A stretch of 64,000 bases of DNA. It comes from Chloroflexota bacterium (GTDB lineage Bacteria; Chloroflexota; Dehalococcoidia; Lucifugimonadales; UBA3495). This document shows positions 1-64,000 of the stretch, piece after piece. The notes under the pieces are model-generated. The model worked only from the letters and a program-made list of their open reading frames with translations, made no database searches and was not told the DNA's origin. How positions within the stretch are numbered: position 1 is the first letter of the stretch; every line of letters starts with the position of its first letter. The position numbers and the translations under genes are program-made. The DNA lies in the NCBI GenBank assembly GCA_028875655.1, contig JAPPCX010000112.1, positions 141 through 64,140 of the forward strand. Direction: 5' to 3'.

Positions 1-702
1 CTGGTCGGCAACCCAGTTCAGCGCCACCTGCGCCGCCGTCTTGCCCGCCTCGTCCGCAATCTCAGCCAATGCCTGCTGGTCGCGGCTCAACCCCAGCGCC
101 CTACGCAGTCGTCCGCCCCCGTCACCCACCAGCGCGCCCTCATGCAGCGGGGAGTACGCGATGACGGCGATGTTGTGCTGGCGGCAGTAGGGGATGACGT
201 CACGCTCGGCGCGGCGACGGCGCAGGTTGTAGAGAATCTGGTTGGACACGATGGGGTTGTCCTGCATCGCTGCCTGCGCCTCCTGCAGATCCTCCACCGA
301 AAAGTTGCTGACCCCGATGTAATCCACCAGGCCGTCCGCCACCAACCGCTCCATGGCCCGCATGGTCTCCGCGATTGGGACGCCGGGGTTGGGCCAGTGA
401 ATCTGGTACAGGTCAATCTTGTCCACGCCCAACAGGCGCAGGCTCTGATCCGCCGCCCGCAGCACCTCGTCGTAGCGCAGGTTGCTGCCCAGAACCTTGG
501 TGGCGATGAACACCCGATCCCGCATCCCGGCGATGGCCTCGCCCACCTGGTCCTCGGTGCGGTACATCTCCGCGGTGTCGATGAAATTCGCCCCCAGCTC
601 AATCCCCCGGCGCAGCGGCTCCGAGCCCCCGGTGTACCGCCACGTCCCCAGCCCGATCTCGGGAACTGTCACGCCCGATGCTCCTAACCGTTTCAATTCC
701 AT
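1..702 (-). CDS. aldo/keto reductase family oxidoreductase (3' end beyond window edge)
   Basis: Own minus-strand translation from the ATG at 700-702: MELKRLGASGVTVPEIGLGTWRYTGGSEPLRRGIELGANFIDTAEMY...KIDLYQIHWPNPGVPIAETM... The frame is open for all 234 codons to position 1, so it is missing from the ORF track (no stop). Track ORFs 87..602(-) and 142..687(+) are other frames and look like shadow ORFs. Confidence 0.85.
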   Translation of the reverse strand, partial: MELKRLGASGVTVPEIGLGTWRYTGGSEPLRRGIELGANFIDTAEMYRTEDQVGEAIAGMRDRVFIATKVLGSNLRYDEVLRAADQSLRLLGVDKIDLYQIHWPNPGVPIAETMRAMERLVADGLVDYIGVSNFSVEDLQEAQAAMQDNPIVSNQILYNLRRRRAERDVIPYCRQHNIAVIAYSPLHEGALVGDGGGRLRRALGLSRDQQALAEIADEAGKTAAQVALNWVADQ

Positions 703-2240
703 GATATTTCCTCCCGTTCTCTCGCGCTGGCCCGCATCAATATCGCCGGCACAATGGCAACCAGCGCAATCACCCCGGCCGCCCGGTAGAAGCTGTGGAA
801 CAGCCCCAGGCTGGCCGTCTGCAATGTCTCCCGGTATTCCACCAACGCCTGCGCTCGTGCCGCGGCATCCAGCCCCGGCGTCATCAGCGGCGACGGCGTC
901 TCCACCAGGATGGTCAGGAACTCGTTGACCCCCCACGCCGACAGCGCGGCCATGCCCAGCGTCATGCCCAACATCCGCGACACCACCACCATCGACGCCG
1001 CCAGCGCCCGGTAGTCCGACGGGGCGGCGGCGATGGCCCGGTGCATCAGCGGCGCGATGACCAGTCCGAACCCGACGCCGGCCACCACCATGTCCAGCGT
1101 CAGCCTCGGCTCCGCGATGTCCAGCGGCCAGCCGCTCAGCCGGAACATCCCCGCCGCGATGAGCGCCAGCCCGACCACGGCCATCCACCGAGCATCCACC
1201 CAGCGCAGCAGCCATCCGCCCACGATGGCGAACACCGGTATCGTCGCCGTCATCCGCAGCAGCCACAGCGCGGCGGTGGTGGCATCCACCGGGCGCTCCG
1301 GGCGGTTCATCACCGTGTTGGCCATGATTACCGTCGTGGCCATGGCGATGATCAGCGCGACTCCCACCAGCAGTTGGCAGGCGTTGGCGGTTACGAACGC
1401 CCAGGCTCGGAACAGCACCGCCGACAGCAACGGCTGCGCCGCCCGCCGCTGCGACCACACCAGCGCGCCCACGCACACCGTGAACCCCGCCAGCAGCAGG
1501 CAGGGCGTCCACGACGACAGCCGGAACAGTCCCTCGTGGGCAAAGGTCAGAGACAGCAGCACCAGCGCCCCGGTCAGGATCGCCGCGCCCCGGTAGTCCA
1601 TCCGCGTTTCAGACGCAGCCTGCTTCGGCACCCAGAGCAACGCCGCTGCGATTGCTGCCGCCTGCGGCACGTTCAGCCAGAAGATGGCCCGCCAACCCCA
1701 GAGCTCGATGACCGCGCCTCCGTAGGCCGGCCCCAGCATACTACCCGCCTCCGCCGCGCCGGCCACGATGCCCAGCGCCAGGCCGCGCTGTTGGGGCGAC
1801 GTCAGGCCGGCGGCGATGGCCAGGCTGATGGGGACCGCGCCGCCGCCGCCAATGGCCTGGATGACTCGCGCCACGACAATCTGGTCCAACGGTTCCAGCA
1901 GACCGTTCAGCCATTCCGATTCACCGGACAACGCCACCAGCGTCGTCCCGATGCCGAACACCGCCAGCGACGCCCAGTAGATGCGGACGTAGCCGTACAC
2001 GTCAGCCAGCCGTCCCAGCAGCGGCATCGCTACGGTGTAGCCCAGCAGGTAGGCCGTCACCACCCAGATTACCGACTCCAGCCGGATGATTGGCACCTTC
2101 AGGTCGGCCATCACCGCCGGCAGGGCGGTCACCACCACCGTCTGGTCAAGGGCGGTGATGAACGCGCCGCACGCCACCACGGCCACCAGCGCCCATTGGC
2201 GGCGGGAGGAAATTGGCGCGTGGTTCGACGAGCTCACCAT
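693..2240 (-). CDS. MFS transporter, DHA2/EmrB-QacA-like
   Basis: 515 aa, hydrophobic throughout. ITALDQTVVVTALP and LGRLADVYG motifs are typical of DHA2 drug:H+ antiporters. The stop overlaps the AKR start (ATGGAATTGA). The first six codons (MVSSSN) lie inside a REP copy at 2222-2248. Confidence 0.85.
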   Translation of the reverse strand: MVSSSNHAPISSRRQWALVAVVACGAFITALDQTVVVTALPAVMADLKVPIIRLESVIWVVTAYLLGYTVAMPLLGRLADVYGYVRIYWASLAVFGIGTTLVALSGESEWLNGLLEPLDQIVVARVIQAIGGGGAVPISLAIAAGLTSPQQRGLALGIVAGAAEAGSMLGPAYGGAVIELWGWRAIFWLNVPQAAAIAAALLWVPKQAASETRMDYRGAAILTGALVLLSLTFAHEGLFRLSSWTPCLLLAGFTVCVGALVWSQRRAAQPLLSAVLFRAWAFVTANACQLLVGVALIIAMATTVIMANTVMNRPERPVDATTAALWLLRMTATIPVFAIVGGWLLRWVDARWMAVVGLALIAAGMFRLSGWPLDIAEPRLTLDMVVAGVGFGLVIAPLMHRAIAAAPSDYRALAASMVVVSRMLGMTLGMAALSAWGVNEFLTILVETPSPLMTPGLDAAARAQALVEYRETLQTASLGLFHSFYRAAGVIALVAIVPAILMRASAREREEISWN

Positions 2241-2278
2241 GAGCGGGGCTGACGCTGTTTCTCTATGACAGAAGAGAA

Positions 2279-3061
2279 TCAGCCGCCGGTCAGATCAACG
2301 AACTCGTCGGGTGGCTGGATCGTCACCGTCCCGTCGATGTTCGTCAGCAGGATCTCGCGCACGGTGTCCGGCTGGTCGAAGGGGCCCACGGGGCCGGCAA
2401 GGCGGAGCTTCCGCAGCTGCTTCCGTTCCGTGTCGGTCCAGACCTCCATCTGCAAGGTCTGGCTGGCATCCGGATTCAGCGGCAGCCAGTCCAGCAGTGT
2501 CGCCGGAGCCTCCCCGGATATTCTGTACGCGGACTGCCCATCCAGGCTTTCCTGGCCGGCCAGGACCGGGTCGGCAACCCCTGCAACCAGATCGGCTACC
2601 AGGAGATTCAGCCGGTCCACCGGTATCGGGGACATCGCCGGGGGTTGTTTCATCCACGCGCCCGACAGCGGATCCGTCGCGTAGTAGGCGTCCCCGGTGA
2701 TCACCGCCAGCATCTGGATGTAAATGCCCGATTCCGGGTCGGTCTGGGCATCCGGCACCAGGTAGGCGTCAATCGCCAGGTCCGCGCCCTGCTCGCTTTC
2801 CCACGCCCCGCTGGCCTCGGTCATCTTGGCGCTGAAACCCGGGATGAAAATCGCGCCCGTTTCGTGCCGCACCACGAACTCGGCGGATTTGAAGGCGCGG
2901 AGGTTCGCCGCCGTCTCCTCAATCAGCAGCGCCGGGTCAGGCGGCGGAGTGGGCGTCGGCGGAACCGGCGTAGGTGTCGGCGCAGCAGCGGGGGCGGGCG
3001 GCCCGGTGCAGGCCATGGCCAGAGCAGTCAGTAACAGAGCAATAGCCCAGAGTCTTTTCAA
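2279..3061 (-). CDS. secreted lipoprotein, LppX/LprAFG-like (tentative)
   Basis: Signal peptide with lipobox (LLLTALAMAC), a Pro/Thr-rich linker, then a ~200 aa domain whose layout resembles LprG-type lipoproteins. The family call is from memory only. Confidence 0.55.
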   Translation of the reverse strand: MKRLWAIALLLTALAMACTGPPAPAAAPTPTPVPPTPTPPPDPALLIEETAANLRAFKSAEFVVRHETGAIFIPGFSAKMTEASGAWESEQGADLAIDAYLVPDAQTDPESGIYIQMLAVITGDAYYATDPLSGAWMKQPPAMSPIPVDRLNLLVADLVAGVADPVLAGQESLDGQSAYRISGEAPATLLDWLPLNPDASQTLQMEVWTDTERKQLRKLRLAGPVGPFDQPDTVREILLTNIDGTVTIQPPDEFVDLTGG

Positions 3062-3110
3062 AATCGCTACCGTCCGCTCGCGCCGAGCCTAAAGCCCGTT
3101 GACAAGTATC

Positions 3111-3211
3111 GTCATTCCCGCGAAAGCGGGAATCCAGTGTCCGAACTCGTTAATCACGCTTCCGACTTGTGTACCGTATGACTTCTGGACTCCTGCTTTC
3201 GCAGGAGTAAC
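3111..3211. repeat. 101-nt composite REP element (two different hairpins)
   Basis: GTCATTCCCGCGAAAGCGGGAATCCAG (3111-3137), a spacer, then CTGGACTCCTGCTTTCGCAGGAGTAAC (3185-3211). A collinear copy lies at 13853-13953. Confidence 0.8.
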
Positions 3212-3240
3212 AAGATTACTTGCAAGTCGCTTCGTGAGTC

Positions 3241-4620
3241 TTACCGGGGCGACCACACCGCAATTCCGCCGGGGGCAATGTCTCGCAAGCCGCCCGGTTC
3301 TCCCACTTCCGCCACGTACACGTGCGGCCCGGCGGCGCCGCTGCCATTCCGGCGCTGCGAGAGGTACTGCTGGTTGCCGGCCACCACCAGCGCCGACCCG
3401 TCGGGCACCCACGGCGAATGGCTGCGGGCGTACTGGTCGAAGAACGCCAGCATCAGAAAGGTCTCCCCGCTGGGTGAAAACCTCAGCCCGCCCACGGCGT
3501 CGTCCGATTCGGCAGGTTCCGGCTGCCCGGTGTCGCCGTTGGCGATCCGCCATTCCATGGTTCGCTCTTCGCTGTTCAGGGCCACCCATGCCAGTCGCTG
3601 ACCGTTCGGTTCCCAGAAAAAACCCAGCACCCAGTCGTCTTCCCTTACGGTGCGTTCCGCGCTGCCGTCGGCGGCCACCAGGCGCAGGCGACGGTATGCC
3701 GGCGAGCCTTCATCCTGGCGGTCGGCTACGGCCAGCACCCGTCCATCCGACGACCACAGAAACGCGCAGGCTCCCTCTACTTCAGCCAACCGCATGGGCG
3801 GATAGTTCGCTTCATACGGCTTGCCCAGCCACACGGCTTCGCTGTCGCCGCCGGGAGCCGACCAGGCCAGCGTGGTTCCGTCGGGCGACCACGCCGGGGT
3901 GCGGAACGAACGAGACCGGCCGATGGGTTTAACCGTAAACGCAGTTCCCGCGTCGTTCAAGCTCAGCACCATCAACTCCTGGCCGCTGTGCACCGCCACG
4001 GAACGGCTGTCCGGCGACCAGTCAAAGTACAATGGCGCTCCCCGCACCACCGGCATCCCGGACGATGTAACCGCTTCGCCGTCCGCCGGGTTGGCCTCAA
4101 TCACGTACAGCGACAGTCCTTCCGGCGTCGCGGCGGTGATGCCCAGCATCCGGCCGTTGGGCGACCACTGCACGTAGTGGGGCGTGCCCTCGGCGATGGT
4201 CAGCGGCGCCGAGTTGACGAACACCGCGCCGCCCACGCCGCTGGAGGATTCCAGCGTCTGCACGCTCATCTCCGCCTCGGACGGCCGGCTGCCGCTGATC
4301 AGCGACACTGCGATTCGACTCCCGTCCGGCGACCAGACGGGCCAGCCGTAGAGTCGGTTTTCGCTAATAGGCTGCGCCATCGTGCCACCGACGCGGCCTG
4401 TCGCGTCGGCAACCGCCCCGGTGGTGAGCGTGCTGCGTTCGCTGCCGTCGGGGTTGATGGTGACCAGCTGCCCGTCCGAGGCTATGTAGGCAATGCGGTT
4501 GATGGTCATGGGATCGTGCGGTGCGCCGATTTTGCCGTCCGGGGCGCACGCCAGTGTGATTGCCAGTACGAAAACTCCGATGGCAGTGAATGCCGGCAAG
4601 CAGTTGGTTAGCGTGGGCAT
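3241..4620 (-). CDS. TolB-like PD40 beta-propeller protein, probable lipoprotein
   Basis: About eight WSPDG-type blades (WSPDGSRIA, WSPNGRML, WSPDSRSVA, WSPDGTTLA, WSSDGRVLA, WEPNGQRLA...). The ORF extends to 4698. I prefer the ATG at 4620 (MPTLTNCLPAFTAIGVFVLAITLAC, signal peptide plus lipobox), which also removes the overlap with tmk. Confidence 0.75.
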   Translation of the reverse strand: MPTLTNCLPAFTAIGVFVLAITLACAPDGKIGAPHDPMTINRIAYIASDGQLVTINPDGSERSTLTTGAVADATGRVGGTMAQPISENRLYGWPVWSPDGSRIAVSLISGSRPSEAEMSVQTLESSSGVGGAVFVNSAPLTIAEGTPHYVQWSPNGRMLGITAATPEGLSLYVIEANPADGEAVTSSGMPVVRGAPLYFDWSPDSRSVAVHSGQELMVLSLNDAGTAFTVKPIGRSRSFRTPAWSPDGTTLAWSAPGGDSEAVWLGKPYEANYPPMRLAEVEGACAFLWSSDGRVLAVADRQDEGSPAYRRLRLVAADGSAERTVREDDWVLGFFWEPNGQRLAWVALNSEERTMEWRIANGDTGQPEPAESDDAVGGLRFSPSGETFLMLAFFDQYARSHSPWVPDGSALVVAGNQQYLSQRRNGSGAAGPHVYVAEVGEPGGLRDIAPGGIAVWSPR

Positions 4621-4657
4621 CGCGGGTACGGTAACACCCGGCAGGTGGTTTGGCAAA

Positions 4658-5296
4658 CTAGGGGAGCTGGGACACCGCATTCCACACGGAGGCGGCAACC
4701 GCGTCGATGGACCGGTTGCCGTCGATTATCCGCCAAGTTTCGGGGTTGTCTTCGGCCTGTTTGAGAAAGCCCCGGCGCACCCGGTCGTGAAAGGCCATGG
4801 TTTCGTCTTCAAAGCGGTCCGGCGCGTCGCCCATGGGAAGCGCCAGTTGCGGTTGCCGCTCATTCACGCGGCCCAACCCGATCACCGGGTCGATGTCCAG
4901 AAGGATCGTCAGGTCGGGGTAGCGCCCGCCGGTGGCAAAATCGTTCAGCCACTCAATCCGGCTCAAGTCAATGCCCCGTCCGTAGCCCTGGTAAGCAATC
5001 GTCGAGCCGGCGAAGCGGTCGGCGATGACGACCGCGCCGGATTCCAGCAGCGGCATCACCCGTTCGGCCATGAGTTCAGCCCTGGCGGACTCAAACATAA
5101 GCAGTTCCGCCAACGGAGAGACGGGCTGCCCGCCAATCAGGTACTGCCGCAGGTAGTCTCCCAGGACGGTGGAACCCGGCTCGCGCAGCAGCGTGCTGCG
5201 ATAGCCTGCTCGCTGCAATGCTGCTTCCAGCATGGCGGCCTGCGTTGACTTGCCCGCGCCTTCACCGCCTTCAAAGGCTATGAATACCCCGGCCAT
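4658..5296 (-). CDS. tmk: thymidylate kinase
   Basis: MAGVFIAFEGGEGAGKSTQ P-loop, LLREPGST, DRF..ST.AYQG. The track start at 5311 is a GTG abutting a REP hairpin; the ATG at 5296 is preferred. Confidence 0.9.
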   Translation of the reverse strand: MAGVFIAFEGGEGAGKSTQAAMLEAALQRAGYRSTLLREPGSTVLGDYLRQYLIGGQPVSPLAELLMFESARAELMAERVMPLLESGAVVIADRFAGSTIAYQGYGRGIDLSRIEWLNDFATGGRYPDLTILLDIDPVIGLGRVNERQPQLALPMGDAPDRFEDETMAFHDRVRRGFLKQAEDNPETWRIIDGNRSIDAVAASVWNAVSQLP

Positions 5297-5314
5297 TGGC
5301 GTTATTCGCACTCT

Positions 5315-5341
5315 CTGGATTCCCGCGTTCGCGGGAATGAC
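5315..5341. repeat. REP family 1 hairpin
   Basis: CTGGATTCCCGCGTTCGCGGGAATGAC, an 8-bp stem (ATTCCCGC/GCGGGAAT) with a 4-nt loop. Confidence 0.85.
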
Positions 5342-5350
5342 GGGAAGGGA

Positions 5351-7015
5351 TTAGGGACGGTAGATGAGCACGCCGCGTTGCGGGTCCCGGCCCCGGCTAG
5401 CGGAGGCCAGGTTGAATTCCTCGGCCAGCATGTGCTGGAGGCGCCGGATGTACGGACGCTGGGGTTCCAGCTGCACGCTGAACTCGCCGGACAGCACCCG
5501 GCGGGCCGCTTCCTCCGCCTCGGCCCGGGCGGCGGCCTCCGCCTCAGCGTTCGCCTCTTCCTTGTGGCGTCCGGACGGCGGCGGCAACTCGATGCCCTGA
5601 TCGCGGGCCATGGAGGTAAGAAATTCACCCACCTGGGGAACGGTATTCTTGCGCAACACGTACACCGGCACGCTGTTGTTTTCGGCGACGCGCACCAACT
5701 GGCTGCCCCGGCGGTAGTGGTTCTTGGTGGTCAGCAGGACGTTGGCCCGACGCAGTTCGCTAACGATCTCCGCAGTCGCGCCCCGTTCGGCCAGGGCCGC
5801 CTCAACCTTGTCCCGACTGACTCCAAAGAGGAAGATACGCGCTTCCAGGCGAGGGCCGGCCGACCCGCTGGCGTCCGCTTCGTCCTGGAAACGTTCCGGC
5901 GGATACTGCTCATAAGTGTCCTGCCCCCTTCCGTTCCGGTTCCTGCCCCGGCGATTGCGGATTTCGTTGGCGGCCCAGGGCGTCGGCGCCGCCTCGTTCT
6001 GACGGGTTGCGGCCGTTCGCGTGATGTTGCCGTCTTCGTTCATGTGGCGGATTTCCGGCTCAACCGGATACCCCCGCAGCCACTGGTCAACCACTTGGGC
6101 CACATCGTCATGCACCGCGACCTCGTTCCAGTCCTGAATTTCCACCACCACGTCGAAGGTTGGCGGGGCTTTGCGCTCCAGCACGGTTTTCTGAGTGCCC
6201 CGGAACCGGGCCTCCTGGTCGCCCAGCGTAACGGTTTGGACGCCGCCGATGAGGTCCGACAGGGTGGGGTTCATTATCAGGTTGTCCAGAGTATTGCCGT
6301 GGGCGGTGGCCACCAGCTGAACGCCGCGCTCGGCGATGGTTCGCGCCGCGGCGGCCTCCTGAGTGGTTCCCATTTCGTCGATGATGATGACCTGCGGCAT
6401 GTGGTTTTCCACCGCCTCGATCATCACGCCGTGCTGCTCGGTGGGAGCGGGCACCTGCATTCGCCGGGCGTGGCCGATGGCCGGGTGGGGGATGTCCCCG
6501 TCGCCGGCGATTTCGTTGGAGGTATCGACGATGATCACGCGCTTGCGGGCTTCGTCGGCCAGCACACGGGCGACCTCCCGCAGCATGGTGGTCTTGCCAA
6601 CGCCGGGGCGGCCCAGCAGCAGTATGTTCTTGCCGCCGTAGGCCAGATCCTCAATTATCTTGATGGTGCCGAATACTGCCCGCCCCACCCGACAGGTAAT
6701 GCCCACCACACTGCCGTTGCGGTTGCGGATGGCCGAAATGCGGTGCAGGGTGCGCTCCATCCCCGCCCGGTTGTCACCCCCGAAATCCCCCACGCCGGAC
6801 ACCACGTGCTGCAGGTCCTCCCGCCCGACGGGTTCCTCATCCAGCATCACGTCGCCGGACGAAAAACGCGCTTCGGGGGGCCGGCCCAGATCGAGGACTA
6901 TCTCCAGCAGGTCATCAAGGTCGTCCTGCCCTTGTAATCCGGCCAGCACCCGTGGCGGCAGCACGCTCAGAAGTTGTTGCAATTCATCGTGGGCCAGTTG
7001 CTCGACCGTTACCAA
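5351..7015 (-). CDS. AAA+ ATPase of SpoIIIAA/Ycf45 type with C-terminal R3H domain
   Basis: Walker A LLLGRPGVGKTT, Walker B VIIIDEMG, HGNTLDNL. The C-terminal segment YIRRLQHMLAEEFNL...GVLIYRP fits an R3H nucleic-acid-binding domain. Confidence 0.8.
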   Translation of the reverse strand: MVTVEQLAHDELQQLLSVLPPRVLAGLQGQDDLDDLLEIVLDLGRPPEARFSSGDVMLDEEPVGREDLQHVVSGVGDFGGDNRAGMERTLHRISAIRNRNGSVVGITCRVGRAVFGTIKIIEDLAYGGKNILLLGRPGVGKTTMLREVARVLADEARKRVIIVDTSNEIAGDGDIPHPAIGHARRMQVPAPTEQHGVMIEAVENHMPQVIIIDEMGTTQEAAAARTIAERGVQLVATAHGNTLDNLIMNPTLSDLIGGVQTVTLGDQEARFRGTQKTVLERKAPPTFDVVVEIQDWNEVAVHDDVAQVVDQWLRGYPVEPEIRHMNEDGNITRTAATRQNEAAPTPWAANEIRNRRGRNRNGRGQDTYEQYPPERFQDEADASGSAGPRLEARIFLFGVSRDKVEAALAERGATAEIVSELRRANVLLTTKNHYRRGSQLVRVAENNSVPVYVLRKNTVPQVGEFLTSMARDQGIELPPPSGRHKEEANAEAEAAARAEAEEAARRVLSGEFSVQLEPQRPYIRRLQHMLAEEFNLASASRGRDPQRGVLIYRP

Positions 7016-7027
7016 CTATGCCCTCCT

Positions 7028-7669
7028 TTACGAATCCTGCACCAGACGCCCCCGCACCCGGGGAGATTCAATCAGGGGCGCGTTCTCGTCGTATGCCGGC
7101 CCGCCGGCCATGGCGACAAAGTACCGGTGCATCCGCGCGTCGGCAGTGAGTTCGGGATGGAACGCCGTCGCCAGCAGGTTTTTCTGCTGAACCGCCACCG
7201 GCCGGCCATCGGGCAACGCCGACAGAACATCCACTTCCTTGCCGACTCGCATGATCACGGGCGCCCTGATGAAGATGGCGTGGTACGAGTGGGGACCAAG
7301 CCCCTTGATGGTCAGGTCCTGCTCGAACGAATCCACCTGCCGGCCGAACGCGTTGCGCTGCACGCCCACATCCATCACCGCCAGCGGAACCGGGTCCTCC
7401 TCGGTGATTTCCGCTGCCAGCATGATCATGCCGGCGCAGGTTCCCCAAACGGCCTTGCCCGACGCAGCCATGTCAGCCACCGGCTCGCGCAGGCGGTAAA
7501 GGGACATCAGGCGGCTGAGCGTGGTGCTCTCGCCGCCAGGAATGATGAGGCCGTCCAGCCCAGCCAAGTGGTCCGGCAGTCGCACCTCCGTGGCGTCAGC
7601 GCCGATGCTGCGCAGCACGTGACAATGCTCCGCAAAATCCCCTTGTACTGCCAAAACGCCGATGTTCAA
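7028..7669 (-). CDS. pdxT: pyridoxal 5'-phosphate synthase, glutaminase subunit
   Basis: MNIGVLAVQGDFAEH, IIPGGESTT, WGTCAGMI (catalytic Cys), AFHPELT. It lies directly downstream of pdxS. Confidence 0.92.
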   Translation of the reverse strand: MNIGVLAVQGDFAEHCHVLRSIGADATEVRLPDHLAGLDGLIIPGGESTTLSRLMSLYRLREPVADMAASGKAVWGTCAGMIMLAAEITEEDPVPLAVMDVGVQRNAFGRQVDSFEQDLTIKGLGPHSYHAIFIRAPVIMRVGKEVDVLSALPDGRPVAVQQKNLLATAFHPELTADARMHRYFVAMAGGPAYDENAPLIESPRVRGRLVQDS

Positions 7670-7678
7670 GGTGTGGGG

Positions 7679-8572
7679 CTATATGCTGCGGGTGGCCAGA
7701 AGTTCGCTTTCGGTCAGTTCCCGGACGCTCCTGCCTACCATGGGCTCGCCCAGGTCACGGGACACGTCGGCCAGGATATGCGGATCGTTGTAGTGAGTCA
7801 CAGCCTGCACGATGGCATGGCCGCGGCTGGCCGGGTCGCCGGACTTGAAGATTCCGGAGCCGACGAACACGCCGTCGGCGCCCAGTTGCATCATCAGGGC
7901 CGCGTCCGCCGGAGTCGCCACGCCGCCGGCCGCAAAGTTGACCACGGGCAGGCGTCCTTCCTCGCGGGTCTGCTGCAGCAGGTCGAGGCTGACGCGCAGG
8001 TCGCGGGCCTCCACCACCAGCTCGTCGTCCGGCATGGTGCGGAGCTTGCGGATGGCGTCCTGAACGGCGCGCATGTGGCGCACCGCCTCCACCACGTCCC
8101 CGGTGCCGGCCTCGCCCTTGGTGCGGATCATGGCCGCGCCTTCCGAGATGCGGCGCAGCGCTTCGCCCAAGTCGCGGCAGCCACAGACGAAGGGGACAGT
8201 GAAATCGTGCTTCCACACGTGGTGCATTTCGTCGGCGGGGGTGAGGACTTCGGACTCGTCCACATAGTCCACGCCCATCGCTTCAAGTATCTGGGCCTCG
8301 ACGAAGTGTCCGATGCGGCACTTGGCCATGACCGGGATTGAAACCGAGTCGATAATTTCAGCGATCATGGACGGATCGCTCATGCGCGCCACGCCGCCAT
8401 CCGCGCGGATGTCGGCCGGGACACGTTCCAGCGCCATCACCGCGACGGCCCCCGCTTCCTGCGCAATGCGGGCCTGCTCAGGGGTAACCACGTCCATAAT
8501 CACCCCGCCCTTGAGCATCTGGGCATGGCCGGACTTGACGGTGAAAGTGCCGGTCAGAATTTCAGCAACCAT
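7679..8572 (-). CDS. pdxS: pyridoxal 5'-phosphate synthase, lyase subunit
   Basis: [49 protein letters not shown] is near-invariant PdxS sequence. Confidence 0.95.
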
Positions 8573-8631
8573 TGAGAGCGCCTCCTCTACTACGTTAGGG
8601 ATGCTACAGGCCCATTATAGCCGCCGCTTCC

Positions 8632-9648
8632 TCAATACTCAATCCGGTAAACCCGCGCCGCGTTGTCGTGGAACATCGCGGCCCGCTCGCCGGCCGAGTA
8701 CCCCGCCGTCATGCGCTTGAAGGCGTTGTACATCACGTGGTACGAGTACGATACCTTGTCCGGCGGGAAGTTGCTCTCGAACAGGCAGCGCTCCGGTCCG
8801 AACTGCTCGATGCAGTAGTTCATCAGCGGCGCCATCGCCTCCGCGAGTTCCTCCGACCCGATGGGCCGGTCACGCAGGTGCCAGTCGAACCCGTACCGCG
8901 GCTGGCCCACGCCGCCCAGCTTCATCACCACGTTGGGACACTCTGCCAGTTTCGCGATTCCGTCCCGCCAGGCCGGCAGCACCTCGTCGTCCCGGCCCGC
9001 ATACGGCCCGATCCGCATCAGGCCGCCGATGTGGTTGGACACGATGGTCAGGTCCGGCACGGCCCTGGCAAAGTCGGCCAGCTCGCCCAACTGCGGGAAA
9101 TAGACCACGTTGTCGTAGGCCAGGCCCCGGCTAGCAAGCACCTGCGCTCCGGCCCGGAAATCGGCGCTTGCCAACTGCCCGTCGAAACTGCGGCTCTCCA
9201 CCTCCGGATGCGGGTCCCAGCTGGTGTTGTGGCGGATGCCCCGGAACCGGTTGGGACTCGCCGCTTGCAGTGCGTCCAGCACCCGCGCCACGTCCGCCCC
9301 CAAGTTCAGGTTGGCGTGCCCGACGATGGCCGCTGCCGCGCGACCCGGCCCGTAGAGTCCGCTGGCGCTGGCCGCCGCCAGCCCCTGCACAAACTCCACC
9401 TCGCCCACGGGACGCAGTTCCTCCGGCCCGGTCTGCCGGTACATCGCCCGCGCCTCCAGGAACACCGTGGAGCGCACGTTGTGTCCGCTGTTGATATCCG
9501 CAGCCAGCTCGTGCAGCAGGTAACGGTGGTATGGGACGCGATCCATCCGGTAGTCCCAGAAGTGATGGTGGGCGTCACAGATGGGCAGTTCCGGCTCCAA
9601 CGTATCCTCGGTGGTCAGGGCCAGCCAGTCGTTATCTCCATACGGCAT
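8632..9648 (-). CDS. amidohydrolase-2 family metal-dependent hydrolase
   Basis: ICDAHHHFWD at the N-terminus and a TIM-barrel hydrolase pattern (SNHIGG, FESNFPPDK). Confidence 0.8.
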   Translation of the reverse strand: MPYGDNDWLALTTEDTLEPELPICDAHHHFWDYRMDRVPYHRYLLHELAADINSGHNVRSTVFLEARAMYRQTGPEELRPVGEVEFVQGLAAASASGLYGPGRAAAAIVGHANLNLGADVARVLDALQAASPNRFRGIRHNTSWDPHPEVESRSFDGQLASADFRAGAQVLASRGLAYDNVVYFPQLGELADFARAVPDLTIVSNHIGGLMRIGPYAGRDDEVLPAWRDGIAKLAECPNVVMKLGGVGQPRYGFDWHLRDRPIGSEELAEAMAPLMNYCIEQFGPERCLFESNFPPDKVSYSYHVMYNAFKRMTAGYSAGERAAMFHDNAARVYRIEY

Positions 9649-9760
9649 AGCAGCGCCTCCAATCCTGTGTGTCGTCGCCCAATCCTAGCACACCGGCCAC
9701 CCGCGCCGTCCCGGGCCCCATGCCTTACTCCGCTCATCCTGCACCCCGTGCCGTACCCGC

Positions 9761-10579
9761 TCATCCCGGGCCTGTCGAAGGCTGAGCCGAGCCGCTGTAC
9801 TGCGTCACAAACCGGCGGATCGCCTCGAAATACTGTCGCATTCCCATAAACATGAGGTCGTTGTGTCCCGCGCCGGGGATTACCAGCAGGTGCTTGTCCT
9901 CGGTCTGGATGCCGTCGTGCATCGCCACTGCGTCCTGCACCGGCGCCAGTTCGTCCAGCTCACCGTGGATCACCAGAGTGGGGATGTTGATGGAGTGCGC
10001 CTTGGCGTGGTAGGCGTCCTCCAGCGCCTGCGCGTCCGATTCATCCAGCCCTATGGTGAACCGCGCCAGGTTAGGCCGGCCGCTCTCGATGATCACGCCG
10101 GCGATACGGTCCGCCGCCTTGACCGCCAGCTCAAAGGCCGAGTGGCGACCCATGGAGCGGCCCATCACGTACAGCGGCCCGGTGAATCCCGATTTCTCCA
10201 GCGTTTCCCGCAGCCAGTCCAGTACCTTGCGCGCGTCCGACAGCATCAGCGTGAAGGCCGGCGACCCGTCGGACACGCCGTAGCCACGGTAGTCCGCCAC
10301 GAAGAAATTCACGCCAATCCGGTTGTAGAACGGCGCGATGCCGTCGTAGCCGGCCGCCGTCTCGCCGTTGCCGTAGAAGAACAGCACAGTCGGGCTTTCG
10401 ATCCCCACCGGGAAGAAGCGGGCGGACAACCGCACGTCGTCGTCCACGATGATTCCGCAATCAATCGCGCCCTCCGGAGTCTCCGTCCAGTGCCGCTGTG
10501 GGTAGAACGACATCCCCGACGCCCGGGGGTTGTCCAGCGCGGAATAGTCAACAGCGGCCATCGGTAGTAACCCCTTCAT
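9761..10579 (-). CDS. alpha/beta hydrolase
   Basis: Nucleophile elbow GRSMGRH, then HGELDELAP and GAGHNDL. The last ~9 codons and the stop lie in a REP copy (9756-9787). Confidence 0.75.
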   Translation of the reverse strand: MKGLLPMAAVDYSALDNPRASGMSFYPQRHWTETPEGAIDCGIIVDDDVRLSARFFPVGIESPTVLFFYGNGETAAGYDGIAPFYNRIGVNFFVADYRGYGVSDGSPAFTLMLSDARKVLDWLRETLEKSGFTGPLYVMGRSMGRHSAFELAVKAADRIAGVIIESGRPNLARFTIGLDESDAQALEDAYHAKAHSINIPTLVIHGELDELAPVQDAVAMHDGIQTEDKHLLVIPGAGHNDLMFMGMRQYFEAIRRFVTQYSGSAQPSTGPG

Positions 10580-10584
10580 AAACT

Positions 10585-10614
10585 GTCATTGCGAGCGCAG
10601 CGTAGCGATCTCGC
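10585..10614. repeat. REP family 2 half element
   Basis: GTCATTGCGAGCGCAGCGTAGCGATCTCGC, the same arm as in the 87-nt hairpin at 16168-16254. Confidence 0.75.
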
Positions 10615-10615
10615 T

Positions 10616-11128
10616 CTAAAACTCAAACCCCAACTGCGCGTACCGCACGAACACCGTCCCGAACGGATCTCCGATCGGCCCGTTGATCGCCAAGATGGCG
10701 ATGGTGTGCTGGTTCCCCGGCTGCGCGTCCGCCGTCACCGGCACCCGCTGCGACACGTTGAATCCCTGCACCGTTCCGCGCTCCCGGTTGCACTCGCCGT
10801 CCACCCAGATTTCGCCGTGGTCGTCTACGCACGTCTCGAACTGCACCCGCATCCCGGCGGTGGGGTGACCGTCAACGGTGTCGGGGATGGTGATGGTGGT
10901 CCGGTACCACGCGAAGGTGAACCCGCCGGAAACCCGCCCCGGCAAGTCGTCGCAGATCTCCCAGCCGGAATCGTCATAGTCTGGCAGCCGCGCCGGACTG
11001 CCGCCCGTCTGTTCGAAAACCAGCCCGCCGTTCTCCTCTCCCGGAACGTATCCCGTCGCATACCGCCACACCGACCCCATCAATGCCTGCCCCTCCGGTT
11101 CCGCGATGTTGATCGTTACTCTCGGCAT
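10616..11128 (-). CDS. hypothetical protein, galactose-binding-like jelly-roll (tentative)
   Basis: 170 aa. DDSGWEICDDLPGRVSGGFTFAWYRTTITIP resembles the GH2-type sugar-binding N-domain pattern. No other motif recognised. Confidence 0.45.
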   Translation of the reverse strand: MPRVTINIAEPEGQALMGSVWRYATGYVPGEENGGLVFEQTGGSPARLPDYDDSGWEICDDLPGRVSGGFTFAWYRTTITIPDTVDGHPTAGMRVQFETCVDDHGEIWVDGECNRERGTVQGFNVSQRVPVTADAQPGNQHTIAILAINGPIGDPFGTVFVRYAQLGFEF

Positions 11129-11213
11129 TTCGTCTCACCCCCTGCCCGTGTGTTTCGCGCCGCCATAGTACAGCAATTTGTGCTTTAATGACGCCGCACG
11201 CGGAGGTGGCAAT

Positions 11214-11888
11214 ATGGTTACGAGAAAAGGTACTGCCCTGTTGGTGGTGTACGCCGATGTGGACGTGGAACACGACGCCGAATTCAACGCCTGGTACAAC
11301 GAGGAACACGTCCCTGAGCGCATGAGCGCCCCCGGTTTCCTGAACGCCGCCCGCTACGAGGCCCTGCGGGGCGGCCCGCGATACCTGGCCGTGTACGAAC
11401 TGGAGTCGGTGGACGCCTTGCAAACTCCCGAATACCGGCACATGAGCGAGAACCCCACCGACTGGACCAAGCGCATGTCCCCCAACGTGGTGGGGCGCGG
11501 CACCCAGCGCCTGGTCTGCACCCAGATCTACCCGGCGGAGATCGACTCGCACACCCTGGGGCGCGGCATGGCCCCGGCCCTCCAGATCGGCCGTATGGAC
11601 GTGCCGGCGGACATAGAAGAGAAATACAACTGGTACTACGACAACGAGCGCACCCCGGCCAACCTGCAAATCCCCGGCTGCCTGCACGTGCGCCGCTACC
11701 ACGTCGTCGAGGGCTGGCCCAAGTACCTCACCATGTACGAGTTCGAGCACGAGAAGGTGCCGGAAACCCTGGCCTGGGAGAACCAGCGCAAGCAGGACCG
11801 CATGCACGAGTACATCGGCGGCAGCTACGGACATGCCCACGGCTCCCCCGGCGTGTACCGCCGCATCCTGCCGCCCCGCGCCTTCTGA
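11214..11888 (+). CDS. tandem dimeric alpha/beta-barrel (EthD/ABM-like) domain protein (tentative)
   Basis: Two internal repeats (VDVEHDAEFNAWYNEEHVPERMSAPGF / VPADIEEKYNWYYDNERTPANLQIPGC). The ATG at 11214 is preceded by GGAGGTGG. The ORF-track start at 11178 lacks an SD. Confidence 0.45.
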   Translation: MVTRKGTALLVVYADVDVEHDAEFNAWYNEEHVPERMSAPGFLNAARYEALRGGPRYLAVYELESVDALQTPEYRHMSENPTDWTKRMSPNVVGRGTQRLVCTQIYPAEIDSHTLGRGMAPALQIGRMDVPADIEEKYNWYYDNERTPANLQIPGCLHVRRYHVVEGWPKYLTMYEFEHEKVPETLAWENQRKQDRMHEYIGGSYGHAHGSPGVYRRILPPRAF

Positions 11889-11899
11889 CCGGGTTCCCG

Positions 11900-11925
11900 C
11901 CATTCCCGCGAAAGCGGAAATCCAG
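11900..11925. repeat. REP family 1 hairpin (slightly degenerate)
   Basis: CCATTCCCGCGAAAGCGGAAATCCAG. Confidence 0.75.
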
Positions 11926-11951
11926 AAACCGCAACATCTGGAGACTATCTC

Positions 11952-12383
11952 ATGCCACGCCAAATGACCCGTCAGGAAGCCCACGACTTCCTGGATAGCA
12001 AGCCCGGCTGGATCGCCCTCACCACCGTCGGCCCCGACGGTTTCCCTCACACCGTGCCCACGGGCTACTTCCGGCTGGGCGACGACGTCTTGCTGGGCGT
12101 CCGCAACAATACCCTCAAGATCAAAAACATCCGCTACAACCCCCAGGTCAGCCTGATGATCGAGAGCGGCAGCACCCGCCAGGACATCAAGGGCGTCATG
12201 ATCCAGGGCAACGCCACCGTGATTGACGACCCCGACGAGTTCCTGCGCTACGCCCGCGAGGCTGCCAGGCTGCGCGGAGTCGCTGAGACTGACCTCCCCA
12301 CCGAACCGCGCCCCGGCGCAGCCTACATCAAGGTGTCGCCGCACAAAATCCGCTCGTGGGACTACTCCCAGGACGTCGGGTAA
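11952..12383 (+). CDS. pyridoxamine 5'-phosphate oxidase-like (PPOX/F420-class) protein
   Basis: 143 aa. The pattern GWIALTTVGPDGFPHTVPTGY...VSLMIESG...IKGVMIQGNATV is typical of the split-barrel PPOX fold. Confidence 0.75.
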   Translation: MPRQMTRQEAHDFLDSKPGWIALTTVGPDGFPHTVPTGYFRLGDDVLLGVRNNTLKIKNIRYNPQVSLMIESGSTRQDIKGVMIQGNATVIDDPDEFLRYAREAARLRGVAETDLPTEPRPGAAYIKVSPHKIRSWDYSQDVG

Positions 12384-12400
12384 CCAGAGGCTGACGTGCC

Positions 12401-13120
12401 ATGACTACTACTGCACTGCAACCCACGAAGGTTCGAGGCCGGCCGGCGCCCTGTTGGCCCGGCACGATCGCAATCCCCCTGGCCGAGTTCGGCAAGTCGC
12501 TGGATGATAAAGACCTTGATGAGTGGTTTGAAGCTTTCGCGGAGCGGAACTCCGATATGTATGAGTACGAAATTTCCGGCACGGGCCACCTGATGATCCG
12601 GGAGCCTACCGGTAACCCCGGCGACCTGTACGAGAACCAATTGGCTATTGCTTTGGGCAACTGGACCGGCGAATACGGCGGTATATCATTCGGACCCACC
12701 AGCAGATTCGTTTTGCCCGATGGTTCCCGCTTCGGCCCTGACGCTTCCTGGCTGCGCGCGGAACGCCTGGGTGAGTTGACACTGCCGGAGAATAAGCCCT
12801 TCACGCACATCGTGCCGGACTTCATTGCCGAGATAAAATCCCCATCCAACAGCAACGCCGAGTTGGTCAACAAGATAAACCTGTTCCTGGAACATGGCGC
12901 CCGGCTGGCGTGGTTCATCGACGCCGAAACCCGCACGGCGATTAAGTATCGGCCGAACCACGAACCGGAAGTTTTGCACGACCCGGAGTACATCGACGGC
13001 GACGATGACGTGCTGCCCGGCTTCCGGTTCGCGGTGCGGGAGCGGATTTTTGACCTTTTCACGGATATAGAACATCAGGAGATGCAAGATGCGGCTGGAG
13101 AACAAGGTAGCACTGATTAG
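12401..13120 (+). CDS. Uma2 (DUF820) family PD-(D/E)xK endonuclease
   Basis: YEYEISGTGHLMIREPTG...GPDASW...IVPDFIAEIKSPSN... matches the Uma2 catalytic D...E.K layout. Confidence 0.8.
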   Translation: MTTTALQPTKVRGRPAPCWPGTIAIPLAEFGKSLDDKDLDEWFEAFAERNSDMYEYEISGTGHLMIREPTGNPGDLYENQLAIALGNWTGEYGGISFGPTSRFVLPDGSRFGPDASWLRAERLGELTLPENKPFTHIVPDFIAEIKSPSNSNAELVNKINLFLEHGARLAWFIDAETRTAIKYRPNHEPEVLHDPEYIDGDDDVLPGFRFAVRERIFDLFTDIEHQEMQDAAGEQGSTD

Positions 13121-13841
13121 CGGCGGCGCCCGGGGCATGGGCGCGGAGGAGGCCAGGCTGTTCGCCCGCGAGGGCGCGATGGTCGTCATCGGCGACGTGC
13201 TGGCCGAGGAAGGCCGCGCTACCGAAGCGCAGATCAACGAAACCGGCGGTCAGTGTGTCTTTGTGGAACTGGACGTCACCAGCGAGTCTGATTGGCAGAA
13301 CGCCGTCGCCACCGCCGTCTCCCGGTTCGGCAAGCTCGACATACTGGTCAACAACGCCGGCATCTCCGTGCGTGAAGGTATTGAGGACCTTACCGAAGCG
13401 CAGTGGGAACGCACCATGGACATCAACGTCAAGGGCGTGTTCCTGGGCACCCGCGCTACGATTCCGGCCATGCGCGAAGCCGGCGGTGGCTCCATCATCA
13501 ACATCTCGTCCGGCGCCGGCATCGCTCCCGCTCCCGGCACGTCCGCCGCCTACGCCGCCAGCAAGGGGGCCGTGCGCCTGTTCACCAAGTCCACCGCCAT
13601 CCAGTACGCCCGCGAGGGCATCCGCTGCAACTCCGTGCATCCCGGCCCGGTGCAGACGCCGATGCTGGGCACTACGCCGGATGACGAGGTACGTGTCGCC
13701 GCGCAAGTAGGCCGCGTGCCGCTGGGCCGCGTCGGACGCCCCGAGGAAATCGCCTACGGCGTCTTGTATCTCGCCAGCGACGAGTCCTCATTCGTCACCG
13801 GCTCCGAGGTCGTCATCGACGGCGGACGAACGGCGCAGTAA
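13089..13841 (+). CDS. SDR family oxidoreductase
   Basis: KVALISGGARGMGAEEA (TGxxxGxG), NNAGI, S...YAASKGAV catalytic triad, PGPVQTPM. Confidence 0.9.
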   Translation: MRLENKVALISGGARGMGAEEARLFAREGAMVVIGDVLAEEGRATEAQINETGGQCVFVELDVTSESDWQNAVATAVSRFGKLDILVNNAGISVREGIEDLTEAQWERTMDINVKGVFLGTRATIPAMREAGGGSIINISSGAGIAPAPGTSAAYAASKGAVRLFTKSTAIQYAREGIRCNSVHPGPVQTPMLGTTPDDEVRVAAQVGRVPLGRVGRPEEIAYGVLYLASDESSFVTGSEVVIDGGRTAQ

Positions 13842-13852
13842 GCGGCATCGCC

Positions 13853-13953
13853 GTCATTCCCGCCTTCGCGGGAATCCAGTGCTCGAAATCGCTGCCAACG
13901 TTACCCATTCATGCACCTTAAAATTCCTGGACTCCGGCTTTCGCCGGAGTGAC
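13853..13953. repeat. 101-nt composite REP element (second copy)
   Basis: GTCATTCCCGCCTTCGCGGGAATCCAG (13853-13879), a spacer, then CTGGACTCCGGCTTTCGCCGGAGTGAC (13927-13953). Collinear with 3111-3211. Confidence 0.8.
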
Positions 13954-13976
13954 GACGTTTGGAAAGGAGATTCTCC

Positions 13977-14825
13977 ATGCCGCCCAATCTCGTGCCCTAC
14001 CTGCTCTACGAACCCGAGGAATCGGGCATCCTCTGGATCAAGTTCAACCGACCCGAGCGCATGAACGCTCTCATCGGCTCGTCCGAGGAGAACGGCACCG
14101 TGGCCAAGGTGGGGGAGTATATGCGCGCCGGCGACGACGATCCCAACGTCCGCGTCATCGTCCTGACCGGCGTCGGGCGCGGCTTCTGCTCCGGCGCCGA
14201 TATGCGACGGGATAACGACCCATCCGTGACCGGCGAGAACTTCGTCGGCAACCGCGGCACCCAGCCGGGGCCCGACGCCGCCCGCGAGCACTTCTATCAC
14301 GGTTTCACCAAGCTGCACCGGGACATCTCGCAGGTCCGCAAGCCCACCATCGCCATGATCAACGGCCCCGCCGTGGGTTCCGGCATGGACATGGCTCTGC
14401 ACTGCGACATCCGCCTGGGCTGCGAAAACACCCGCTTCATCGGATACCAGCAACTCGGCCAGATCATCGAGAACGGCGGCAGCTATTACCTGCCCAAGAT
14501 GGTCGGCCTGGGCCGCGCCCTGGAGTTCGCCTACACCGGCCACCTGGACGCCGAGCGCGCCTATGCGTGGGGGATGCTCAACTACCTGGTGCCCTCCGAA
14601 GATTTGGAGCAGACCACCCGCGACCTCTGCGACCGCATCATCCGGACGCCGCCCATGGTGCAATGGATCAGCAAGCGCATCATGCGCGCCGCCCTCGACA
14701 GCACCCTGGAAACCACCATGACGCTAACGTCCAACGCCGGCGGCATCCTGAACGGCTCCGAGGATGCCCAGGAGGCGCGGCGGGCGTTCCTGGAGAAGCG
14801 GGCGCCGGAGTTCAAGGGGCGGTAG
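13977..14825 (+). CDS. enoyl-CoA hydratase/isomerase (crotonase) family
   Basis: ILWIKFNRPERMNAL, VIVLTGVGRGFCSGADM, GPAVGSGMDMALHCD. The ATG at 13977 follows AAGGAG. The track start at 13959 sits next to the REP. Confidence 0.85.
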   Translation: MPPNLVPYLLYEPEESGILWIKFNRPERMNALIGSSEENGTVAKVGEYMRAGDDDPNVRVIVLTGVGRGFCSGADMRRDNDPSVTGENFVGNRGTQPGPDAAREHFYHGFTKLHRDISQVRKPTIAMINGPAVGSGMDMALHCDIRLGCENTRFIGYQQLGQIIENGGSYYLPKMVGLGRALEFAYTGHLDAERAYAWGMLNYLVPSEDLEQTTRDLCDRIIRTPPMVQWISKRIMRAALDSTLETTMTLTSNAGGILNGSEDAQEARRAFLEKRAPEFKGR

Positions 14826-14830
14826 TCGCC

Positions 14831-15349
14831 TTACCCGAACGTCAGCTCCTGGCCGAACCGCTCGCCGTGGGTTATCTCCGACATCGGCTTCCGCGGCGTT
14901 CCGGTGCCCGCCGGCCGCATGATGCGGTAGCCAAACGGCAGCACCGTGATCAGTTCCATGTCCTCCGGGATGCCCAGCAGCGCCTTGACCTGATCCTGCT
15001 GCTCGCCGCGGATGCCCACGAAGCAGGTGCCCAGGCCCTCCGACCACGCCACCAGTTCCATCTGCTGCAACGCTCGGCCAGCGTCCAGCTGCGGCCGGCG
15101 CGTTTCGCCCATCACCACGGCGATGGCCAGCGGCGCGTTGCCGATGAACGTCCCCTGCGTGCAGATGCTCCCCAACTCGGCGATGGTGTCGGGATTCCGC
15201 ACTACGATGAAGTGCCACGGCTGCGTGTTGCTGGAGCTCGGCGCCCACCGCGCGGCCTGCAAGATACGATGAACCACGTCGTCCGGCACCGGGTCTGGCT
15301 TGAAGTCCCGGATGGTGCGTCGCCGCCTGATGTTTTCAAATACTTCCAT
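14831..15349 (-). CDS. nitroreductase family protein
   Basis: RRRRTIRDFKPDPVPDDVV..IL.AARWAPSSSNTQPWHFIVV is the classic nitroreductase N-terminus. Confidence 0.85.
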   Translation of the reverse strand: MEVFENIRRRRTIRDFKPDPVPDDVVHRILQAARWAPSSSNTQPWHFIVVRNPDTIAELGSICTQGTFIGNAPLAIAVVMGETRRPQLDAGRALQQMELVAWSEGLGTCFVGIRGEQQDQVKALLGIPEDMELITVLPFGYRIMRPAGTGTPRKPMSEITHGERFGQELTFG

Positions 15350-15385
15350 GTCAAAACCTCCGGTGGTGCAGTCTTACGATTATTC

Positions 15386-15493
15386 GTCTGAATCAGGATT
15401 CACAGGATTACCTGATTTTCAGGATTGTCGCCATGCAAGCATAAGCAACTTCAATCCTGTGAATCCCCGAATCCGATAAATCCTGATTCTGAC
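15386..15493. repeat. 108-nt imperfect palindrome built from CAGGATT / CTGAATCAG modules
   Basis: Left arm GTCTGAATCAGGATTCACAGGATT (15386-15409). Right arm AATCCTGTG...AATCCTGATTCTGAC (15453-15493). Inner CCTGATTTTCAGG hairpin. Confidence 0.75.
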
Positions 15494-15499
15494 GATTCC

Positions 15500-16141
15500 C
15501 TAATCGGTGATGTACGGCTCGCCCCAGCGGTCCTGGTACACCACGTCGGCCAGCGGCCCGCGACGCACCGGTCCGAAGTTCCCCATGGGGTAGCCGATGG
15601 GCAGTATGGCGTAGGAGTGGACGCCGGACGGCAACCCGAGAATCTCGTCCACTTCCCTGGCGTGGCGCAGGTGCCGGCTGGTGAGCGTCGCGCCCAGGCC
15701 CAGCGCCCGGGTCGCCAGCAGCATATTCTGCACCGCCGGGTAGATGGACGCGCCGGAGCCGCGGGTTGGAGTTTCCTCGCCGTCGTCCTGGCAGGCCACG
15801 ATCCATACCGGCGCCTCGTGGTAGTGCTCGGTCAGATACTCCACGGCGTCGTGCTGCCGGCGGTACCGCCCGGGGCTGGAACCCGGCGGCGGCTCGCTGC
15901 CCCGGTAGCGCGGCCCGACCACCTCGTCAAACGCCTTCTGGTACCACACCTGCACCCGTTCCTTGATGCTGCGATCCTTGATCACCAGGAAACGCCAGCG
16001 CTGGTTGGCCCCGCCGTTGGCCGCCCACTGGCCCGCCTGTAAGATTTGAAGAATTAACTCATCCGGCACCGGGTCCGGCTTCAGCCGGCGCATCGCCCGC
16101 GTGGTGCGCATGATGTGAAACAGTTCGGTATTCTCGGGCAT
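15500..16141 (-). CDS. nitroreductase family protein (paralogue)
   Basis: TTRAMRRLKPDPVPDELI..IL.AGQWAANGGANQRWRFLVI. Confidence 0.85.
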   Translation of the reverse strand: MPENTELFHIMRTTRAMRRLKPDPVPDELILQILQAGQWAANGGANQRWRFLVIKDRSIKERVQVWYQKAFDEVVGPRYRGSEPPPGSSPGRYRRQHDAVEYLTEHYHEAPVWIVACQDDGEETPTRGSGASIYPAVQNMLLATRALGLGATLTSRHLRHAREVDEILGLPSGVHSYAILPIGYPMGNFGPVRRGPLADVVYQDRWGEPYITD

Positions 16142-16167
16142 CAGGGCCTCCTATGTTCTGTTAACTT

Positions 16168-16254
16168 GTCATTGCGAGCGCAGCGTGGCAATCTCGTCGT
16201 AGCAACGAACGTGCCCTACCGAGATTGCCACGTCGCTTCGCTCCTCGCAATGAC
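16168..16254. repeat. REP family 2 full hairpin (87 nt)
   Basis: GTCATTGCGAGCGCAGCGTGGCAATCTCG ...loop... CGAGATTGCCACGTCGCTTCGCTCCTCGCAATGAC, with long, nearly perfect arms. Confidence 0.8.
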
Positions 16255-16292
16255 AACCCGGCGCAAGCGGGTCGGGGTCTGCTGGCATATAG

Positions 16293-17060
16293 CTAAAATC
16301 TTGGCGGCCGCTTTTCCAGGAACGCCGTCATGGCCTCGTTGGGGTACGGCGTGTTGAAACACAGGGCAAACGTCTTGATGCTGTACTCGGCGGCGGCCTC
16401 CTGGCCCATCTCCAGCCACGCCGACACGATCTGCTTCTGCGCGGCGAGGATGTAGCGACCCATACCGAGGAACGTCTCCGCCGTTTCCAAGGCAGCAGCC
16501 TCCAGTTCGGCTTTGGGTGCCACCCGGTCCACCAGCCCCATGCTCAAGGCTTCCTGGGCATCAACCGTCTCGCCGGTCAGCAGCATCCGCCTCGCCCGTC
16601 CCAGCCCTACCGTGGGCGGCAGCAGCGACGCCTCGATCACCGACGGCAGGCCGACCCGCACCTCCGGCAACCCAAATGATGCGTCCTCGGCGGCGATGCG
16701 TATGTCGCAGGCCAGCGCCAGCTCAAAGGCCCCGCCCAGGCACGGCCCGTGGATCGCGGCCACCACGGGCAGCGGGCAATCGAGCACCCCGCGCGCGGCG
16801 GCGTGCAGCGAGCGGATGAATTTTTCAGCCGACAGCGGTTCCAGGTCTTTCATCTCGTGCAGGTCAACGCCGGCTGAAAACGCCCGGTCGCCCGCGCCGC
16901 GCAGGATGATTGCCCGCAGGGACTCGTCCTGCCCGCAATCCTCAATGCGCTCTTTCAACTCCCGGAATACATCAGGTCCCAGCAGGTTCAGGTCTGTCCG
17001 CCCGTCCAGTTCCAGCGTTGCGATGGCGTCCCGCCGTTTCAGGTTCACGCCGGCGGTCAT
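16293..17060 (-). CDS. enoyl-CoA hydratase/isomerase family
   Basis: AIILRGAGDRAFSAGVDL, HGPCLGGAFELALACDIRIA, FLEKRPPRF. Confidence 0.85.
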   Translation of the reverse strand: MTAGVNLKRRDAIATLELDGRTDLNLLGPDVFRELKERIEDCGQDESLRAIILRGAGDRAFSAGVDLHEMKDLEPLSAEKFIRSLHAAARGVLDCPLPVVAAIHGPCLGGAFELALACDIRIAAEDASFGLPEVRVGLPSVIEASLLPPTVGLGRARRMLLTGETVDAQEALSMGLVDRVAPKAELEAAALETAETFLGMGRYILAAQKQIVSAWLEMGQEAAAEYSIKTFALCFNTPYPNEAMTAFLEKRPPRF

Positions 17061-17833
17061 GCTGATTTCTCCGCGCTTTCGATGAATCGCAGCACCTCAA
17101 AGTTGAAGATGCCCGGCTTCTCGAAATACACCGAGTGTCCCGCCTCTGGAACCCGCAGCAGCTTGGAGCCGGGAATCGCCTTCGCGCCGGCCGCGATCAC
17201 CTGCGGTGGTGAAATCTGGTCATCCTCGCCCACGAAGAATAGGGCGGGGATGTTCAGATTCTTCAACTCATCAGGACCCGGGCCGGCCGGCAATCCGTTG
17301 GGCGGTACGTGGCGCGGCGGGTTGGTGCGCGAAATCTGGAGGTACAGGTTCGCCAGGTTTGGGTTGCGCTGCACGAACAGCGGCGACACGGCGCGGAAAC
17401 CGATCTCTCCCGACGCCGTATGCGTCGCCGCCCAGTTGCGTTGCTCGGCCACAACTTCGGGCACCTCCATGCCGCCCACGGTGTCCGCCATCACCAGGCT
17501 TTTGACACGGTGCGGGCACTTGACGGCGAACCCGAGCATGGTACGCCCGCCCATGGACTGCGCCACCAGGTGCGCCGATTCAATGTCCAGGTGGTCCAGC
17601 AGCCCGCGCAGGTCGTCCACAAACGACGCGGCCCCCGGACCCTCCGGCACGTCCAGCGAGTGGCCGAACCCACGATGGTCAAATGTTACGCACCGGTACC
17701 GCTGGGAGAAGAATGGTATCTGCTGCCACCAGCTCAGCAGATTTCCGCCGGCGCCGTGGGCGAACACGATGGCGTCGCCCTCGCCGTAGCATTGGTAATG
17801 CAGATCAATCCCGTTGACTTTCACGCTGCTCAC
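17057..17833 (-). CDS. alpha/beta hydrolase
   Basis: VNGIDLHYQCYGEGDAIVFAHGAGGN, nucleophile elbow AQSMGG, EAGHSVYFE. A GTG at 17833 is preceded by GAGGTG. The 534-aa track ORF (to 18661) is an antisense extension over the SnoaL-like gene. Confidence 0.8.
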   Translation of the reverse strand: MSSVKVNGIDLHYQCYGEGDAIVFAHGAGGNLLSWWQQIPFFSQRYRCVTFDHRGFGHSLDVPEGPGAASFVDDLRGLLDHLDIESAHLVAQSMGGRTMLGFAVKCPHRVKSLVMADTVGGMEVPEVVAEQRNWAATHTASGEIGFRAVSPLFVQRNPNLANLYLQISRTNPPRHVPPNGLPAGPGPDELKNLNIPALFFVGEDDQISPPQVIAAGAKAIPGSKLLRVPEAGHSVYFEKPGIFNFEVLRFIESAEKSA

Positions 17834-17998
17834 TGGGACACCTCGAATGTTCGGGCAATGTGGGTTGATATTTGCGCCGATTCTAGCACGGATGGAATGC
17901 CACGCCGGCCGGGATCGGCTGGTGATTCGGCAGGCGTTATAATGACTCCTGAATGCGGGGCTAAATCCCGGTGACTGCGACCAGCAAAAGGCTGAAAA

Positions 17999-18400
17999 AT
18001 GACCACGAATCAATGGCCTGAAAGCGCGGCGAACGCGGTGGCGGCAATCGAAGGTTTCATGGCCGCGCTGAATGCCCACGACGATGCCGCGCTCCTCGGC
18101 CTGCTGCACCTGCCCCACGTCCGCATCTCCGGCGCCGGTGTCGCCATCTGGCACGACCTCGCCGAGTTGGAAGCCACCTACCTGCGCGATTTCTACCAGC
18201 GCGCCGGCCCCGAATGGCATCACACCATCCTGGATTCCACGGACGTGCTGCACAGTTCCGAGCGCAAGGTACACGTCCTGATCCAGTTCACCCGCTGCGA
18301 TGCCCAGGGCGCTCCCATCGCCACCTATCGCTCCCTGTGGATCATGACCGAGGATGACGGGCAATGGGGCGCCCAGGCCCGCTCCAGCTTCGCCCCGTAA
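17999..18400 (+). CDS. SnoaL/NTF2-like fold protein (tentative)
   Basis: 133 aa. The N-terminal helix AVAAIEGFMAALNAHDDAALLGLLH is typical of the NTF2-like cone fold. TATAAT at 17938-17943. Confidence 0.45.
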   Translation: MTTNQWPESAANAVAAIEGFMAALNAHDDAALLGLLHLPHVRISGAGVAIWHDLAELEATYLRDFYQRAGPEWHHTILDSTDVLHSSERKVHVLIQFTRCDAQGAPIATYRSLWIMTEDDGQWGAQARSSFAP

Positions 18401-18472
18401 AATAAGGTGGTAACATGCGCTGATACCACGCCTACCTTCGGCGGATCGGGTTACAATATGCGGAGGTACGCC

Positions 18473-20185
18473 ATGACCGGTTCGATCGATCCTTACAGCA
18501 CCATAGGCGACGTTCTGGATCAGCAGGCCGAGCGCTTCGGCGACCGCGATGCCTTCGTGCACGTCGAAGCCGGGGCGCGATACACCTACTCTCAGTTCCG
18601 TGCCGAGGTGGATCGGGTCGCTCGCGGGTTCCTGGCCCTGGGTATCCAGAGGGGCCAGCACGTGGCTATTTGGGCAACCAACTACACCGAATGGGCCCTC
18701 TGCCAGTTTGCCGCTGCCAAGATCGGCGCGGTGCTGGTGAATGTCAATCCCGCCTACCGCACCCGTGAGCTGGCCTACTTGTTGGAGCAGTCGGAGGTCG
18801 CCGCCCTGGTCATGATTGGCCAGTTCCGCGCTCCGGTCCTGACCGGCCGCTCCTCCGACTTCGTGGCAATGGTGAACGAGGTGGTCCCTGAGTTAAAAGA
18901 CTCCCATCCGGGCGAATTGTCGTCCTCCCGGTTTCCCAACCTGCGGAACGTAATCTACATTCCTCCCCCTACGGAACCGATGGCCAGGCCGCCGGCCGGG
19001 ATGTGGGCCTGGAGCGAGGTCGTAGAGCGGGGCCGGGCAACCGGCGAATCCGAATTGTCCCGGCGGCAAGCCGGCTGTAACCCGGACGACGTGGTCAATA
19101 TCCAGTACACCTCCGGGACCACGGGCAACCCGAAGGGAGCCATGCTCACTCACCATAATCTGGTTGCCAACGCACTATACGTTGGGGACGGAATGAAAAT
19201 GACCGAGTACGATCGACTGTGCATCCCGGTGCCCTTTTACCATTGTTTCGGCTGCGTTTTGGGCAACCTGGGCTGCATCACCCACGGGTCAACTATGGTG
19301 GTGCCGGCCGAGTACTTTGATCCCCTCAAGACGCTGACCGCAGTCGCCCAGGAGAGGTGCACCGCTCTCTACGGCGTTCCCACGATGTTTATCGCACAGC
19401 TCGGGCATCCTGAGTTCGATAAATTCGACCTTTCGTCGCTGCGCACCGGCGTCATGGGCGGCTCTCCTTGCCCCATAGAAGTCATACGCCAGGTCGTCAA
19501 CCGGATGGGCGCCAGCGAGTTGACCGTCTCCTACGGGCTGACCGAGGCCTCGCCGATAATTACCCAGACCCGGATCGGCGATCCTGTCGAGCGCCAGGTG
19601 TCCACCGTGGGGGTGGCGCTGCCGGAAGTGGAGGTGAAACTGGTGGACCCGGAGACCGACCTGGAGGTGGGCGTAGGGGAACAGGGCGAGCTGTGTACCC
19701 GCAGCGTAATGGTGATGATGGGCTACTACAACATGCCCGACGCCACCGCCGCCGCCATCGACTCCGAGGGCTGGCTGCACTCCGGAGATCTCGCGACGGT
19801 CGATGCGGAGGGCTACTACAGGATAACCGGCCGACTGAAGGACATGATCATCCGCGGTGGCGAGAATATCTACCCTACGGAGATCGAGGAGCTTCTCTAT
19901 GTCCACCCCAAAGTGCTGGACGTGCAGGTCATCGGCGTCCCGGACGAGCGGTTCGGCGAAGAAGTCATGGCCTGGGTGATATTGAAACCGGGCGAGACCG
20001 CGACGGAAGTAGAGATCCGGCGGTTCTTACGCGGCAAAATAGCCGACCACAAGGTCCCGCGCTACGTCAAAATGACCACCGAGTTCCCCATGACCGTCAC
20101 CGGTAAGATCCAGAAGTTTCGGATGCGCGAAATGGCGGTAGAAGAACTGGGCCTGCAAGCAGCCAGCCGGATCGAAACGGCGTGA
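18473..20185 (+). CDS. AMP-binding acyl-CoA synthetase/ligase
   Basis: IQYTSGTTGNPKGAMLTH (A3 motif), YGLTE, GWLHSGDLA, RGGENIYP, GKIQKF. The ATG at 18473 follows GGAGG. Confidence 0.9.
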   Translation: MTGSIDPYSTIGDVLDQQAERFGDRDAFVHVEAGARYTYSQFRAEVDRVARGFLALGIQRGQHVAIWATNYTEWALCQFAAAKIGAVLVNVNPAYRTRELAYLLEQSEVAALVMIGQFRAPVLTGRSSDFVAMVNEVVPELKDSHPGELSSSRFPNLRNVIYIPPPTEPMARPPAGMWAWSEVVERGRATGESELSRRQAGCNPDDVVNIQYTSGTTGNPKGAMLTHHNLVANALYVGDGMKMTEYDRLCIPVPFYHCFGCVLGNLGCITHGSTMVVPAEYFDPLKTLTAVAQERCTALYGVPTMFIAQLGHPEFDKFDLSSLRTGVMGGSPCPIEVIRQVVNRMGASELTVSYGLTEASPIITQTRIGDPVERQVSTVGVALPEVEVKLVDPETDLEVGVGEQGELCTRSVMVMMGYYNMPDATAAAIDSEGWLHSGDLATVDAEGYYRITGRLKDMIIRGGENIYPTEIEELLYVHPKVLDVQVIGVPDERFGEEVMAWVILKPGETATEVEIRRFLRGKIADHKVPRYVKMTTEFPMTVTGKIQKFRMREMAVEELGLQAASRIETA

Positions 20186-20205
20186 GCGGATAGATCGAGG
20201 TTTCC

Positions 20206-21102
20206 CTAAGCCAATCCGAGCCTTTGCAGGAATTCCACAGTCAGCGCCGCGCACTGTTCGGGTTCTTCCATCTGTAGAAAGTGTGTGGTCTCGGGGAGGA
20301 AATCGTAGTCGAGATCGTCCAACACTGAAAGGTCTATGCTTGGCATAAAGGAGAACCTTTGGGTGGGGTCGGCGCCGATGACCTTTATCGGGCAGCCGGT
20401 CCGCCCCAGGTCGATTTCCATCGCCCAACCGAAGTAGTAAGCAAAGGCCTGTGCCTCGTATTCTCTAGGGCAACGAAGTTCAAAGTCCCCACCCTCAACC
20501 GGGCGGGTTATGGCAGCCACCAGGAGGTCAACCGCGCCCGGTTTGAACCGTCGGTAATATGGGATGTCGCGCATGAGGTCGGCTAATTCGATCCGGGATT
20601 TGAAGCGCGGCCTCCGGCGGCTGGCGTGCAGCGCCAACCGGGTACTCACCCCCTCCATGTCCGGGGGCAGCCCGCCCGGCGGGCATATTGGCGGGTCAAA
20701 AAGCACCAAGGCCTCAAAACCGCCCCGTTCCTGCGCATGCAGCAGGGCCACCCCGGCCGACAGGGAATGAAAGATGCCGATGGGAGGTTTGTATCCGAAT
20801 CGTTCCGCGATAGTCCGTAGTATGCTATCTAAATCCAGTATGAAAGTGGGCACATGGTGTATCCGCCGGTCGCCTGCGGAACTCAGCCCATGGCTTCGGT
20901 AGTCATAGATGAACAGGTCGAACCGCTCGGTCAATAGCGACCAGAATGGGTAGTAAGCTTCCGCGGCCAGTCCGTTGCCGTGGCTCAGGATGATCCTTGG
21001 GCCTTCAGGGTTCCCGTACCGCCGTACACTGAGAACCGCTCCGTCATCCGTTGGCGTCCCAAACGCCAATGACGGAGCGGGCACTTTCCACTCGCTGGTC
21101 AT
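20206..21102 (-). CDS. alpha/beta hydrolase
   Basis: ILSHGNGLAAEAY, nucleophile elbow FHSLSAG, C-terminal THFLQMEEPE. Confidence 0.75.
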   Translation of the reverse strand: MTSEWKVPAPSLAFGTPTDDGAVLSVRRYGNPEGPRIILSHGNGLAAEAYYPFWSLLTERFDLFIYDYRSHGLSSAGDRRIHHVPTFILDLDSILRTIAERFGYKPPIGIFHSLSAGVALLHAQERGGFEALVLFDPPICPPGGLPPDMEGVSTRLALHASRRRPRFKSRIELADLMRDIPYYRRFKPGAVDLLVAAITRPVEGGDFELRCPREYEAQAFAYYFGWAMEIDLGRTGCPIKVIGADPTQRFSFMPSIDLSVLDDLDYDFLPETTHFLQMEEPEQCAALTVEFLQRLGLA

Positions 21103-21114
21103 TTCAGGTGTGAT

Positions 21115-21348
21115 CTACCCAAGGTGGGCGTTCAGGTAATTGACCAGTTCTCCAACGGTCTCAATGGCATGAGCTTCCTCGTCGTTCCTTATCTCGCACT
21201 GGAATTCCGTTTCCACGGCCACGGCCAGCTCGGCGATCCCGAAAGAGTCGGTCAGGTCGAGGAACAGAGTTTCGGGACTGATGTCGCTCCCGCTCTTATT
21301 GAAATGTCGCGCCAGCAACTGAGTGACCCGTTCCTGTGTGTCGGCCAT
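21115..21348 (-). CDS. stand-alone acyl/peptidyl carrier protein-like
   Basis: 77 aa from the ATG at 21348. LDLTDSFGIAELAVAVETEFQCEIRNDE...VGELVNYL fits the 4'-phosphopantetheine DS(L/F) site and a four-helix ACP pattern. Confidence 0.7.
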   Translation of the reverse strand: MADTQERVTQLLARHFNKSGSDISPETLFLDLTDSFGIAELAVAVETEFQCEIRNDEEAHAIETVGELVNYLNAHLG

Positions 21349-21523
21349 GCCTTTTTTCCCCCAGAGTAAAAAATTTGTGAATAATAATGCCTCGCCCCCT
21401 CCGCGCAAGTCCTGATTCTGACGGTCATTCTGCGGTCGTTATAAGGATGTTTTCGTTGCCCCGCTTGCCGCGCTATGTTACCCTTTGGCCCGAACCACCA
21501 CCGGCGAATCCGGGGAAGCGTTG

Positions 21524-21853
21524 ATGATCACCTTCAACTGCACCATCCAGGAAGGAATAATTCCCGGCGACTTGCGGCCTGCTCTGGCTTCCGAGCTGGC
21601 TCGCATCAGTACCGGCATCCTTGGCGGTGACCCCAACGACGTATCCGTCCAGTGGATCGAGGTCCCCCACGGTTTCGGTTTCCGTGGTGGCGAACTCTCC
21701 ACCACCTCCGCCGTGCGCGGCGAAATCCCGCCCGGCTGCGACCAGGAAACCCGGGTCCGGCTGATGCAGACCATACAGGACCGCTGGATGGAACTGACCG
21801 GCTGCACTACCGCTGAACTGGTCGTGTCTGCCCGCGACCGTAGAGAAAACTAA
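21524..21853 (+). CDS. tautomerase-like small protein lacking N-terminal Pro (tentative)
   Basis: 110 aa from the ATG at 21524 (MITFNCTI). Its layout parallels the downstream paralogue, but residue 2 is Ile, not Pro. Confidence 0.35.
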   Translation: MITFNCTIQEGIIPGDLRPALASELARISTGILGGDPNDVSVQWIEVPHGFGFRGGELSTTSAVRGEIPPGCDQETRVRLMQTIQDRWMELTGCTTAELVVSARDRREN

Positions 21854-21876
21854 CCAAACCGACAGGAGCAAACACC

Positions 21877-22284
21877 ATGCCGTACTACCGCTGCATCATC
21901 CCCAAGGACGCCCTCTCTTTCGAACAGCGCCAGGACATCGCCCGCGCCTTCACCGACATCCACTGCGACAGCACCGGCGCGCCTCGCAGCTTCGTGTCCG
22001 TCGCTTTCTTTGAGACTTCCGACGGGGAGCAACCCGAATTTGGCTCCGAGTACTACCTGGACGGCGGCAACCGCGCCGGCCGCTCCGAGGAAGTCAAGCA
22101 ACAGCTTCTCGCCGACCTGACCAACGCCTTCTCCGACATCGCCGGCGTGCCGGCCGAGCAGATTCCCGGCCGTATCAGGGAAAACCCGGCCTCCTGGACC
22201 ATGGAAGGCGGTTTCGTCCTGCCCGAACCCGGCCAGGAGGGCCCGGAGTGGTACGCCGAAGTCGCTGCCGCTGCGGCAGACTGA
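21877..22284 (+). CDS. tautomerase superfamily protein (cis-CaaD/MSAD-size, tentative)
   Basis: Starts MPYYRC (Pro-1 after Met removal). ~135 aa beta-alpha-beta repeat pattern. Confidence 0.45.
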   Translation: MPYYRCIIPKDALSFEQRQDIARAFTDIHCDSTGAPRSFVSVAFFETSDGEQPEFGSEYYLDGGNRAGRSEEVKQQLLADLTNAFSDIAGVPAEQIPGRIRENPASWTMEGGFVLPEPGQEGPEWYAEVAAAAAD

Positions 22285-22308
22285 CCGCATCAGCAGATCA
22301 GCACATCC

Positions 22309-22337
22309 CTAGGGGCGGGTTTCAAACCCGCCCCTAC
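22309..22337. repeat. REP family 3b hairpin, likely terminator
   Basis: CTAGGGGCGGGTTTCAAACCCGCCCCTAC, 25 nt after the stop at 22284. A second copy lies at 55267-55295. Confidence 0.75.
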
Positions 22338-22405
22338 CCTTTCGGGCGCCGTACCGTCTTATCACCCAATCCGTTCGCCCGCGGCCTGCGTAACCCCGGC
22401 AACCT

Positions 22406-22414
22406 TGCTATACT
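22406..22414 (+). promoter_or_regulatory. extended -10 (TGCTATACT) upstream of secA
   Basis: TGnTAnAnT-type element 58 nt upstream of the secA ATG. The same pattern precedes several other genes in the window. Confidence 0.3.
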
Positions 22415-22471
22415 GTGAGCATACCGCCGGATCGTTCCCCAGTTGAGGACGACCCGGGGGAGGGTTCTCTT

Positions 22472-25135
<2,664 letters not shown>

Positions 25136-25155
25136 TCTGCGCTAAGCACAATCGT

Positions 25156-25183
25156 GTAGGGGCGAATAATTATTCGCCCCTAC
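25156..25183. terminator. REP family 3 hairpin between convergent secA and the YHS gene
   Basis: GTAGGGGCGAATAATTATTCGCCCCTAC, a perfect 12-bp stem. A second copy lies at 52009-52036. Confidence 0.6.
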
Positions 25184-25204
25184 GTGAGTAAGCGTTGATG
25201 CCCT

Positions 25205-25438
25205 TTACTGGCCGCGTCTGAACAAGCGCCGCACGAACGTCACCGGTTGCGGCTGTGGTTCTTCCATCGTGACGGGCTTGTTGCGGCCCGAAGCCCAGCC
25301 CTCCGGGTCCCGCTCGAACGCGATGCGGCAGCCGGGCGCGCAGAAGTAGTAGGTCTGCCCCTCGAACTCGCTGGTCCCGCCGTTGGGATGCTCGGTATCC
25401 ACCTGCATCAGGCAGATGGGATCGGTTGCGGTTGGCAT
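25205..25438 (-). CDS. YHS/TRASH-domain metal-binding protein
   Basis: DPICLMQVD...YYFCAPGCRIAFERDP is the YHS motif. Last gene of the copA transcription unit. Confidence 0.8.
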   Translation of the reverse strand: MPTATDPICLMQVDTEHPNGGTSEFEGQTYYFCAPGCRIAFERDPEGWASGRNKPVTMEEPQPQPVTFVRRLFRRGQ

Positions 25439-25456
25439 GGTGATAGTGTCCTGGAC

Positions 25457-25825
25457 CTAGTTGTCTGCGGGAGCCGGCACCAACTCAACGTCCGGCGGCA
25501 ACGTGAAAACTGCTCGGCCGTTATCATCGTGCGTGTGGTTGGCCAGCACCAGCATTATCTGTTGGTGGCTACGGCGGATTTCCTGAAGCACTTCGTTTCT
25601 AGTCTTCTCGATATCTGCTCTCAATCTCATCTCGGAGTTGGCGATGTCCGCTTTCAGCTCCTCCTTGTTCGACGTCACTTCCTTTTGCAGGGCCGCGTGT
25701 TCCTCACGCGTTGGCAGCCGGCCAATGCGGAAAGCGATTGCAATCAAAGCCACCGCTATGATGCCGTGGCTGCTGATAAGCGCAACGATTATCGGCGTAA
25801 CGCTGATTGTCCCTGCTGATTCCAT
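25457..25825 (-). CDS. hypothetical membrane-anchored coiled-coil protein
   Basis: One TM segment (VTPIIVALISSHGIIAVALIAIAF), a charged helical stretch, then LANHTHDDNG. Visibly AT-richer than its neighbours. Confidence 0.5.
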   Translation of the reverse strand: MESAGTISVTPIIVALISSHGIIAVALIAIAFRIGRLPTREEHAALQKEVTSNKEELKADIANSEMRLRADIEKTRNEVLQEIRRSHQQIMLVLANHTHDDNGRAVFTLPPDVELVPAPADN

Positions 25826-25875
25826 AATCTACTCACCGCGCTATGATGCTTTCCTGCAAGCCGATTGTATCAGCA

Positions 25876-28248
25876 TTACGGCAGTTGCAACATCCGTTGC
25901 CTGAAGCCGGCCTGCCGCAGCCGGAGCGAATTGCCGACCACGCTGACCGAGCTGAACGCCATGGCCAGCGCCGCCAGTATCGGGTTCAGGAACCCCGCGT
26001 CGCCGAAGAAGAAAGTTAGCCCGCCCGGCACGCCGCCCAGCGCAGCGAATACCGGATACAGCGCGCCCGCCGCCACCGGAATCAGCAGCGAGTTGTAGAA
26101 GAACGCCCAGAAGAGATTCTGCCGTATCGTCCGCATCGTCTCGCGGGAGAGCTTGAGCGCCGTGACGATGCCCGCCAGGTCGTCGCGCATCAGGATGATG
26201 TCCGCCGTTTCTCGCGCGATGTCCGTGCCGCCGCCCATGGCGATGCCCACGTCGGCCCGCGCCAGCGCCGGCGCGTCGTTGATGCCGTCGCCGGCCATCG
26301 CCACCACGCTGCCGTCCGACTGCAACAACGCCACCGCGTCGGCCTTGTCGACGGGCAGCATACCGGCGTGGTATTCGACTATCCCGCACTGTGACGCCAC
26401 CGACTCGGCGACTTCGGGGCGGTCGCCGGTCAGCATCACCACGCGCACCCCCAAGGACTGCAACGCAGCGACGGCTCCGGGAGTCTCGGGCTTGATACCG
26501 TCGGCCACCGCGATAACCCCTGCCATTCTGCCGTCCCGCGCCACCAGCATGGGCGTCTTGCCTTCGGTGGCGAGTTTCCCCGCCGCCTCCATCCAGCCGG
26601 CGTCCACCGGGATCTCCCGGTCGTCCATCAGCGATGCGTTGCCTACTGCCACGGACTTACCGTCCACGCGGGCAGTTACGCCGGCCCCGCGATGCGCGGC
26701 AAAATCGGTCGGAGTGACCACCGACAGCCCCTCATCCCATGCGCGTTCGACTACCGCGCGGCCTATCAGGTGTTCGGATAGCTGCTCAGCAGACGCCGCG
26801 ATAGTCAGTACCGTTGCCTGATCCATGCCTTCGCCGGCAATCACGTCCGTAACCTGTGGCCGGCCAACGGTCAGCGTACCCGTCTTGTCCACCGCGACCA
26901 CGCGCACCCGGTGCGCCGTTTCCAGCACTGCCGCGCTGCGGATCAGAATGCCTCGCTCGGCGGCCTTGCCCACGCCCACGATGATTGCCGTGGGCGTCGC
27001 CAGCCCCAGCGCGCACGGGCACGCGATGATGAACACCGCCACCAGCGTCAGCATCGCGTACTGCCACGCCGCTCCCGACAACGACGGCGACGGCCCCACG
27101 AACAGCCAGACCACTGCCGCCGTCAGCGCGATCAGTCCGACCGCAGGGACGAACCACGCCGAGACACGGTCGGCCAGCCGTTGCACCGGGGCGGCGGAAC
27201 CCTGCGCCTCCTCGACCAGCCGGATGACCCGGGCCAGGGCGGTGTCCGCGCCGACCCGCGTCGCCCGCATGATGAAACCGCCGGTCCCGTTCAGCGCGCC
27301 GGTGAGAACCGCGTCGCCGGGGGACTTCTCGGCCGGCATACTTTCACCCGTCAACGCGGATTCGTCCACCTCGGTGCTGCCGCTGACAACCTCGCCATCC
27401 ACCGGAATCTGCTCGCCGGGTCGCACGGCCAGCGTGTCGCCCACGGCAACCTGATCTACGGCAACGTCCTCGATGCTGCCGTCGTCCGACATCAGGTGCG
27501 CCACCTGCGGCCGCAGGTCCATCAGCCGGCCGATGGCATCCGACGCGCGAGACAGCGCCCGCGCCTCCAGCCACCTGCCCAGCAGGATCAGCGCCACGAT
27601 GATGGCCGCCATGTCAAAATGCAGTTGATGGCCGCCACTATGTAGGGGCGATCCTTGTGGTTGTCCAACGCTCGCCAGCCCCAGCACAACCACCGCCACG
27701 CTGTACCCGTAGGCCACCGACGTGCCCAACGCAATCAGAGTGTGCATGTTGGGCTGAATCCGACGCAATCCAGCGAATCCGGCCACGTAGAACGGCCAGC
27801 CCGCCCACAGCTGCACCGGCGTCGCCACGGCCCACAGCAGCATCGGATACCACCATCCGCCGGCGGCGAACAGCCCGTCCGTCCAAGGTAGCGCCGGAAA
27901 TCCGCCCAGCAGCAGCAGGATGCCGCCGGCCATCGCTACCAGCATCCGCCGGAGCAGATCGCGTTCCTCGTCGGAGCGGCCCGTGTCCGCCTCGGCGTTG
28001 GTGGCGTCGGTATCCAGCCGGTAGCCGGCATCGGCCACTGCCCGCGCCAACTCGTCCAGCGGAGGTTCGGCAACTGCTAGGTCGTTCAGGCTTACCGTCG
28101 CCCGCGCTGTGGCCAGGTTGATGGATACGTCGGCCACGCCGGGCACGGTGCGGATCGCCTCGCCGACGTGATGCACGCAGGCGGCACAGGTCATCCCCGA
28201 CACGGGGATGATGAGCGTATCGGAATTTGATTGGGCCATACGACCCAA
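25876..28248 (-). CDS. copA: copper-translocating P1B-type ATPase
   Basis: HMA domain GMTCAACV, TGES, CPC in ACPCALGLATP, DKTGTLT, GDGINDAP. Confidence 0.95.
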   Translation of the reverse strand: MGRMAQSNSDTLIIPVSGMTCAACVHHVGEAIRTVPGVADVSINLATARATVSLNDLAVAEPPLDELARAVADAGYRLDTDATNAEADTGRSDEERDLLRRMLVAMAGGILLLLGGFPALPWTDGLFAAGGWWYPMLLWAVATPVQLWAGWPFYVAGFAGLRRIQPNMHTLIALGTSVAYGYSVAVVVLGLASVGQPQGSPLHSGGHQLHFDMAAIIVALILLGRWLEARALSRASDAIGRLMDLRPQVAHLMSDDGSIEDVAVDQVAVGDTLAVRPGEQIPVDGEVVSGSTEVDESALTGESMPAEKSPGDAVLTGALNGTGGFIMRATRVGADTALARVIRLVEEAQGSAAPVQRLADRVSAWFVPAVGLIALTAAVVWLFVGPSPSLSGAAWQYAMLTLVAVFIIACPCALGLATPTAIIVGVGKAAERGILIRSAAVLETAHRVRVVAVDKTGTLTVGRPQVTDVIAGEGMDQATVLTIAASAEQLSEHLIGRAVVERAWDEGLSVVTPTDFAAHRGAGVTARVDGKSVAVGNASLMDDREIPVDAGWMEAAGKLATEGKTPMLVARDGRMAGVIAVADGIKPETPGAVAALQSLGVRVVMLTGDRPEVAESVASQCGIVEYHAGMLPVDKADAVALLQSDGSVVAMAGDGINDAPALARADVGIAMGGGTDIARETADIILMRDDLAGIVTALKLSRETMRTIRQNLFWAFFYNSLLIPVAAGALYPVFAALGGVPGGLTFFFGDAGFLNPILAALAMAFSSVSVVGNSLRLRQAGFRQRMLQLP

Positions 28249-28267
28249 TTATAACAAGCGCGTATCC

Positions 28268-28708
28268 TTACGCGGGCCGGAACATGGGCAGGGAGATGTT
28301 TTCGTCGATGTCCTCAAAGACGACCTCCACCGCCATGCCGCACTGCACAGAATCGGGACGAATCTCGCCCTCGCCGAACTCGATGCCCACCAGCCAGGTG
28401 GGAATGCGTGGGCCTTCCTCCAGTTCCACCACCGCCACGATGTAGGGAACCTTGTCCCGAAAGGCTGGCGTGGGGCCCCGGTGCACGATGGCGAAGGTGT
28501 GCAAGGTGCCGCGGCCGCTGGCCTGTATCCAATCGGTGTCGCGGCAGAAGCACCCGGGGAACGGGCAGATGTCCCGGGGGTAAAAGTAGGCATGGTCGCC
28601 TTTGATGCAGCGGCGCAGCCACAACTCGTGGGCCTTGCATTTCTCCCAGTAGAAATCGGATTCCGGTTGCGGAACGGGCAGGGGAATCTGGGGGGCGGCC
28701 TGGGTCAT
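28268..28708 (-). CDS. DUF35 Zn-ribbon/OB-fold protein
   Basis: FYWEKCKAHELWLRRCIKGDHAYFYPRDICPFPGC (rubredoxin-like knuckles) followed by an OB-fold segment GTLHTFAIVH...VAVVELEEG. Confidence 0.7.
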   Translation of the reverse strand: MTQAAPQIPLPVPQPESDFYWEKCKAHELWLRRCIKGDHAYFYPRDICPFPGCFCRDTDWIQASGRGTLHTFAIVHRGPTPAFRDKVPYIVAVVELEEGPRIPTWLVGIEFGEGEIRPDSVQCGMAVEVVFEDIDENISLPMFRPA

Positions 28709-28804
28709 TTTGCGAATCTCCCGTCGTTGGTGGTCAACGAATAGCTAGCGATGGTCGGCAGCAAGGATAGCGGCAGACGCCGGGCAACGCAAGCAGCCCC
28801 GGCG

Positions 28805-29113
28805 GTGGCGATTTTTTGGAAATCCCGCTCATTTCCGCTCGTTTCGGTCCATTTGAGTAGGGCGATAGGACGTGACGTTGGAGGTAAATGGGGGCGGCGA
28901 GGTCGGTTTTGGGGGCCAAAATGATGGTTTTGGCGGGCTGGCGGGAGGATTTGGGGGCGGTGTTTGAGGGTGGCGCGTGATTGTCTGAATCAGGATTATC
29001 GAGATTAGAGGATTTTCAGGATTGGGAGCTTCCGGGTATTTGGAATGGGGCGATTGGACGGCTAGGTTAAATGGTACGGATGGATGGAGGGTTAGGACAA
29101 GGGGGACTTGTCA
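28805..29113 (+). repeat. ~310-bp strand-asymmetric mosaic repeat, copy A (G/T-rich strand on +)
   Basis: Aligns by eye with 50701-51017 (+) and with the reverse complement of 42361-42714. Shared blocks: CCGCTCATTTCCGCT, TTTGAGTAGGG, GGTTTTGGGGG, TTTTGGCGGGC, GGATTTGGGG, TTAAATGGTACGGATGGATGGAGGGTTAG.ACAAGGGGGA..TGTCA. Confidence 0.85.
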
Positions 29114-29120
29114 TTTGTTG

Positions 29121-29558
29121 TCAAACTAAATGGACGATTTCCACGTCGCCCCAATGCCTTTGCAGGTGTTCGGCGACGAGCCGGCGATGGCAGCGGTCGG
29201 CGGTGGGTTCACTGCACAGCAGGCAACTGTCGGCGATTATTTCCCGAGGGATGGCGGCGCGGATGAGCCGGCGTTCGATCAGGTTGTTGAATATGGGAAC
29301 GTACTCATCCCAGGTGATCTGCTTCTTGCGGTAGGCGTCCAGCAATTCGTCGGTGGGAGACAGCCGGGGCAGGTGTATGTAGTCCATACCGCACAGTTCG
29401 CGCAGGAACCACGCCAGATCGTCCTTCTTCGCGAACCCGGCCAAGCCGGAGGTGTTGCGGCGGCGTATGTCCACCACGCGCTTGGCTCCCGACTCGCGCA
29501 GCAGCCCAAAGAATCGCTCCGCCGACTTGCGCGTGAAGCCGATGGTGTAGAACTTCAT
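29121..29558 (-). CDS. DUF488 family protein (short paralogue)
   Basis: MKFYTIGFTRKSAERFF..L...G...VVDIRR... and LLCSEPTADRCHRRLVAEHL (DUF488 C..CHR signature). The ATG at 29558 shares one nt with the upstream stop (TGATG). The track start is 29573. Confidence 0.8.
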   Translation of the reverse strand: MKFYTIGFTRKSAERFFGLLRESGAKRVVDIRRRNTSGLAGFAKKDDLAWFLRELCGMDYIHLPRLSPTDELLDAYRKKQITWDEYVPIFNNLIERRLIRAAIPREIIADSCLLCSEPTADRCHRRLVAEHLQRHWGDVEIVHLV

Positions 29559-30208
29559 CACGCGGCGTCCCATTCGTCAGGGGTGGCGGTTGGCTTCTCA
29601 GCCACGTAGGCGAACTTGCGGGCCTGACGTTCCAAAGCCTCAACGATCACGTCATCGCGGGTGCGGAACATATCCCCGTTGGGGGGCAGTTTGTGAGCTT
29701 TCACCAGCCGCGCCATTGCGTCACCGTGCGACTCCAGGCCACCACTAGCCAGGATGTGTGCGACGGGCACGCCGCGCTCGGCCAGGGCGCGCGCCACCAG
29801 CAGGGTGCGGTGACACTCCAGCGGTTCCTTTTCCGTGCAGAGCAGTGCGACGCGGCGTTCGTCGGCGGCGCGGATGACGCTTCGAATGCCGTCGTCAAAC
29901 TGGGTGGTTTCGGCGACTCGGTCGTAGAGTACGCGGCCGTCGGAGTCGTAGCAGGAACGGTCGGCCGGTCGGCCGCCCAGTTCGCCGCCCAGATAAGCGT
30001 AGGCGATGCCGATGTCGTCAAGCGCCTGTTGCAGAGGTTCATAGTTGAAGTGCGGCGTGTAACGGCTGTACGGAGCGGAACGAACGTCGGCAACTTCGTC
30101 GATGCCGTGGCGGAGCAGCAGGTTGATGAACGTTTCGGGAGGGTGGTTGGAATGGCCTACGGTGAAGACCGGGTAAAAGGACTCGCTCAATACGGGACTC
30201 TCCGTCAA
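29558..30208 (-). CDS. DUF488 family protein (long paralogue)
   Basis: VFTVGHSNHPPETFINLLLRHGIDEVADVRSAPYSRYTPHF and LLCTEKEPLECHRTLLVARAL. The TTG start overlaps the upstream stop (TTGA). Confidence 0.8.
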   Translation of the reverse strand: MTESPVLSESFYPVFTVGHSNHPPETFINLLLRHGIDEVADVRSAPYSRYTPHFNYEPLQQALDDIGIAYAYLGGELGGRPADRSCYDSDGRVLYDRVAETTQFDDGIRSVIRAADERRVALLCTEKEPLECHRTLLVARALAERGVPVAHILASGGLESHGDAMARLVKAHKLPPNGDMFRTRDDVIVEALERQARKFAYVAEKPTATPDEWDAA

Positions 30209-30888
30209 GGTCTGATGATGGTGGCGATAAGTTTGTAGGCGTGACCCTCGAAAGGTTCGCCGAGGCTTACGGTAAGGTATCTTTCACCGACAGTGTACTC
30301 GCCATACTGTAGTTCCACCGAGCCGCCCTCGCTTTCAGGGTCGGTAATGCGAAAGCAGTACTCCTCCCCATGGTAGCCGAAACTGCCGCGCAGTATGGGG
30401 TAATCGGCGCTGGGCCGCAGCGGTTCGGACACGGTTACGGTTAGCGCATCAACCCTAATCAAGCGCAGGGAGTTTTCGATGGATAAAGTCTCCGCGAGGG
30501 GAACCCGGTCGTTTCGTCCTGCCTGGGTGCTGTGCCCGTTTATCCAGAGCGGCCCTTCCTGATCGATCATGGTGTACAGGTCGTCCCAAGTCGCTTGCCC
30601 AGCCTTGGCCCATTGGTGATTGGGATCCAGCAGCCAGTTTTCCCGCTGATAGGTTTTCGGATGTGGTCGGAGCAGCGGCACGTCGATAATGTCCAGCACC
30701 TGCGGGTCGCCACCATCGATGTAGAAGCGTTCCCGCTCCGACACTTCTTCATCTTTCCGAAAGCTTACCGGACGAACCCAACCCCCGGCGCGGCCATCCA
30801 GCAGCAAATTCTTGCCGGCGACGCAACGGCCGCCGCGCTTACGGGAGTTGGCAAGGCAGACGATGCGCTTGACGGTGGGAGCAGTCAT
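30205..30888 (-). CDS. hypothetical protein with N-terminal CLANSRK-GGRC-AGK motif
   Basis: 227 aa from the ATG at 30888 (239 aa from the TTG at 30924). KRIVCLANSRKRGGRCVAGK...WVRPVS...LDIIDVPL...ENWLLD. I cannot assign it to a named family. Confidence 0.6.
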   Translation of the reverse strand: MTAPTVKRIVCLANSRKRGGRCVAGKNLLLDGRAGGWVRPVSFRKDEEVSERERFYIDGGDPQVLDIIDVPLLRPHPKTYQRENWLLDPNHQWAKAGQATWDDLYTMIDQEGPLWINGHSTQAGRNDRVPLAETLSIENSLRLIRVDALTVTVSEPLRPSADYPILRGSFGYHGEEYCFRITDPESEGGSVELQYGEYTVGERYLTVSLGEPFEGHAYKLIATIIRP

Positions 30889-30892
30889 AGTT

Positions 30893-31342
30893 TCATCTGT
30901 TGCCGGCAAGACATGATATTGCAACCATAGTCCGTTCTTGTTGAATGGCTTGGTAGAAGTCGACTATGGCGGCTTCGGCCTGGTCTATCCAAGCATTTAC
31001 CTGCGATTGTGTAAAGGACTGCATAGGGTTGTAATCAGCTTCTTCGCGCTGGTATTTAAGGTCTCCGATGACATTGGCGAAGTCCTGTACTGGTTGGCAA
31101 AAGAGGTTGTGCCATCTATTGAGAGGATTAGCTGCTCTGCGATGTTGTAGAGAGCGATACGTTCTGGCCCAGTCGGTCTGGTTAGCCGCGGTTCTGGGCC
31201 CATGCATACAGTCGGCTATGGACGTGGCGAGGGCATGGAATATGGCGTAGTACGCTGTGCTGACGGCGCGGCGCAACGCTTCTTGGCTAGGCTGCCCGGC
31301 CGCGAGTGAACGGCTGGCTACGATGAGGTTTTGCCAGTCCAC
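30893..31342 (-). CDS. HEPN-domain-like protein
   Basis: ALRRAVSTAYYAIFHALATS and LKYQREEADYNP match the helix-1 and R-x4-Y helix patterns of HEPN (PF05168-like). No clear Rx4-6H RNase motif. The GTG start shares one nt with the upstream TAG. Confidence 0.6.
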   Translation of the reverse strand: MDWQNLIVASRSLAAGQPSQEALRRAVSTAYYAIFHALATSIADCMHGPRTAANQTDWARTYRSLQHRRAANPLNRWHNLFCQPVQDFANVIGDLKYQREEADYNPMQSFTQSQVNAWIDQAEAAIVDFYQAIQQERTMVAISCLAGNR

Positions 31343-31641
31343 TAGATGCTCAGTTCGTGTGCTTCGCTTTTGTGGATGTATGAGATTGATGGCCTTGCAT
31401 GGATGCCGAGGTTACGTAGTGGCTCCACGATAACGCGGTGGAACGAGTTGAGCAGTCTGGGATCTAGCGAATGGGGATCCCCGTCGTAGATTACCCAGAC
31501 GCTGAGATACTCCTCGTTGTCCAAGTCGAGTGCCGGTTTTGCTCTGACACTCTGGAAGGCAACCTTGTTCCTGTGATGGATTTGAAGGTTGTCTGAGATC
31601 ATGGCCTCGACTTGACGGGTTTGGTCTTCCGAGATCGACAT
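31342..31641 (-). CDS. small acidic hypothetical protein (possible partner of the HEPN protein)
   Basis: 99 aa. AAGGAG lies 6 nt before the ATG at 31641. No recognisable motif, and it lacks the GS...DxD signature of MNT nucleotidyltransferases. Confidence 0.5.
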   Translation of the reverse strand: MSISEDQTRQVEAMISDNLQIHHRNKVAFQSVRAKPALDLDNEEYLSVWVIYDGDPHSLDPRLLNSFHRVIVEPLRNLGIHARPSISYIHKSEAHELSI

Positions 31642-31658
31642 GGTTAGCTCCTTGCAAA

Positions 31659-32417
31659 TCAGTTTAGCAGATTCAAAGCCGCTCTCAGGTAATCCACCGC
31701 CGCCCCAACGTCCAGCACGTCATCCCCATCCCGTAGCCGTCCCTCCGCGTCGATGCTGACATTGCTCCAACGAGGCAGCAGCGGCGACAGCAACTCCTGG
31801 ATGTTGTCGGCGCACAACCCGCCGGCAACGACCAACCCCAACTCCGGCGCAGCGTCCGCAAGAGCATCGAGGTATCTGGCAGAGCGGTCAGCGTCCAGCG
31901 GCAGCCCCAAGCCCTCCGAGGCGTCCACCAGCACGTCGGTTACGATGCCGACGTACTCGGCGCACCGTTGGGCGAGCCTGGCGGGGTCGCCGTCCACGGA
32001 CGCCATCGCTTCCCGGCCGGCTTGCAGGACGATGCGTTGGGGTTGGCTGCGTTCGCGGTATTCGACCAGCGCCGCCGGGTCGGGCCAGGGGACGCCGCGG
32101 GTGGCGTTGATCTGGACGCCGTGGCAGTCGGGGCCGCCGACCTGCGTTGCACGGGTTAAAGCGTCCGCAAGGTTCACGCCGGGCCGAGGCCGGTAGTGGA
32201 TCAGATTCAGGCAACGCGGGTCGTCGGAGAAGATGCCGGCGATAAACTCGGTTGCTGGGCAGCGGTTGGGCGCGTCGCTGGACTCGCCGGACAGCCGCGC
32301 GTTGCTGAGCAGCACGCCGCACATGAGCAGGCGGTCCGGCGCATCCGGCAGCGACGCGAGGACGGCGGCGACTTCGGCGGGAGAAGTAAATCCGGTGATG
32401 CCGATATATGGTGTCAT
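31659..32417 (-). CDS. TrpF (phosphoribosylanthranilate isomerase)-like TIM-barrel protein, divergent
   Basis: PYIGITGFTSPAE, HGVQINA, VLVDASEGLGLPLD, VVAGGLCADNIQEL and VSIDAEGRLRDG parallel TrpF landmarks. The Cys of the TrpF K-I-C-G-I-T motif is Ile here. Confidence 0.55.
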   Translation of the reverse strand: MTPYIGITGFTSPAEVAAVLASLPDAPDRLLMCGVLLSNARLSGESSDAPNRCPATEFIAGIFSDDPRCLNLIHYRPRPGVNLADALTRATQVGGPDCHGVQINATRGVPWPDPAALVEYRERSQPQRIVLQAGREAMASVDGDPARLAQRCAEYVGIVTDVLVDASEGLGLPLDADRSARYLDALADAAPELGLVVAGGLCADNIQELLSPLLPRWSNVSIDAEGRLRDGDDVLDVGAAVDYLRAALNLLN

Positions 32418-32449
32418 CAGTTATCAACCATCCTGTCATCTTGCGGCAT

Positions 32450-32476
32450 CTGGATTCCCGCTTTCGCGGGAATGAC
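32450..32476. repeat. REP family 1 hairpin
   Basis: CTGGATTCCCGCTTTCGCGGGAATGAC. Confidence 0.85.
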
Positions 32477-32534
32477 GGGTAAGGAGGCGGGAACGACGGC
32501 GCAGTTCAAGAATGACGGCGCAGTTAACGCAATG

Positions 32535-34169
32535 CTAGCCGGCCAACCCCAGCCGCTCGGCGGCCATCTGGCGCAGCAGGTATTTTTGAACCTTGCCGCT
32601 GGAGGTCATGGGGTAGTCATCGACCACCAGCAGGTGGCGGGGTATTTTGAAGCTGGCCATCTTGCCCCGGCAGTGGGCGTCCAGGTCGGCGTCGGTGATG
32701 GCTTGGCCCGGCTCCACGACGACGCAGGCGCACGCGACTTCGGACAGGCGCGGGTCGGGTACGCCGATGACCTGGGCCTTGCTGATGGCCGGATGCTCCA
32801 GCAAGAACGCCTCAACCTCGGTGGGGTCAACGTTCTCGCCGCCCACCTTGAGCATATCCTTGTAGCGGCCCAAGAAGCGCACGCTGCCGTCGTCGCGGAT
32901 GGTAGCCACGTCGCCGGTGTGGAACCAGCCGTCGCCGTCAATCGCCTCCGCAGTGGCCTCGGGACGCTTGTAGTAGCCCTGCATGGTGGCGTAGCCGCGC
33001 ACGCACAATTCGCCCATGGTGGACGGCGGCAGGATGTCGCCGGTGTCCGGATCTATCACTTTGAACTCGTAGCCGGGCAAGGGGTGTCCGCTCTCCACGC
33101 AGCGGTCGTCGGTAGGCGCGTCCAAGATGGTGCGGGTCGCGCCGACGCCCACCTCGGTCATGCCCCAGGCGGAGAGGGTGGGGCAGAACTTCTCCTGGGC
33201 CAGCCGCGCCACGGGTTCGCTGCTCGCCATGCCGACGGCCAGCAGGATGGTGCGAAGGCTGCTGCGGTCAGTGCTGTCAACGTCGGGGTGATGGCACAGG
33301 TCGTAGAAATGGGCGTCAAAGCCGTCCATGACCGTGGCCTTTTCGGACTCGATGAGCCTCAGCGTCTCACCTGCCTCAAACATGGTCGTCAGCACGACGC
33401 GCGCGCCCGTAACCCACGACATCAGCGGCCCCTCGTAGAGGCCGAAGCAGTGGAACAGGGGCAGGTACATCAGGATGACGTCGCGGGAGGACATGCCCAT
33501 GCGGTTGGCGGCGTCGGTGATGGTGCGGATAGGGTTGTGGCAGTGCATCACCCCCTTGGGGAAGCCTGTCGTGCCGGAGGTGTACATCAAGAGGAAGGTG
33601 TCGTCGGGGCTAACGCCGGCCTCACGCTGCGCCAGTTCGCTGGCGGGAACCTCGTCAGCGCCGGCGACCAATGCGTCCCATGCGATGGCGCCGGCCGGCC
33701 GCTCTTCACCCACGACGATGACATTGCGCAACGCCGGAAAGGCCGCGGGCCGCAGATTGGCGGCGTCGCCGTCGTTCACCTCCGGAGCGACCTCGCGGAG
33801 CATGTCCAGGTAGTTCACCGGGCCGGACTGGTCCATCAGGATGAGCGCGGCGGAATCGGAGTGGTTGACCAGGTACTCCATATCGCCGGTGCGGAACCGC
33901 GTGTTGATGGGCACCAGGATGGCGCCGATCTTGGCGACGGCCCCGAACAGGAACAGCCACTCGGCCCGGTTCGGCATCCAGATGGACACCTTATCGCCGG
34001 GCTGGATCCCCAGGTTGATGAGGGCGCGAGCGACGCGGTCCACTTCGTCGCGGAACTCGTCAAAGGTCCACCGCTGCCCCTCGTACATCAAAGCCTCACG
34101 TGGGCCAAAACGGTCGGCGGCCTGGTTCAGCAGGTCGCCCAGGGTCTGCTTTTCAAACCAGTCGGGCAT
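32535..34169 (-). CDS. AMP-binding acyl-CoA synthetase/ligase
   Basis: LMYTSGTTGFPKGVMH, WGMTE, GWFHTGDVA, VGGENVDP, GKVQKY. The ATG at 34169 follows AGGAGG. The track start at 34274 has no SD. Confidence 0.9.
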   Translation of the reverse strand: MPDWFEKQTLGDLLNQAADRFGPREALMYEGQRWTFDEFRDEVDRVARALINLGIQPGDKVSIWMPNRAEWLFLFGAVAKIGAILVPINTRFRTGDMEYLVNHSDSAALILMDQSGPVNYLDMLREVAPEVNDGDAANLRPAAFPALRNVIVVGEERPAGAIAWDALVAGADEVPASELAQREAGVSPDDTFLLMYTSGTTGFPKGVMHCHNPIRTITDAANRMGMSSRDVILMYLPLFHCFGLYEGPLMSWVTGARVVLTTMFEAGETLRLIESEKATVMDGFDAHFYDLCHHPDVDSTDRSSLRTILLAVGMASSEPVARLAQEKFCPTLSAWGMTEVGVGATRTILDAPTDDRCVESGHPLPGYEFKVIDPDTGDILPPSTMGELCVRGYATMQGYYKRPEATAEAIDGDGWFHTGDVATIRDDGSVRFLGRYKDMLKVGGENVDPTEVEAFLLEHPAISKAQVIGVPDPRLSEVACACVVVEPGQAITDADLDAHCRGKMASFKIPRHLLVVDDYPMTSSGKVQKYLLRQMAAERLGLAG

Positions 34170-34225
34170 GGGTGGGGCCTCCTGTTTCATCCCGATAAAC
34201 GCCGTCATTATGCCACGCGATGCCG

Positions 34226-34234
34226 TGCTAAAAT
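34226..34234 (+). promoter_or_regulatory. extended -10 (TGCTAAAAT) upstream of the 34268 gene
   Basis: TGnTAAAAT lies 34 nt before the ATG, with GGAG between them. Confidence 0.3.
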
Positions 34235-34267
34235 AGCGGCAGCATAAACCTACTGGAGATTCCAGAT

Positions 34268-34639
34268 ATGTCAATGTTCAAGGTGGACATCGGCGTCGGC
34301 AACCTGGACGGCGGCGACCTGGCTCCGGTTCGACCCATAGTGGACACCGGCGCGGCACATTCCATGTTGCCCGAGTCGCTGCTGACCCGGCTGGGCATTG
34401 CGCCCCGCCGTACTCTCAGCTTCATCCTGGCCGACGGCAGCCCGGCAATCTACGGTTTCGGGTTCGCTCGGCTCAATATTGACGGAGAGGAATGTCCCTG
34501 CCCGGTCATCTTCGGGCCGGAGAGCAACCAACTGCTGGGCGCGTCCACCCTGGAGATTTTCAACCTGGTGGTTGACCCGGCCGGGGAACGCCTGTTGCCC
34601 GCCGAATGGCTCTCGCTGGGCTGGGGCGGGGATTTATAG
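34268..34639 (+). CDS. retropepsin-like (clan AA) aspartic protease, single domain
   Basis: IVDTGAAHSMLP (catalytic D-T-G) and C-terminal LLGASTLEIF (the ILG-type dimer-interface motif). 123 aa. Confidence 0.7.
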   Translation: MSMFKVDIGVGNLDGGDLAPVRPIVDTGAAHSMLPESLLTRLGIAPRRTLSFILADGSPAIYGFGFARLNIDGEECPCPVIFGPESNQLLGASTLEIFNLVVDPAGERLLPAEWLSLGWGGDL

Positions 34640-34661
34640 GGCAGCAAACTGTCATCAGATC

Positions 34662-34919
34662 ATGGACTACAACGTTTTTATGCGCCGCCAACTGGCGCAA
34701 GACCAACGTATGAATACCCTGATGCTGGAACAGATTTACTGCAATCTGGACGGCCGGGCATACGACTCCGACGACTTGGAATATACCAGCGAGCAACTGA
34801 TTGACCGTGCCATGACGCAGGCGGCCGATTACTATGACATTGCAGGGGGCCAGGGGGACGTCCGCCGCGAAATTGGCATGATGCTCAGCGCAGCGGCCCC
34901 GGTGTCAGGGGCGGACTGA
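34662..34919 (+). CDS. hypothetical small protein
   Basis: 85 aa from an internal ATG of track ORF 34398..34919. Starts 22 nt after the protease stop. No motif recognised. Confidence 0.3.
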   Translation: MDYNVFMRRQLAQDQRMNTLMLEQIYCNLDGRAYDSDDLEYTSEQLIDRAMTQAADYYDIAGGQGDVRREIGMMLSAAAPVSGAD

Positions 34920-34925
34920 CTGATT

Positions 34926-35222
34926 TCACAAGTTTCTGGCAGCCGGCGCCGGCATGGACTCTCCGGCCTTTTCGCGCCGCACGTGTTCGCGCAAAACCAG
35001 ATTGATGTGCGTCTGGCAGTCTATATCGGTTTTGGTATTGGACTTGAACCAGGCGATTACGTCGGCATCGAGGTCCAGGGTAATCCGCTGCTTAGTCAGC
35101 CGGTAAATGACGCCGCGCTTAGCGTTGGACCAGTCCGTAACTTCGGGGATGTCGCTGGTGTCGATCTCGTCTTCGGACATTGCAGCCAGGGCGGCGAGTT
35201 CGGCCTTTTGCTGGTCGGTCAT
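34926..35222 (-). CDS. BrnA-type antitoxin-like protein
   Basis: EDEIDTSDIPEVTDWSNAKRG...ITLDLDADVIAWFKSN...QTHINLVLREHV matches the BrnA_antitoxin pattern. The ATG at 35222 is preferred over the track start at 35384. Confidence 0.7.
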   Translation of the reverse strand: MTDQQKAELAALAAMSEDEIDTSDIPEVTDWSNAKRGVIYRLTKQRITLDLDADVIAWFKSNTKTDIDCQTHINLVLREHVRREKAGESMPAPAARNL

Positions 35223-35226
35223 ACTG

Positions 35227-35529
35227 CTAGCTCTCAGGCGGGAGCGGGATTCGGGAGCCAATGCTGCGAGCCTCATAAAGCATTCGCTGAGTTTCTTCCC
35301 AATACGCATCGTTTTTCCGCCAAGCCCCGGCAGTGGAACGCAACAGCCGCTGGCGTTCCTCATCGGATAGCGGAAGCGGAGCATCGAAGGTGATCAGGTA
35401 TTCGTCGCCCTCGCGCAGCTCAACCGGCTCCAACGGCACCAGCGCGCCGTTCACGCAACGGGCTTTTATGGTTTTGAGCGTGGTGGGCCTCTCATGGGTT
35501 TGAGGCTGTATGGATAGCGGCATTGCCAT
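35227..35529 (-). CDS. DUF104 (AF2212-like) antitoxin-like protein
   Basis: IKARCVNGALVPLEPVELREGDEYLITF is the DUF104 beta-hairpin signature. The C-terminal AGAWRKNDAYWEE tail is common in this family. Confidence 0.6.
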   Translation of the reverse strand: MAMPLSIQPQTHERPTTLKTIKARCVNGALVPLEPVELREGDEYLITFDAPLPLSDEERQRLLRSTAGAWRKNDAYWEETQRMLYEARSIGSRIPLPPES

Positions 35530-35554
35530 TGTAGCGCATACGGCGTATCGCCCA

Positions 35555-37828
35555 TTACGGAAAGTAATGCCTGAAAGGAATGCCTTCGGCGTCTTTCAAG
35601 AGATCCAATCCCTTCCCATAGCCAGTGTTTCCCAATACGATAGTCGAAACGGCGTGAGGAGATTGGAATTTATAATCTTCTGCAAATCTGTACAGTGCCC
35701 TCTCCTCAACTAACACGCCATCTGCAATCAGTCGATCTTTCCTCCTTTGGTATCGCCAGTAGCTCTGAGTGAGTTCACGTTTGGTAGCAGTGGAACCTGC
35801 CAAAACGATAATCTGGTTCCTGCTATACACGTCGCACTTCGCGAATATGCCGTCACGATTCGGGCCAATGCAAAAACGCTTGGGTGTTCCGCTGGGGATT
35901 TGGCCTGTCTGCGCAGTATCGTTCCAAGTGTCTCGCTTGTTAGGGAATGGTTCAATATCATCATCTTCGTCAAAAGGTGAGAAGACACCTGATGCCTGGG
36001 GCGTGATCCAGTCATCCGGCAACAACTCGGCATTTCGCGCTTCTCGCCGCAACAAGTGCAACACCTTATTCCACGCGCTGTTAAAAATTACCCGCTCATC
36101 AACTTGATTACTTTCCAGTCCAGCAAGCTCATCTTCCCAGCCGTCCACTTGAAGCCACAGATATTCTTCCCAATCGCGGAATATTCGACGTTCCTCTGCC
36201 CGGCTTGGACGCTGCGGCAAGGTAGAAACATATTGATCAAATAACGCATCCACGTTCTCCTCATCGTTTAGTGCTGACTTCCACTCGTCGATAAGGCTAC
36301 GCAATTCGTTGCGCCGCTCAACGTCGGCCCCGGCGATACTTTGTCGCTCAGATTCCAGCAGCTCTCGGAATAGAGCAGACAGCCGGTTAGCGAGGCCGTC
36401 ATCAATCTCAACATCGCTTGGGAACGTCATTTCGTCCTCCGGGTCGTATTGGTCAACCAGCTGGTTCAGCGGTGGCATTACGGGCAAATGCGCCTGTATA
36501 TGGGCGTCGATGTGGCACAGGTCGCAGACACGCTGATGCGCGTCGCCGCACTCCGTTTCGTAAAGCCAGCGCCTTCGGTAGGAACGCCACCGACCACAAC
36601 GGTTACATACTTTGCCGAAAGCATAGCCGCATCCACGGCAGTTGTGGCTGGCAGCAGGCGAGGCTACGCCGCACTCAGGACATACCACTACCGGAGCCTC
36701 AGCGCCTGACTTCTGCGCCCCGCGTGGTTCCAGCGACCATTCGCGGTAGTCTTCGGGCAGGCCGTGGGTTACGGCGTTGGCGGCCAGGTCCAGCAAGATG
36801 CAGTCGCCGCCGTCGGGTTTGGGGCGCAGGCCGCGGCCTACCATTTGCAGATACAGCGCGAGGCTCATGGTCGGGCGGGCGATGATGACGCAGGATGCGT
36901 CGGGCAGGTCGAACCCCTCGGTGGCGACGATTACGTTGACCAGCACCCTGATGCTACCATCGCGGAACCCGGCGATGGCCTTGTCTCGTTCTTCCCGGTT
37001 GGTGTCGCCGAGGATGACTGCCGCCTGGATGCCGGCATCGTTGAACACGGCGGCCAGGTTGTGCGCGTGGTCAACGGACACGGCGTAGGCGATGGTTGGA
37101 CGGTTCTCGGTGTGCCTTTGCCAGAAGGCCAGCGCGCCGGCGGTCATTATGTCCGGCCGATCCCGGTTGGCCTGCTCGATGCCGGACTCGGTGTAGTCGC
37201 CGGTGCGGTCAACTGCGCCGCCGGCGATGCGCTATTCGGGCGGCGGGATGAATACCTGCGCGTCGCATAGCGAACCGAGGCTTTGCAAGTCGGCAGTCTG
37301 CGGTCCGCAGAGCAGATCGCCAAAGAGATGGTCGAAACCCTCTTTCTCCGACAGCCGCCAGGGCGTGGCCGTCATGCCGACGATGGGGCCGGGCCACTGC
37401 TGCATGGCGCGTTCCCAGCCGGGCGCGGCGGCGTGGTGCGCTTCGTCGATAACCAGCAGGTCGTTGGGGCCGTAGCGGTTCCACACTTCCCGGCGGGCAG
37501 TGCGCCGGCCCACGGTTTGCGCCATCAGGATGACCGCGCCGCCGGCCATGGCGGGAGCGTCCTCGCCCGGCGTCCAGTTGACGTTGGTGATGGCGGACAC
37601 GCCGGCGTCGGTGAGCATCCCCCGCGTCTGCTCGGCCAGTTCCTTGCGGTGGGTGAGCCAGACCGCCTTGCGTCCATTACGCAACCAGTCGGCCAGCAGC
37701 GCGCCGGCGATGACGGTCTTGCCGCCGCCGGTGGGCAGTTGCAGCATCACCCGCGCTTTGAGGTCGGCGGCCAGCGCCTCCTGCGTCCGTTTGAGCAGAG
37801 CCTGCTGGTAGGGGCGGAGCTGGAACAT
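35555..37828 (-). pseudogene. SF2 (DEAH) helicase + Zn-ribbon + DUF4357-like C-terminal domain, interrupted by one in-frame TAG
   Basis: N-terminal ORF: LPTGGGKT (motif I), VIDEAHH (II), MTATP (III). After the TAG at 37232-37234 the same frame continues: ...VFIPPPE*RIAGGAVDRTGDYTESGIEQ...VATEGFDLPD, QMVGRGLR (VI), CPECG...CRGCG, and C-terminal FAEDYKFQSPHAVSTIVLGNTGYG (DUF4357-like). Confidence 0.75.
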
Positions 37829-37837
37829 CGTTAATCG

Positions 37838-38917
37838 CTAATCCAGCGCCTTCAGCTCCGGCATCACCTCCGCCGCAAACAGTCGCATGCTGGACTCGGC
37901 CATGTCGTAGGGCATTGCGGCGTAGCTGAACGCGCCGACGTAGGTGTCGTGGCCGGTGCGCTCGCGGATCTGCAATATCTTTTCGTAGCACTGTTGCGGA
38001 GTGCCCCACACCTGTAGGTCCACGAAGAAGTCCACCACCTCGTCGTCGCCGTAGTCAATCATCTTCTCAGCCACCTTGCCGTAGTATTCGTAGCCCTTGA
38101 TGTCCTTGTGGAGGTCGGCCTTGAACTGGTAGTGGTCCATGACGGTATGCCAGTAGCCGCCGATGTAGCGGCGGGCCATGTCGCGAGCGTAGTCGGCGTC
38201 CTCGTGGCAGAACGTCCAGCAGGCGACGACGGGAGCCGGCGGCCCGCCGGAATCATAGGTTCCCCGGTGGCTCTCGTCCCACGAGTTGCGGTAGTTGCTC
38301 AAGTCGCGCTCCACCTCGTCCCACGGCTTTTGCGGGATCACCAGCATCCCGACGCCCAGCTGGGCCATGATGCGGCTGCTCTCCGGCGAGATTGCGGCGG
38401 CGTAGGTACGATCCTTGAAGCTGCGGAACGGATTGGGCCGGATCTCCCGGCGCGGCTGCTTGATGTACTCGCCGTCGAACTCGCAGAATCCCGTTTCCAG
38501 GCCGGCCAGCAGGCACTCGGCGGACTCGATGAACCGGGTGCGCGACTCGTTCATATCCACGCGGAAGCCGTCGTACTCCACCTTGGCCAACCCGCGGCCC
38601 ACACCCAGGATGAACCGCCCGTCGCTCAGGTTGTCCAGCATGGATACCTGCTCGGCAACGCGCATCGGGTCGTGCCACGGCAAAACACACACCATGCTGC
38701 CGAGTTTCATGGCCGTCGTCCGGCCGGCCATGTAGGTCAGGAATTGCAACACGTCGGGGCACATCGTGTAGTCAGTGAAGTGGTGCTCCACGCCCCAGAT
38801 GGACTGGAACCCCAACGGCTCGGCCAGGTCGGCGAGGCGCAGTTCTTCACGGTACACCTGGTAGTCGCTGGTGAATTTGGCGGGGTTCTGGAAGATAGTG
38901 GCGGCGCCTACGTGCAT
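37838..38917 (-). CDS. LLM-class flavin/F420-dependent oxidoreductase (luciferase-like)
   Basis: LGFQSIWGVEHHF, SMLDNLSDGRFILGVGRG. Confidence 0.85.
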   Translation of the reverse strand: MHVGAATIFQNPAKFTSDYQVYREELRLADLAEPLGFQSIWGVEHHFTDYTMCPDVLQFLTYMAGRTTAMKLGSMVCVLPWHDPMRVAEQVSMLDNLSDGRFILGVGRGLAKVEYDGFRVDMNESRTRFIESAECLLAGLETGFCEFDGEYIKQPRREIRPNPFRSFKDRTYAAAISPESSRIMAQLGVGMLVIPQKPWDEVERDLSNYRNSWDESHRGTYDSGGPPAPVVACWTFCHEDADYARDMARRYIGGYWHTVMDHYQFKADLHKDIKGYEYYGKVAEKMIDYGDDEVVDFFVDLQVWGTPQQCYEKILQIRERTGHDTYVGAFSYAAMPYDMAESSMRLFAAEVMPELKALD

Positions 38918-38971
38918 GATGGCCTCGTTTTCCGGAAGTAATTTGACCTCGCAATTGCCACGATCGCGGCG

Positions 38972-40051
38972 CTACATCGCCGCCCGCACCTTCTCCGGCG
39001 CGCAGGCGTGCATCACCGCCTGGGTGGACGCGATCTCCGGGCGGGCGGCGATGACGCGCACCAGCGCCACGTCGAGGCCCTCGGCCAGCTTGGCGAAAGC
39101 GGCGGCGGCTCCGTCGGGCTTGCCGTAGTAGCCTACTGCCAGCAGCGCCTCGGAGGGATAGGCGTCGGCCACGGCGTCCATGTCGCCGCCCTCGCGCCGG
39201 ATGGCGTCGGCGCCGGCCAGCTCTTCGGTGTAGCCCATGCGCTCGAAGTGGGCGCGGTAGCCGAACTGCCGCTCGCGGTCGGTGGGCACGGCGGCGCCCA
39301 GCGGGTAGCCCAGGCAGTTCTTGGCGAATGACCGGCGGGCAACGTTCTCGTCCTCATCCACGCAGATGCGGATGTACTCCACCACTTTGACCTCGGACGG
39401 ATCGCGGCCCACGCGCTCCGCCCCCTCAGCGATGCGGTCGCGGCTCCACGCGATCTGCTCCGGCGTACACCAGTTGAGGCACACGCCGTCGGCGATTTCG
39501 CCGGCCAGCCGCAGCATCTCGGGGCCCAGCGTACCCAGATACACCGGCGTGTTGGGCGCGGGCCGGATGGCCATGCGGATGTTGTTGTAGTTGATGTACT
39601 CGCCCTGGTGGGACACCCGCTCGCCGTTGACCAGTCCCTTGATGGTGGTCAGGTAGTCGCGCATGAGGTTCAGGGCGGACACCCGGGGGAAGCCTAAATC
39701 GCGGCGGTTGGCCGGCCGGTACGCGCTGCCGGCTCCGATGCCCATGATGAACTTGCCGCCCGTCTGCTGGCTCAACGTCCCGCCGGACATGGCGAACCCG
39801 ATGGGCGTGCGGTACATGACGGGCGAAACGCCGATGCCGGTCGTCAGGCCCCCGTCAACAACGTCGCAGCTGGCCTCCCAGCGCCGTGCGCATACCTGGA
39901 AGGAATCGGTGCCGATATTCTCGGGAGTCCAGATGCTCTCGTAACCCAGCTCCGCCGCCTCGCGGGCCAGGTTCGCTTGGTCGTCCCAGTTCATGCCCAG
40001 GGTGTGGTCCAGTCCGACGCCGATTTCCATAAGGTTCCTCCTGTCTGCCAT
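38972..40051 (-). CDS. LLM-class F420-dependent oxidoreductase (paralogue)
   Basis: LGYESIWTPENIG, TLSQQTGGKFIMGIGAG, GEIADGVCLNW. Confidence 0.85.
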   Translation of the reverse strand: MADRRNLMEIGVGLDHTLGMNWDDQANLAREAAELGYESIWTPENIGTDSFQVCARRWEASCDVVDGGLTTGIGVSPVMYRTPIGFAMSGGTLSQQTGGKFIMGIGAGSAYRPANRRDLGFPRVSALNLMRDYLTTIKGLVNGERVSHQGEYINYNNIRMAIRPAPNTPVYLGTLGPEMLRLAGEIADGVCLNWCTPEQIAWSRDRIAEGAERVGRDPSEVKVVEYIRICVDEDENVARRSFAKNCLGYPLGAAVPTDRERQFGYRAHFERMGYTEELAGADAIRREGGDMDAVADAYPSEALLAVGYYGKPDGAAAAFAKLAEGLDVALVRVIAARPEIASTQAVMHACAPEKVRAAM

Positions 40052-40057
40052 TTAAGT

Positions 40058-40144
40058 TGTCATTCCAGCTGTGTCGTCATTTCGGCTGTTTTGAATCGTC
40101 ATCCCGGCTTCTACATCGTCATTCCGGCGAAAGCCGGAATCAGG
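40058..40144. repeat. array of four GTCATTCC-type REP half-sites ending in a full family-1 hairpin
   Basis: GTCATTCCAGC.., GTCATTTCGGC.., GTCATCCCGGC.., then GTCATTCCGGCGAAAGCCGGAATCAGG (40118-40144). Confidence 0.75.
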
Positions 40145-40198
40145 AAACTCATAAGGATTGGCAGGATTTTACCACGCAGCCCATGACGAAACCCCCGG

Positions 40199-40207
40199 TG
40201 CTATAAT
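40199..40207 (+). promoter_or_regulatory. extended -10 (TGCTATAAT) upstream of the MFS gene
   Basis: Consensus TGnTATAAT 33 nt before the TTG start at 40240. GGGAGGA lies in between. Confidence 0.35.
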
Positions 40208-40239
40208 CACCGCCGCTTTGCCAGGGAGGATTTGAGCAG

Positions 40240-41517
40240 TTGGCCAGATTGGTCAAGAGTACGGGGCTGGGCGGGCGGGCGAGCGAGACTTTCGGCTCGT
40301 TCCGGACCCGCGATTTCTCGTTGGTCTGGGTATCGGCGAACATCGCCATGGCCGGCCGGCAGATGGAGGTTATCGCCGTACTGTGGCTGGTGCTGGAGCT
40401 GACCGGCGACCCCCTGTTGGTCGGACTGGCCGGTGGCTCCGCGTTGGGCCTGGCGTTCCTATCCGTGTTTGCCGGCGCGGTGGTGGACCGTCTCCCCCGG
40501 CGGCTGCTCATGGCGGCCGGGCAATTCATTGCGGCGGTGCTGGCGTTTGTCCTGATGGCGTTGCTGCTGACCGACGGCCTGAAGGTCTGGATGATCTTCG
40601 TCATCATCCTCGGCGGGGGAGCGTTCCGCACCATCGAGTTGCCGGTCACCAATGCGCTGCTGATTGATACCGTGCCCCGGGAGCGGCTCACCAACGCGGT
40701 GGCCATGTTGGGCCTGGGGCAGAACCTCACCCAGTTCGTGGGGCCCATCGTCGGCGGCTTTCTCTACACGCCGCTCACGCCGGCCGGCTTGTTCGGCTTC
40801 ATCGGCGTCTTTTACGTAGTCGGCGGCGTGATGGCCCTCATGGTGCGGACGCGCAATCTCACCGTGGGCGGCACCACGCCGCGCCAGGTGATTATCGGCG
40901 TCGCCGCCGGACTGCGCCACGTTTGGCAGCGCAAGGAACTGTTCATGGCCCTGCTCATCGCCGCCATGTACAACGTCACCGGCTTCCCCTTCACCACTGC
41001 GCTGATGCCCATCTTCGCCCACGACACCCTCATGGGCGGCGTCGAGGCGTTGGGGCTGCTCAACGGAGCCATGGGCGCGGGCGCGGTGCTGGGCGCGCTG
41101 GTGGTGGCCGGCCTGGGCAACGTGCGACGGCAGGGCTGGTGGCTGGTCTGGGCGGTCAACGGCGGCTGGCACGGCTCCATGATCCTGTTCGCCGTCGCCG
41201 TGATGACCCTGCCGGTACTGCTGCCCTATGGCCTGGTCCTGGCCATCGCCATGGCCATCAAGGTGCTCACCGGCATCGGCCGCTCCGTGTCGCTGGTGCT
41301 GGTGATGACGCTGCTGATGGGCAACTCCGACCCGGAGTATCGCGGACGCATGGGCGGAATGCGCGTGCTGGCCATCCAGGCCCACTTCCCGGCCAGCGCC
41401 CTGAACGGCTGGATGGTAACGCAGATCGGCGCGCCGCTGACCGCCCTATCCCTGGGCATTGCCGGCTCCGTCGCCGTGTTCCTATGCCTGCTGTCGCGGC
41501 GGCTGCGGGAGGCATAA
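40240..41517 (+). CDS. MFS transporter (12-TMS type)
   Basis: 425 aa, hydrophobic. VVDRLPRRLLM loop motif. TTG start with GGGAGGA SD. Confidence 0.8.
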   Translation: MARLVKSTGLGGRASETFGSFRTRDFSLVWVSANIAMAGRQMEVIAVLWLVLELTGDPLLVGLAGGSALGLAFLSVFAGAVVDRLPRRLLMAAGQFIAAVLAFVLMALLLTDGLKVWMIFVIILGGGAFRTIELPVTNALLIDTVPRERLTNAVAMLGLGQNLTQFVGPIVGGFLYTPLTPAGLFGFIGVFYVVGGVMALMVRTRNLTVGGTTPRQVIIGVAAGLRHVWQRKELFMALLIAAMYNVTGFPFTTALMPIFAHDTLMGGVEALGLLNGAMGAGAVLGALVVAGLGNVRRQGWWLVWAVNGGWHGSMILFAVAVMTLPVLLPYGLVLAIAMAIKVLTGIGRSVSLVLVMTLLMGNSDPEYRGRMGGMRVLAIQAHFPASALNGWMVTQIGAPLTALSLGIAGSVAVFLCLLSRRLREA

Positions 41518-41656
41518 CGTGGGGGCAGAATGCAACATCAAAAATTGGACATCAGATCGAAGAGCGATATAGACTCCCCACGAACATGTTCACACAACCA
41601 GCGTATAACCATGTGGGATTCAAACTGATTTAGCAATGCAGGTTGGAGAGCGTAAA

Positions 41657-41977
41657 ATGGCGTGGGGAACTTTTTTGCAAGTTTTGACGATCGCAGTCTC
41701 GTTGCTGATCGCAGTCGGGGGATGGATATGGAATGACTTCTCGAAGAGAAACTCCGAGGAGCGCCAAAGAAAAGAAGAACGTTATACTGCCCTTCTGGCC
41801 AGTACGAAAGGCTTTTACCAAAATGCCGATCACAACGAAGCTTATGAACTCAAAAAGGAACATGCGCTGGGCGAGTTCATATTGGAGATAAGAAAAGACC
41901 TTTTCGGAAAACGATTTTTGTTCTGGGGTAGAACACGTTTGGTCTGGTCGGATTTCCGTATTCTTACCAGTACGTAG
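41657..41977 (+). CDS. hypothetical small membrane protein in an AT-rich pocket
   Basis: 106 aa from the ATG at 41657 (GGAGAG upstream). One TM segment (FLQVLTIAVSLLIAVGGWIW), then a Lys/Glu-rich tail. Composition differs clearly from the flanks. Confidence 0.35.
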   Translation: MAWGTFLQVLTIAVSLLIAVGGWIWNDFSKRNSEERQRKEERYTALLASTKGFYQNADHNEAYELKKEHALGEFILEIRKDLFGKRFLFWGRTRLVWSDFRILTST

Positions 41978-41989
41978 CCGTCCGTCTCT

Positions 41990-42340
41990 TCAGGAACGGA
42001 CGTCCGGCGCGGCCGGTTCGGTTGCCGACATTCCCCGGCTCGACAGCCCGTGCCGCATCAACAGGCCGGCTACGCACAGCGACAGCGACGTGAAGCTGAC
42101 CACGGCCAGGGACAGGCGCAGGTCTCCGGTTGCCTGCTGCAACGCGCCGCAGACCAACGGCCCGATGGTGATGCCCGCCGAGCTGGACATCTGAATGAAC
42201 GACAGGCTGACCGCGATTTCCCGGGGATGGACGCCCGGCAAGTGGAACGGCGTTGAACAGAGGACGGGCCAAAATCCGAAGGCGATGCCATTGACGAAGG
42301 TCAATGGCAACAGCGCGGGCAACGAACCGGTAAGGGTCAT
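41990..42340 (-). pseudogene. C-terminal remnant of an MFS transporter
   Basis: The 116 aa correspond only to the last ~4 TM helices (FGFWPVL, SSSAGITIGPLVCGAL). Upstream sequence is replaced by repeat copy C starting 20 nt away. Confidence 0.6.
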
Positions 42341-42360
42341 GCCGGCGGACGACGAACCAA

Positions 42361-42714
42361 TGACACTTCCACCTTGCCCCTACTCACCATCCATCAGTAC
42401 CATTTAACTACCCAACCGCCCAACTCCATCCCTCCGCCCGAATCCAAATGGGCCGCAACCCCGAAATCCTGATTCTGACAATCACGAACCATCCCCAAAC
42501 ACCGCTCCCCCAAACCCTCTCAAATGCCCGCCAAAAGCCCCAATATCACTTCCAAAACCGGCTCAATTCTCCCCCATTCACCCCCACGTCCCACCCCCTG
42601 CCCCTACTCAAATAACCGGAAGTGAGCGGAAATGAGCGGGTTTCCGCAAAAACCCCCGCCATCCCAATGAAATCCCTGATCCTGCCCATCCTGTTCATCC
42701 ATGCAAATAACTCC
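42361..42714 (-). repeat. ~350-bp mosaic repeat, copy C (C/A-rich strand on +)
   Basis: The reverse complement aligns with copies A and B end to end, including the 26-nt GCATGGATGAACAGGATGGGCAGGAT motif (42679-42704). Confidence 0.85.
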
Positions 42715-42787
42715 CTACCCCGGTTTAGACCGCCAGTCGAAAGCCCCTGGCGAGAACCGCGCCCATGATGACGACGCGGCCCGTCTA

Positions 42788-42796
42788 TGCTAGAAT
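42788..42796 (+). promoter_or_regulatory. extended -10 (TGCTAGAAT) upstream of the DsbA-like gene
   Basis: Lies 59 nt before the ATG at 42855, so transcription would include the upstream ATG and the TGA codon. Confidence 0.35.
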
Positions 42797-42854
42797 CGGC
42801 AGACCGTGCGCAGGTAGCCGAACTACCGCGCGACCAGATTACGGAGGTGGCACC

Positions 42855-43487
42855 ATGGCCGACACCGATTTCAAGGTATATTACGACTTTCGTTGACCCT
42901 TCGTGTACAACGCTGCCATGTGGTGGGCGAAAGTACGCGAGAACACTGACCACGAAATCAACGTGGAACTCAAGCCGTTCTCGCTGGTCCAGGTAAATCA
43001 CGACAACAACAACGACGACGGGTTCAAGTATTGGGAACAGGACGACTCGGACAACACCCTGCTCGAGTTGCGCGCCGGCCTCGCCGCCGAACGCCAGGGC
43101 GAAGAAATCTTCGACCGGTTCTTCATCAACCTGCTGAAGGCCCGCCACGAAGACCGTATCGACCTCACCGACGCCGACGCCATCAACGCTGTGGCCGAGG
43201 CTTCGGGCGTTGACATGGGCCGGTTCGCGGAAGACCTGGCCGACCCCGACATCCTCCGGGAAATCGGCGAGAGCCACACCGAAGCCGTGGAAATTCACGG
43301 CGCGTTCGGGGTGCCGCTGTACGTCTTCCCCAACAACAACGCCGCCTTCGTCAAGATGTTCATACCCACCGACGAAGAAGCCGGGCCCATCTACGACAAC
43401 CTGGTCGAGATGATGGCCGACCACCGGCACGTGGGCGAGGTCAAGCGCCCGTCCCCGCCGTGGCCGTATGAGGGTGTCCGCGGCTAA
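42855..43487 (+). CDS. DsbA-like thioredoxin-fold protein, candidate selenoprotein (TGA at 42894-42896 read as Sec)
   Basis: ATG at 42855 with GGAGGTG 6 nt upstream. Translation MADTDFKVYYDFR-TGA-PFVYNAAMWW... continues in frame into track ORF 42903..43487. The TGA sits where DsbA-like proteins have the first Cys of CPxC (..YYD..CPFCY..). C-terminal GVPLYVF is typical of the fold. Confidence 0.6.
42900..42941 (+). promoter_or_regulatory. candidate bacterial SECIS hairpin
   Basis: UUCGUGUAC/GUACGCGAG forms a 9-bp lower stem (with G-U pairs). Above it are an AA/AAA internal loop, an upper stem CGCU-GCC/GGU-G-GGCG with a bulged G, and an apical loop AUGU that starts 25 nt from the U of UGA. Confidence 0.45.
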
Positions 43488-43506
43488 ATCAGCGGAACCT
43501 CCAACA

Positions 43507-44226
43507 ATGAGCGCCGCCGGCGGGAGCCGTCCCGCCGCAGAACTCGAACAAGCCCTGGGCCTGGACTTCCGGGACCGGGGCTTGTTGCGTCAGGCGCTCA
43601 CGCACCGCTCCTACGTCAACGAGACCAGCGGCAACGACGCCGATTCCTACGAGCGGCTGGAGTTCCTGGGAGATGTCGTCGTTCGCCTCATCGTCAGCGA
43701 GGAGCTGTACCACCGCCTGCCCGGCTGCGACGAGGGCGGCCTAACGCGCCGCTGGACGGCGCTCCTGAGCCAGCGGGCTTTGGCAACCGTCGCCGAACGC
43801 CTGGGCGTCGCGCCATACCTGCTGCTGGGGCGAGGGTTCGAATCCACGGGCGGCCGCCACAGCGAGGCGGTGCTCGGCGACGTCATGGAATCCTTGATCG
43901 CCGCCATCTATCTGGACGCCGGCTATGAAGCAACCAGGCGATTCGTACTGTCAGCGATGTCCGCTGAGATCGAAACGGCTTGCCGAACCGACTGGAGGCC
44001 GGACAACCCCAAGGCCGAGCTGCAGGAGCTGCTCCAGGGACATGGCAAGCCCACGCCCGCTTATCAAGTCGTTGACTCATCCGGCCCGGCGCACCAGCCG
44101 CTTTTCACGGTTGAAGTCATGGTAGATGAGGAAACCCTGGGGTCGGGTTCGGGAGGCAGCAAAAGCGCCGCCGAAACCGAAGCGGCGCGGGCGGCTCTCT
44201 CCAAGCTCCGTGCCTGCACTGGCTGA
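43507..44226 (+). CDS. rnc: ribonuclease III
   Basis: ALTHRSYVNE, ERLEFLGDVV (RNase III signature), C-terminal dsRBD ...PKAELQELLQ...GPAHQPLFTVEV...GSGGSKSAAE. Confidence 0.92.
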   Translation: MSAAGGSRPAAELEQALGLDFRDRGLLRQALTHRSYVNETSGNDADSYERLEFLGDVVVRLIVSEELYHRLPGCDEGGLTRRWTALLSQRALATVAERLGVAPYLLLGRGFESTGGRHSEAVLGDVMESLIAAIYLDAGYEATRRFVLSAMSAEIETACRTDWRPDNPKAELQELLQGHGKPTPAYQVVDSSGPAHQPLFTVEVMVDEETLGSGSGGSKSAAETEAARAALSKLRACTG

Positions 44227-44366
44227 GTAGGGCTATAATGAAACCGAAAGCGGTGTCACCGTCGCCGAGCCTTCGCCGTTCACGTCCTCTTCCGAACCCG
44301 CGCAAACTAATCGTTACACCCACTCGACAACCCTTCTTCCAAACGCCAACGGCGACCCATCCGATT

Positions 44367-45326
44367 ATGTTTTCCATATTCAAACGCAACCGAGAAAAGG
44401 TGAACCGCGAACAGACCGACGCCGGCGTGAAGCGCAGCCGCGACAGCTGGTTCGGGCGCATCCGCAACCTGTTTGCTTCCCGTGAGCTCGACGATTCCGT
44501 ATGGGACGAGATTGAGGAAATCCTGATCTCAGCCGACGTGAGCGTAGAGACCACCATGACCGTGCTGGATGACTTGCGCGACGACGTTCGCGCCGGACGC
44601 ATCACCGACGGCGAAGGCGCGTTCTCCCGGCTGAAGAACCTTCTGGCCGCCGAGCTGGCCGCGGACGACGACCCCGACGTGTGGCTGGATGACGACGGGA
44701 TAGCCGCTCCCTACGTGATACTCGTGTGCGGCGTGAACGGCGTCGGGAAAACCACCAGCATCGCCAAGCTGGCTCACCATTTCACCGGCGCGGGCAAGAA
44801 GGTAATGCTGGGCGCGGCCGACACCTTCCGCGCCGCCGCCGAAGAGCAACTGGAAATTTTGGGCGAACGGGTCGGCGTCGATGTTATCAGCCACCAGCAC
44901 GGCGCCGATCCCGGAGCGGTGGCCTATGACTCGTGGCAGGCCGCGCGGGCCCGGGGCGCGGATATCCTGATCGTCGATACTGCCGGCCGACTGCACACGC
45001 GAAACAACCTGATGGACGAACTGCGCAAGGTTCGCCGGGTCATCAACAGGCTGGACGACGCGGCCCCGCACCAGGTGCTGCTGACGCTGGACGCCACCAC
45101 CGGGCACAACGGGCTGACCCAGGCCCGGGCGTTCACCGAGGCCGTGGGATGCACCGGTATCTTCCTGGCCAAGCTGGACGGCACCGCGCGCGGCGGCATC
45201 GTGCTGTCCATACGCCGGGAGCTGGGCGTGCCGATCCTGTTCATCGGCACCGGCGAAGGGTTGGGCGACATCGCGCCCTTCGACCCGGACGAGTTCGTGG
45301 ACGCGATGCTCACCCCGGCGGCCTGA
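44367..45326 (+). CDS. ftsY: signal recognition particle receptor FtsY
   Basis: [44 protein letters not shown]. The ATG at 44367 (MFSIFKR) is preferred. TATAAT at 44234-44239. Confidence 0.92.
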
Positions 45327-45348
45327 CCCGTCGCGCTATCGATAAGCC

Positions 45349-47838
45349 GTGCCGGACATCATCGCCTGGCTGATCGCCCTCTGGGCGCTGTCCCTGGTCG
45401 GTTTTCCGGTGGCCTGCGCCGCCACCGGGTTGGGCCGGCTGGCGGACCGGGGATGGACGGTTGCCCGACCATTGGCCCTGCTGATACTGGCGTGGCTGAC
45501 TTGGATCGGCGGCACACTGGGTGTTATCCCCAACTCACAAGGCGGTATTGCCGCAACTTTGATCTGTTTGGCGGTTCCGGCGGCGTGGCTGGGTTGGGTG
45601 AAGCGGGTGGAGATCAGGGACTTTATCCGCCGGCGCTGGATCGTGGTGGCAACTACCGAGCTGTTGTTCATCGCCACGTTCGCGTTCTGGGCGCTGGTGG
45701 TCAGCGAGGTTCCGGCCATCAACCACACCGAAAAGCCCATGGATTTCGGCATCCTGAACGCCGTAATCAATTCGGCGCAATTTCCGCCGGAAGACCAGTG
45801 GCTTTCCGGCCACGACATAGCGTACTACTACGGCGGCCACTACGTCGCGGCCATGATGACCACCCTGACCCGGACACCGTCGGACGTTGGGTACAACCTG
45901 GCGATGGTCACCATTCCGGCGATCTTCAGCGTGGGACTGCTGGGGTTGATCTACAACCTGCTGCGGCACGCCGGAGCGTCCGCTTCCCGGTCGTTGGCGG
46001 TGGGAGCCGTGGCGGCGTTGTTTATTGGGCTGCTGGGGAACCTGTCCGGCGCGCTGGAGTTCGCCTACTTGCGCGGCCTGGGTTGGGATGGCCTCTGGGA
46101 GTGGATCGCCGTAAAGGGGTTGGAACCGCCGGCGGGTGGGGGCGGCTGGTTCCCCGACGGCTTCTGGTGGTGGTGGCGCGGCACCAGGATCATCGACACG
46201 CTGGGAGCGGGGGGCGCGTCGCTGGACTACACGATCACGGAGTTTCCGTTTTTCAGCTTCCTGCTGGGAGACCTGCACGCGCACGTGTCCGCCCTGCCGT
46301 ACCTGACACTGGCCCTGGCCCTGGCGTTGGCGCTGCTGGTCACCCCGGACCCGCCGGGCTGGCAGTGGCTGAGGAAACGCCCCGGAGAGGCCGGAGCGCT
46401 GGCCTTGACGTTGGGCGCACTGGCGTTCATCAACGCCTGGGACTTCCCGGTGTACCTTTGCATCGTTGGGATGGCCGCGATAGCCCGTTGGATGGCCTGG
46501 CACGGCTCGCCGCCGGCGTTATCGCTGCACGGCACGCGGCCATCGGAAGCCGGCCGCGCCGGTTCCGGGGGAGGCACAGCGGCCCTGGCCGGATCCATCG
46601 GCTACGGGGCGCTGCTGATTACCGCGCTGGCGGCTACGGGAATCCTCCTCTACCTGCCCTTCTATACGTCCTTTGACAGCCAGACGTCGGGCATACTGCC
46701 CGTCTCGGGGCCGGCGACGCGTCCGCTGCTTTTCATTATCGTGATGGGAGCGCCGGCAATCCTGGCTGGCGGCTTTGTGGCGCGGGCCGCGCTGGATGCC
46801 GGCTGGCCTACAGGAGAGAGGCGCGCCAACGCGTTGCTGGCCGGGTCGTTCGGCGTCGGCGTGTTCATGCTGTGGCTGATTGCGCTGGCGGTGCGGGTCT
46901 CGATTTCGCCCGATGGCCAGGAACTGGCCGACAATCTGGTCCTTGGACGCTTGATGCTGGCAGCCCCACTGCTGTTCATGGGATGCCTGGCCTCCTACTG
47001 CGCGTTGACGCTGGCGCCATGGCGGCGGCGGGCGCAATGGGTGGTGTTCGCGCTGGCCCTGGCGGCGGCGGGATTCTTCCTGCTGGGCGGCGCCGAGCTG
47101 TTCCACATCGCGGACCAGTTCGGGAACCGGATGAACACGGTCTTCAAGTTCTACTACCAAGCGTGGCTGCTGCTTGGCATCGCGGGCGCCATCGGCATGT
47201 ATTACATACTGGCGGCGCCGCTGCGCCACTCCTGGGTGGACGAATGGGCGCTGGTGCTGGCCGGGTTGAGAATCCTGTGGGTGGGGGTAGTGGCGGTTCT
47301 GATCGTCGTGTCCGCCTATTATCCGGTGGGGGCCGTCCTGGAGCGAACCGGCTGGATGTCGCCGGGCGAGACCCGGGAGGACAACACCCTGGCAGGGTTG
47401 GATTACCTGCGCAAAATATCCCCGGGCGAATATGCGGCGATAGTCTGGTTGTGGGATTCGGCGGAGCCGGGGCGGATCGTGGAGGCCGTGGGAGACGACT
47501 ACGACGCTCACGGCGGCATCTCGGCGGCCACCGGACGGCCAACGCCGCTGTCCTGGGAGGGCCATGAACGGCAATGGCGGGGCGACGACATCAACCCGGA
47601 ACTGGCGCGTCGCCGGACCGACGTGGAAACCATCTACACGTCCGATCAGAGCGCAATATCGCTGGGGTTGCTGCGACACTACGGCATCCGGTGGCTGGTG
47701 GCAGGACCGCGGGAAAGGTCGGCATACGGCAACGACGTGAGCGAACGGATGGTAAAGTGGGCCGGCGAAGGCTGGCTTGCGCCGGCGTTTGAGTCGGGTG
47801 AGGTCGTGATTTACGAGGTGAACCCACCGAATCGTTAG
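45349..47838 (+). CDS. DUF2298 / Chlor_Arch_YYY-domain polytopic membrane protein
   Basis: 829 aa with many TM helices. Signature HDIAYYYGGHY. The family is reported mainly from Chloroflexi and Archaea (from memory). Confidence 0.8.
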   Translation: MPDIIAWLIALWALSLVGFPVACAATGLGRLADRGWTVARPLALLILAWLTWIGGTLGVIPNSQGGIAATLICLAVPAAWLGWVKRVEIRDFIRRRWIVVATTELLFIATFAFWALVVSEVPAINHTEKPMDFGILNAVINSAQFPPEDQWLSGHDIAYYYGGHYVAAMMTTLTRTPSDVGYNLAMVTIPAIFSVGLLGLIYNLLRHAGASASRSLAVGAVAALFIGLLGNLSGALEFAYLRGLGWDGLWEWIAVKGLEPPAGGGGWFPDGFWWWWRGTRIIDTLGAGGASLDYTITEFPFFSFLLGDLHAHVSALPYLTLALALALALLVTPDPPGWQWLRKRPGEAGALALTLGALAFINAWDFPVYLCIVGMAAIARWMAWHGSPPALSLHGTRPSEAGRAGSGGGTAALAGSIGYGALLITALAATGILLYLPFYTSFDSQTSGILPVSGPATRPLLFIIVMGAPAILAGGFVARAALDAGWPTGERRANALLAGSFGVGVFMLWLIALAVRVSISPDGQELADNLVLGRLMLAAPLLFMGCLASYCALTLAPWRRRAQWVVFALALAAAGFFLLGGAELFHIADQFGNRMNTVFKFYYQAWLLLGIAGAIGMYYILAAPLRHSWVDEWALVLAGLRILWVGVVAVLIVVSAYYPVGAVLERTGWMSPGETREDNTLAGLDYLRKISPGEYAAIVWLWDSAEPGRIVEAVGDDYDAHGGISAATGRPTPLSWEGHERQWRGDDINPELARRRTDVETIYTSDQSAISLGLLRHYGIRWLVAGPRERSAYGNDVSERMVKWAGEGWLAPAFESGEVVIYEVNPPNR

Positions 47839-47851
47839 CCGGCACAAGCAT

Positions 47852-47981
47852 CCTTCGACAAGCTCAGGATGAGCGGGAACGACCGACAAGCTCAGGAGCG
47901 GGAACGACTTGGAATCGGATACGCTTATAGACACTGGATTCCCGCGAAAGCGGGAATGACAGGGTTCGCGGGAACGACAGG
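47852..47981. repeat. REP cluster: tandem family-5 units plus a family-1 hairpin
   Basis: CCTTCGACAAGCTCAGGATGAGCGGGAACGAC, CGACAAGCTCAGGAGCGGGAACGAC, then CTGGATTCCCGCGAAAGCGGGAATGAC + GGGTTCGCGGGAACGAC (47934-47981). Confidence 0.8.
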
Positions 47982-48020
47982 AAATTTCAACAGGCTCTCG
48001 TTACTGTCAAGGAGGACAGC

Positions 48021-51017
<2,997 letters not shown>

Positions 51018-51140
51018 CAGCCGGAGGCGGCGGGATTTACGGGGATGACCGAAAGGCGCTTTGGATTCATGGTTGCTAGCGCCACACTCACTGGGTAAGA
51101 TGGCGGCAGTTTGACGCGGGTCCATTGGGGCAGGTGAGGC

Positions 51141-51479
51141 ATGGCTATCTATCGACTTTACACGGGAGACGACGGGCAGTCGCACATTGAGGAGACGAGC
51201 CTGGCAGAACACCCGGAGCTGGGCGAGGCGCAGGCGGCGCAGTCGATCATGTTCCGGGAATGGCCGCCGGGCCATTTTATCGACTGGCATCCGGCGCCCC
51301 GGCGGCAGTACATCATCTCGCTGCGGGGCGAGATTGAGATCGGGCTGGGCGACGGGACAACGTTCCGCTACGGCCCCGGCGATGCCCGGCTGGTTGAGGA
51401 CACGACGGGGCAGGGACATACCACGCGGGTGGTGGGTAACGCGCCGAGCCTGACGGCGGTGATTCCGCTGGCGAATTGA
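51141..51479 (+). CDS. cupin-fold small protein (paralogue 1 of 3)
   Basis: YTGDDGQSH..E, WHPAPRRQYIISLRGEIEI, GPGDARLVEDTTGQGHTTR. A single small beta-barrel. Confidence 0.65.
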   Translation: MAIYRLYTGDDGQSHIEETSLAEHPELGEAQAAQSIMFREWPPGHFIDWHPAPRRQYIISLRGEIEIGLGDGTTFRYGPGDARLVEDTTGQGHTTRVVGNAPSLTAVIPLAN

Positions 51480-51503
51480 ATCGCAATACAGCGTTCCGTT
51501 TTT

Positions 51504-51529
51504 GCATGGATGCACAGGATAGACAGGAT
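51504..51529 (+). repeat. 26-nt GCATGGATG-N-ACAGGAT-NNN-CAGGAT motif
   Basis: GCATGGATGCACAGGATAGACAGGAT. Other copies lie at 50710-50735, 61738-61763 and 42679-42704 (reverse). Confidence 0.8.
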
Positions 51530-51546
51530 GACCCGATTGGGATTTC

Positions 51547-51600
51547 CTGGATTCCGGCTCAAGGCCGGAATGACGGATCTAATTTGGGCCGGAATGACGG
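51547..51600. repeat. REP family 1 hairpin (CCGGC stem variant) plus an extra half-site
   Basis: CTGGATTCCGGCTCAAGGCCGGAATGAC ... GGCCGGAATGACGG. Confidence 0.8.
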
Positions 51601-51648
51601 ATTTGAATTTGAGAAGTACAGAAACAGAAACACACAGGAGGCAATTCG

Positions 51649-51993
51649 ATGGGACAGATAGTACGGGTTTATACCGGGAGCGACGGGGAGAGCCACTTTG
51701 AGCACCTGACGCCGGACCAGTTCGCCGACATCGCCAACAACGTCGGCCCGGGCGACATCACGGTTGGCCGCCGGGAATCGCCGAGCTTTTCGGACTACCA
51801 CAACGCGCCGCGCCGGCAGTACGTGGTGAACATGAGCGGCATCGCCGAGTTTGAGGTTGCCGACGGCACCGTCGTCCGAATGTTCCCCGGCGACGTGCTG
51901 GTGGCCGAGGACCTGACCGGGCACGGGCACATCGCGCGGAGCATCGGCGACGAGTTCCGGGTGTCGCTGGCCGTGCCGTTGGCTGACGGCTAG
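51649..51993 (+). CDS. cupin-fold small protein (paralogue 2)
   Basis: YTGSDGESHFEHL, YHNAPRRQYVVNMSG, FPGDVLVAEDLTGHGHIAR. GGAGG SD. Confidence 0.65.
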   Translation: MGQIVRVYTGSDGESHFEHLTPDQFADIANNVGPGDITVGRRESPSFSDYHNAPRRQYVVNMSGIAEFEVADGTVVRMFPGDVLVAEDLTGHGHIARSIGDEFRVSLAVPLADG

Positions 51994-52008
51994 GCATTCG
52001 TTTGACTC

Positions 52009-52036
52009 GTAGGGGCGAATAATTATTCGCCCCTAC
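52009..52036. repeat. REP family 3 hairpin (second copy)
   Basis: GTAGGGGCGAATAATTATTCGCCCCTAC, identical to 25156-25183. Confidence 0.85.
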
Positions 52037-52048
52037 CTGTTGCGACAC

Positions 52049-52075
52049 CTGGATTCCCGCTTGCGCGGGAATGAC
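52049..52075. repeat. REP family 1 hairpin
   Basis: CTGGATTCCCGCTTGCGCGGGAATGAC. The track start at 52071 lies inside it. Confidence 0.85.
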
Positions 52076-52100
52076 GGGAGTGAAATCAAGGACGGTACGA

Positions 52101-52433
52101 ATGATAGTACGGATTCACACCGGGGATGACGGCGAGTCCCATTTCCATGAATTGACGGCGGACGAATTTGCCGACATCGCCAATAACGTGGGCGAGGGAG
52201 ACATCACGGTGGGGCAACGGCCGGCCGGCTGGTGGCAGGACTACCACACTGCGCCGCGGCACCAGTACGTGGTGTTCATGTCGGGCGGCGCGGAGATCGA
52301 GGTTGCCAGCGGCGACAAGCGGCAGTTCGGCCCAGGGGACGTGCTGGTGGCCGAGGACCTGACCGGGCACGGGCACATCATCCGGAACGTGGGGGAGGAG
52401 CCGCGGGTTTCGCTGGCGGTGCCTCTGAGATAG
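52101..52433 (+). CDS. cupin-fold small protein (paralogue 3)
   Basis: HTGDDGESHFHEL, YHTAPRHQYVVFMSG, GPGDVLVAEDLTGHGHIIR. The ATG at 52101 lies outside the REP. Confidence 0.65.
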   Translation: MIVRIHTGDDGESHFHELTADEFADIANNVGEGDITVGQRPAGWWQDYHTAPRHQYVVFMSGGAEIEVASGDKRQFGPGDVLVAEDLTGHGHIIRNVGEEPRVSLAVPLR

Positions 52434-53778
52434 TGGGAGGCGTTGCGCCGGCCAGCAGGCGTTGCAGGTGGATCAGGCCCTGCTGTCGGCGGGCGTTGTT
52501 GGCAACGCGGCCCCAGGCGGGCTCCTGCAAGGCCGCGGCGAGTTCGCGGGTGATTTCGTTGTCGGACAGGGGGCCGTAACGCCGGTACAACTCCAGCATT
52601 CGCTCTGCGCCGGAATAGTCGCCGGCCAGCGTCCGGTGGGCGTGGAGGAACGGGAGCACGGCGTTGACGGCGATGTCCTGCGCGCGCGCCGTACCGATGG
52701 AAAGGGGCTCGCTGGAAAGGGGCTCGCTGGAAAGAGGCTTACTGGGAGCGGGCTTGCTGCCGCCGGCAGGCACGGTCAGCATCCTGGTCAGGGCTTTCGT
52801 ATCGCCGGCGGAGGCCTCTGCCGACAGTCCGGCGGCCAAACCGGATTGGCAAAATCGGGCGATCAGGGCAGCAGCTCCCGGGATGCGCCGGCGTGGATGG
52901 TTGGGCGGCCGTACCCGGAACAAACGCCATGCTGTTGAATCCAGCGGCGGGCCGAGTCCGGCGGGCACGGGGCCGCGTTCAAAGCCGGCCAGCCGGAGCA
53001 GCCATAGGGTCAACGCGGTTTCGCGTTGGCTTTCGGGCAGTTGGCGGGCAGCGGCGGACAAAACGGCGCAAGGCGCGGCGGTGGCCAGCATGAGAAAAGG
53101 ATGCCGGTTGTGCCGGTAGCCCAGAGCGTCGCAGATCGATTCCCACAGGGTCTGCTCGGGCGGCTGCGCGGACATGAGCATACCGAGCCTTGAACTGTGG
53201 GACAGAAAGCGCGCATCGCCGGCTCGGTTGAGCAGCGCGGCCATCTGCTCGGCCCGTTCCGGCCGGCGATAACCGTGTTGAGCCAGGGATTGCCAGAGTT
53301 GGCTGCGGACAGCATCGCCGTGGTCATCGCCCGCCGGCGGGTCGGTGAGGAGGTCCGTGAGGTTGACCAACGGAGGAGACCCGCCGCCGTCGGTTCGGGA
53401 CGGCTGCGGGTGGGATTCCAGGGCGACGTGGAGCACGACGCCGTTGTAGTTGGGGTCGCGGTGGTGTCCGTGGGACTGCCAATCCTGTTGACGGAGGTGT
53501 ACTTCGACGTCGCCCTGCACCAGCCCCTGGCCTTCGACCATCAACAGGGCGTTGCGGAAATCGGGGCCGGCGGTTACGCCGGGACGGCCAGGATACAGGA
53601 CCCGGACCCGGGCGCCGGTTTCAGTGTGAAAAGCGCGATGGCGGGCAGCGCGGCGTTGCCACAAGTGGGCCAGCTGCTTTTCGGTGATGGGTGGAATGGG
53701 ATGCGGGTCGGTCGGCCTTGCCGAATGGCGGTTCGACAAGCTCACCATGAGCGGGGGTTTGGGGCGGGACGGATTCAT
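52378..53778 (-). CDS. DUF2851 family protein
   Basis: LAHLWQRR...RVRVLYPGRPGVTAGPDFRNALLMVEG..LVQGDVEVHLRQQDWQSHGHHRDPNYNGVVLHVAL fits the DUF2851 core. The start is uncertain: the alternative ATG at 53748 lies inside a family-5 REP. Confidence 0.7.
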   Translation of the reverse strand: MNPSRPKPPLMVSLSNRHSARPTDPHPIPPITEKQLAHLWQRRAARHRAFHTETGARVRVLYPGRPGVTAGPDFRNALLMVEGQGLVQGDVEVHLRQQDWQSHGHHRDPNYNGVVLHVALESHPQPSRTDGGGSPPLVNLTDLLTDPPAGDDHGDAVRSQLWQSLAQHGYRRPERAEQMAALLNRAGDARFLSHSSRLGMLMSAQPPEQTLWESICDALGYRHNRHPFLMLATAAPCAVLSAAARQLPESQRETALTLWLLRLAGFERGPVPAGLGPPLDSTAWRLFRVRPPNHPRRRIPGAAALIARFCQSGLAAGLSAEASAGDTKALTRMLTVPAGGSKPAPSKPLSSEPLSSEPLSIGTARAQDIAVNAVLPFLHAHRTLAGDYSGAERMLELYRRYGPLSDNEITRELAAALQEPAWGRVANNARRQQGLIHLQRLLAGATPPTISEAPPAKPAAPPPRSG

Positions 53779-53809
53779 CGGGGCTCACCTGCATACAGGT
53801 GTAGCATCC

Positions 53810-54310
53810 CTAGCGTTGTACTGTCCACGGGCCGGTGTCACCGGCGGCGCCGGGCTGGCGATGGGTCGCCCGATACTCGCCGCGCCACCAGAGCAGCACG
53901 CCGCAAAGGGCAGGGAAGGCAATGGACAGGGCGGCCAGGACAATCGCGATGCCCTTCTGATCCATGCTGGTCACGGCGAACACCAGCAGACCGAGGTTCC
54001 AGGCGGCAAGGAGCAGGAACAGCAGAGCGGCCCAGCGGGCCCGCCACATGCCGCCCAGGCCGGCCACAATGCCGGCGATGGCGGCGGCCAGCACGATGCT
54101 GACCATCTCGGTGCTGGCGTTCTGGGGGAAGCGCAGGAACAGTTCGGTCCAGGCAAGGCATTCCGTGTGGAAAACGTACTCGCCGACCTGAGCCGCGCCG
54201 CAACGCATACCGACGACCTGGGACCAGACGGTCTGGCACAACCCGCCGGCCAATCCCAGCAGCAACGCCAGCAGTCGGACCATCAATTGTGTGCTGGTGT
54301 AAGCGCCCAT
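53810..54310 (-). CDS. hypothetical integral membrane protein
   Basis: 166 aa from the ATG at 54310, with 4-5 TM helices. The 327-aa track ORF extends antisense over the MBL gene and is not credible. Confidence 0.45.
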   Translation of the reverse strand: MGAYTSTQLMVRLLALLLGLAGGLCQTVWSQVVGMRCGAAQVGEYVFHTECLAWTELFLRFPQNASTEMVSIVLAAAIAGIVAGLGGMWRARWAALLFLLLAAWNLGLLVFAVTSMDQKGIAIVLAALSIAFPALCGVLLWWRGEYRATHRQPGAAGDTGPWTVQR

Positions 54311-54404
54311 CGTTGCCTCGCGGTTGCGGATATTGGGTGTATTGTACCTTGCCGACCGACCGTCGGTGGTAGAATGACGCGAATTGAAGCACCGTGGAGG
54401 GATT

Positions 54405-55241
54405 ATGACGGCCAGCAAAATTACCATCGGGAACGTGGAGATTGCGTCCCTTTCCGACGGGCTACTGGAATTCGACATCTGCAACTTTTTTCCGAACATT
54501 CCCGCTGAAGAATGGGAACCATTCCATGACCACCTGACCCCGGAGCGCAAGGTGAGCTTCAACCTGGCGTGCTTCCTGGTGCGCTCGGAGGGCAAAACCA
54601 TCGCGGTTGACACCGGCCTGGGCGCCAAGGACACGCCGGAAACCCCCTGGGGCGAGTTGCTGGACGACATGGCGCGCAACGGCCTTTCGCCCAACGACAT
54701 CGACGCCGTGGTGATGACCCACCTGCACCGCGACCACGTGGGCTGGAACACGGTGCGCGACGACGGGGGAACGCTCAAGCCCACCTTCCCCAACGCGCGG
54801 TACTACTTCAGCCGTGTGGACTACGACGCGAGCCACGATCCTGCGTTGCAGCCCGACCGGTTCCCCAACGCGCCCGATTGCGTGTGGCCCATTGCCGAAA
54901 TGGGGCTGGTGGAATGGATGGAAGGGGAGTTTAGCATCACGAGCGAGCTGACCACCCTGCCGACCCCGGGGCATACGCCGGGCCACATGAGCATCATGAT
55001 CAACTCAGGCGGCGAGCGTGGGCTGATCCTGGGCGACGTGCTGCACAACACCGCGCAGATCCAGCAGACGGATTGGGCATCCCGCGCCGACATCACCCCA
55101 GAGCAGGCCATTGAAACCCGGCAGAATCTCCTGGATCGGCTGGAAAGCGAGGGGATCCCGGTGGCGGCGGTGCATCTGCCGGCGCCCGGGTTCGGCAAGA
55201 TCGTGCGGCTGCAGGGCAAGCGGTATTGGCAGGCCATCTGA
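54405..55241 (+). CDS. MBL-fold metallo-hydrolase
   Basis: VVMTHLHRDHVGW (HxHxDH), PGHTPGH. GGAGGG SD before the ATG at 54405. TGGTAGAAT -10 at 54367-54375. Confidence 0.85.
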   Translation: MTASKITIGNVEIASLSDGLLEFDICNFFPNIPAEEWEPFHDHLTPERKVSFNLACFLVRSEGKTIAVDTGLGAKDTPETPWGELLDDMARNGLSPNDIDAVVMTHLHRDHVGWNTVRDDGGTLKPTFPNARYYFSRVDYDASHDPALQPDRFPNAPDCVWPIAEMGLVEWMEGEFSITSELTTLPTPGHTPGHMSIMINSGGERGLILGDVLHNTAQIQQTDWASRADITPEQAIETRQNLLDRLESEGIPVAAVHLPAPGFGKIVRLQGKRYWQAI

Positions 55242-55266
55242 TCACGATTTGACCTCGTTCCGACAC

Positions 55267-55295
55267 GTAGGGGCGGGTTTCAAACCCGCCCCTAC
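55267..55295. repeat. REP family 3b hairpin (second copy)
   Basis: GTAGGGGCGGGTTTCAAACCCGCCCCTAC, 26 nt after the MBL stop. Confidence 0.8.
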
Positions 55296-55328
55296 AATTG
55301 CTCACACGGTCATAATAGATGGGGGGGC

Positions 55329-55355
55329 GTGGATTCCGGCTTTCGCCGGAATGAC
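55329..55355. repeat. REP family 1 hairpin (CCGGC stem variant)
   Basis: GTGGATTCCGGCTTTCGCCGGAATGAC. The track start at 55329 lies inside it. Confidence 0.8.
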
Positions 55356-55358
55356 GAA

Positions 55359-56624
55359 ATGAAATCGCAGCGATTCTTCTACGGTTGGGTAATCGTGGCC
55401 ACCATGTTCGCCGTCAACTTTTCCACGATGGCGACGGGGACGCTCAACTATGGCCTGTTCGTGCTGCCGATGCAGAGCGAACTGGGCCTGTCAAGGGCCA
55501 CCTTCGGGTGGATGCAGACGACGCGGCGACTTTCGGCGGGCGCGCTGAGCTTCGCGGTGGGCTGGCTGATCGACCGCTATGGGCCCCGGGTGTATATCCC
55601 GGTGGCGGCCCTGATGATCGGCGGCTGCCTGATACTGGTGGGAATGAGCAGCCATGCGTGGCAGTTCGTCCTGCTGTTCGCGCTGGTGGGTGTTTCGGGA
55701 CTGGCCGCGCCCAACGGGCTCGTCACGTCAGTGCCGGTAGCCAAGTGGTTCGTGCGGAAACGCGGCCGCGCGCTGGCGCTGTCAACCGCCGGACTGGGCA
55801 TCAGCGGCATCGTATTCCTGCCCGTCACCCAATGGCTGATCGACGGCTACGGCTGGCGCGCTTCGTGGCAGATACTGGCGCTGTTGTTCATGGTCATATC
55901 CATTCCGGCGTCGGCCCTGTTCTTGCGTCGCCAGCCCGAGGACATGGGCCTGCGCGTGGACGGCGACCCTCCGGACGCGCCGGCCGACGCCGCGCCCCCT
56001 TCGGAACCGCGGCGGTCAACCGGAGACGAGCCGGTCTGGACGGTTCGCCAGGCCTTTCGCACGGCGACGATGTGGAAGCTGGTGGCCGTGTTCTCGTTGG
56101 CCGGCGTGGCCCAGGGCGGAGCCAGCTTTCACCGCATCCCGTACTTCGTGGAGAAAGCCTACGACCCGCTGCTGGTGTCGTGGTCCTTCGCGGCTGACGC
56201 CGGCGGAGCGGCGGCGTTGGCGCTGGTGTCCGGCTGGCTGGCCGACCGCATCCCGATCCGGTTCCTGGCGGCGGTTTCGTTCTCGGGATTCATAGTTGCC
56301 ATCCTGCTGATGATCTACGTGGCGTCGGCGGAGATGATGTTCCTGTCCACCATCGTTTTTGGCTGCTCCGTGGGCGTCGGGATGATTGTGCATACGTACA
56401 TCTTCGCCGCATACTACGGGCGGGCCTTCCTAGGGACGATACGGGGCATCGTGATGCCCATCAACCTGCTGAGCGCGGGGCTGGGCGCGCCGCTGGTGGG
56501 CTACCTGCACGATTACGCAGGGTCGTACCTGCCGGCGTGGTGGACGCTGCTGTTCATCTACGGCGCTTGCTCCGCGCTGATGCTGACGGCGCTGCCGCCG
56601 GGTCGGGCCGACGCTACCGGGTAA
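55359..56624 (+). CDS. MFS transporter (oxalate/formate antiporter-like)
   Basis: FFYGWVIVATMF N-terminus, LIDRYGPR loop, 12 TM pattern. Confidence 0.85.
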   Translation: MKSQRFFYGWVIVATMFAVNFSTMATGTLNYGLFVLPMQSELGLSRATFGWMQTTRRLSAGALSFAVGWLIDRYGPRVYIPVAALMIGGCLILVGMSSHAWQFVLLFALVGVSGLAAPNGLVTSVPVAKWFVRKRGRALALSTAGLGISGIVFLPVTQWLIDGYGWRASWQILALLFMVISIPASALFLRRQPEDMGLRVDGDPPDAPADAAPPSEPRRSTGDEPVWTVRQAFRTATMWKLVAVFSLAGVAQGGASFHRIPYFVEKAYDPLLVSWSFAADAGGAAALALVSGWLADRIPIRFLAAVSFSGFIVAILLMIYVASAEMMFLSTIVFGCSVGVGMIVHTYIFAAYYGRAFLGTIRGIVMPINLLSAGLGAPLVGYLHDYAGSYLPAWWTLLFIYGACSALMLTALPPGRADATG

Positions 56625-56633
56625 TGCTACAAT
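56625..56633 (+). promoter_or_regulatory. extended -10 (TGCTACAAT) upstream of cassette 1
   Basis: Lies 38 nt before the ATG at 56671. Purine-rich AGAGGGGGG SD. Confidence 0.3.
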
Positions 56634-56670
56634 CAAACCGTGCAGTGAACAGACCCAAGAGGGGGGCGAT

Positions 56671-57243
56671 ATGATAGCTCAACCCGATGCCGACCATCCT
56701 TACCCTCCTAACCCGATAGCCGATGCGGCCTGGGAAATCTATGAAACCGAGCTCCGACAGAAGCTGGAGCCCGAACATTACGGCGAATTGGTCTTCATCG
56801 ACACCAAGTCCCACGACTACGAAATTGAGGACGAGCATGGCGGAGCCTGGGTGCACCTGACCGACCGGCATCCCGACGCCATTTGCTATGCCTATCGCAT
56901 CGGCTACCCGATCTGGTGGACGCGAGAGGTGCTTCCCGGCGATGAATTGCTGGCGGATGCCGAGGCAAATCCGCTTCCCAAACCGTCGCCGGAAGAAATG
57001 GCCCAACGTAAACAGCGGGCTGATCAGGCCCGAGCCTTATTCAAAAAAATCTGCTCCCAATTATCTGCCGGCGAAAGAGGCAAGGTCATAGCCCTGGACC
57101 TGGAAACGGGCGACTATGAAATCGACAATGACGGCATGAGAGCCGCAGTTCATCTCCGAGACCGACATCCGGGTGCTTACGTGTACTCGTTCATGATCGG
57201 ACGCGAACGAAGGTGGACCGGATTGAAGAGGCGGTCAGAATGA
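56671..57243 (+). CDS. two-domain DUF5678-like protein (cassette 1 partner)
   Basis: Internal duplication: YGELVFIDTKSHDYEIEDEHGGAWVHLTDRHPDAICYAYRIG and GKVIALDLETGDYEIDNDGMRAAVHLRDRHPGAYVYSFMIG. The same module occurs in the 58515 gene. Family name is from pattern memory only. Confidence 0.6.
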   Translation: MIAQPDADHPYPPNPIADAAWEIYETELRQKLEPEHYGELVFIDTKSHDYEIEDEHGGAWVHLTDRHPDAICYAYRIGYPIWWTREVLPGDELLADAEANPLPKPSPEEMAQRKQRADQARALFKKICSQLSAGERGKVIALDLETGDYEIDNDGMRAAVHLRDRHPGAYVYSFMIGRERRWTGLKRRSE

Positions 57244-57620
57244 CTCAAGGGCAGGTTAATGGAGCTTATCTTGCAGACATCCCAATCGACATTTTTGATT
57301 CACGCCGACGGTTACATCGGATCAGGGCAGTCATTGACTCTGGATTTGACGGTGAGTTGGTACTGCCCGGAAGCATCATAAGGGGTTTGGGATTACTCCG
57401 TATTGGCGAAGATGAGTTGTACCTACCCAATGGACAGCCGTTTTTGTTCAATGCCTACTCTGGAACCATATTCTGGTTCAACCGTGAGCGTGACATCACA
57501 GTGTTGGAGTCGGAAACCTATTCACTGGTCGGAAAGTTTTTGCTCGCCGAGAGCCATATCGAAATCGACTTGACTCCCGGCGGAACCGTGACCGTTACGG
57601 AATTGCCGGCGACGTTTTGA
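57240..57620 (+). CDS. retropepsin-like aspartic protease, DTGF (AF_0612/TIGR03698-like) type
   Basis: RAVIDSGFDGELVLP catalytic loop, LVGKFLL near the C-terminus. The ATG overlaps the upstream TGA (ATGA). Confidence 0.7.
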   Translation: MTQGQVNGAYLADIPIDIFDSRRRLHRIRAVIDSGFDGELVLPGSIIRGLGLLRIGEDELYLPNGQPFLFNAYSGTIFWFNRERDITVLESETYSLVGKFLLAESHIEIDLTPGGTVTVTELPATF

Positions 57621-57647
57621 AAACATCGTCAGTTGCGAGAGGGCGAA

Positions 57648-58418
57648 CTACCGCCCCTGCCCTCGGTCCAGGTAGTCCTGGGCGGAGCCGAGTCCCTCCA
57701 GCGCCAGCCCGTAGCCCAGCAGGTCGTGCAGTTCTCCCCGCAGCTTCTGGGTGAGCAGTACGCGGGAATAGCGCAGTATCAGGCGCGGCTGGCGGGCCAG
57801 ATCACGGGCCAGTTCCCAGGCGCGCGGCAGCAGTTTGTCCGACGGCAGCACCTCTGCGACCAGTCCCAGCTCCTGCGCTTTGGCGGCATCCAACGACTGC
57901 CCGGTGAGGAGGAAGTAGCGGCCCCGGTTGATGCCCAGCAGCAGCGGGTAGATGATGTGCATACCGTCGCCCGGAGTGAGGCCGCTCATGAAGTGGCCGG
58001 AGTCCTGGAATGTGGTGTGCGGCGCGGCCAGCACGATGTCGCTCATCAACGGCAGCTCTGAGTGCCGTAACGCCGGGCCGTTGATGGCGGCGATGATTGG
58101 CACCTCGATGTTGAGCAGGTTGCCCAGGAGATGCTTGCCCTCCCAGTAGGTAGCGTCCCACTGTTCAGGGGTGCGGCGCGGCACGGTGTCGCTGCTGCCG
58201 GCCGGTCCGGTGAACCCATCGCCGGCGCCGGTCATGATGATGACCTTGTTCTCCACGTCGGTACCGATGGTATGAAAAACCTCCGGTAGTTCGGAGTGCG
58301 GGCCGGCGCCCCATTGCAGGGTATCGCCGTCGCTGTGCAGGGTCATCTGCAAGATGCCGTCTTCGCGCTCGAACCGCGCGTACTGGAATCGGTCCTTATA
58401 GTCTTCAAGCCGGGCCAT
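57648..58418 (-). CDS. enoyl-CoA hydratase/isomerase family
   Basis: VIIMTGAGDGFTG, INGPALRHSELPLMSDIVLAA. The ATG at 58418 follows AAGGAG. Confidence 0.85.
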   Translation of the reverse strand: MARLEDYKDRFQYARFEREDGILQMTLHSDGDTLQWGAGPHSELPEVFHTIGTDVENKVIIMTGAGDGFTGPAGSSDTVPRRTPEQWDATYWEGKHLLGNLLNIEVPIIAAINGPALRHSELPLMSDIVLAAPHTTFQDSGHFMSGLTPGDGMHIIYPLLLGINRGRYFLLTGQSLDAAKAQELGLVAEVLPSDKLLPRAWELARDLARQPRLILRYSRVLLTQKLRGELHDLLGYGLALEGLGSAQDYLDRGQGR

Positions 58419-58454
58419 TGCTTTGCTCCTTTCCGTCAATGTGGTTGGCGTCAA

Positions 58455-58460
58455 GTATAA
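58455..58460 (+). promoter_or_regulatory. -10 box TATAAT upstream of cassette 2
   Basis: Consensus hexamer 55 nt before the ATG at 58515. Confidence 0.3.
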
Positions 58461-58514
58461 TCAAAATGTCCGGCGGGAATGTCCAAAGGCACAACTATCG
58501 TAAGCGGAGGAATC

Positions 58515-58787
58515 ATGACCACGACCGAGCAGGGCCGGAGTAAGGATTCGCTACGGGCCGAAGCATTTTACAATGAGGAGCTGCGCGACAGCCTGGAGCC
58601 TGCCGAAAACGGCAAGTTCATCGTAATCGACGCCAGGTCAAGCGACTACGAGGTGCATGCCGACTTAATCTTCGCATACGTTCACCTACGTGATAGGCGC
58701 CCTGACGGGGAACTGTACACCTTTCGCGTTGGCGACAGCGAACGAGAGCGGTCAGTGCTTCACGGCAAGCGGATGACGCATAAGTGA
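58515..58787 (+). CDS. single-domain DUF5678-like protein (cassette 2 partner)
   Basis: GKFIVIDARSSDYEVHADLIFAYVHLRDRRPDGELYTFRVG. The ATG at 58515 follows GGAGG. The track start is 58479. Confidence 0.6.
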   Translation: MTTTEQGRSKDSLRAEAFYNEELRDSLEPAENGKFIVIDARSSDYEVHADLIFAYVHLRDRRPDGELYTFRVGDSERERSVLHGKRMTHK

Positions 58788-59161
58788 TGATTATCGGGCG
58801 CGTCAACGAAAATTATGAGGCCGTGATCCCAATCGCGCTTCCCGATTTGCCAACTCGCGAGTTGCACCATTTTTCGGCTGTGATCGACACCGGGTTCCAA
58901 GGTTATTTGATGCTGCCACGCGCAGTTGTTCAGCAGTTGGGGTTGATGGTAATCGATACCAGGGACTTGGTGATTGGGAATGAAGAAACGTATCGGTTTG
59001 ATTTGTGCGCCGCGGTTATTCTCTGGGAAGATGAACCCATCCCTATCCCCATACTGGTCTCCGAAACCCAAACCCTCGTCGGCGCCCGCCTGCTGGCCGG
59101 CTACTATCTCACCGCCGCCATGATTCCCGGCGGCCGGGTAACTCTCACCCAACTTCCCTGA
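58784..59161 (+). CDS. retropepsin-like aspartic protease, DTGF type (paralogue)
   Basis: SAVIDTGFQGYLMLP, LVGARLL. The GTG at 58784 or the ATG at 58787 overlaps the upstream TGA (GTGATG). Confidence 0.75.
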   Translation: MMIIGRVNENYEAVIPIALPDLPTRELHHFSAVIDTGFQGYLMLPRAVVQQLGLMVIDTRDLVIGNEETYRFDLCAAVILWEDEPIPIPILVSETQTLVGARLLAGYYLTAAMIPGGRVTLTQLP

Positions 59162-59189
59162 CCCCAATCTCACCTTCCGGACGACGCGC

Positions 59190-60191
59190 ATGACCAGTTC
59201 CAACATCAACATTGGGCCACAATACCTGGAGGGCGCTGCGGCGTCGGACGTCGCGCCGCTGGACGCGCGGCCCCGGACGATGTTTCGCGCGCCGTTCTGC
59301 GCCAACCTTGACGAACTGGACGCCGACGTGGCCTTCATCGGGATGCCCTTTGACCAGGGCACTTTCGGGAGGCCGGGAGCGCGCTACGGCCCGGACGCCC
59401 TGCGGGACGCGCCGCGAGCGTATTCCTACCTGGACCCCTTCGGGCAGGGCAAGGACGCGGAGGGGTTTTTCGACGCCGACGCCGGCGACGAGCTGCTGCG
59501 CGGCGTCACCATGGCCGACTGCGGCAACGTGACGGTGGCACCGTCGGACGTGCTGCACAACTTCGAGCGGCTGGCCGGCGTGGTGCGGAGGGTCGCGGAA
59601 CGGGGCGCGATGCCGGTGATATTGGGAGGCGACCACGCCGTCACGTTTCCGGCGGTGGCGGGGCTGGCGCAGTTCGCGCCGCTGGACATCGTGCACTTCG
59701 ACGCGCACCTGGACTACACACACCACTACCACGGAGCCATGCTGACCCACGGCAGCCCCATCCGGCGGTGCTACGAGCTGGAGCACGTGGGCAACATCAC
59801 GTCCGTGGGCATCCGCTCGGTGCGACGGGAGCCTTACGAGGAGGCCGTGAGTCACGGCAACGGCATCATCACGCTGCGGCAGTTCCGCGAGTTGGGGCCG
59901 GAGGCGGTGGCGGAGAGTATCCCCGTCGGCTCCAACCTGTACGTCACCTTCGACGTGGACGCGCTGGACCCGATCCAGGCGCCGGGAACCGGCACGCCGG
60001 AGGTTGGCGGGCTGTTCTACGACGAAGCCCGCCGCTGCCTGGAGACGCTGGTGCGCCGTTCCAACCTGGTCGCGTTTGACGTGGTGGAAGTCGCGCCGCC
60101 GTATGACGTTTCGCAGTTGACGGTACAGGTGGCGGCGCGACTGATCATGGACATCCTCGCGGCGCGGTTCCCTAGTCGCCGCGCAGGATGA
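59190..60191 (+). CDS. arginase/agmatinase-family ureohydrolase
   Basis: ILGGDHAVTF, HFDAHLDY, TFDVDALDP, FDVVEVAPPYD (Mn-binding motifs). Confidence 0.85.
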   Translation: MTSSNINIGPQYLEGAAASDVAPLDARPRTMFRAPFCANLDELDADVAFIGMPFDQGTFGRPGARYGPDALRDAPRAYSYLDPFGQGKDAEGFFDADAGDELLRGVTMADCGNVTVAPSDVLHNFERLAGVVRRVAERGAMPVILGGDHAVTFPAVAGLAQFAPLDIVHFDAHLDYTHHYHGAMLTHGSPIRRCYELEHVGNITSVGIRSVRREPYEEAVSHGNGIITLRQFRELGPEAVAESIPVGSNLYVTFDVDALDPIQAPGTGTPEVGGLFYDEARRCLETLVRRSNLVAFDVVEVAPPYDVSQLTVQVAARLIMDILAARFPSRRAG

Positions 60192-61719
60192 ACTCGGAGA
60201 CGCGCTCGCCGATCATCATGGTGGTGACGTTGGTGTTGGCACGGATGCAGTCGGGCATGATGGATGCGTCCACCACGCGGATGTTCTCCAACCCATGCAC
60301 CTTGCCATACTGGCTGACCACCGCCATGGGGTCGGAGGATGGGCCCATCTTGCAGGTGCAGGATATGTGTTGCGCGGTGGAGACGTTGCTGCGCAGCCAG
60401 TGGTCCAGCGTGTCGTCAGATTCCAGGTCTGAGTCCAGCGGCTCGATGCGCTCCTGGATGATGTTGCCGAAATCGCCGTGTTCGCCAAGCTGGACGGCGA
60501 TGCGGACGCCGTCGCGGAGACGCTTGCGGTCGAACTCCTCCTGGAGGTAGTTGTAGTCCAGGTAGGGCTGCTGGTGCGGGTCGGTGGAGTTGAGGCGCAG
60601 CTCGCCGGCGCCGACGGCCAGGTAGATGGATACCGAGGCGCGGATGCCCATGGGTTCCATGCGCCCGCCGCCCCGTATCACTTGCTCGGTGGCGAAAGAT
60701 GAGAAAATCATGATCATGTCGTTGCGTAGGTGGGAACCCTCGGCGGTGTATTTCAGGCAGGTCTGGATGCGGGGCGCGAACCCGTCGAGGTCAAACCCCG
60801 GCACGGTGCGCCAGGTTACGGGCACGATTGGATGGTCGCGGAGGTTCTGGCCGACGCCGGGAAGGTCGTGAACCACGGGCAGGCCCATGCTGCGCAGGTG
60901 GTCGGCGGGGCCGACGCCGGAGAGCAACAGCAGTTGGGGAGAGGCGATTGCGCCGCCGCTGAGGATAATCTGGTCGGCCTCGACGGTGAACACCTCGCCG
61001 CCGCTTTCGACCACCACGCCGGTGGCCCGGTTGCCGTCAAAAATCACGCGATGCACTGTGCAGTTGGGGCGCAGGGTGAAGTTGAGGCGATGGCGGGCCA
61101 GGTCCAGGTAGCCCAGGGCGGTGCTCCACCGGATGCCGTTGGGGTTGTTGAACGGCGTGGGACCGATGCCCGTGGAATCGGGGCTGTTGTGGTCGTCGGT
61201 GTGGGGGAACCCGTAGGCGCGGGCGGCGTTGTAGAAGGCGGACTGGGCCGGCAGCCATTCGTCGCGCTTGAAACGGCGGGCGATGATGGGGCCGTCGTTG
61301 CCATGAAAGTCGTCGGAGAAGTCGGTGTCGGTCTCCAGGCGGCGGAAACAGTGCAGCACGTTCTGGAAACTCCACTGGTCGTTGCCCATGGCGGCCCAGG
61401 TGTCGTAGTCCTCGGGCACGCCGCGCAGGAACATCTGGCCGTTGATGGCGCTGGAACCGCCGGTGACCTTGCCGCGCGGCACCATGATCTCCGGGTTTTC
61501 GGCGGTGCCGTATCCGGTGAACTGCCAGTTGTGATCGCTGGTCATCACGTCGGTGGCGGTGGCGTAGCCGAACTTCACCTCGCTGGGCAGGTGGTCAAAG
61601 TTGGGATAGTCGGGGCCCGCTTCCAGCAGCAGCACGGAGCGGTTGGGGTCCTCGCTCAACCTGGTGGCAACGATGGAACCGGCGGAGCCGGCGCCGATAA
61701 CGATTACGTCGTACTTCAC
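60172..61719 (-). CDS. GMC-family FAD oxidoreductase (choline dehydrogenase-like)
   Basis: YDVIVIGAGSAGSIVATRLSEDP...LLLEAGPD, GGSSAINGM, C-terminal H-containing active site region. Convergent 20-nt overlap with the ureohydrolase gene. Confidence 0.9.
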   Translation of the reverse strand: MKYDVIVIGAGSAGSIVATRLSEDPNRSVLLLEAGPDYPNFDHLPSEVKFGYATATDVMTSDHNWQFTGYGTAENPEIMVPRGKVTGGSSAINGQMFLRGVPEDYDTWAAMGNDQWSFQNVLHCFRRLETDTDFSDDFHGNDGPIIARRFKRDEWLPAQSAFYNAARAYGFPHTDDHNSPDSTGIGPTPFNNPNGIRWSTALGYLDLARHRLNFTLRPNCTVHRVIFDGNRATGVVVESGGEVFTVEADQIILSGGAIASPQLLLLSGVGPADHLRSMGLPVVHDLPGVGQNLRDHPIVPVTWRTVPGFDLDGFAPRIQTCLKYTAEGSHLRNDMIMIFSSFATEQVIRGGGRMEPMGIRASVSIYLAVGAGELRLNSTDPHQQPYLDYNYLQEEFDRKRLRDGVRIAVQLGEHGDFGNIIQERIEPLDSDLESDDTLDHWLRSNVSTAQHISCTCKMGPSSDPMAVVSQYGKVHGLENIRVVDASIMPDCIRANTNVTTMMIGERVSEFILRGD

Positions 61720-61737
61720 GATGCGCCTCCTTGTTTT

Positions 61738-61763
61738 TGCATGGATGTACAGGATTCACAGGA
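61738..61763 (+). repeat. 26-nt GCATGGATG/CAGGAT motif
   Basis: GCATGGATGTACAGGATTCACAGGAT. On the minus strand it ends ~20 nt before the GMC start codon, just upstream of its AAGGAGG. Confidence 0.8.
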
Positions 61764-61806
61764 TGCGGGGATTGTACACTGATACCAGAATTTGTTGACA
61801 TTTCCC

Positions 61807-61833
61807 GTCATTCCCGCGAAAGCGGGAATCCAG
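61807..61833. repeat. REP family 1 hairpin
   Basis: GTCATTCCCGCGAAAGCGGGAATCCAG, identical to 3111-3137. Confidence 0.85.
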
Positions 61834-61921
61834 AGAGTGCAAATCAGGCCGACTTTCCTGTCGCAATGGCTTTCTGGGTTCCTGGCTGAGATTCACACCA
61901 AATCCGAATGCTTACGATGAA

Positions 61922-62809
61922 TCAGCTTGCGAAGACGCTGAGGGTAATGGTGGCCGCGATGATGAGGCTCGCGCCGGCCCACTGGGTGATCCGCGGGCGT
62001 TCGCGATTGATACCGACCGCCAACGCGATGGTGACCAGGGGATGGGCCGCCGCGATGGGCGCAACCAGGGAAACCGGAGCCGAAGCGACGCCCAGGTTGT
62101 AGCCCACGTAACCGGCGGCGTCCACGACGCCGATCGCCGCCAGCAGCGCCCAACCGTTGGAATCCTGGGGCCGGCGAATCGGCATACGCCTGGCCAAGGC
62201 GAAAGCGGACGGGGGAATTGCGGAGATGGCGCGCACCACCAGGACCGCCAGCATGGGGCCGGCCGCCGCAGTAGCATGGTCGAACAGCGCCATGGCCACG
62301 CCGATGCTGAGCATGGTTGCCAGGCCCCAGGGCAGGCCCGAACTCACCTCGGATCCGGTCAACGGGCCGGCGGACAGCAGCAGGATGCCCAGCAGAACCC
62401 CGGCCATCAACGCCAACTGCCCGGCTCCGACGGATTCGCCGAACAGCGCCACGGCGATGAGCACCGTGATGGCGAGCCACGCCGAGGCCGCGCTGCTGAC
62501 GACCGTCACCGCCCCCCGAGCCAGGCCGGTGTAATAGACCAGGTATCCGAAACCCAGGGCCGCGCCGGTCAACGGCGCCCACAGGATCAATCCGGGAACA
62601 TCGACGCTCAGCCGGCCGGTGGCGGCCTCGAACGCCACGAAAGCCAGGGGCAATGCCAGCCCGATCAGCTGGGTGAGCAGGGTCGTGCTGACGCTGCCGA
62701 TGCGACGGGATGATGCGCGGGCCAGATAGTCGGCGATTCCCCAGGCCAGCAGCCCGGAGAATCCCCAGTAGAATCCTCCGATAGACGCCATCGAGACCGT
62801 CATTCCCAA
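61922..62809 (-). CDS. EamA/DMT-superfamily transporter
   Basis: 295 aa, ten TM pattern with two EamA-like halves. Confidence 0.75.
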   Translation of the reverse strand: MGMTVSMASIGGFYWGFSGLLAWGIADYLARASSRRIGSVSTTLLTQLIGLALPLAFVAFEAATGRLSVDVPGLILWAPLTGAALGFGYLVYYTGLARGAVTVVSSAASAWLAITVLIAVALFGESVGAGQLALMAGVLLGILLLSAGPLTGSEVSSGLPWGLATMLSIGVAMALFDHATAAAGPMLAVLVVRAISAIPPSAFALARRMPIRRPQDSNGWALLAAIGVVDAAGYVGYNLGVASAPVSLVAPIAAAHPLVTIALAVGINRERPRITQWAGASLIIAATITLSVFAS

Positions 62810-62822
62810 CGTCTAAATTCGA

Positions 62823-62849
62823 CTGGATTCCCGCCTACGCGGGAATGAC
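62823..62849. repeat. REP family 1 hairpin
   Basis: CTGGATTCCCGCCTACGCGGGAATGAC. Confidence 0.85.
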
Positions 62850-62861
62850 GGCGCTTTTTCA

Positions 62862-63413
62862 CTAAATGGGCAGTTTGGGTTCGTCGCCGTCGGGCACGTC
62901 GATGTCGAAGGCGTTGGCGTTGAAAGCCAGCAGGGAGTAGTAGCCCATCAACGTGGAGATCTCCGTGACCGTCAGCGCGCCGTACCGGTTGATGGCAGCC
63001 TGGAACGTGGCTTCGCCGACGCGGTGGTTGGCGAATAGCTCGGTCACGTAGTTGACCACGATCTGGAGGTCGTCGGACAGCTGGGGCAGCGGCTTGCCGT
63101 CGCGCAGGTTATCCACGAACTCGTCGCTGATGCCCTGCTGGCGGGCGCGGGCGGCGTGGGCGTGCCAGATGTACTGGCAGTCCATGTTGCGGGCCGTGAG
63201 GATCATCACCAGTTCCTGGACCTGCTTGGGGAGGGACGACTCGTCGCGCAGGTAGTTGACCAGATAGTTGGAGCGCCGGCGCATTTCGGGGCTGTTGATC
63301 ATTGCGGAGCCGGGGCCGCTGTCCACCACGCCGCCGGAGTTGGCGGTCTCGTGGTCGAAGGCCTCGCGCAGATTTTCAGGGACCATATCGCGGGTGAGTA
63401 TGGGGGTTCGCAT
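62862..63413 (-). CDS. carboxymuconolactone decarboxylase (AhpD-like) family protein
   Basis: ILTARNMDCQYIWHAHAARARQQGI is the typical CMD helix pair. The ATG at 63413 follows GGAGG. Confidence 0.8.
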   Translation of the reverse strand: MRTPILTRDMVPENLREAFDHETANSGGVVDSGPGSAMINSPEMRRRSNYLVNYLRDESSLPKQVQELVMILTARNMDCQYIWHAHAARARQQGISDEFVDNLRDGKPLPQLSDDLQIVVNYVTELFANHRVGEATFQAAINRYGALTVTEISTLMGYYSLLAFNANAFDIDVPDGDEPKLPI

Positions 63414-63497
63414 TTTGTGCCTCCATGGGTTTTGTTCGATGATAGACGGCGGGCCGGGCGGTGGCAAGCAAGTATCAATCGCACCTGAATCATAATA

Positions 63498-63541
63498 GAA
63501 TACGTCACCTTACCGTATCGAATACGTCACTTTACCGTTTC
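63498..63541 (+). promoter_or_regulatory. tandem 22-bp direct repeats in a divergent promoter region
   Basis: GAATACGTCACCTTACCGTATC / GAATACGTCACTTTACCGTTTC, followed by the TACCGTTTCCGGTA palindrome. CATAAT lies just upstream. Confidence 0.5.
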
Positions 63542-63559
63542 CGGTAGTTTTCGACCAAC

Positions 63560-64000
63560 GTGATCGCATCGTTAGCCAACAGCCCGGCCTTCAAGTGGTA
63601 TGCCTTCGCCGCCATGGCGGTGGGCACCTTCGCGTCCGTGGTGGACCACGGCAGCGTGGGGGTGGCGCTGCCCACCATAGCCACCCATTTTCATGCCCCA
63701 ATCCCCAGCGTACAGTGGTTGATGATCGGGTTCGCAATGACCATCATCGCCCTGCTGCTGCCCATGGGCCGTCTGGCGGACCTGATCGGCTCGAAGCGGG
63801 TGTACCTGATGGGTTCGGTGGTGATCATCGCCGGGTCCATTGCCGCCGGAACCTCGACTGATCTGGCGGTCCTGATAGTGGCGCGGATCCTGCAGGGCGC
63901 CGGCGCGGCCATGACCCAGGGCACCGGCATGGCCATCATCATCGGAGCGTTCCCGCCGGGTGAACGGGGCAAGGCCATCGGTCTGATTATGACCATGGTG
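63560..64000 (+). CDS. MFS transporter (DHA2-like), 3' end beyond window edge
   Basis: Own translation from the GTG at 63560 (the in-frame TAG at 63545 closes the frame upstream): VIASLANSPAFKWYAFAAMAVGTFASVVDHGSVGVALPTIA...GRLADLIGSKRVY...RILQGAGAAM. Open to position 64000. Confidence 0.75.
   Translation, partial: MIASLANSPAFKWYAFAAMAVGTFASVVDHGSVGVALPTIATHFHAPIPSVQWLMIGFAMTIIALLLPMGRLADLIGSKRVYLMGSVVIIAGSIAAGTSTDLAVLIVARILQGAGAAMTQGTGMAIIIGAFPPGERGKAIGLIMTMV

Follow-up and report, generated by a model that had tools for sequence, protein, structure and literature searches.

What are the three strand-asymmetric repeats of about 310–350 bp that lie upstream of unrelated genes in a 64,000-nt stretch (the window) of a Dehalococcoidia genome? 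The initial annotation described them as a non-coding, portable element, one strand of which is rich in G and T. We conclude that the three repeats are very probably decayed copies of a ~780-bp non-autonomous transposable cassette, a mobile insertion cassette (MIC). By definition, a MIC carries passenger genes between IS-type repeats, has no transposase of its own and is activated by a cognate transposase (PMC4337579).

The three copies (here A, B and C) were recovered at the places given in the initial annotation. In a computed alignment they match end to end over 438 columns with a mean column identity of 73%, and the conserved blocks named before are found in the aligned copies; the possibility that the alignment would collapse on computation was checked, and the alignment holds over the full length. 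The count of three was an underestimate, however. A profile built from the window copies has 41 matches in the own genome (G000; 3.45 Mb, 62.7% G+C, 123 contigs), and a profile of the full cassette has 45, a family far beyond chance. Among the 41 genomes searched (the own genome and 40 relatives), 25 match copy C, and the cassette is spread over ~15–35 sites per genome. A 21-nt stretch from the conserved end is also found in public records labelled as Dehalococcoidia or Chloroflexi metagenome-assembled genomes. The element is modular as described, in that the sequence at the center of A and B (CTGAATCAGGATT...) and, within copy C, a 26-nt motif were each also found alone elsewhere. A scan for tRNA and tmRNA genes found nothing. 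The cassette model and motif positions widened the limits of the copies to 28800–29121 (A, minus strand), 42361–42749 (B, plus strand) and 50606–51061 (C, minus strand). The window repeats make up only the interior of a larger cassette with ISAs1-type inverted repeats at its ends. The first description missed this extent, as well as the 110-aa gene of the cassette and the coding origin of the G/T richness.

Alignment of the flanks revealed that the repeat, read on its C-rich strand, runs directly into a ribosome binding site (RBS) and a conserved gene starting MTISxIRRR, which we call ORF110. Intact ORF110 (107–117 aa) was found at ~12 loci of the own genome and stubs were found at others. Of 91 units, 89 have a complete ORF110, and in 76 of these the gene is exactly 330 nt long. 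ORF110 has 204 database relatives at E ≤ 0.001, and 170 loci in public genomes encode one. Among the 120 relatives listed, nearly all are 107–112 aa long, and the few that are named by their source are called hypothetical protein. No significant match to ORF110 was found in Pfam, NCBIfam, PHROGs, PADLOC or a PDB sequence search, and a Foldseek search with its AlphaFold model (all-helical, pLDDT 81) returned no PDB fold match. The paralogues have a dN/dS of ~0.5, which is moderate constraint only. An IscB/TnpB-type guide RNA, a retron and a bridge RNA were considered and dropped, as ORF110 is small and all-helical and the repeat is unstructured.

The ends of the unit were located with two pairs of filled and empty sites, in which a motif upstream of a TGACAC box recurs, inverted and complemented, after ORF110. 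The left motif, GGGCCTTTCGATTCTCC, is present in 31 of 90 units, in most of them 51–53 nt before TGACAC, and the right motif, AATCGAAAGGCCC, in 33 of 90, in most of them 28 nt past the ORF110 stop codon. Both terminal repeats were detected in 21 of the 90 units, including one of the longer master copies described below. With two more bases, the cassette ends read CAGGGCCTTTCGATT...AATCGAAAGGCCCTG. Read on the C-rich strand, an intact cassette (consensus length 781) starts with the left inverted repeat CAGGGCCTTTCGATTCTCC, followed by ~35 nt, the TGACAC box, a promoter-like TTGCCC-N18-TACCAT and the C-rich stretch; the RBS and ORF110 (110 aa) come next, and then 28 nt and the right inverted repeat AATCGAAAGGCCCTG. 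The only genes inside the cassette are ORF110 and, in some units, a helix-turn-helix (HTH) gene. Neither matches a transposase catalytic domain, and the HTH gene has sub-threshold HTH matches only, some of them to transposase HTH families.

Marks of transposition were found at the flanks. In 11 of 21 cassettes the two flanking 10-mers agree in at least 8 of their 10 positions, compared with 2.7% of mismatched controls. These target duplications are roughly 8–10 bp long and many are degraded. At more than 10 sites a relative is filled and the own genome lacks the unit, with a gap of 2–120 nt between matching flanks. In the filled/empty pairs examined (a subset, with junctions read from anchored terminal repeats), the insert edges fall within a few nucleotides of the terminal repeats. 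An alternative is that the units are an ordinary paralogous two-gene operon, copied by recombination or segmental duplication, and that the inverted repeats are merely nearby and unrelated. Consistent with this, the copies in the own genome are only 67–83% identical to each other and bear no sign of a recent burst, many units (including most of those in the own genome) have no recognizable terminal repeats, and copy B is located at a rearrangement junction. However, the inverted repeats occur at fixed distances from the unit and match IS ends, the target duplications exceed the controls, and the edges of the inserts coincide with the repeats to within a few nucleotides. We therefore consider simple duplication decidedly improbable and retain the transposable cassette as the explanation. 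The membership of copy A, which has no terminal repeats, and of copy B, which has no left one, rests on internal homology.

ISAs1-family elements have ends that start with CAGGG and generate duplications of 8–10 bp. This family, recognized by its PF13808 transposase, is present in 33 of 40 genomes of the genus, and the ends of 30 ISAs1-type elements from the genus were compared. The own genome encodes a single PF13808 transposase, in a 1239-bp IS with the ends CAGGGCAATCGCATCTTA and a 10-bp duplication; it has the same family signature as the cassette and belongs to a different subgroup. This element was rejected as the mobilizer, as its ends (CAGGGCAATCGCATC) diverge from those of the cassette after CAGGGC, and no cognate IS with cassette-type ends was found in the own genome. 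In the relative G047, a 1229-bp IS encoding a PF13808 transposase has CAGGGTCTTTCGATTATCCAGT at both ends and a 10-bp duplication. Its likeness to the cassette is confined to the first ~24 nt, and the idea that the two share internal sequence (e.g., a promoter) was rejected because the similarity ends there. The pattern CAGGGYCTTTCGATT, searched with up to one mismatch, has 62 hits in G047, 35 in G052, 25 in G023, 7 in G018 and 4 in the own genome, and the reversed control had no hits in any genome. The hits in G047 resolve into nine pairs that bound the 1229-bp IS, ~15 pairs that bound MITEs of 88–136 bp and one pair 739 bp apart, which is the size of the cassette. The IS and MITE copies have clean 9–10-bp duplications. 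Given that the cassette ends match the ends of an ISAs1-family IS of the same genus, this IS likely supplies the transposase in trans.

Copy A corresponds to consensus positions 46–340 of 781 (nhmmer with the cassette model) and lacks both the terminal repeats and ORF110. It retains TGACAA, a version of the TGACAC box, at 29108–29113 (minus strand), and the promoter-like TTGTCC-N18-TACCAT at 29071–29100 (minus strand), which is below the threshold of the sigma-70 scan. In its middle is a nested short-repeat module, GATTGTCTGAATCAGGATT...TTTTCAGGATT (28979–29026; BLAST hits to positions 172–221 of A), which separate BLAST hits also place on its own elsewhere in the own genome. Alignment to the masters identified a relic of the first HTH-domain codons, GAAACGAGCGGAAATGAGCGGGA (..MSGNERE), at 28823–28845 (minus strand). 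This truncated form is also present at the orthologous site in G047 and G052, which makes copy A an old fossil. The gene downstream of it encodes PF01796 OB_ChsH2_C, formerly DUF35 (28268–28708, minus strand).

Copy B extends from the TGACAC box (42361–42366, plus strand) to the right terminal repeat. It has the promoter-like TTGCCC-N18-TACCAT at 42374–42403 and the relic of the first HTH-domain codons at 42619–42641 (both plus strand). ORF110 is wholly deleted and the left terminal repeat is missing; the sequence that normally follows ORF110 is kept as a 3′ tail with the right terminal inverted repeat, CCCGGTTTAGACCGCCAGTCGAAAGCCCCTG (42719–42749, plus strand). No cassette was found at this locus in any of five relatives. 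The sequences that flank copy B are ~1.6 Mb apart in G047, which places it at a synteny break. Downstream are a promoter-like site, ATGACG-17-TAGAAT (42768–42796, plus strand), that belongs to the next gene itself, and that gene, which encodes a DSBA-like protein (42903–43487, plus strand).

Copy C (consensus 5–478) has a degenerate left repeat and an ORF110 stub. The repeat reads AAGCGCCTTTCGGTCATCC, compared with CAGGGCCTTTCGATTCTCC in the intact cassette (51043–51061, minus strand), and is ~9 nt inside the left edge of a segment that is specific to the own genome and absent in G042. The TGACAC box is at 51011–51016, the promoter-like TTGCTC-N18-TACCAT at 50974–51003 and the relic of the first HTH-domain codons at 50754–50776 (all minus strand). 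The stub of 21 codons (50617–50682, minus strand) joins approximately the first 18 codons of ORF110 to its last few codons and stop, and is preceded by the RBS GGAGGTA (50688–50694, minus strand). The downstream gene is ligA, encoding NAD-dependent DNA ligase (48452–50551, minus strand). At the same site, only ~55 nt of a unit remain in the close relative G042; in G018, ligA is preceded by a full unit in which ORF110 is intact. In total, a cassette unit occurs at ligA in 2 of 30 species, and no match to the cassette model or ORF110 was found upstream of ligA in the other 27 species searched. All nine aligned species keep the TATACT box of ligA itself, whether they have the cassette or not.

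The origin of the strand asymmetry is revealed by the rare master units, which are ~380 nt longer than the common form and encode a second gene between the repeat and ORF110. There is one such HTH gene in the own genome (contig C40) and one to three in each relative sampled. The 180-aa product has a disordered, basic, proline-rich tail of 48 residues, then a helix-turn-helix and two long helices that form a helical hairpin; the HTH and helices were modelled at pLDDT >90 and the tail as disordered. In the masters the frame stays open through the C-rich stretch and reads MPTSKHRKHRSPKPAHLP...PPDPP...AEMSGNEREIDL, the N-terminal tail of this protein. The tail region is 147 nt long without indels in five masters. 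Gene callers predict 173–184 aa for most members of the HTH-protein family of 108, and all 36 relatives aligned, down to 33% identity, have a basic proline-rich tail of similar length before the conserved domain.

Homology between the master and common forms ends just after GAAATGAGCGGGAAATC and resumes past the stop codon of the second gene, and the deletion junction is apparently identical in all derived copies, within alignment uncertainty. The common ~780-bp form arose by deletion of the HTH gene after the seventh codon of the HTH domain, and its C-rich stretch is a pseudogenized region that once coded for the proline- and lysine-rich tail. The asymmetry itself was confirmed, as the G-rich strand is 40–43% G and 12–15% C. 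This strand is rich in G and T as the complement of decayed codons that specified Pro, Lys, His, Thr, Asn and Gln, and the tandem CCGCTCATTT motifs are likewise complementary to the MSGNERE codons. The earlier statement that no frame is open across the copies is true of those in the window, but the sequence descended from coding DNA.

The G-rich strand had been proposed to form G-quadruplexes. In this reading, antisense G-runs (or the i-motif opposite) modulate transcription or replication near the gene start. Each copy does have 12–22 runs of at least three G, and a relaxed motif occurs in 27 of 32 copies, but the canonical motif was detected in only 16 of the 32 and is absent from copy A. 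Moreover, the G-runs shift in position between copies through frequent indels, and descent from codons of a tail rich in Pro, Lys, His and Thr explains the composition. We give a quadruplex function very little credence. A structured small RNA or a cis-regulatory leader RNA, also suggested at first, would fit a ~300-nt sequence with several conserved blocks in sense orientation upstream of genes. However, no Rfam match was found at gathering thresholds in the whole window or at E ≤ 5 for copy A, and folding was no better than that of shuffled sequences (z = −0.29, +0.31 and −0.62; both strands of copy C and the sense strand of copy A were evaluated). There are many indels between the copies, and a strand with 12–15% of one partner base cannot make many G–C pairs. 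The conserved blocks are accounted for as the promoter-like block and codon relics, and an RNA function has next to no probability in our estimation.

The best-conserved part of the cassette is the TGACAC box together with the −10-like TACCAT. Across 68 unique copies with standard spacing, the information content is 0.41 bits in the 12 nt upstream of TGACAC, 1.88 bits in TGACAC, 1.38 bits in the TTGCCC hexamer, 1.06 bits in the 18-nt spacer and 1.90 bits in TACCAT, and it collapses past this hexamer, to 0.44 bits in the first 10 nt. The spacing between the hexamers is 18 nt in 33 of 37 units. TACCAT retains the A at position 2 and the T at position 6 of a −10 element. The block matches 8 of 12 positions of the E. 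coli consensus, and it was below the sigma-70 scan threshold and not called. Distant two-gene modules, with HTH proteins that are 46–53% identical, keep the layout as TTGTCA-N18-TACCAT and TTGCCA-N18-TAACAT. Such a profile would be expected of a promoter preceded by a protein-binding box, and the block is a putative promoter. The consensus between the ORF110 stop codon and the right repeat has no hairpin followed by a T-run, and transcription from the block would proceed through ORF110 and out of the right end.

As originally noted, all three window copies point at the start of a gene on the same strand, and the identities of these genes were confirmed. The pattern extends across the own genome, where every copy with a callable neighbor points at a gene start; the sole apparent exception is a doubtful ORF call inside the master copy, and the upstream neighbor is usually divergent. 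It also extends across species. Among 89 cassettes from approximately ten genomes, 84 have the downstream gene on their own strand and 5 have it on the opposite one, a ratio that overstates the number of independent events because some of the loci are orthologs of one another. Upstream, the neighboring gene is divergent in 54 cases and co-directional in 32. By type of region, ~53 cassettes are in divergent regions, ~30 are tandem sense, 4 are convergent and 1 is tandem antisense; as background, 69% of the intergenic regions of the own genome are tandem, 19% are divergent and 12% are convergent. The description of a portable, modular element located upstream of genes and pointing at them is therefore supported both genome-wide and across species. 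The associated proposal that random orientation would identify a passive MITE applies poorly here, since the cassette, although derived from a transposon, is far from randomly oriented.

Elements with similar ends and different contents serve for comparison. The cargo-free MITEs of G047 that have cassette ends are in 8 divergent, 6 tandem and 1 convergent regions (n = 15), and the IS copies of that genome, which follow no orientation rule, in 4 divergent, 2 tandem sense, 2 tandem antisense and 1 convergent (n = 9). For the IS, the downstream gene is on the same versus opposite strand in 6 versus 3 cases in G047 and in 13 versus 5 across the genus, so that the IS copies are much less orientation-biased than the cassettes, although the IS and MITE samples are small. 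Because the MITEs that share the cassette ends are likewise overrepresented in divergent, promoter-bearing regions, some of the placement bias may reflect the choice of target and not selection. In our reading, the preference for promoter-bearing regions comes with the transposition system or from what such regions tolerate, and the strict orientation comes with the cargo. Cassettes that transcribe antisense into a neighbor would be purged, leaving those that point into the next gene.

Conservation of the promoter-like block also raises the possibility that the fossils are kept as upstream promoters or operators of host genes. This exaptation is compatible with a transposon origin and differs only in why the copies persist. 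In its favor, TGACAC and the −10-like hexamer are the most conserved elements and survive where the terminal repeats and both genes are lost, the block is conserved in the distant modules, and the truncated form of copy A is maintained in three species. On the other hand, ligA has its own conserved TATACT promoter and manages without the cassette in 28 of 30 species, the ortholog of copy C in G042 has decayed to the ~55-nt remnant, and detection of copies by homology favors the conserved parts. We consider exaptation possible, though unlikely. In its detailed form, the master HTH protein binds the TGACAC box at all copies, which makes them one regulon. The confidently modelled DNA-binding domain of the protein and the small number of master genes per genome, one here and one to three in sampled relatives, are consistent with this. 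A transposon-borne regulon, in which the protein would bind the box upstream of the −35 element in every cassette-derived promoter, is unlikely. If true, dozens of unrelated downstream genes would acquire a shared upstream promoter that is controlled in trans, among them ligA and the DSBA-like and PF01796 genes here and rplU-rpmA and glnA elsewhere.

A still bolder variant is that the HTH protein, which resembles the small terminase subunit (TerS), may mark these sites as places where DNA is to be packaged, whether by a phage or by a gene transfer agent. The best PHROG matches of the master protein are terminase small subunits (E = 2e-4, weak) and its best Foldseek match is 2ao9 (E = 0.01, TM-score 0.46 normalized to the target, weak). 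The master protein and TerS (PDB 2ao9, Sf6 gp1) share an N-terminal HTH followed by long helices. Unlike TerS, the master protein has the 48-residue disordered basic tail, and no large terminase or other phage gene was found near the master copy.

The cassette is an ISAs1-type MIC with an uncharacterized two-gene cargo and a marked orientation rule, and its copies in the own genome are mainly fossils. Like MIC231 of Bacillus cereus and the TnXax1-related MICs of Xanthomonas, it has passengers between IS-type inverted repeats, no transposase of its own, a cognate transposase elsewhere in related genomes, and target-site duplications. Its ends are of ISAs1 type, not of the IS231 or Tn3 type found in those MICs, and in place of an enzyme or effector it carries an uncharacterized HTH protein and a protein of 110 aa as passengers. 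Unlike them, it is strictly oriented toward the next gene. Its host belongs to a Dehalococcoidia group known only from metagenome-assembled genomes.

Correia elements of Neisseria are MITEs that carry outward promoters. They and the cassette are short, transposase-less repeats with inverted ends that accumulate beside genes and can supply promoter elements, but the cassette is larger, encodes a protein, has ISAs1-type ends and follows a much stronger orientation rule. Compared with ISAs1 insertion sequences such as ISArsp11, whose inverted repeat is CAGGGCTGATGCAAAGTCG with a 10-bp direct repeat (PMC6305408), the cassette also has CAGGGC ends and its duplications are similar (9–10 bp in the IS, roughly 8–10 bp in the cassette), but it lacks the DDE transposase (PF13808) and has nothing homologous beyond the ends. 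Putative mobile promoters, as outlined in a published account, are near-identical upstream regions found before unrelated genes within and between genomes (PMC3575422). In contrast to that outline, the vehicle is identified here, as a cassette with inverted repeats at its ends, and a gene forms part of what is repeated.

In combination, these results provide one account of the puzzling strand-asymmetric repeats in sponge-associated Dehalococcoidia, which also takes in several orphan genes: the 21-codon ORF, a 117-aa orphan and the terminase-like HTH gene. With the family model and the ISAs1 end motif, cassettes can be annotated as what they are and need not be called as spurious ORFs or left as long, unexplained intergenic stretches. 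The HTH protein and ORF110 are kept together down to ~40–50% protein identity, a persistent passenger pair that needs explaining. Given its promoter-like block, its ~15–35 sites per genome and the fact that it almost never faces against its neighbor, the cassette is a natural system in which to ask how mobile DNA reshapes bacterial gene regulation and how selection filters the insertions.

At many cassette insertion sites, boxes resembling TATAAT, TAGAAT or TAAAAT occur ~20-45 nt past the right repeat, and the cassettes are therefore inserted just upstream of resident promoters. The promoter region of ligA (CCCGCCYGGKYTATACT), the gene downstream of decayed copy C, is conserved in all nine of the species aligned (window positions 50560-50600 and loci L010-L018). 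A string resembling sequence from this region, CCCGGTTTAYAC, is present in the 3′ tail of the cassette. Nested in copy C (window positions 50882-50907) is a motif of ~26 nt (GGTTCGACAGGCTCACCATGAGCGG), which is an independent repeat found with 97-100% identity in many genomes of the genus.

Housekeeping genes are among those with a cassette relic directly upstream. Outside the window, one relic on contig C12 of the same genome (16685-16989) directly precedes the genes for ribosomal proteins L21/L27, as judged from the N-terminal sequences MDYAIVKTGGKQ and MAHKKAGGSTNN. Another, on contig C2 (9580-9735, also outside the window), is directly upstream of a gene that we identified as glutamine synthetase-like from its N-terminal sequence, MSYKAEYIWIDG.

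The sole copy in this genome that spans both terminal repeats is a cassette (consensus positions 2-781) located outside the window on contig C76 (14503-15288), and its flanking 10-mers agree at 8 of 10 positions. We identified a single master copy, the longer form encoding both the HTH protein and ORF110, on contig C40 (22429-23510, outside the window). Both terminal repeats are absent from this copy, which is divergent from a gene encoding a 484-aa DNA methyltransferase-like protein. Methyltransferase-like frames similar to this neighbor were also found upstream of the units at loci L072, L073, L078 and L094.

The only PF13808 match in the genome is a 1239-bp insertion sequence of the ISAs1 family on contig C50 (7453-8691, outside the window). 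This element contains a 382-aa open frame, its ends are CAGGGCAATCGCATCTTA, and it has a duplication of 10 bp, TGTCGCCAGC. In the genome of a relative, G047, around 15 short MITEs of 88-136 bp (loci L166-L180) have ends in common with the cassette. Because most of these MITEs have clean target duplications of 9-10 bp, the results suggest that the ISAs1 subgroup with cassette-type ends was recently active in G047. In the right flank of locus L039, the cassette end adjoins the other ISAs1 subgroup's terminal repeat, CAGGGCAATCGCGTCTT, which suggests that the two subgroups inserted there in a nested or adjacent arrangement.

Within window positions 41520-42770, synteny is broken at copy B. In G047, the region to the left of this copy, with an MFS gene, has its match near 2.308 Mb, and the match for the region to the right, with the DSBA-like gene, is near 3.896 Mb, not far from ligA. 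All five of the relatives compared show this split between the flanks of copy B. The rearrangement at this site may have involved a cassette copy.

Follow-up and report, generated by a model that had tools for sequence, protein, structure and literature searches.

Do six tightly chained genes in a Chloroflexota bacterium encode one coupled conflict system, or several units that have come to share a transcript? The genes lie within a 64,000-nt stretch of DNA (the window), and the initial annotation took them for a single unit with fixed stoichiometry, belonging to no described system. Our analysis favors, with a probability of about 60%, a composite of three separable modules in one transcript, in which the three genes at the 3′ end form a mobile candidate defense cassette.

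Operon structure and flanking sequences

Reading of the sequence gives six minus-strand open reading frames at 29121-32417, chained by overlaps or by spacers of at most 17 nt (Table 1), and every junction agrees with the initial annotation. Between the TGA stop of the 252-aa barrel gene and the ATG of the 99-aa gene at 31641 lie 17 nt, tttgcAAGGAGctaacc. The stop codon of the latter is fused with the GTG start of the 149-aa HEPN gene as TAGTG; the HEPN gene and the 227-aa DuOB gene meet as TGA + AACT + ATG (30888), DuOB and the 216-aa long DUF488 gene as TTGA, and the long and the 145-aa short DUF488 genes as TGATG. With crude gene calls over the whole window, junctions of 20 nt or less make up 5/5 inside the block and 9/38 of the same-strand junctions outside; at this background rate five in succession are unusual (about 0.24^5). 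No sigma-70-like promoter was found by a search inside the block. The six genes are probably co-transcribed, as their chaining had been taken to imply.

Base composition differs between the genes. The block had been described as AT-richer than its flanks, which holds for the 99-aa, HEPN and DuOB genes (GC3 0.57-0.68, lowest in the 99-aa/HEPN pair, with 0.57 in the HEPN gene), but less so for the two DUF488 genes and the barrel gene, whose GC3 of 0.75-0.80 is nearer to the 0.83-0.86 of the flanks. The dispersed repeat and the REP-like hairpin reported at the two ends are both present. The repeat has two further copies in the window, at 42355-42652 (71% identity over 314 bp) and 50756-51016 (67% identity), and matches no Rfam family; the hairpin lies between the acyl-CoA synthetase and barrel genes, which are 117 nt apart. 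The terminator-like hairpin at the end of the operon is not significant, as the region holds two such sites versus 3.6 expected by chance.

Table 1. Features of the six-gene block and its immediate flanks (window coordinates)
Feature	Position	Strand	Basis
Dispersed repeat copy, about 310 bp, downstream of operon	28813..29119	.	Repeat comparison within window
Short DUF488, DUF488-N3a ('active') subclade, 145 aa, ATG 29558, PDC-M45C	29121..29558	-	Pfam, PADLOC
Weak terminator-like hairpin, 3′ end of short DUF488 gene	29132..29151	-	
Long DUF488, 216 aa, TTG start overlapping DuOB stop, PDC-M45B	29558..30208	-	Pfam, PADLOC
DuOB (dual OB-fold) protein, 227 aa, PDC-M45A, core component	30205..30888	-	Pfam, PADLOC profiles
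HEPN-T (AF0298/UPF0332-like) protein, 149 aa, GTG start, putative toxin	30893..31342	-	Profile matches
99-aa partner, small alpha/beta domain, undescribed family, putative antitoxin	31342..31641	-	Gene position, AF2 model
17-nt spacer, AAGGAG ribosome-binding site 5′ of 99-aa gene	31642..31658	-	Direct sequence reading
252-aa TIM barrel, distant relative of phosphoribosylanthranilate isomerase	31659..32417	-	AF2 model, fold search
REP-like hairpin ATTCCCGCGAAAGCGGGAAT	32450..32477	.	Sequence reading; at least 11 copies in window

The 3′ trio matches a catalogued candidate system

The Cys-motif protein, which the initial annotation could not assign to any family, belongs to the Pfam family DuOB (PF22557; E = 1.4e-63, 215 bits, cut-off 27) and, going by the name of that family, is probably an OB-fold protein. 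We found 2822 homologues; among the residues that do not vary between phyla are C22, A24-G25-K26, W37, R39, Q81-x-E83-N84, D127 and Y218-K219. The ATG at 30888 is favored over an upstream TTG at 30924, which would extend the protein to 239 aa, because homologues start with MTAPTVKRIV. Both DUF488 paralogues match PF04343 (E = 9e-22 for the long and 1.4e-18 for the short protein), and the CHR signature noted earlier is one of three motifs (D-x-R, present as DVR in the long protein, C-x-E and C-H-R) that are invariant in both. The short paralogue also exceeds the cut-off of the DUF488-N3a model (PF22751; E = 7e-10, 39.6 bits, cut-off 27), lies 3′ of DuOB in all loci examined and is common to every variant of the system. 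The long paralogue, with a helical C-terminal extension of about 70 aa, falls short of the N3a threshold (16 bits versus 27), yet keeps the catalytic motifs.

All three proteins match PADLOC profiles near full length: PDC-M45A (DuOB, E = 4.3e-82), PDC-M45B (long DUF488, E = 1.7e-74) and PDC-M45C (short DUF488, E = 7.8e-63), encoded adjacently on one strand in the order A, B, C. By these matches the trio is the already catalogued candidate anti-phage system PDC-M45, contrary to the claim that no such system had been described and to the expectation that PADLOC would not recognize it. Payne et al. 2024 define PDC-M45 in their supplement as a three-family cassette (bioRxiv 10.1101/2024.01.29.577857), and their 145 PDC candidates come from BREX, DISARM and type I RM loci, in which the genes were found embedded; as these are candidates only, membership tells nothing of the mechanism. 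The PDB holds no solved structure or sequence-detectable homologue for any of the three proteins.

Distribution and neighborhoods of the trio

A survey of gene neighborhoods, suggested earlier as a check on the synteny of the six genes, shows that the trio is found repeatedly, in different phyla, where the other three are missing. DuOB and DUF488 genes occur without homologues of these at about 15 loci in other lineages (L009, L012, L017-L030), and at L009 and L012 the trio stands alone among unrelated neighbors. At several loci defense genes are among the neighbors. On Agrobacterium pAt1D1108a the trio lies between CBASS/HORMA/Xre+ImmA and TcmP+DUF5131 genes with an integrase nearby, on an Allochromatium plasmid it is flanked by Csx16/Cas1 and Csm6, and at other loci it is found directly upstream of a gene with a BREX-type PglZ domain (L024) or adjoins RM systems of Eco57I (L029) or MmeI (L033) type. 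These neighborhoods of distant homologues (CBASS, type III CRISPR accessory, BREX, RM) support the earlier conflict-system reading for the 3′ three genes, and those with BREX-type and RM genes resemble the setting from which PDC-M45 was originally drawn.

The system also exists in a second form, in which mSLOG+DUF4326 takes the place of the long DUF488; small enterobacterial and Acinetobacter plasmids carry this form as DuOB, short DUF488 and mSLOG+DUF4326. Carrier plasmids range from 4 to 500 kb, and the system fills a large share of the smallest (4.2-10 kb, in Klebsiella, Citrobacter and Acinetobacter). It is also present on 10 IMG/VR contigs and on a linear replicon of Rhodovastum that carries small phage-like genes, while a search of 50,697 cultured phage genomes found no homologue of the trio. 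At one locus (L008) DuOB is interrupted by a MITE and is therefore dispensable.

In the Dehalococcoidia clade the trio occupies a conserved chromosomal position beside metabolic genes. The nearby helicase/antitoxin islet reported earlier was confirmed (helicase, BrnA and AF2212-like genes). Its helicase is split, gives generic hits to models of type IV restriction and of Dpd, and has a tail that matches the candidate PDC-S14; no other defense-like signal lies within 5 kb of the trio. For these reasons the setting looks more vertical than island-like, and no integrase lies near the trio within the window. The cassette differs from PDC-M45 as originally collected in lying outside known defense systems: its chromosomal site is a conserved one, where a PRAI-like barrel and an inserted HEPN dyad precede it.

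A toxin-antitoxin-like dyad in a variable slot

Membership of the 149-aa protein in the HEPN superfamily, proposed earlier, is supported by the match of its family profile to PDB 2hsb (AF0298; E = 0.0016), in which STAYYAMFHA and REExDY are aligned. Matches to Pfam HEPN are sub-threshold for the protein itself (E = 0.24) and for the 11/31 family members that give one (best 0.018). H35, R98 and D102 are invariant in the family. The 99-aa gene directly precedes and overlaps the HEPN gene in L008, L014-L016 and L032-L034; its product has no Pfam match, its AF2 model (pLDDT 92) has no significant match among PDB folds, and its family comprises 47 cluster representatives in 1.84 billion proteins.

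Stand-alone HEPN dyads occur elsewhere, among them a second copy within this MAG. The slot upstream of DuOB is empty in the syntenic loci L003-L006, and in L001, L002, L007 and L010/11 it holds HigBA, HigB+HigA-ImmA or unrelated small ORFs. The cassettes upstream of DuOB include TA and Xre-ImmA types. The 99-aa/HEPN pair is thus an autonomous, multi-copy, toxin-antitoxin-like dyad in a variable slot, the HEPN protein being the putative toxin and the 99-aa protein the putative antitoxin. In L008 the dyad adjoins the trio at another genomic site, which makes some linkage of the two possible.

The pair resembles the MNT-HEPN type II toxin-antitoxin systems in the overlap of a small 5′ gene with a 3′ HEPN gene and in its multiple copies in scattered contexts. 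It has the features of the AF0298/UPF0332-type HEPN-T proteins described by Anantharaman et al. 2013 (PMC3710099): the Arg is retained, Asp replaces the His of the motif, and the N-terminal His is conserved. The 5′ partner, however, is from a tiny undescribed family and is not a minimal nucleotidyltransferase, as it lacks the G-S / D-x-D motif and any Pfam or NTase fold match; therefore neutralization of the AMPylation type is not expected.

The PRAI-like barrel

The TrpF-like fold proposed for the first gene is confirmed by its AF2 model (pLDDT 92). The top PDB match is the phosphoribosylanthranilate isomerase (PRAI) of T. kodakarensis (5lhe; E = 2.6e-9, TM 0.62/0.73), followed by CutC and by MJ1099 with PRPP. 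The (beta/alpha)8 barrel is shared with TrpF/PRAI, and on manual reading the protein appears to keep an Asp after beta6 and, after beta7, the phosphate-binding segment GGL; an alignment with 4aaj spans the GGL segment but is weak and not significant (E = 0.67). Against this likeness, the protein is 18% identical and about 45 residues longer, remains sub-threshold in Pfam PRAI (11/28 members, best 0.03) and, by manual alignment, has Ile (YIGITG) in place of the catalytic Cys of beta1 (KICGIT). Its family of 530 proteins does not extend beyond a single Dehalococcoidia/Chloroflexota clade, and one genome, OY762251.1 (L013), has the barrel but no trio. In genomes with an empty slot only 13-17 nt, including the ribosome-binding site, separate it from DuOB, and in L010/L011 it still adjoins the trio although its own upstream surroundings differ; a functional link within this clade is possible on these grounds.

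Interpretation

The comparative data largely refute the reading of the six genes as one integrated, stoichiometrically coupled conflict system in which the barrel, 99-aa and HEPN proteins are obligatory partners of DuOB and DUF488. It would account for the five successive tight junctions, the identical gene order in L032 and L033, the HEPN pair accompanying the trio in L008 and the short barrel-DuOB spacer; fixed stoichiometry, however, is at odds with a slot of changing content, with separate occurrences of trio, HEPN pair and barrel, and with sharp GC3 differences between modules, and we regard this reading as highly improbable. The trio might otherwise serve housekeeping or stress responses by healing RNA/DNA ends or by salvaging ribose-phosphate or ADP-ribose metabolites, here with the PRAI-like barrel. 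Synteny in many Dehalococcoidia genomes beside acyl-CoA synthetase and CopA, the lack of a nearby integrase and of homologues in cultured phages, the phosphoribosyl substrates of the barrel's top fold matches (PRAI; MJ1099 with PRPP) and the membership of mSLOG in a nucleotide-binding family would all suit such a role. We nevertheless consider it unlikely, given the patchy spread over phyla, carriage on plasmids, a disrupted DuOB and repeated location in or by CBASS, CRISPR accessory, BREX and RM loci, a guilt-by-embedding pattern by which the cassette was selected.

Service to mobile elements, as an anti-defense or plasmid-maintenance module that might protect or process plasmid ssDNA ends or remove an ADP-ribose-type modification added by host defenses, appears quite improbable. 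The very small plasmids, the Rhodovastum replicon and the IMG/VR contigs fit it, as does the sister domain DUF4326, which many phages and giant viruses encode and whose predicted role is the degradation of ADPr-derived molecules. Defense genes, however, are often carried by small plasmids too and would be expected to lie embedded in host BREX, RM and CRISPR loci, as the trio does; the occurrences seen here are mostly chromosomal, and the cultured phage genomes yield no match.

The composite of three modules is the reading we prefer. The dyad (30893-31641) would be an independent type-II-like toxin-antitoxin unit that landed just upstream of DuOB, its HEPN protein being a putative RNase with an alternative His35/Arg98 site; the dyad may stabilize or regulate the locus and would not be required by the trio. 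The self-contained PDC-M45 cassette (29121-30888), moving between genomes and plasmids, would have come to sit downstream of the barrel (31659-32417) and to share its transcript.

Since the papers searched contain no experimental report on DuOB or PDC-M45, we infer the biochemical activity, target and phage phenotype of the trio from domain logic. The DUF488 enzymes are presumably Cys-containing members of the rhodanese/phosphatase superfamily, in the RapZ-C/DUF488/DUF4326 clade. Burroughs and Aravind reportedly predicted in 2023 that DuOB, DUF488-N3a and mSLOG families form DNA-end-processing, nucleic-acid-modifying conflict systems, and the mechanism proposed here is taken from that prediction. 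The Pfam models of DuOB and DUF488-N3a match window proteins above threshold, and the alternative mSLOG+DUF4326 architecture was also found here. In published predictions, DUF4326 processes ribose-linked terminal phosphates and ties NAD/ADPr chemistry to DNA modification and RM (PMC9503650; PMC7824862). The trio is thus most likely a defense module that would act on nucleic-acid ends or ribose-phosphate groups. The dual-OB protein may bind single-stranded nucleic acid or a nucleic-acid terminus and hand the bound substrate to both DUF488 enzymes, which would add, remove or transfer phosphate or ribose-phosphate at the end and thereby prevent replication, ligation or translation of the invading DNA or RNA.

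Organization of the operon

Reading of the junctions returned the six chained minus-strand ORFs (29121-32417) of the initial annotation, each junction being as described there. The gene for the PRAI-like barrel ends in TGA and is followed by 17 nt including AAGGAG and by the ATG of the 99-aa gene at 31641. The stop of the 99-aa gene overlaps the GTG start of the 149-aa HEPN gene in TAGTG; TGA, 4 nt and an ATG at 30888 form the junction to the DuOB gene, and TTGA and TGATG join DuOB to the long DUF488 gene and the long to the short DUF488 gene. Same-strand junctions of 20 nt or less account for five of five in the block versus nine of 38 in the rest of the window (crude gene calls), so that the chaining is unusual and compatible with a single transcript. 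The promoter and terminator scan was uninformative overall, and no internal sigma-70-like promoter was detected in the block. Judged by GC3, the suspected AT enrichment holds for the middle of the block (HEPN, 99-aa and DuOB genes) but not for the rest. The operon is genuine yet composite.

The dispersed repeat of ~310 bp and the REP-like hairpin said to flank the block are both present. The three repeat copies display 67-71% identity, are strongly C-rich on the minus strand and have no Rfam family; scanning the complete window for Rfam families and tRNAs gave no matches, and the repeat is therefore no known RNA. The hairpin (ATTCCCGCGAAAGCGGGAAT) recurs at 10 or more further intergenic sites of the window.

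Coordinates and composition of the operon genes and other features (window positions unless a comparison locus is named)
Feature	Position	Strand	Length	GC3
Barrel gene	31659-32417	-	252 aa	0.80
99-aa gene	31342-31641	-	99 aa	0.66
HEPN gene	30893-31342	-	149 aa	0.57
DuOB gene	30205-30888	-	227 aa	0.68
Long DUF488 gene	29558-30208	-		0.75
Short DUF488 gene	29121-29558	-		0.80
Genes flanking the block				0.83-0.86
Slot with 99-aa/HEPN pair	30893-31641			
Dispersed repeat	28813-29119; 42355-42652; 50756-51016		~310 bp	
REP-like hairpin at the block	32450-32477			
REP-like hairpin, further example sites	3110-3137; 5314-5350; 11896-11937; 52040-52078; 61801-61834			
Retropepsin-like aspartyl protease ORF	34268-34639	+		
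BrnA-antitoxin-like and AF2212-like genes	34926-35529	-		
SF2 helicase, apparently split	35555-37828	-	198 aa + 530 aa	
MITE-like element in DuOB of L008	L008:8433-8581		~150 nt	

The DuOB-DUF488-DUF488 cassette

The third protein from the 3′ end, first described by a Cys motif and left without an assignable family, belongs to the Pfam DuOB family ("dual OB-containing domain", PF22557; E 1.4e-63), scoring 215.2 bits against a gathering threshold of 27 over profile positions 1-210 of 210. Both DUF488 proteins pass PF04343 (78.4 and 68.1 bits, threshold 22.2). The short one also passes DUF488-N3a (PF22751, the "active DUF488-N3 subclade") with 39.6 bits against 27, a threshold below which the long one falls with 16.2 bits. 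The Cys/CHR signature is kept in both paralogues, as had been noted, with D-x-R, C-x-E and C-H-R all present; the residues of the putative active site (D30, R32, C115, E117, C123, H124 and R125 in the numbering of the short protein) do not vary among 12 sequences from both paralogue groups and several phyla.

The three genes match the PADLOC models PDC-M45A, B and C (E 4.3e-82, 1.7e-74 and 7.8e-63), each over nearly the full profile, and lie adjacent on one strand in the order A>>B>>C that the PDC-M45 definition requires. PDC-M45 is a three-family cassette, FAM_01974>>FAM_00888>>FAM_01897 in the supplement of Payne et al. (10.1101/2024.01.29.577857), and belongs to a set of 145 "phage defence candidates", all untested, that were drawn there from genes lying inside BREX, DISARM and type I RM loci. 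The expectation of a combination matching no described system and unrecognised by PADLOC was thus wrong for the 3′ half, and the core of the block is a further member of a catalogued, experimentally uncharacterised candidate defence system. The proposed profile searches of the six proteins were informative in part: Pfam and PADLOC assigned the trio, but the first three proteins have no above-threshold match in Pfam, NCBIfam or PADLOC, and for none of the six did NCBIfam provide a useful annotation. Sequence searches of the PDB found no homologue, whether DUF488 was queried as a single sequence or as a profile or DuOB as a profile, and among the papers covered by a literature search none was an experimental or descriptive account of DuOB, DUF488 or PDC-M45.

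Two of the comparison loci from other genomes (L numbers) have a DuOB gene that is interrupted or called short. The gene in L008 is broken by a palindromic MITE-like element with a CCTCATCA duplication on either side. That of L033 is called as just 171 aa, while tblastn aligns all 227 residues, as might result from an in-frame stop or from misassembly.

An exchangeable position upstream of DuOB

The initial annotation took the six genes for one fixed coupled unit. This does not hold: the contents of the slot directly 5′ of DuOB vary, distant trios occur without the other three genes, and the barrel and the dyad of 99-aa and HEPN genes are each found apart. The contig survey for relatives, run with a single-sequence query, returned eight close relatives only. 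The order common to eight Dehalococcoidia/Chloroflexota MAG loci is acyl-CoA synthetase, barrel, slot, DuOB, DUF488, DUF488. The slot is empty in L003-L006, where 13-17 nt with an RBS separate the barrel stop from the DuOB start; its occupants are two small unrelated ORFs in L001, a HigB-like toxin gene with an HTH (HigA-like) gene in L002, and an ORF of 91-93 aa in L010/L011. The occupants in L007, a HigB-like gene and an HTH-ImmA/IrrE-like fusion, were identified by similarity to the L002 sequence and by motifs, the fusion having no profile match. The 99-aa/HEPN pair fills the slot in L032 and L033 as it does in the window, and in no other locus, and an Xre-HTH and ImmA/IrrE peptidase pair lies directly upstream of DuOB in Agrobacterium and in L022/L023. 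Altogether, the contents of this position differ across L001-L007, L010/L011, L017, L022/L023 and L032/L033. In two proteins of the comparison loci, P0028 and P0035 (329 aa), DuOB is preceded in frame by an HTH of HigA-like type.

At 28-58% DuOB identity the DUF488 genes always follow DuOB, and homologues of the barrel, 99-aa and HEPN genes are absent from these loci. Genome OY762251.1 has the barrel beside the acyl-CoA synthetase with no trio there (L013), and its trio with a HEPN dyad (L008) lies 1.1 Mb from that barrel. The HEPN family (n=190) is multi-copy within genomes, and the window's own MAG has a second member; standalone dyads at 51-68% identity, in which an upstream gene of 103-106 aa overlaps the HEPN gene, occupy unrelated contexts.

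The barrel and the HEPN dyad

The barrel had been called TrpF-like, and the resemblance stands at the level of fold. Its AF2 model (pLDDT 92) is a TIM barrel with T. kodakarensis PRAI as the best PDB match (5lhe; E 2.6e-9; TM 0.62 by query and 0.73 by target), followed by CutC and then by the PRPP-binding MJ1099. The sequence, by contrast, stays below the PRAI threshold, and the catalytic Cys position appears altered. The window protein does not match Pfam PRAI (PF00697), 11 of 28 relatives match at E 0.03 or weaker, and in a manual alignment the β1 catalytic Cys of PRAI (KICGIT) appears to be replaced by Ile (YIGITG); a true TrpF was rejected on this sub-threshold Pfam result and motif check. 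The family has 530 members, with close relatives only among the matches listed. Five Cys (C33, C53, C69, C98 and C152) together with H74 and H99 are invariant in its alignment (A4), unlike in PRAI, and their conservation is such that they could form a metal or redox site.

The 149-aa protein scores 12 bits against the Pfam HEPN cut-off of 22, and 11 of 31 relatives match weakly. The family profile matches AF0298/UPF0332 (PDB 2hsb) at E 0.0016, spanning STAYYAMFHA and REExDY. H35 (YYAMFH), R98 and D102 (REEADY) are invariant in 31 family sequences and fit the residue rule of the AF0298-type HEPN-T proteins, which keep the Arg of Rx4-6H, replace its His and have a second conserved His N-terminal to the motif (Anantharaman et al., PMC3710099). 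The pair resembles MNT-HEPN in being an overlapping dyad with the small gene first and an autonomous multi-copy module, but its 5′ partner is no minimal nucleotidyltransferase. A degenerate MNT was considered and rejected from motif, Pfam and fold evidence. The 99-aa family, 47 cluster representatives only, has no conserved G-S or D-x-D motif and no conserved catalytic residues, Pfam matches neither the protein nor 10 of its relatives, and a fold search with the AF2 model (alpha-beta-beta-alpha-beta, pLDDT 92) returned no NTase and no significant neighbour (best E 3e-3, TM <0.5). P0380, a repetitive, unrelated protein of eight repeats, was discarded as a spurious match to the 99-aa family. The simplest reading of the dyad is a putative module of TA type, acting in addiction or abortively, that was inserted into the slot. 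Two features may be new: the exchange of cassettes in the slot 5′ of DuOB, and the pairing of a HEPN-T protein with a partner other than MNT.

Defence neighbourhoods and a second architecture

The neighbourhood survey places trios of other genomes beside defence genes, but the HEPN protein is no regular companion of DuOB and DUF488. The Agrobacterium pAt1D1108a trio lies between a CBASS operon with Xre/ImmA and TcmP+DUF5131, with an integrase nearby, and an Allochromatium plasmid trio is flanked by Csx16/Cas1 and Csm6. Other copies are found directly upstream of a PglZ-domain (BREX-type) gene (L024), after an Eco57I-type RM (L029) and abutting an MmeI-type RM (L033). DuOB homologues are also carried by small plasmids (4-36 kb) of Klebsiella, Citrobacter, Salmonella, Leclercia, Acinetobacter and Moraxella; the two plasmids with annotation examined, from Leclercia and A. 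pittii, encode DuOB, the short DUF488 and then mSLOG+DUF4326. In L018, L019, L025, L028 and L029 a fusion of minimal SLOG (PF22565) and DUF4326 replaces the long DUF488. Ten IMG/VR contigs contain the cassette, and a search of 50,697 cultured phage genomes found no homologue.

Within the window, an SF2 helicase is apparently split into a DEAD/ResIII part and a Helicase_C part, the latter with a DUF4357 tail matching PADLOC PDC-S14. The helicase is intact (716-763 aa) in syntenic genomes, and the split copy may be a pseudogene or reflect a frameshift. Two further genes, one BrnA-antitoxin-like and the other small and AF2212-like, overlap beside a retropepsin-like ORF; L013 and L033 have this islet in synteny, there with a BrnT toxin.

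Possible mechanism and implications

The family identities, the modular organization, the mobility and the association with defence loci are established. DUF488, which includes E. coli YeaO, ranks among the large domains that still await a functional assignment. Burroughs and Aravind, in a 2023 abstract, reportedly define a RapZ-C-DUF488-DUF4326 clade and predict DNA-end-processing conflict systems. Following that abstract and predictions for the sister domain DUF4326, DuOB may bind nucleic acid in single-stranded form or at an end, and the substrate of both DUF488 enzymes may be a phosphate or ribose-phosphate at a terminus. The DUF4326 predictions from which the DUF488 chemistry would be extended are published (PMC9503650, PMC7824862).

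A joint reading, to which we give roughly one chance in eight, treats the slot as a plug-in site for trigger or regulator cassettes that gate a DuOB/DUF488 effector, with the barrel as a fourth enzymatic component. The HEPN-T/99-aa dyad, HigBA and Xre+ImmA/IrrE would be the interchangeable cassettes. The barrel of this Chloroflexota clade would make or isomerise a phosphoribosyl substrate, which the DUF488 enzymes would then transfer onto nucleic-acid ends; in this role the barrel would correspond to mSLOG in the variant with DUF4326.

The window locus itself adds little beyond one more example of the cassette. More useful are the repeated swaps of regulatory and TA cassettes at the 5′ side of DuOB, and the pairing of a putative HEPN-T toxin with a non-nucleotidyltransferase partner. 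The cassette is widespread, with 2822 DuOB homologues in several phyla, occurrence on plasmids and CBASS, CRISPR, BREX and RM neighbours. Its function, once shown, would give the DUF488 domain a biochemical role, and might bring to light a new means by which invading nucleic acids are disabled, through modification of their ends.

What the first reader, a model, noticed from the sequence alone, without database searches (positions are those of the whole stretch)
42855..43487. Candidate selenoprotein: DsbA-like gene with TGA at the active-site Cys position and a SECIS-like hairpin
The ORF track starts this gene at a GTG (42903) that has no SD. Thirteen codons upstream of the TGA, in the same frame, is an ATG (42855) with GGAGGTG 6 nt upstream and a TGCTAGAAT -10 box at 42788. 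The only interruption is TGA at 42894-42896. The translation MADTDFKVYYDFR[TGA]PFVYNA places the TGA where DsbA/FrnE-type proteins carry the first Cys of ..YD..CP(F/W)CY... This gives a U-P-F-V monoselenol variant. Immediately downstream (42900-42941) the mRNA can fold into a 9-bp stem, an internal loop, an upper stem with a bulged G, and an AUGU apical loop. The loop starts 25 nt from the U of UGA, inside the spacing reported for bacterial SECIS elements, whose apical loops contain GU. Thioredoxin-fold and DsbA-like selenoproteins are known from marine metagenomes. This instance would be missed by standard ORF calling.
Basis: partly seen in the sequence, partly recalled or inferred. Interest (0 to 1): 0.7.

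Follow-up and report, generated by a model that had tools for sequence, protein, structure and literature searches.

The report
Selenocysteine DsbA-like gene in SAR202
A thioredoxin-fold (DsbA-like) gene of a marine SAR202/Dehalococcoidia bacterium almost certainly encodes selenocysteine at its catalytic position through an in-frame TGA followed by a conserved RNA hairpin; this kind of selenoprotein is already known, but gene callers truncate this subfamily in more than 100 genomes.

Summary
The gene runs from ATG 42855 to TAA 43487, 210 codons, with TGA at codon 14 (42894-42896).

- **Conservation of the TGA:** All 104 related TGA-form loci I recovered have TGA in this column. They are all Dehalococcoidia/Chloroflexota, with 46-99% protein identity. 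The 13 upstream codons are conserved as protein, and every distinct upstream sequence has a Shine-Dalgarno site and an in-frame start.
- **Cys orthologues:** Rare Cys-forms, one shown in the same gene order, read YDFR-C-PFVYNA.
- **RNA element:** Synonymous sites are frozen from codon -1 to about +11. A 7-bp hairpin with one bulge and an (A/G)UGU loop (42911-42929) is kept in all 37 distinct sequences, with compensatory changes.
- **TGA elsewhere:** The neighbouring genes use TGA as an ordinary stop.
- **Sec machinery:** None lies in the window. A published COG table gives SelA, SelB and SelD for the SAR202 MAG that carries a 90%-identical copy. BSepDB lists Dehalococcoidia MAGs with 46-49 selenoproteins.
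- **The protein:** It is a cytoplasmic, Cys-free, U-P-F-V DsbA-like enzyme. Its nearest structure is D. radiodurans DR2335, which has no known function.

DsbA-like selenoproteins are known, including a "DxxUP" form. I rate this a new member of a known kind, of modest interest.

The parts
42768..42796 (+). Promoter-like site: -35 ATGACG, 17-nt spacer, extended -10 TGcTAGAAT (42788-42796)
   Evidence: It is the only sigma-70-like site in 42400-43700. A TGnTAn(A/C)AT box is present in 77 of 100 distinct upstream regions of the orthologues. The match is to a consensus only; no transcription start has been mapped.
42844..42850 (+). Shine-Dalgarno GGAGGTG, with 6 nt between GGAGG and the ATG
   Evidence: a GGAGG-type SD precedes the in-frame start in 100 of 100 distinct orthologous upstream sequences.
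42855..43487 (+). Full coding sequence of the DsbA-like protein: 210 codons plus TAA, with Sec at codon 14
   Evidence: Translation is. Pfam DSBA PF01323 covers residues 7-162, E = 9e-15. Full-length 210-aa Cys homologues exist. Upstream codons show synonymous variation with a conserved protein sequence, for example GAC/GAT 55:29 and TTT/TTC 50:34.
42891..42893 (+). Arg codon -1, invariant CGT, placing a U directly 5' of UGA
   Evidence: CGT occurs in 84 of 84 TGA-form sequences although Arg has six codons. Three of four distinct Cys-forms use CGC. I infer a constraint from the UGA context.
42894..42896 (+). In-frame TGA, inferred to be a selenocysteine codon (residue 14)
   Evidence: All 104 TGA-form loci have TGA in this column, and five Cys-form loci have TGT or TGC there. 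In the model of the Cys orthologue this column is the N-cap of helix alpha1, the nucleophile position of the thioredoxin fold.
42911..42929 (+). Conserved SECIS-like core hairpin: 5' arm 42911-42917, loop AUGU 42918-42921, 3' arm 42922-42929 with a bulged G at 42925
   Evidence: On 37 distinct sequences 95.8% of cells are paired. Fourteen cells in three pairs show changes on both sides, and none of 500 shuffles reaches the covariation score or the percentage paired. All slid registers give 65% or less paired. Columns 18/36 are C-G in 26 sequences and U-A in 11, never mixed, and in most U-A sequences both changes are synonymous. Synonymous sites are suppressed over codons +1 to +11.
42900..42941 (+). 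Lower 9-bp stem (42900-42908 with 42933-42941), present in this window but not conserved
   Evidence: It folds in the window. Across the orthologues 82% of cells are paired, no better than shuffles, and pairs 10-45 and 12-43 are broken in 23 and 17 of 37 sequences. It may add stability in this lineage but is not a defining part of the element.
43485..43487 (+). TAA stop of the gene

Best explanation
Bases 42855-43487 form one gene for a 210-residue cytoplasmic DsbA-like thioredoxin-fold protein. Its catalytic residue 14 is selenocysteine, encoded by UGA 42894-42896.

**Recoding (inferred mechanism).** When a ribosome reaches the UGA, the hairpin 14 nt downstream (42911-42929) is bound by SelB carrying GTP and Sec-tRNA(Sec). 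The hairpin has 7 bp, one 3' bulge and an (A/G)UGU loop. Binding outcompetes release factor 2, and Sec is inserted. The invariant CGU codon just before the UGA probably tunes this competition.

**The protein.** Sec sits at the N-cap of helix alpha1 in the motif Y-D-F-R-U-P-F-V. There is no resolving Cys, and the window's protein has no Cys at all. The chemistry must therefore be monoselenol:
- The selenolate attacks a disulfide, mixed-disulfide or other electrophilic substrate.
- The resulting Se-S (or Se-OH) intermediate is resolved by an external thiol, either a low-molecular-weight thiol or a Trx/Grx-type partner.

This resembles the monothiol route of mycoredoxin-type and Rv2466c-type cytoplasmic DsbA-like reductases.

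**Shown here:**
- one continuous gene, with a conserved TGA in a Cys/Sec column;
- a conserved, covarying hairpin;
- the fold and the position of the residue in it.

**Taken from the literature:**
- the presence of SelA, SelB and SelD in the lineage.

**Inferred:**
- actual Sec insertion;
- SelB binding to the hairpin;
- the substrate and the recycling thiol.
For: **TGA conservation.** TGA is in the same column in all 86 sequences of the first set, that is the window plus 85 loci. Eighty of these loci are one genome per species from GTDB, all Dehalococcoidia or Chloroflexota. It is also there in 18 more metagenome and ENA loci, down to 46% protein identity. One database protein with W at this position is in fact a TGA.

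**Cys forms.** Five loci have TGT or TGC there. L088 has the identical gene order.

**The upstream segment is translated.** The protein sequence is conserved while synonymous sites vary. An SD and a start codon are present in 100 of 100 distinct upstream sequences. The Pfam domain spans the TGA.

**RNA element.**
- Synonymous entropy is 0-0.84 bits at four- and six-fold degenerate codons from -1 to +11, against 1.1-1.8 bits further downstream.
- The hairpin shows covariation.
- Every TGA-form folds the same hairpin, with a mean MFE of -9.3 kcal/mol. In the Cys-forms the basal pairs are broken by GCG to GAR and GCC to ACC changes.

**No reassignment of TGA.** The neighbouring rnc and ftsY genes, and many other high-GC3 ORFs in the window, end in TGA.

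**Sec machinery and lineage.** Bin87 (MPNC), the source of L038, has SelA, SelB and SelD in the COG table of Slaby et al. 2017, as do four other SAR202 bins. BSepDB places Dehalococcoidia MAGs among the ten most selenoprotein-rich bacteria.

**Fold.** The AlphaFold2 model of the Cys orthologue has pLDDT 91, with residue 14 at the start of helix 15-29. The best PDB matches are DR2335 (TM 0.79) and Rv2466c (TM about 0.69).
Against: - No selA, selB, selD or tRNA-Sec lies in the window or in about 1.6 Mb of syntenic flanks. The genome of this window itself could not be scanned.
- There is no experimental evidence of selenium in any member of this subfamily.
- The window's loop AUGU has its G at the third position, so rule (ii) of the published bSECIS consensus is not strictly met.
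- No Rfam SECIS model matches.
- The single-sequence fold is not significant, z = -1.73.
- The loop letters U-G-U belong to Met/Val-Trp codons, so their invariance may be due to the protein.
- The 11 U-A cases at pair 18-36 may derive from one or a few substitution events in one clade, so the number of independent compensatory events is small.
- The proposed monoselenol mechanism and external thiol rest on analogy only. The nearest structural relative, DR2335, has no known function.
Confidence: 0.88

Rival explanations
1. The TGA is a true stop. The real protein starts downstream, at GTG 42903 or ATG 42918, as gene callers annotate it, and lacks strand beta1 and the active-site residue.
For: Public gene calls for this subfamily are 188-197 aa and start at MW... 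or (M/V)YNAA.... A mechanical ORF starts at GTG 42903.
Against: - The downstream starts have no SD, whereas a GGAGG plus ATG/GTG lies 13 codons upstream of the TGA in 95 of 100 distinct sequences.
- The 13 upstream codons are conserved as protein with synonymous variation.
- The Pfam DSBA domain begins at residue 7.
- A truncated product would lose beta1 and the nucleophile of a thioredoxin fold.
- Cys orthologues are full length.
Confidence: 0.03
2. The UGA is read through, but as a standard amino acid. This could be Trp, Cys, Arg or Gly by near-cognate or suppressor decoding, with the hairpin stimulating readthrough rather than binding SelB.
For: Hairpin-stimulated stop-codon readthrough exists in other systems (my own knowledge). 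The Sec machinery was not found in the sequence I could scan. The loop is not strictly canonical for a bSECIS.
Against: - The column is Cys in the orthologues, at the redox nucleophile position. That is the signature of Sec/Cys pairs.
- The lineage is reported to encode SelA, SelB and SelD and to be rich in selenoproteins.
- TGA is an ordinary stop in neighbouring genes.
- The position and size of the hairpin fit three of the four published bSECIS constraints.
Confidence: 0.05
3. The gene is a pseudogene, or the TGA is a sequencing or assembly error in a TGT/TGC Cys codon.
For: Cys-form relatives differ from TGA by a single base.
Against: The same TGA occurs in 104 independent loci from many assemblies, samples and species. 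The frame is otherwise intact and shows strong purifying selection.
Confidence: 0.01

Closest known systems
DsbA-like selenoprotein family, form 1 (Sargasso Sea selenoproteome, Zhang, Fomenko & Gladyshev 2005, PMC1088965; PF01323/COG2761, motif UxxC)
   Same: It has the same Pfam domain, and Sec replaces the first Cys of the thioredoxin-fold active site. The UGA is followed by a stem-loop inside the coding region. It is of marine origin.
   Different: Form 1 is UxxC, with a resolving Cys. This family is U-P-F-V, and the window's protein has no Cys at all.
DsbA-like selenoprotein form 2, motif DxxUP (Table in Zhang et al. 2026, PMC13188914, citing Peng et al. [quoted passage not shown]
   Same: The motif fits exactly, D-F-R-U-P, and the Pfam family is the same, PF01323.
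   Different: I could not retrieve the exemplar sequence, so homology at subfamily level is untested. Its name implies a crotonase part, and the window's protein has no such domain. DxxSP and DxxCP are general motifs of cytoplasmic DsbA/GST-kappa/HCCA-isomerase-type proteins (my own knowledge), so a motif match alone does not prove the same subfamily.
DR2335 of Deinococcus radiodurans (PDB 7DK9; C24S mutant 7DKA), a single-Cys cytoplasmic DsbA-like protein
   Same: It is the best sequence match (E = 2e-15) and the best fold match (TM 0.79) in the PDB. Its motif is YFDFL-C-PYAW, with one Cys in the same column and no resolving Cys. It has no signal peptide.
   Different: It shares only 26-28% identity and has Cys rather than Sec. 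Its function is unknown, so it does not tell us the substrate.
Rv2466c / NCgl2478 (DsbA-Mrx1 cluster, mycothiol-dependent reductases; PF22234)
   Same: It is a cytoplasmic DsbA-like fold, TM about 0.69 and E about 1e-4. It is a model for thiol-cofactor-dependent reduction by a DsbA-like protein.
   Different: Those enzymes have CP(W/F)C. The Pfam Rv2466c-like score is 26.2 bits, just under the 27-bit cut-off. No mycothiol pathway is shown for SAR202.
Bacterial SECIS consensus (bSECISearch model as summarised in PMC13188914, section 5) and the E. coli fdhF SECIS
   Same: It is a stem-loop inside the coding sequence just 3' of the UGA. The loop is 4 nt and the upper stem 7 bp. There are 21 nt between the UGA and the loop. 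A GU lies in the loop and the stem has a single-nucleotide bulge.
   Different: In the AUGU variants, including the window, the G is at loop position 3, not position 1 or 2. The bulge is on the 3' side. No Rfam SECIS model matches.

Membership tests
Bacterial selenoprotein gene (Sec-UGA recoding) | An in-frame UGA conserved among orthologues within an otherwise intact, conserved reading frame | tested here: met
   All 104 TGA-form loci have TGA in this column, and the flanks are conserved as protein.
Bacterial selenoprotein gene (Sec-UGA recoding) | Cys-containing homologues align Cys with the UGA | tested here: met
   Ten full-length protein clusters and five loci with TGT or TGC read YDFR-C-PFVYNA. 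L088 has the same gene order.
Bacterial selenoprotein gene (Sec-UGA recoding) | A bSECIS stem-loop downstream of the UGA that meets the consensus: loop of 3-9 nt, upper stem of 4-16 bp, G in the first two loop positions, 16-37 nt from UGA to loop, MFE at or below -7.5 kcal/mol | tested here: inconclusive
   - Loop of 4 nt, stem of 7 bp and spacing of 21 nt are all met.
- The G rule is met by the GUGU variants but not by AUGU, which is the window's loop.
- The MFE is -18.4 kcal/mol with the window's lower stem, -6.6 for the window's mini-hairpin alone, and -9.3 on average across the family.
- Covariation and synonymous-site suppression support a functional RNA element.
Bacterial selenoprotein gene (Sec-UGA recoding) | selA, selB, selD and tRNA-Sec (selC) in the same genome | not testable with these tools
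   None lies in the window or in the +/-10 kb flanks of 85 loci. Indirect support comes from SAR202 bin87, which carries L038: a published COG table gives it SelA 3, SelB 1 and SelD 1. Dehalococcoidia MAGs are listed as selenoprotein-rich. tRNA-Sec was not assessed anywhere.
Bacterial selenoprotein gene (Sec-UGA recoding) | Selenium demonstrated in the protein, by 75Se labelling or MS | not testable with these tools
   This needs an experiment.
DSBA-like thioredoxin domain (Pfam PF01323) | A profile match above the gathering threshold and a DsbA-type fold, that is a thioredoxin fold with a helical insertion | tested here: met
   The score is 55.3 bits against a cut-off of 25.6. The model has pLDDT 91 with the order beta1, alpha1, beta2, helical insert, beta3-beta4, alpha. 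PDB matches are DsbA-like proteins.
DSBA-like thioredoxin domain (Pfam PF01323) | A CxxC dithiol active site | tested here: not met
   The motif is U-P-F-V, or C-P-F-V in the Cys forms. The window's protein has no other Cys. It therefore works as a monoselenol or monothiol variant, not as a classical dithiol oxidase.
DsbA-like selenoprotein form 1 (UxxC) | A UxxC motif | tested here: not met
   The motif is UPFV, whereas the family is defined as UxxC.
DsbA-like selenoprotein form 2 (DxxUP) | A DxxUP motif in a PF01323 protein | tested here: met
   The motif is D-F-R-U-P, matching the table entry.
DsbA-like selenoprotein form 2 (DxxUP) | Sequence homology at subfamily level to the exemplar MDP6049977.1, described as crotonase/enoyl-CoA hydratase family | not testable with these tools
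   The exemplar sequence cannot be retrieved here. No crotonase domain is detected in the window's protein.
Rv2466c-like mycothiol-dependent reductase (PF22234) | A profile match above the gathering threshold and a CPWC motif | tested here: not met
   The score is 26.2 bits against a cut-off of 27. The motif is UPFV. The fold is similar, TM about 0.69.

The most novel reading that the evidence does not exclude
This is a distinct subfamily not yet described separately: a monoselenol (U-P-F-V), otherwise Cys-free, cytoplasmic DsbA-like enzyme related to DR2335. In this reading the Sec form is the rule and the Cys form the rare exception across SAR202/Dehalococcoidia. The gene keeps a fixed housekeeping neighbourhood (DsbA-like, rnc, ftsY). 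Its SECIS has a loop (AUGU) that falls outside the standard bSECIS search rule. It would then be a widespread marine selenoenzyme with an unknown substrate that standard annotation, and possibly SECIS-based searches, systematically miss.
Probability: 0.3. Interest if true: 0.5.

Novelty: new member of a known kind. Interest (0 to 1): 0.35.

Why it matters
**Annotation.** In every public entry I saw, this gene is called as a 188-197-aa fragment that lacks its catalytic residue. It is named 'hypothetical' or 'DsbA family', and in one case it is translated with Trp at the TGA. No NCBIfam model covers it. Fixing this affects more than 100 Dehalococcoidia species and adds to selenium-demand estimates for SAR202, an abundant group in the deep ocean and in sponges.

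**SECIS models.** The family supplies a clean comparative example of a compact SECIS core whose loop departs from the usual search rule. That is useful for widening SECIS models.

**Biochemistry.** A DsbA-like enzyme whose only redox residue is one Sec is a tidy system for asking what a monoselenol thioredoxin fold does.

None of this overturns current understanding. DsbA-like selenoproteins and selenoprotein-rich Dehalococcoidia are both already published.

Tried and rejected
Rejected. It is no better than shuffles, and two pairs are broken in 17-23 of 37 sequences.
2. **Rfam.** No family reached the gathering threshold anywhere in the window. A permissive scan of 42780-43020 gave only a sub-threshold 'glutamine riboswitch' hit (17 bits against 35, E = 0.26), which I treat as chance.
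3. **Sec machinery by direct search.**
   - ARAGORN on the window and on 60 loci found no tRNA-Sec.
   - tblastn with E. coli SelA, SelB and SelD against the window and all loci found nothing.
   - These flanks are under 1% of each genome, so the result is uninformative rather than negative.
4. **A second selenoprotein gene in the window.**
   - A first GC3-based scan flagged TGA 63691 on the minus strand. That is the antisense frame of a probable transporter gene and I rejected it.
   - A calibrated codon-usage scan returned only 42894.
5. **Genome-wide TGA reassignment.** Rejected, because neighbouring genes end in TGA.
6. **NCBIfam.** No model hit.
7. **A conserved 5'-UTR hairpin.** Rejected.
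   - The window has one at about 42808-42831, but its fold is not significant (z = -0.29).
   - UTR length ranges from 30 to 91 nt between clades, with no common structure.
8. **A metagenome scan with a Cys-form query, meant to collect Cys-form DNA.** It returned only TGA-forms. I then fetched Cys-form DNA by exact protein look-up.
Full report
**1. The observation**

- GGAGGTG lies at 42844-42850, ATG at 42855 and TGA at 42894-42896. The frame is then uninterrupted to TAA 43485-43487.
- The mechanical ORF list starts the gene at GTG 42903, giving 194 aa.
- TGCTAGAAT (42788-42796) is the extended -10 of the only promoter-like site in 42400-43700.
- The RNA from 42900 to 42941 folds as described, with MFE -18.4 kcal/mol. 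As a single sequence this is not significant: z = -1.73, and 14 of 200 shuffles fold as well.
- With Cys placed at the TGA, the protein matches Pfam DSBA (PF01323) over residues 7-162, so the match crosses the TGA. The score is 55.3 bits against a cut-off of 25.6.
- A codon-usage scan trained on this window finds 42894 to be the only TGA in all 64 kb, on both strands, with coding-like sequence in frame on both sides.

**2. Comparative evidence that the TGA is decoded**

*Protein search.* A search returned two kinds of relatives. Some are full-length 210-aa proteins reading ...YDFR-C-PFVYNA..., with Cys exactly in the TGA column. Many others are 188-197 aa and begin MW... or (M/V)YNAA..., just after that column. 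One 210-aa entry with W in the column turned out to have TGA in its DNA.

*Genome and metagenome scans.* A scan of one genome per GTDB species returned 80 loci, all Dehalococcoidia or Chloroflexota. These are SAR202-type, and many are sponge-derived MAGs.
- Every one of the 80, plus five ENA loci, has TGA in the same column.
- Further loci from ocean metagenomes, and relatives down to 46% identity, do too.
- In total I found 104 TGA-form loci and 5 Cys-form loci with TGT or TGC.
- The Cys-form L088 lies in the same gene order as the TGA-forms: DsbA-like, rnc, ftsY, DUF2298. It is therefore an orthologue.

*Upstream segment.* The 13 codons before the TGA are conserved as protein while synonymous sites vary, for example Asp GAC/GAT 55:29 and Phe TTT/TTC 50:34. 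All 100 distinct upstream regions carry a GGAGG-type SD and an in-frame ATG (88) or GTG (12). The start is 13 codons before the TGA in 95 of them, and 77 have a TGnTAnAAT box.

*TGA as a stop.* TGA is an ordinary stop here. The adjacent rnc and ftsY genes, and many other high-GC3 ORFs, end in TGA.

Together these results exclude a pseudogene, a sequencing error, a downstream start and genome-wide reassignment of TGA.

**3. The RNA element**

*Synonymous sites.* Four- and six-fold degenerate codons from -1 to +11 are nearly frozen:
- Arg-1 is CGT in 84 of 84 sequences.
- Ala+7 is GCC in 82 of 82.
- Ala+11 is GCG in 74 of 77.

Their entropies are 0-0.84 bits. Comparable codons further downstream have 1.1-1.8 bits.

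*Upper hairpin.* RNAalifold keeps only the upper hairpin. On 37 distinct sequences the hairpin at columns 18-24/29-36 (window 42911-42929) has these properties:
- 95.8% of cells are paired.
- Fourteen cells in three pairs have changes on both sides.
- None of 500 shuffles reaches the observed pairing or covariation score.
- All slid registers give 65% or less pairing.

Pair 18-36 is C-G in 26 sequences and U-A in 11, never mixed. It arises from AAC to AAT (Asn) together with GCG to GCA (Ala), both synonymous in most U-A sequences. Pair 22-31 goes G-C, G-U, A-U.

*Caveat.* The U-A sequences may form one clade, so the number of independent events is small. The loop letters U-G-U lie in Met/Val-Trp codons, so the protein also constrains them.

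It shows 82% pairing, no better than shuffles, and two of its pairs are broken in 17 and 23 of 37 sequences.

*Cys-forms.* In these the basal pairs are broken by Ala-to-Glu (GCG to GAR) and Ala-to-Thr changes, and RNAfold no longer recovers the hairpin. Codon -1 is CGC in three of four distinct Cys-forms.

*Against the published bSECIS consensus.*
- Loop size (4 nt), stem length (7 bp) and spacing (21 nt between the UGA and the loop) all fit.
- The MFE fits for the window's whole structure.
- The rule 'G in the first two loop positions' is met by the GUGU variants but not by AUGU, the window's loop.
- No Rfam model matches.

**4. Sec machinery**

I found no tRNA-Sec and no SelA, SelB or SelD homologue in the window or in the +/-10 kb flanks of the loci. 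That is too little of any genome to count as a negative result. The literature fills part of the gap.
- Slaby et al. 2017 (PMC5649159) report SelA and SelB in most sponge-symbiont bins.
- In their Table S4, column 16 is bin87. This is the SAR202 MAG MPNC, whose contig MPNC01000001 is my locus L038, with the same TGA gene at 90% protein identity. It has COG1921 SelA = 3, COG3276 SelB = 1 and COG0709 SelD = 1.
- SAR202 bins 90, 16, 22 and 127 are also positive for all three.
- BSepDB (PMC13326102) lists two Dehalococcoidia MAGs, with 49 and 46 selenoprotein genes, among the ten most selenoprotein-rich bacteria. One has the same UUID-style isolate name as many of my loci.
- tRNA-Sec remains untested.

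**5. The protein**

*Fold.* An AlphaFold2 model of the Cys orthologue P0018 (62% identical to the window's protein; pLDDT 91, pTM 0.88) shows a DsbA-type thioredoxin fold. Residue 14 lies at the N-terminus of helix 15-29, directly after strand 6-10. That is the position of the nucleophilic Cys.

*Localisation and Cys content.* There is no room for a signal peptide, because the first strand begins at residue 6. The protein is therefore cytoplasmic. The window's protein contains no Cys at all, and the motif is U-P-F-V, so there is no resolving Cys.

*Nearest structures.*
- The closest is DR2335 of D. radiodurans (7DK9; C24S mutant 7DKA). It matches at E = 2e-15, TM 0.79 and 26-28% identity, with motif C-P-Y-A.
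- DR2335 is described as a predicted cytoplasmic single-Cys DsbA-like protein without functional data.
- Next come Rv2466c-type mycothiol-dependent reductases (TM about 0.69), YjbH, GST kappa and HCCA isomerase.

*Inference.* I infer, but have not shown, a monoselenol mechanism in which an external thiol resolves the Se-S intermediate. One weak hint supports a redox role. In one Cys-form contig the neighbouring genes encode OsmC-like and glutaredoxin/GST-N-like proteins.

**6. Comparison with what is known, and novelty**

- DsbA-like selenoproteins were described in the Sargasso Sea selenoproteome: nine sequences, COG2761, motif UxxC.
- They rank among the top 20 bacterial selenoprotein families, with 41 organisms.
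- The 2026 review lists form 1 (UxxC) and form 2 (DxxUP; exemplar MDP6049977.1, named as a crotonase-family protein).
- The present motif D-F-R-U-P fits form 2 and fails form 1. I could not retrieve the exemplar, and the window's protein has no crotonase domain. Identity with form 2 is therefore likely but unproven.
- No NCBIfam model covers the family. Public entries are truncated fragments.

I therefore classify this as a new member of a known kind, possibly already catalogued. It is not a new kind of system.

**7. Verdict**

Two corrections apply: only the upper hairpin is the conserved element, and its loop is not strictly canonical. My confidence that this is a genuine Sec-encoding gene is about 0.88. 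The substrate and the recycling partner remain unknown. Interest is modest (0.35). The result has real value for annotation and for SECIS models, but it would not surprise a selenoprotein specialist.

Noticed in passing
window 42891-42893; same column in L001-L108: The Arg codon just before the UGA is CGT in 84 of 84 distinct TGA-form sequences, despite six-fold degeneracy and a GC-rich genome. Three of four distinct Cys-forms use CGC. This suggests a 5' context requirement (U before UGA) for Sec insertion or against termination.
   Followed up: partly
L043-L049, L051, L053, L055 (about position 10019-10021 in each locus, codon 8 of the gene): One clade has an extra Cys six residues before the Sec (M-A-E-x-D-F-L-C-Y-Y-D-F-R-U), in strand beta1. 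The window's protein has Val there and no Cys anywhere. This Cys could act as a lineage-specific resolving residue.
   Followed up: no
L005 313-945 (ENA scaffold SANC23-1...83604); protein P0021: A public gene call translated the in-frame TGA as Trp and so produced a full-length 210-aa protein with W at the Sec position. The gene caller evidently used an alternative genetic code on this contig.
   Followed up: yes
window 42855-45326 and beyond; L001, L088, L089: The gene order DsbA-like, RNase III (rnc), FtsY, DUF2298 membrane protein is conserved from 46% to 99% identical relatives, in both Sec and Cys forms. The upstream neighbours differ between clades.
   Followed up: partly
window 43437-43472 (protein residues 195-206): A C-terminal motif E-V-K-R-P-x-P-P-W-P is nearly invariant across the whole family: E195, K197, R198, P199, P201, P202, W203 and P204 are invariant in alignment A1. 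Its role is unknown. The end of the AlphaFold2 model is less confident there, with pLDDT 63-82.
   Followed up: no
window 42808-42831 (5' UTR): A bulged 9-bp hairpin (GCGCAGGUAG...CUACCGCGC) lies between the -10 box and the SD. Close relatives have hairpins with different sequences there. The fold is not significant (z = -0.29), and clades with 30-nt UTRs lack it.
   Followed up: yes
window 63535-63999, minus strand: An apparent coding-TGA-coding pattern at 63691 on the minus strand is the antisense frame of a plus-strand gene that looks like an MFS-type transporter. It is not a selenoprotein candidate.
   Followed up: yes
L112 982-1799 (JGI Ga0395781_0048171): In one Cys-form contig the DsbA-like gene is followed by OsmC-like and glutaredoxin/GST-N-like genes. 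This thiol-redox neighbourhood is not seen next to the Sec forms.
   Followed up: no
L004 (ENA ERZ21861969 ctg21671l): A 97%-identical copy sits on a 7.89-Mb contig. That is about twice the 3-4.7 Mb of the other complete Dehalococcoidia chromosomes in the hit list. It may be a much larger genome or an assembly chimera.
   Followed up: no

Follow-up and report, generated by a model that had tools for sequence, protein, structure and literature searches.

The closest known relatives of the proteases treated here are the prokaryotic single-domain clan AA peptidases (pSNCAPs) of the TIGR03698 'clan_AA_DTGF' and COG5550 type, which are ~120 aa long, consist of a single retropepsin domain with a D-T/S-G-F loop, and carry no signal peptide; little is known of their role (PMC2642776). 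With respect to gene layout, the closest described systems are type II toxin-antitoxin (TA) modules such as ParDE and RelBE, small two-gene operons that often share a 4-nt start/stop overlap. Among characterized enzymes, Rickettsia APRc (PDB: 5c9b) and Pseudomonas RimB and RloA have the same retropepsin fold and DTG active site. APRc is membrane-anchored, unlike the proteases described below, the RloA proteins are secreted, and the partner of RimB is an ATP-grasp ligase. RimB and RloA work with proteins from their own operons (PMC12239564), and neither they nor APRc are paired with the small partner family that we describe. A last point of comparison is DUF5678 (PF18929), a small alpha/beta module of similar size to these partners and itself without known function.

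We analyzed a 64,000-nt stretch of a Dehalococcoidia (Chloroflexota) contig, hereafter the window, in which two paralogous cassettes had been predicted from the sequence, each consisting of a small protein and a downstream retropepsin-like protease. ORF calling and re-reading of the sequence recover both cassettes with the coordinates, overlaps, and Shine-Dalgarno sequences (SDs) of that original prediction:

56625-56633, + strand: extended -10-like string TGCTACAAT, read in the sequence, in the 46-nt gap after an MFS gene
56659-56666, + strand: SD of the cassette 1 partner, GAGGGGGG
56671-57243, + strand: cassette 1 partner, 190 aa, pI 5.2, ORF call
56701-56922, + strand: module A of the cassette 1 partner, family HMM match 1e-26
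56992-57219, + strand: module B of the cassette 1 partner, family HMM match 2e-22
57240-57620, + strand: cassette 1 retropepsin-like aspartic protease, 126 aa, pI 4.7, D-S-G-F and LVG motifs
57648-58454, - strand: enoyl-CoA hydratase/crotonase (ECH) gene, PF00378 at E 3.6e-23
58456-58461, + strand: TATAAT, read in the sequence, within the 60 nt that separate the divergently oriented ECH gene and cassette 2
58506-58511, + strand: SD of the cassette 2 partner, GGAGGA
58515-58787, + strand: cassette 2 partner, 90 aa, pI 5.8, one module, ORF call
58784-59161, + strand: cassette 2 retropepsin-like aspartic protease, pI 4.6, D-T-G-F and LVG motifs

In cassette 1 the protease start lies within the partner stop (ATGA, 57240-57243). 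The cassette 2 protease could start at GTG 58784 (125 aa) or at ATG 58787 (124 aa); the latter, with a 1-nt TGATG overlap with the partner stop, is more likely because homologues are 124 aa long and begin with MI.G. A same-strand MFS gene ends 46 nt upstream of cassette 1, a same-strand gene of the arginase family begins 28 nt past cassette 2, and the ECH gene between the cassettes is conserved backbone, outside the module. The predicted paralogy lies far past chance: the proteases share 41% identity (E 6e-29), and the cassette 2 partner aligns to each half of the cassette 1 partner (E 8e-16 and 3e-12). The two halves of the cassette 1 partner also align to one another (37% identity, E 4e-14), and the module therefore occurs three times in the window; the 190-aa protein is a tandem duplication of a ~75-aa module. 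This duplication was not part of the original prediction. Integron cassettes were considered and rejected: the 27–28 nt that follow each protease gene cannot accommodate attC sites, and a backbone gene of opposite orientation stands between the two cassettes. A search of Rfam gave no match in 56300-59500.

Both downstream proteins contain the catalytic loops that had been assigned to them (VIDSGFDGELVLP and VIDTGFQGYLMLP), with the Asp-Thr/Ser-Gly motif present as VIDSGF in cassette 1 and VIDTGF in cassette 2. In an alignment with 25 relatives, D35 and G37 never vary and T36 reaches at least 90% conservation, and DTG or DSG occurs in 60 of 62 partner-linked proteases. The second motif, two hydrophobic residues and a glycine near the C terminus, corresponds to ILG/IIG in retropepsins and is found as SLVGKFLLA and TLVGARLLA; among the same 25 relatives L98 and L104-A105 are invariant, while position 100 is mostly Gly, with Ser in a minority. 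The AlphaFold2 (AF2) model of the cassette 2 protease (pLDDT 93.8, pTM 0.84) is a single-domain beta-barrel with the retropepsin fold, and its top Foldseek matches in the PDB are APRc (5c9b, the best structural match), the RVP domain of Ddi1, and the proteases of foamy virus, HTLV-1, FIV, HIV-1, and EIAV, with probability 1.00 throughout, modest E-values (best 3e-4), and only 16–18% identity. A sequence-profile search of the PDB with the protease family gave no credible match. On the basis of the confident fold and intact motifs, both proteins are single-domain retropepsin-like proteins, as proposed originally, and the protease looks active. Since the model has one DTG-bearing domain with N- and C-terminal strands, the protease would, by analogy with retropepsins, homodimerize to form one active site.

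The proposed TIGR03698 assignment holds in part. The HMM matches both proteases (cassette 1, E 2.9e-12, 46.8 bits; cassette 2, E 2.2e-14, 53.7 bits), but neither reaches the curated cutoff, 57.35 bits, which is passed by partner-linked proteases from Nostoc plasmids (71.7 and 78.3 bits). By these scores, the window proteases are divergent relatives just outside the cutoff.

The partners, by comparison, belong to a large family without any existing model: it contains no fewer than 1,830 clusters at 50% identity, and neither window partner was assigned to a family in Pfam, NCBIfam, PADLOC, or PHROG scans. Its conserved core persists across phyla, with G33, Y19, D39, E46, P63, R71, and G73 invariant or nearly so. 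The AF2 model of the cassette 2 partner (pLDDT 75.5) consists of a helix-strand-strand-helix-strand arrangement followed by a low-confidence C-terminal tail; it has no fold match in the PDB, and a PDB sequence-profile search with the partner family likewise returned nothing credible. The partners had been described as DUF5678-like, and membership in Pfam DUF5678 is rejected at the HMM level: neither window partner is matched at E <= 1, nor are any of the three window modules or of 86 family members at E <= 0.1. Two weak hints are left. One distant homologue, P0075, has a match (20.4 bits, E 4.5e-4) below the 23.2-bit gathering threshold, and the best match of the partner model in BFVD is a Pandoravirus DUF5678 protein (probability 0.98, TM 0.53/0.57, rmsd 3.2 over 78 columns), although with a weak E-value of 0.052. 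The partner may at best be remotely DUF5678-like. Among the best 150 family clusters, 37 have two or three modules. P0075 joins two modules and a protease in one protein, a fusion that could reflect an indel or sequencing error at the ATGA junction, and another family protein combines a module with a WapI-like immunity domain. Both the copy number of the partner modules and these fusions point to a physical link with the protease.

Partner and protease are conserved neighbors, the property on which the original prediction had staked itself. Of 76 assessable partner-centered metagenome loci, 63 have a protease as the next gene downstream, in the same orientation; the partner always comes first, and 43 of 62 pairs have a 4-nt overlap (ATGA in 40, GTGA in 3). 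Some loci contain two or three cassettes. Every family protease in the sampled loci has an upstream partner, but this is weak evidence against solo proteases because the protease-centered sample is small and phylogenetically narrow, a narrow scan of genome contigs with the protease alignment having yielded nine loci, all of them orthologous and from Dehalococcoidia. The pair is found in Dehalococcoidia, Poribacteria, and Nostocales, and in the last of these it occurs, with the same 4-nt overlap, on eight plasmids, four of which are conjugative. On two of the eight, ParD/ParE-type or RelE/ParE-type genes adjoin the pair, with a methyltransferase or helicase gene nearby. From lineage to lineage, the genes around the pair differ completely. 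The literature on DUF5678, TIGR03698, retropepsins and antitoxins, or aspartic-protease TA systems yielded nothing about the pair.

Within the Dehalococcoidia the cassettes occupy two fixed chromosomal positions across many genomes, and there they are hypervariable, dispensable islands, subject to allele replacement, in an otherwise conserved chromosome; their recognition as such is new here. All four cassette genes have lower GC (0.50–0.57, versus 0.63–0.69 in neighbors) and lower GC3 (0.55–0.69 versus 0.83–0.89), which confirms and extends to the partners the impression that the protease genes are AT-rich. Among relatives, the flanking proteins are 81–97% identical in amino acid sequence (dS 0.3–1.1), whereas the cassette proteins are 46–81% identical with dS mostly saturated; the ECH protein, situated between the cassettes, is 88–97% identical in the same genomes. 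The DNA that separates the ECH gene from cassette 2 diverges along with the cassette (43–53% DNA identity versus 87–92% for the flanks). L009, the closest relative, lacks cassette 1 and has 54 nt instead of ~1,050 nt at that place; the cassette is also missing from L002 and L006. Compared with its counterpart in L004, module A in the window retains 92% identity, while module B and the protease have only 52% and 49%; the protease-proximal module co-diverges with the protease. Tandem partners evolved separately in cassettes 1 and 2; a swap of the tandem-partner cassette between positions was rejected, as the cassettes cluster by position.

This divergence is accompanied by constraint. Both genes are real and under purifying selection, with dN/dS in cassette 2, relative to the closest relative, of 0.09 for the partner and 0.11 for the protease. 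The low GC and the fold shared with retroviral proteases might otherwise suggest chance ORFs or decaying retroelement remnants with no current function. However, that scarcely credible explanation already runs counter to the evidence for selection and conservation (dN/dS of ~0.1 in both genes, 1,830 partner clusters, and catalytic motifs intact in 60 of 62 proteases), and the gene calls at the sampled loci include no reverse transcriptase or integrase.

When the cassettes decay they do so asymmetrically, with the protease lost and the partner retained. The protease is frameshifted or interrupted beside an intact partner in L005, L014, L017, L018/L019, L035, L040, L045/L046, and L064, and orphan partners make up 13 of 76 loci (~17%), in addition to one on an Oscillatoria plasmid. 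Such one-sided loss is what a harmful protease would predict. The same pattern makes it very improbable that the roles are reversed, with a harmful partner and a protease that destroys it as the antidote. Toxin-first gene order, which that arrangement would entail, does exist in some TA families (HigBA, HicAB), but a toxic partner left beside a frameshifted or missing protease would kill the cell or be strongly selected against, and yet partners persist in just such loci.

Alternatively, the partner may be a dedicated substrate or pro-protein, cleaved in the tandem linker or the C-terminal tail to free an active fragment or peptide. Co-translation in a fixed ratio, the low-confidence tail, the hypervariable partner sequences, and the resemblance of tandem and triple modules and of the one module-module-protease fusion to a polyprotein or zymogen would all fit such a role. 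The partner is nevertheless a conserved folded module with a near-invariant core across phyla, unlike a leader/core precursor; the sampled loci have no conserved genes for export or modification nearby; and intact partners occur without a protease in the ~17% of loci noted above. We consider this quite unlikely.

We lean, with slightly more doubt than belief, toward a TA-like or conflict function for each cassette, with the protease as effector and the partner as its neutralizer. The downstream gene would encode a cytoplasmic, single-domain retropepsin-like protease, potentially harmful if free, and the upstream gene a small acidic partner made in a fixed ratio to it through the start/stop overlap. 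The partner would bind the protease, one module per monomer, and hold it inactive, and two-module tandem partners such as that of cassette 1 could span the protease dimer. We infer the binding, the inhibition, the toxicity of free protease, the stoichiometry, and the trigger of release. A more specific proposal, possible but rather less likely than not, is that the cassettes represent a new and widespread TA or abortive-infection family, with a homodimeric cytoplasmic retropepsin-like aspartic protease, a class of enzyme not known to serve as a bacterial toxin, as the effector, a remotely DUF5678-like neutralizer module for each monomer, and hypervariable alleles at fixed 'slots' that would reflect ongoing conflict and cognate-pair specificity.

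Several features are shared with type II TA systems: a small two-gene operon with the presumed neutralizer first and a 4-nt start/stop overlap; accessory, patchy, and multi-copy occurrence, including on mobile elements (plasmids), with allele turnover; and an effector gene that decays first while orphan neutralizers stay. The hypervariability, presence/absence polymorphism, and protease-only decay favor the TA reading circumstantially. On the other hand, the autoregulation of classic type II systems is missing, since the partner has no recognizable DNA-binding domain in Pfam or NCBIfam and no inverted repeats that could serve as an operator were found upstream of cassette 1 or 2, though the partner may have a cryptic DNA-binding surface. 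The usual type II pattern combines an acidic antitoxin with a basic toxin, whereas both proteins here are acidic (pI 4.6–5.8). Nor, to our knowledge, is any TA toxin an aspartic protease. The cassette proteins match no TA or defense model in Pfam or NCBIfam and no defense model in PADLOC-DB 2.0, where the partners gave no match and the cassette 1 protease an insignificant 13.9 bits to a generic 'protease' model, and no partner relatives were found in viral contigs. Fixed chromosomal positions, as in Dehalococcoidia, are also less usual for TA loci that move freely.

Each cassette had also been credited with its own -10 box. Both strings exist on the + strand, TATAAT one base off from its predicted position (58456 rather than 58455), but a two-hexamer consensus promoter scan was not above shuffles and called neither of them; a consensus terminator scan was not above shuffles either. 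TGCTACAAT is a possible candidate promoter for cassette 1, as TATAAT (58456-58461) is for cassette 2.

A rival reading of the pair is a non-toxic, regulated-proteolysis unit, in which the partner would act as an adaptor, chaperone, or assembly factor, delivering substrates to or stabilizing a protease with a specific cellular task, in the manner of RimB-RimK in Pseudomonas. Tight translational coupling, conserved gene order, purifying selection on both genes, and positions kept across Dehalococcoidia beside metabolic genes (ECH, arginase family) are all in keeping with this, as is the fact that characterized bacterial retropepsin-like enzymes work with products of their own operons (PMC12239564). 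Such a role is harder to reconcile with the dispensability of the cassettes and their variation between close relatives, with several paralogous copies per locus, and with a protease that is often frameshifted beside an intact partner. The codon composition is foreign to the neighborhood, the surrounding genes are wholly different between lineages, and pairs on cyanobacterial plasmids adjoin ParDE-type or RelE-type genes. We regard regulated proteolysis as an unlikely alternative to the TA reading.

Prokaryotes have abundant single-domain retropepsin-like proteases, and a role is known for almost none of them. The loci described here tie one clade of these proteases to a specific, never-modelled partner family in Chloroflexota, Cyanobacteriota, and Poribacteria, and at the population level the pair resembles a conflict module in its behavior. 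Should the protease indeed be a toxin restrained by its partner, aspartic proteases would be added to the effector repertoire of TA and defense systems, and the partner would be a natural protein inhibitor of the retropepsin fold.

Two cassettes, each comprising a small partner gene followed by a gene for a retropepsin-like protease, lie on either side of an oppositely oriented enoyl-CoA hydratase/crotonase (ECH) gene, and all four ORFs were found where the original prediction had placed them:

56671-57243, + strand: cassette 1 partner, 190 aa
57240-57620, + strand: cassette 1 protease, 126 aa, ATGA junction with the partner
58515-58787, + strand: cassette 2 partner, 90 aa
GTG 58784 or, more probably, ATG 58787 (start), + strand: cassette 2 protease

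The ATG is the likelier start because homologues are 124 aa long with the N terminus MI.G. The cassettes are paralogous, as had been proposed: the proteases share 41% identity (E 6e-29), and each half of partner 1 is matched by partner 2 (E 8e-16 and 3e-12). The halves also align with each other (E 4e-14), which shows that partner 1 consists of two tandem copies of the module (module A, then the protease-proximal module B), a point absent from the original prediction.

The protease genes had been judged by eye to be AT-richer than their surroundings; this holds for the partner genes as well, with GC of 0.50–0.57 and GC3 of 0.55–0.69 in the four cassette genes versus 0.63–0.69 and 0.83–0.89 in five neighbours. 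Shine-Dalgarno sequences precede both cassettes. Both predicted -10-like strings are likewise present, TATAAT at 58456, one base from the position first assigned, but their status as promoters was not borne out, as a consensus scan of the cassette region gave no excess over shuffled sequence. No inverted-repeat operator was found upstream of either cassette, and an Rfam search of the region returned no match. An arginase-family gene (59190-60191, + strand) starts 28 nt past the cassette 2 protease, a position kept in all relatives examined, and read-through transcription into it from cassette 2 is possible.

Both proteases match TIGR03698 (clan_AA_DTGF), cassette 1 with E 2.9e-12 (46.8 bits) and cassette 2 with E 2.2e-14 (53.7 bits); the assignment to the DTGF retropepsin family is thus supported by HMM, but at scores short of the curated cutoff of 57.35 bits, and a Pfam scan of the two proteins found no family. 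Both retain an intact D-S/T-G-F loop and LVG motif, and D35 and G37 are invariant among 25 relatives of the protease. A sequence-based PDB search detected no chain. The AlphaFold2 model of the cassette 2 protease is confident (pLDDT 93.8), and its closest PDB folds are Rickettsia APRc (5c9b), the Ddi1 RVP domain, and several retroviral proteases. The cassette proteases are divergent relatives of the TIGR03698/COG5550-type prokaryotic single-domain clan AA peptidases, of which "little is known" (PMC2642776); "only a few" bacterial clan AA enzymes have been characterised (PMC12239564). Among these characterised examples, APRc, RimB, and RloA differ from the cassette proteases in localisation and operon partners.

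At 34268-34639 (+ strand) is a third retropepsin-like ORF, 123 aa long and carrying a DTGA motif. It belongs to a different retropepsin subfamily from the cassette proteases: in Pfam it exceeds the cutoffs of gag-asp_proteas (33.9 bits) and Asp_protease_2 (31.3 bits), and its TIGR03698 score is only 34.3 bits. It has no partner-family gene as a neighbour, and a possible 85-aa ORF follows at ~34662-34919 (+ strand). Two small antitoxin-type genes at 34926-35384 and 35227-35529 (both - strand) match BrnA_antitoxin (PF14384, 35 bits) and AF2212-like (PF01954, 21.9 bits against a cutoff of 21.6), and the window therefore contains further toxin-antitoxin (TA)-type genes, ~22 kb from the cassettes. 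A metagenomic genome whose backbone is AAA...GFO_IDH (loci L023 and L024, 1841-3635) has several cassettes in succession: a 93-aa partner-family orphan, an 85-aa unrelated ORF overlapping a 142-aa Asp_protease_2 (PF13650) gene, and a canonical pair (partner 89 aa, protease 122 aa). This row suggests that other retropepsin subfamilies have small upstream partners of their own.

The original prediction had offered adjacency in other genomes as its own refutation test. When this was run on 80 partner-centred loci in metagenome contigs from many environments, partner and protease proved to be conserved neighbours, with a protease-HMM match immediately downstream on the same strand in 63 of the 76 loci with enough downstream sequence to assess. 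A 4-nt overlap with the partner stop (ATGA 40, GTGA 3) is seen in 43 of 62 downstream ORFs, and 60 contain DTG or DSG; at the other 13 assessable loci, orphan partners precede unrelated genes. In a narrow protease-centred sample, every protease of the partner-linked family had an upstream partner. Moreover, two separate tblastn searches, one using the protease and one using a distant partner, retrieved the same eight plasmids (Nostoc, Trichormus, Tolypothrix, Microchaete). On pCC7120alpha and pANSO36B, a 90-aa "hypothetical protein" overlaps a "clan AA aspartic protease" by 4 nt; these partners match the partner-family profile (hhalign E 4e-21 and 1e-21), and the proteases exceed the TIGR03698 cutoff (71.7 and 78.3 bits). 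One of these pairs adjoins ParD/ParE-type genes with a methyltransferase gene close by; the other has a RelE/ParE-type toxin gene in its vicinity, along with a gene for a helicase. An Oscillatoria plasmid carries one orphan partner. No paper in the searchable literature connects retropepsin-like proteases with TA biology or with a small partner encoded upstream.

The partner matched no family in Pfam, NCBIfam, PADLOC, or PHROG, and an exhaustive profile search (E <= 1e-3) collected 1,830 clusters of relatives (50% identity representatives), most ~90 aa long; two or three modules occur in 37 of the 150 best clusters. Its identification as DUF5678-like did not survive the HMM comparison, with no match among 86 family members at E <= 0.1. 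There are two weak hints: P0075, a distant homologue, gives a match below threshold (20.4 bits, E 4.5e-4), and in BFVD the fold that best matches the partner model is that of a Pandoravirus DUF5678 protein (E 0.05, prob 0.98, TM 0.53/0.57). The partner model has a pLDDT of 75.5 and a predicted fold of helix, two strands, helix, strand, and a low-confidence tail. The relationship is therefore remote at most.

Two proteins of the representative library extend this picture. P0075 (313 aa) is a natural fusion of two partner modules, the second being the sole sequence with the sub-threshold DUF5678 match, to a retropepsin domain (TIGR03698 E 1.2e-8; protease HMM E 4e-18); an indel at an ATGA junction is the alternative to a true fusion. 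P0154 (218 aa) combines a partner module with a WapI-like immunity-protein domain at the C terminus (PF24716, 27.3 bits; cutoff 27), a single case hinting at an association of the module with immunity or neutraliser domains.

The window derives from a Dehalococcoidia MAG lineage, whose members share the gene order lactamase_B, MFS, cassette 1 (not always present), ECH on the opposite strand, cassette 2, and the arginase family. A new observation is that the cassettes are hypervariable inside this conserved backbone.

Identity and dS by gene, window compared with twelve relatives.
ECH (flank): aa identity 88–97%; dS 0.3–0.9
Arginase-family gene (flank): aa identity 81–96%; dS 0.4–1.1
Partner 2: aa identity 47–93%; dS saturated or >1.8 except in the closest relative
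Protease 2: aa identity 46–93%; dS saturated or >1.2 except in the two closest relatives

Excluding the closest relative (n=11), identity is 47–70% for partner 2 and 46–81% for protease 2. That relative, L009, has flanks of 84–91% DNA identity and lacks cassette 1, the site measuring 54 nt versus ~1,050 nt in the window. In L015, the MFS and ECH flanks are 91–92% identical at the DNA level, both cassettes are unalignable save for the final 80–110 nt of each protease gene, and the intergenic regions ahead of the cassettes diverge too (43–53% identity). These protease-gene ends (57541-57620 and 59054-59161), ~89% identical in relatives with otherwise unalignable cassettes, are candidate recombination breakpoints for allele replacement.

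Cassettes group by position and not by architecture, with several deep allele classes per position, and tandem partners arose independently in cassette 1 (window, L004) and cassette 2 (L013, L015, L016). Some Dehalococcoidia relatives (L109, 1-2887; L107, 2244-4894) have three protease genes around ECH, or a 192-aa tandem cassette 2 partner with a single cassette 1 partner, the opposite of the window's arrangement. Comparison of the window with L004 gives identities of 92% for module A, 52% for module B, and 49% for the protease; thus the protease-proximal module co-diverges with the protease. Relative to L009, partner 2 and protease 2 have dN/dS values of 0.09 and 0.11, indicating purifying selection on both; that the cassettes are a non-functional remnant is already contradicted by these selection data and is scarcely credible. 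A frameshifted or interrupted protease beside an intact partner recurs in L005, L014, L017, L018/L019, L035, L040, L045/L046, and L064, and we regard a reversal of the roles of partner and protease as very improbable.

The most economical reading, which we advance tentatively, is a TA-like (or defence-type) module in which the protease is the putative effector and the partner its putative neutraliser. Retropepsins work as homodimers, and by analogy the protease would be active in this form; translational coupling would supply the upstream partner at a fixed ratio to the protease, which it may neutralise through binding. A single-module partner would then be expected to assemble with the protease as 2:2, and a tandem partner as 1:2. 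The TA-like reading agrees with an asymmetric decay that removes the effector and spares the neutraliser, with dispensability and allele turnover, with the foreign codon composition, with a plasmid location next to other TA genes, with the parallel divergence of module B and the protease, and with the WapI-like immunity domain joined to a module in P0154. The partner has repeatedly been duplicated in tandem, which would provide a two-fold symmetric enzyme with two modules; this fits as well, as does the two-module–protease fusion P0075. Counting against it, no DNA-binding domain or operator was found for the cassettes, partner and protease are both acidic, TA and defence models gave no match, and the chromosomal positions of the cassettes are fixed. 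Two further accounts were weighed: a non-toxic adaptor and its protease, which we consider unlikely, and a partner that is the substrate or pro-protein of the protease, which seems to us a still slimmer prospect. The original prediction holds as an observation and in part as an interpretation: the pair is conserved and its protease retropepsin-like, without the DUF5678 identity by HMM. With membership among type II TA systems putative and unproven, the cassettes would constitute a TA-like accessory module with a new class of effector and a new family of neutralisers.
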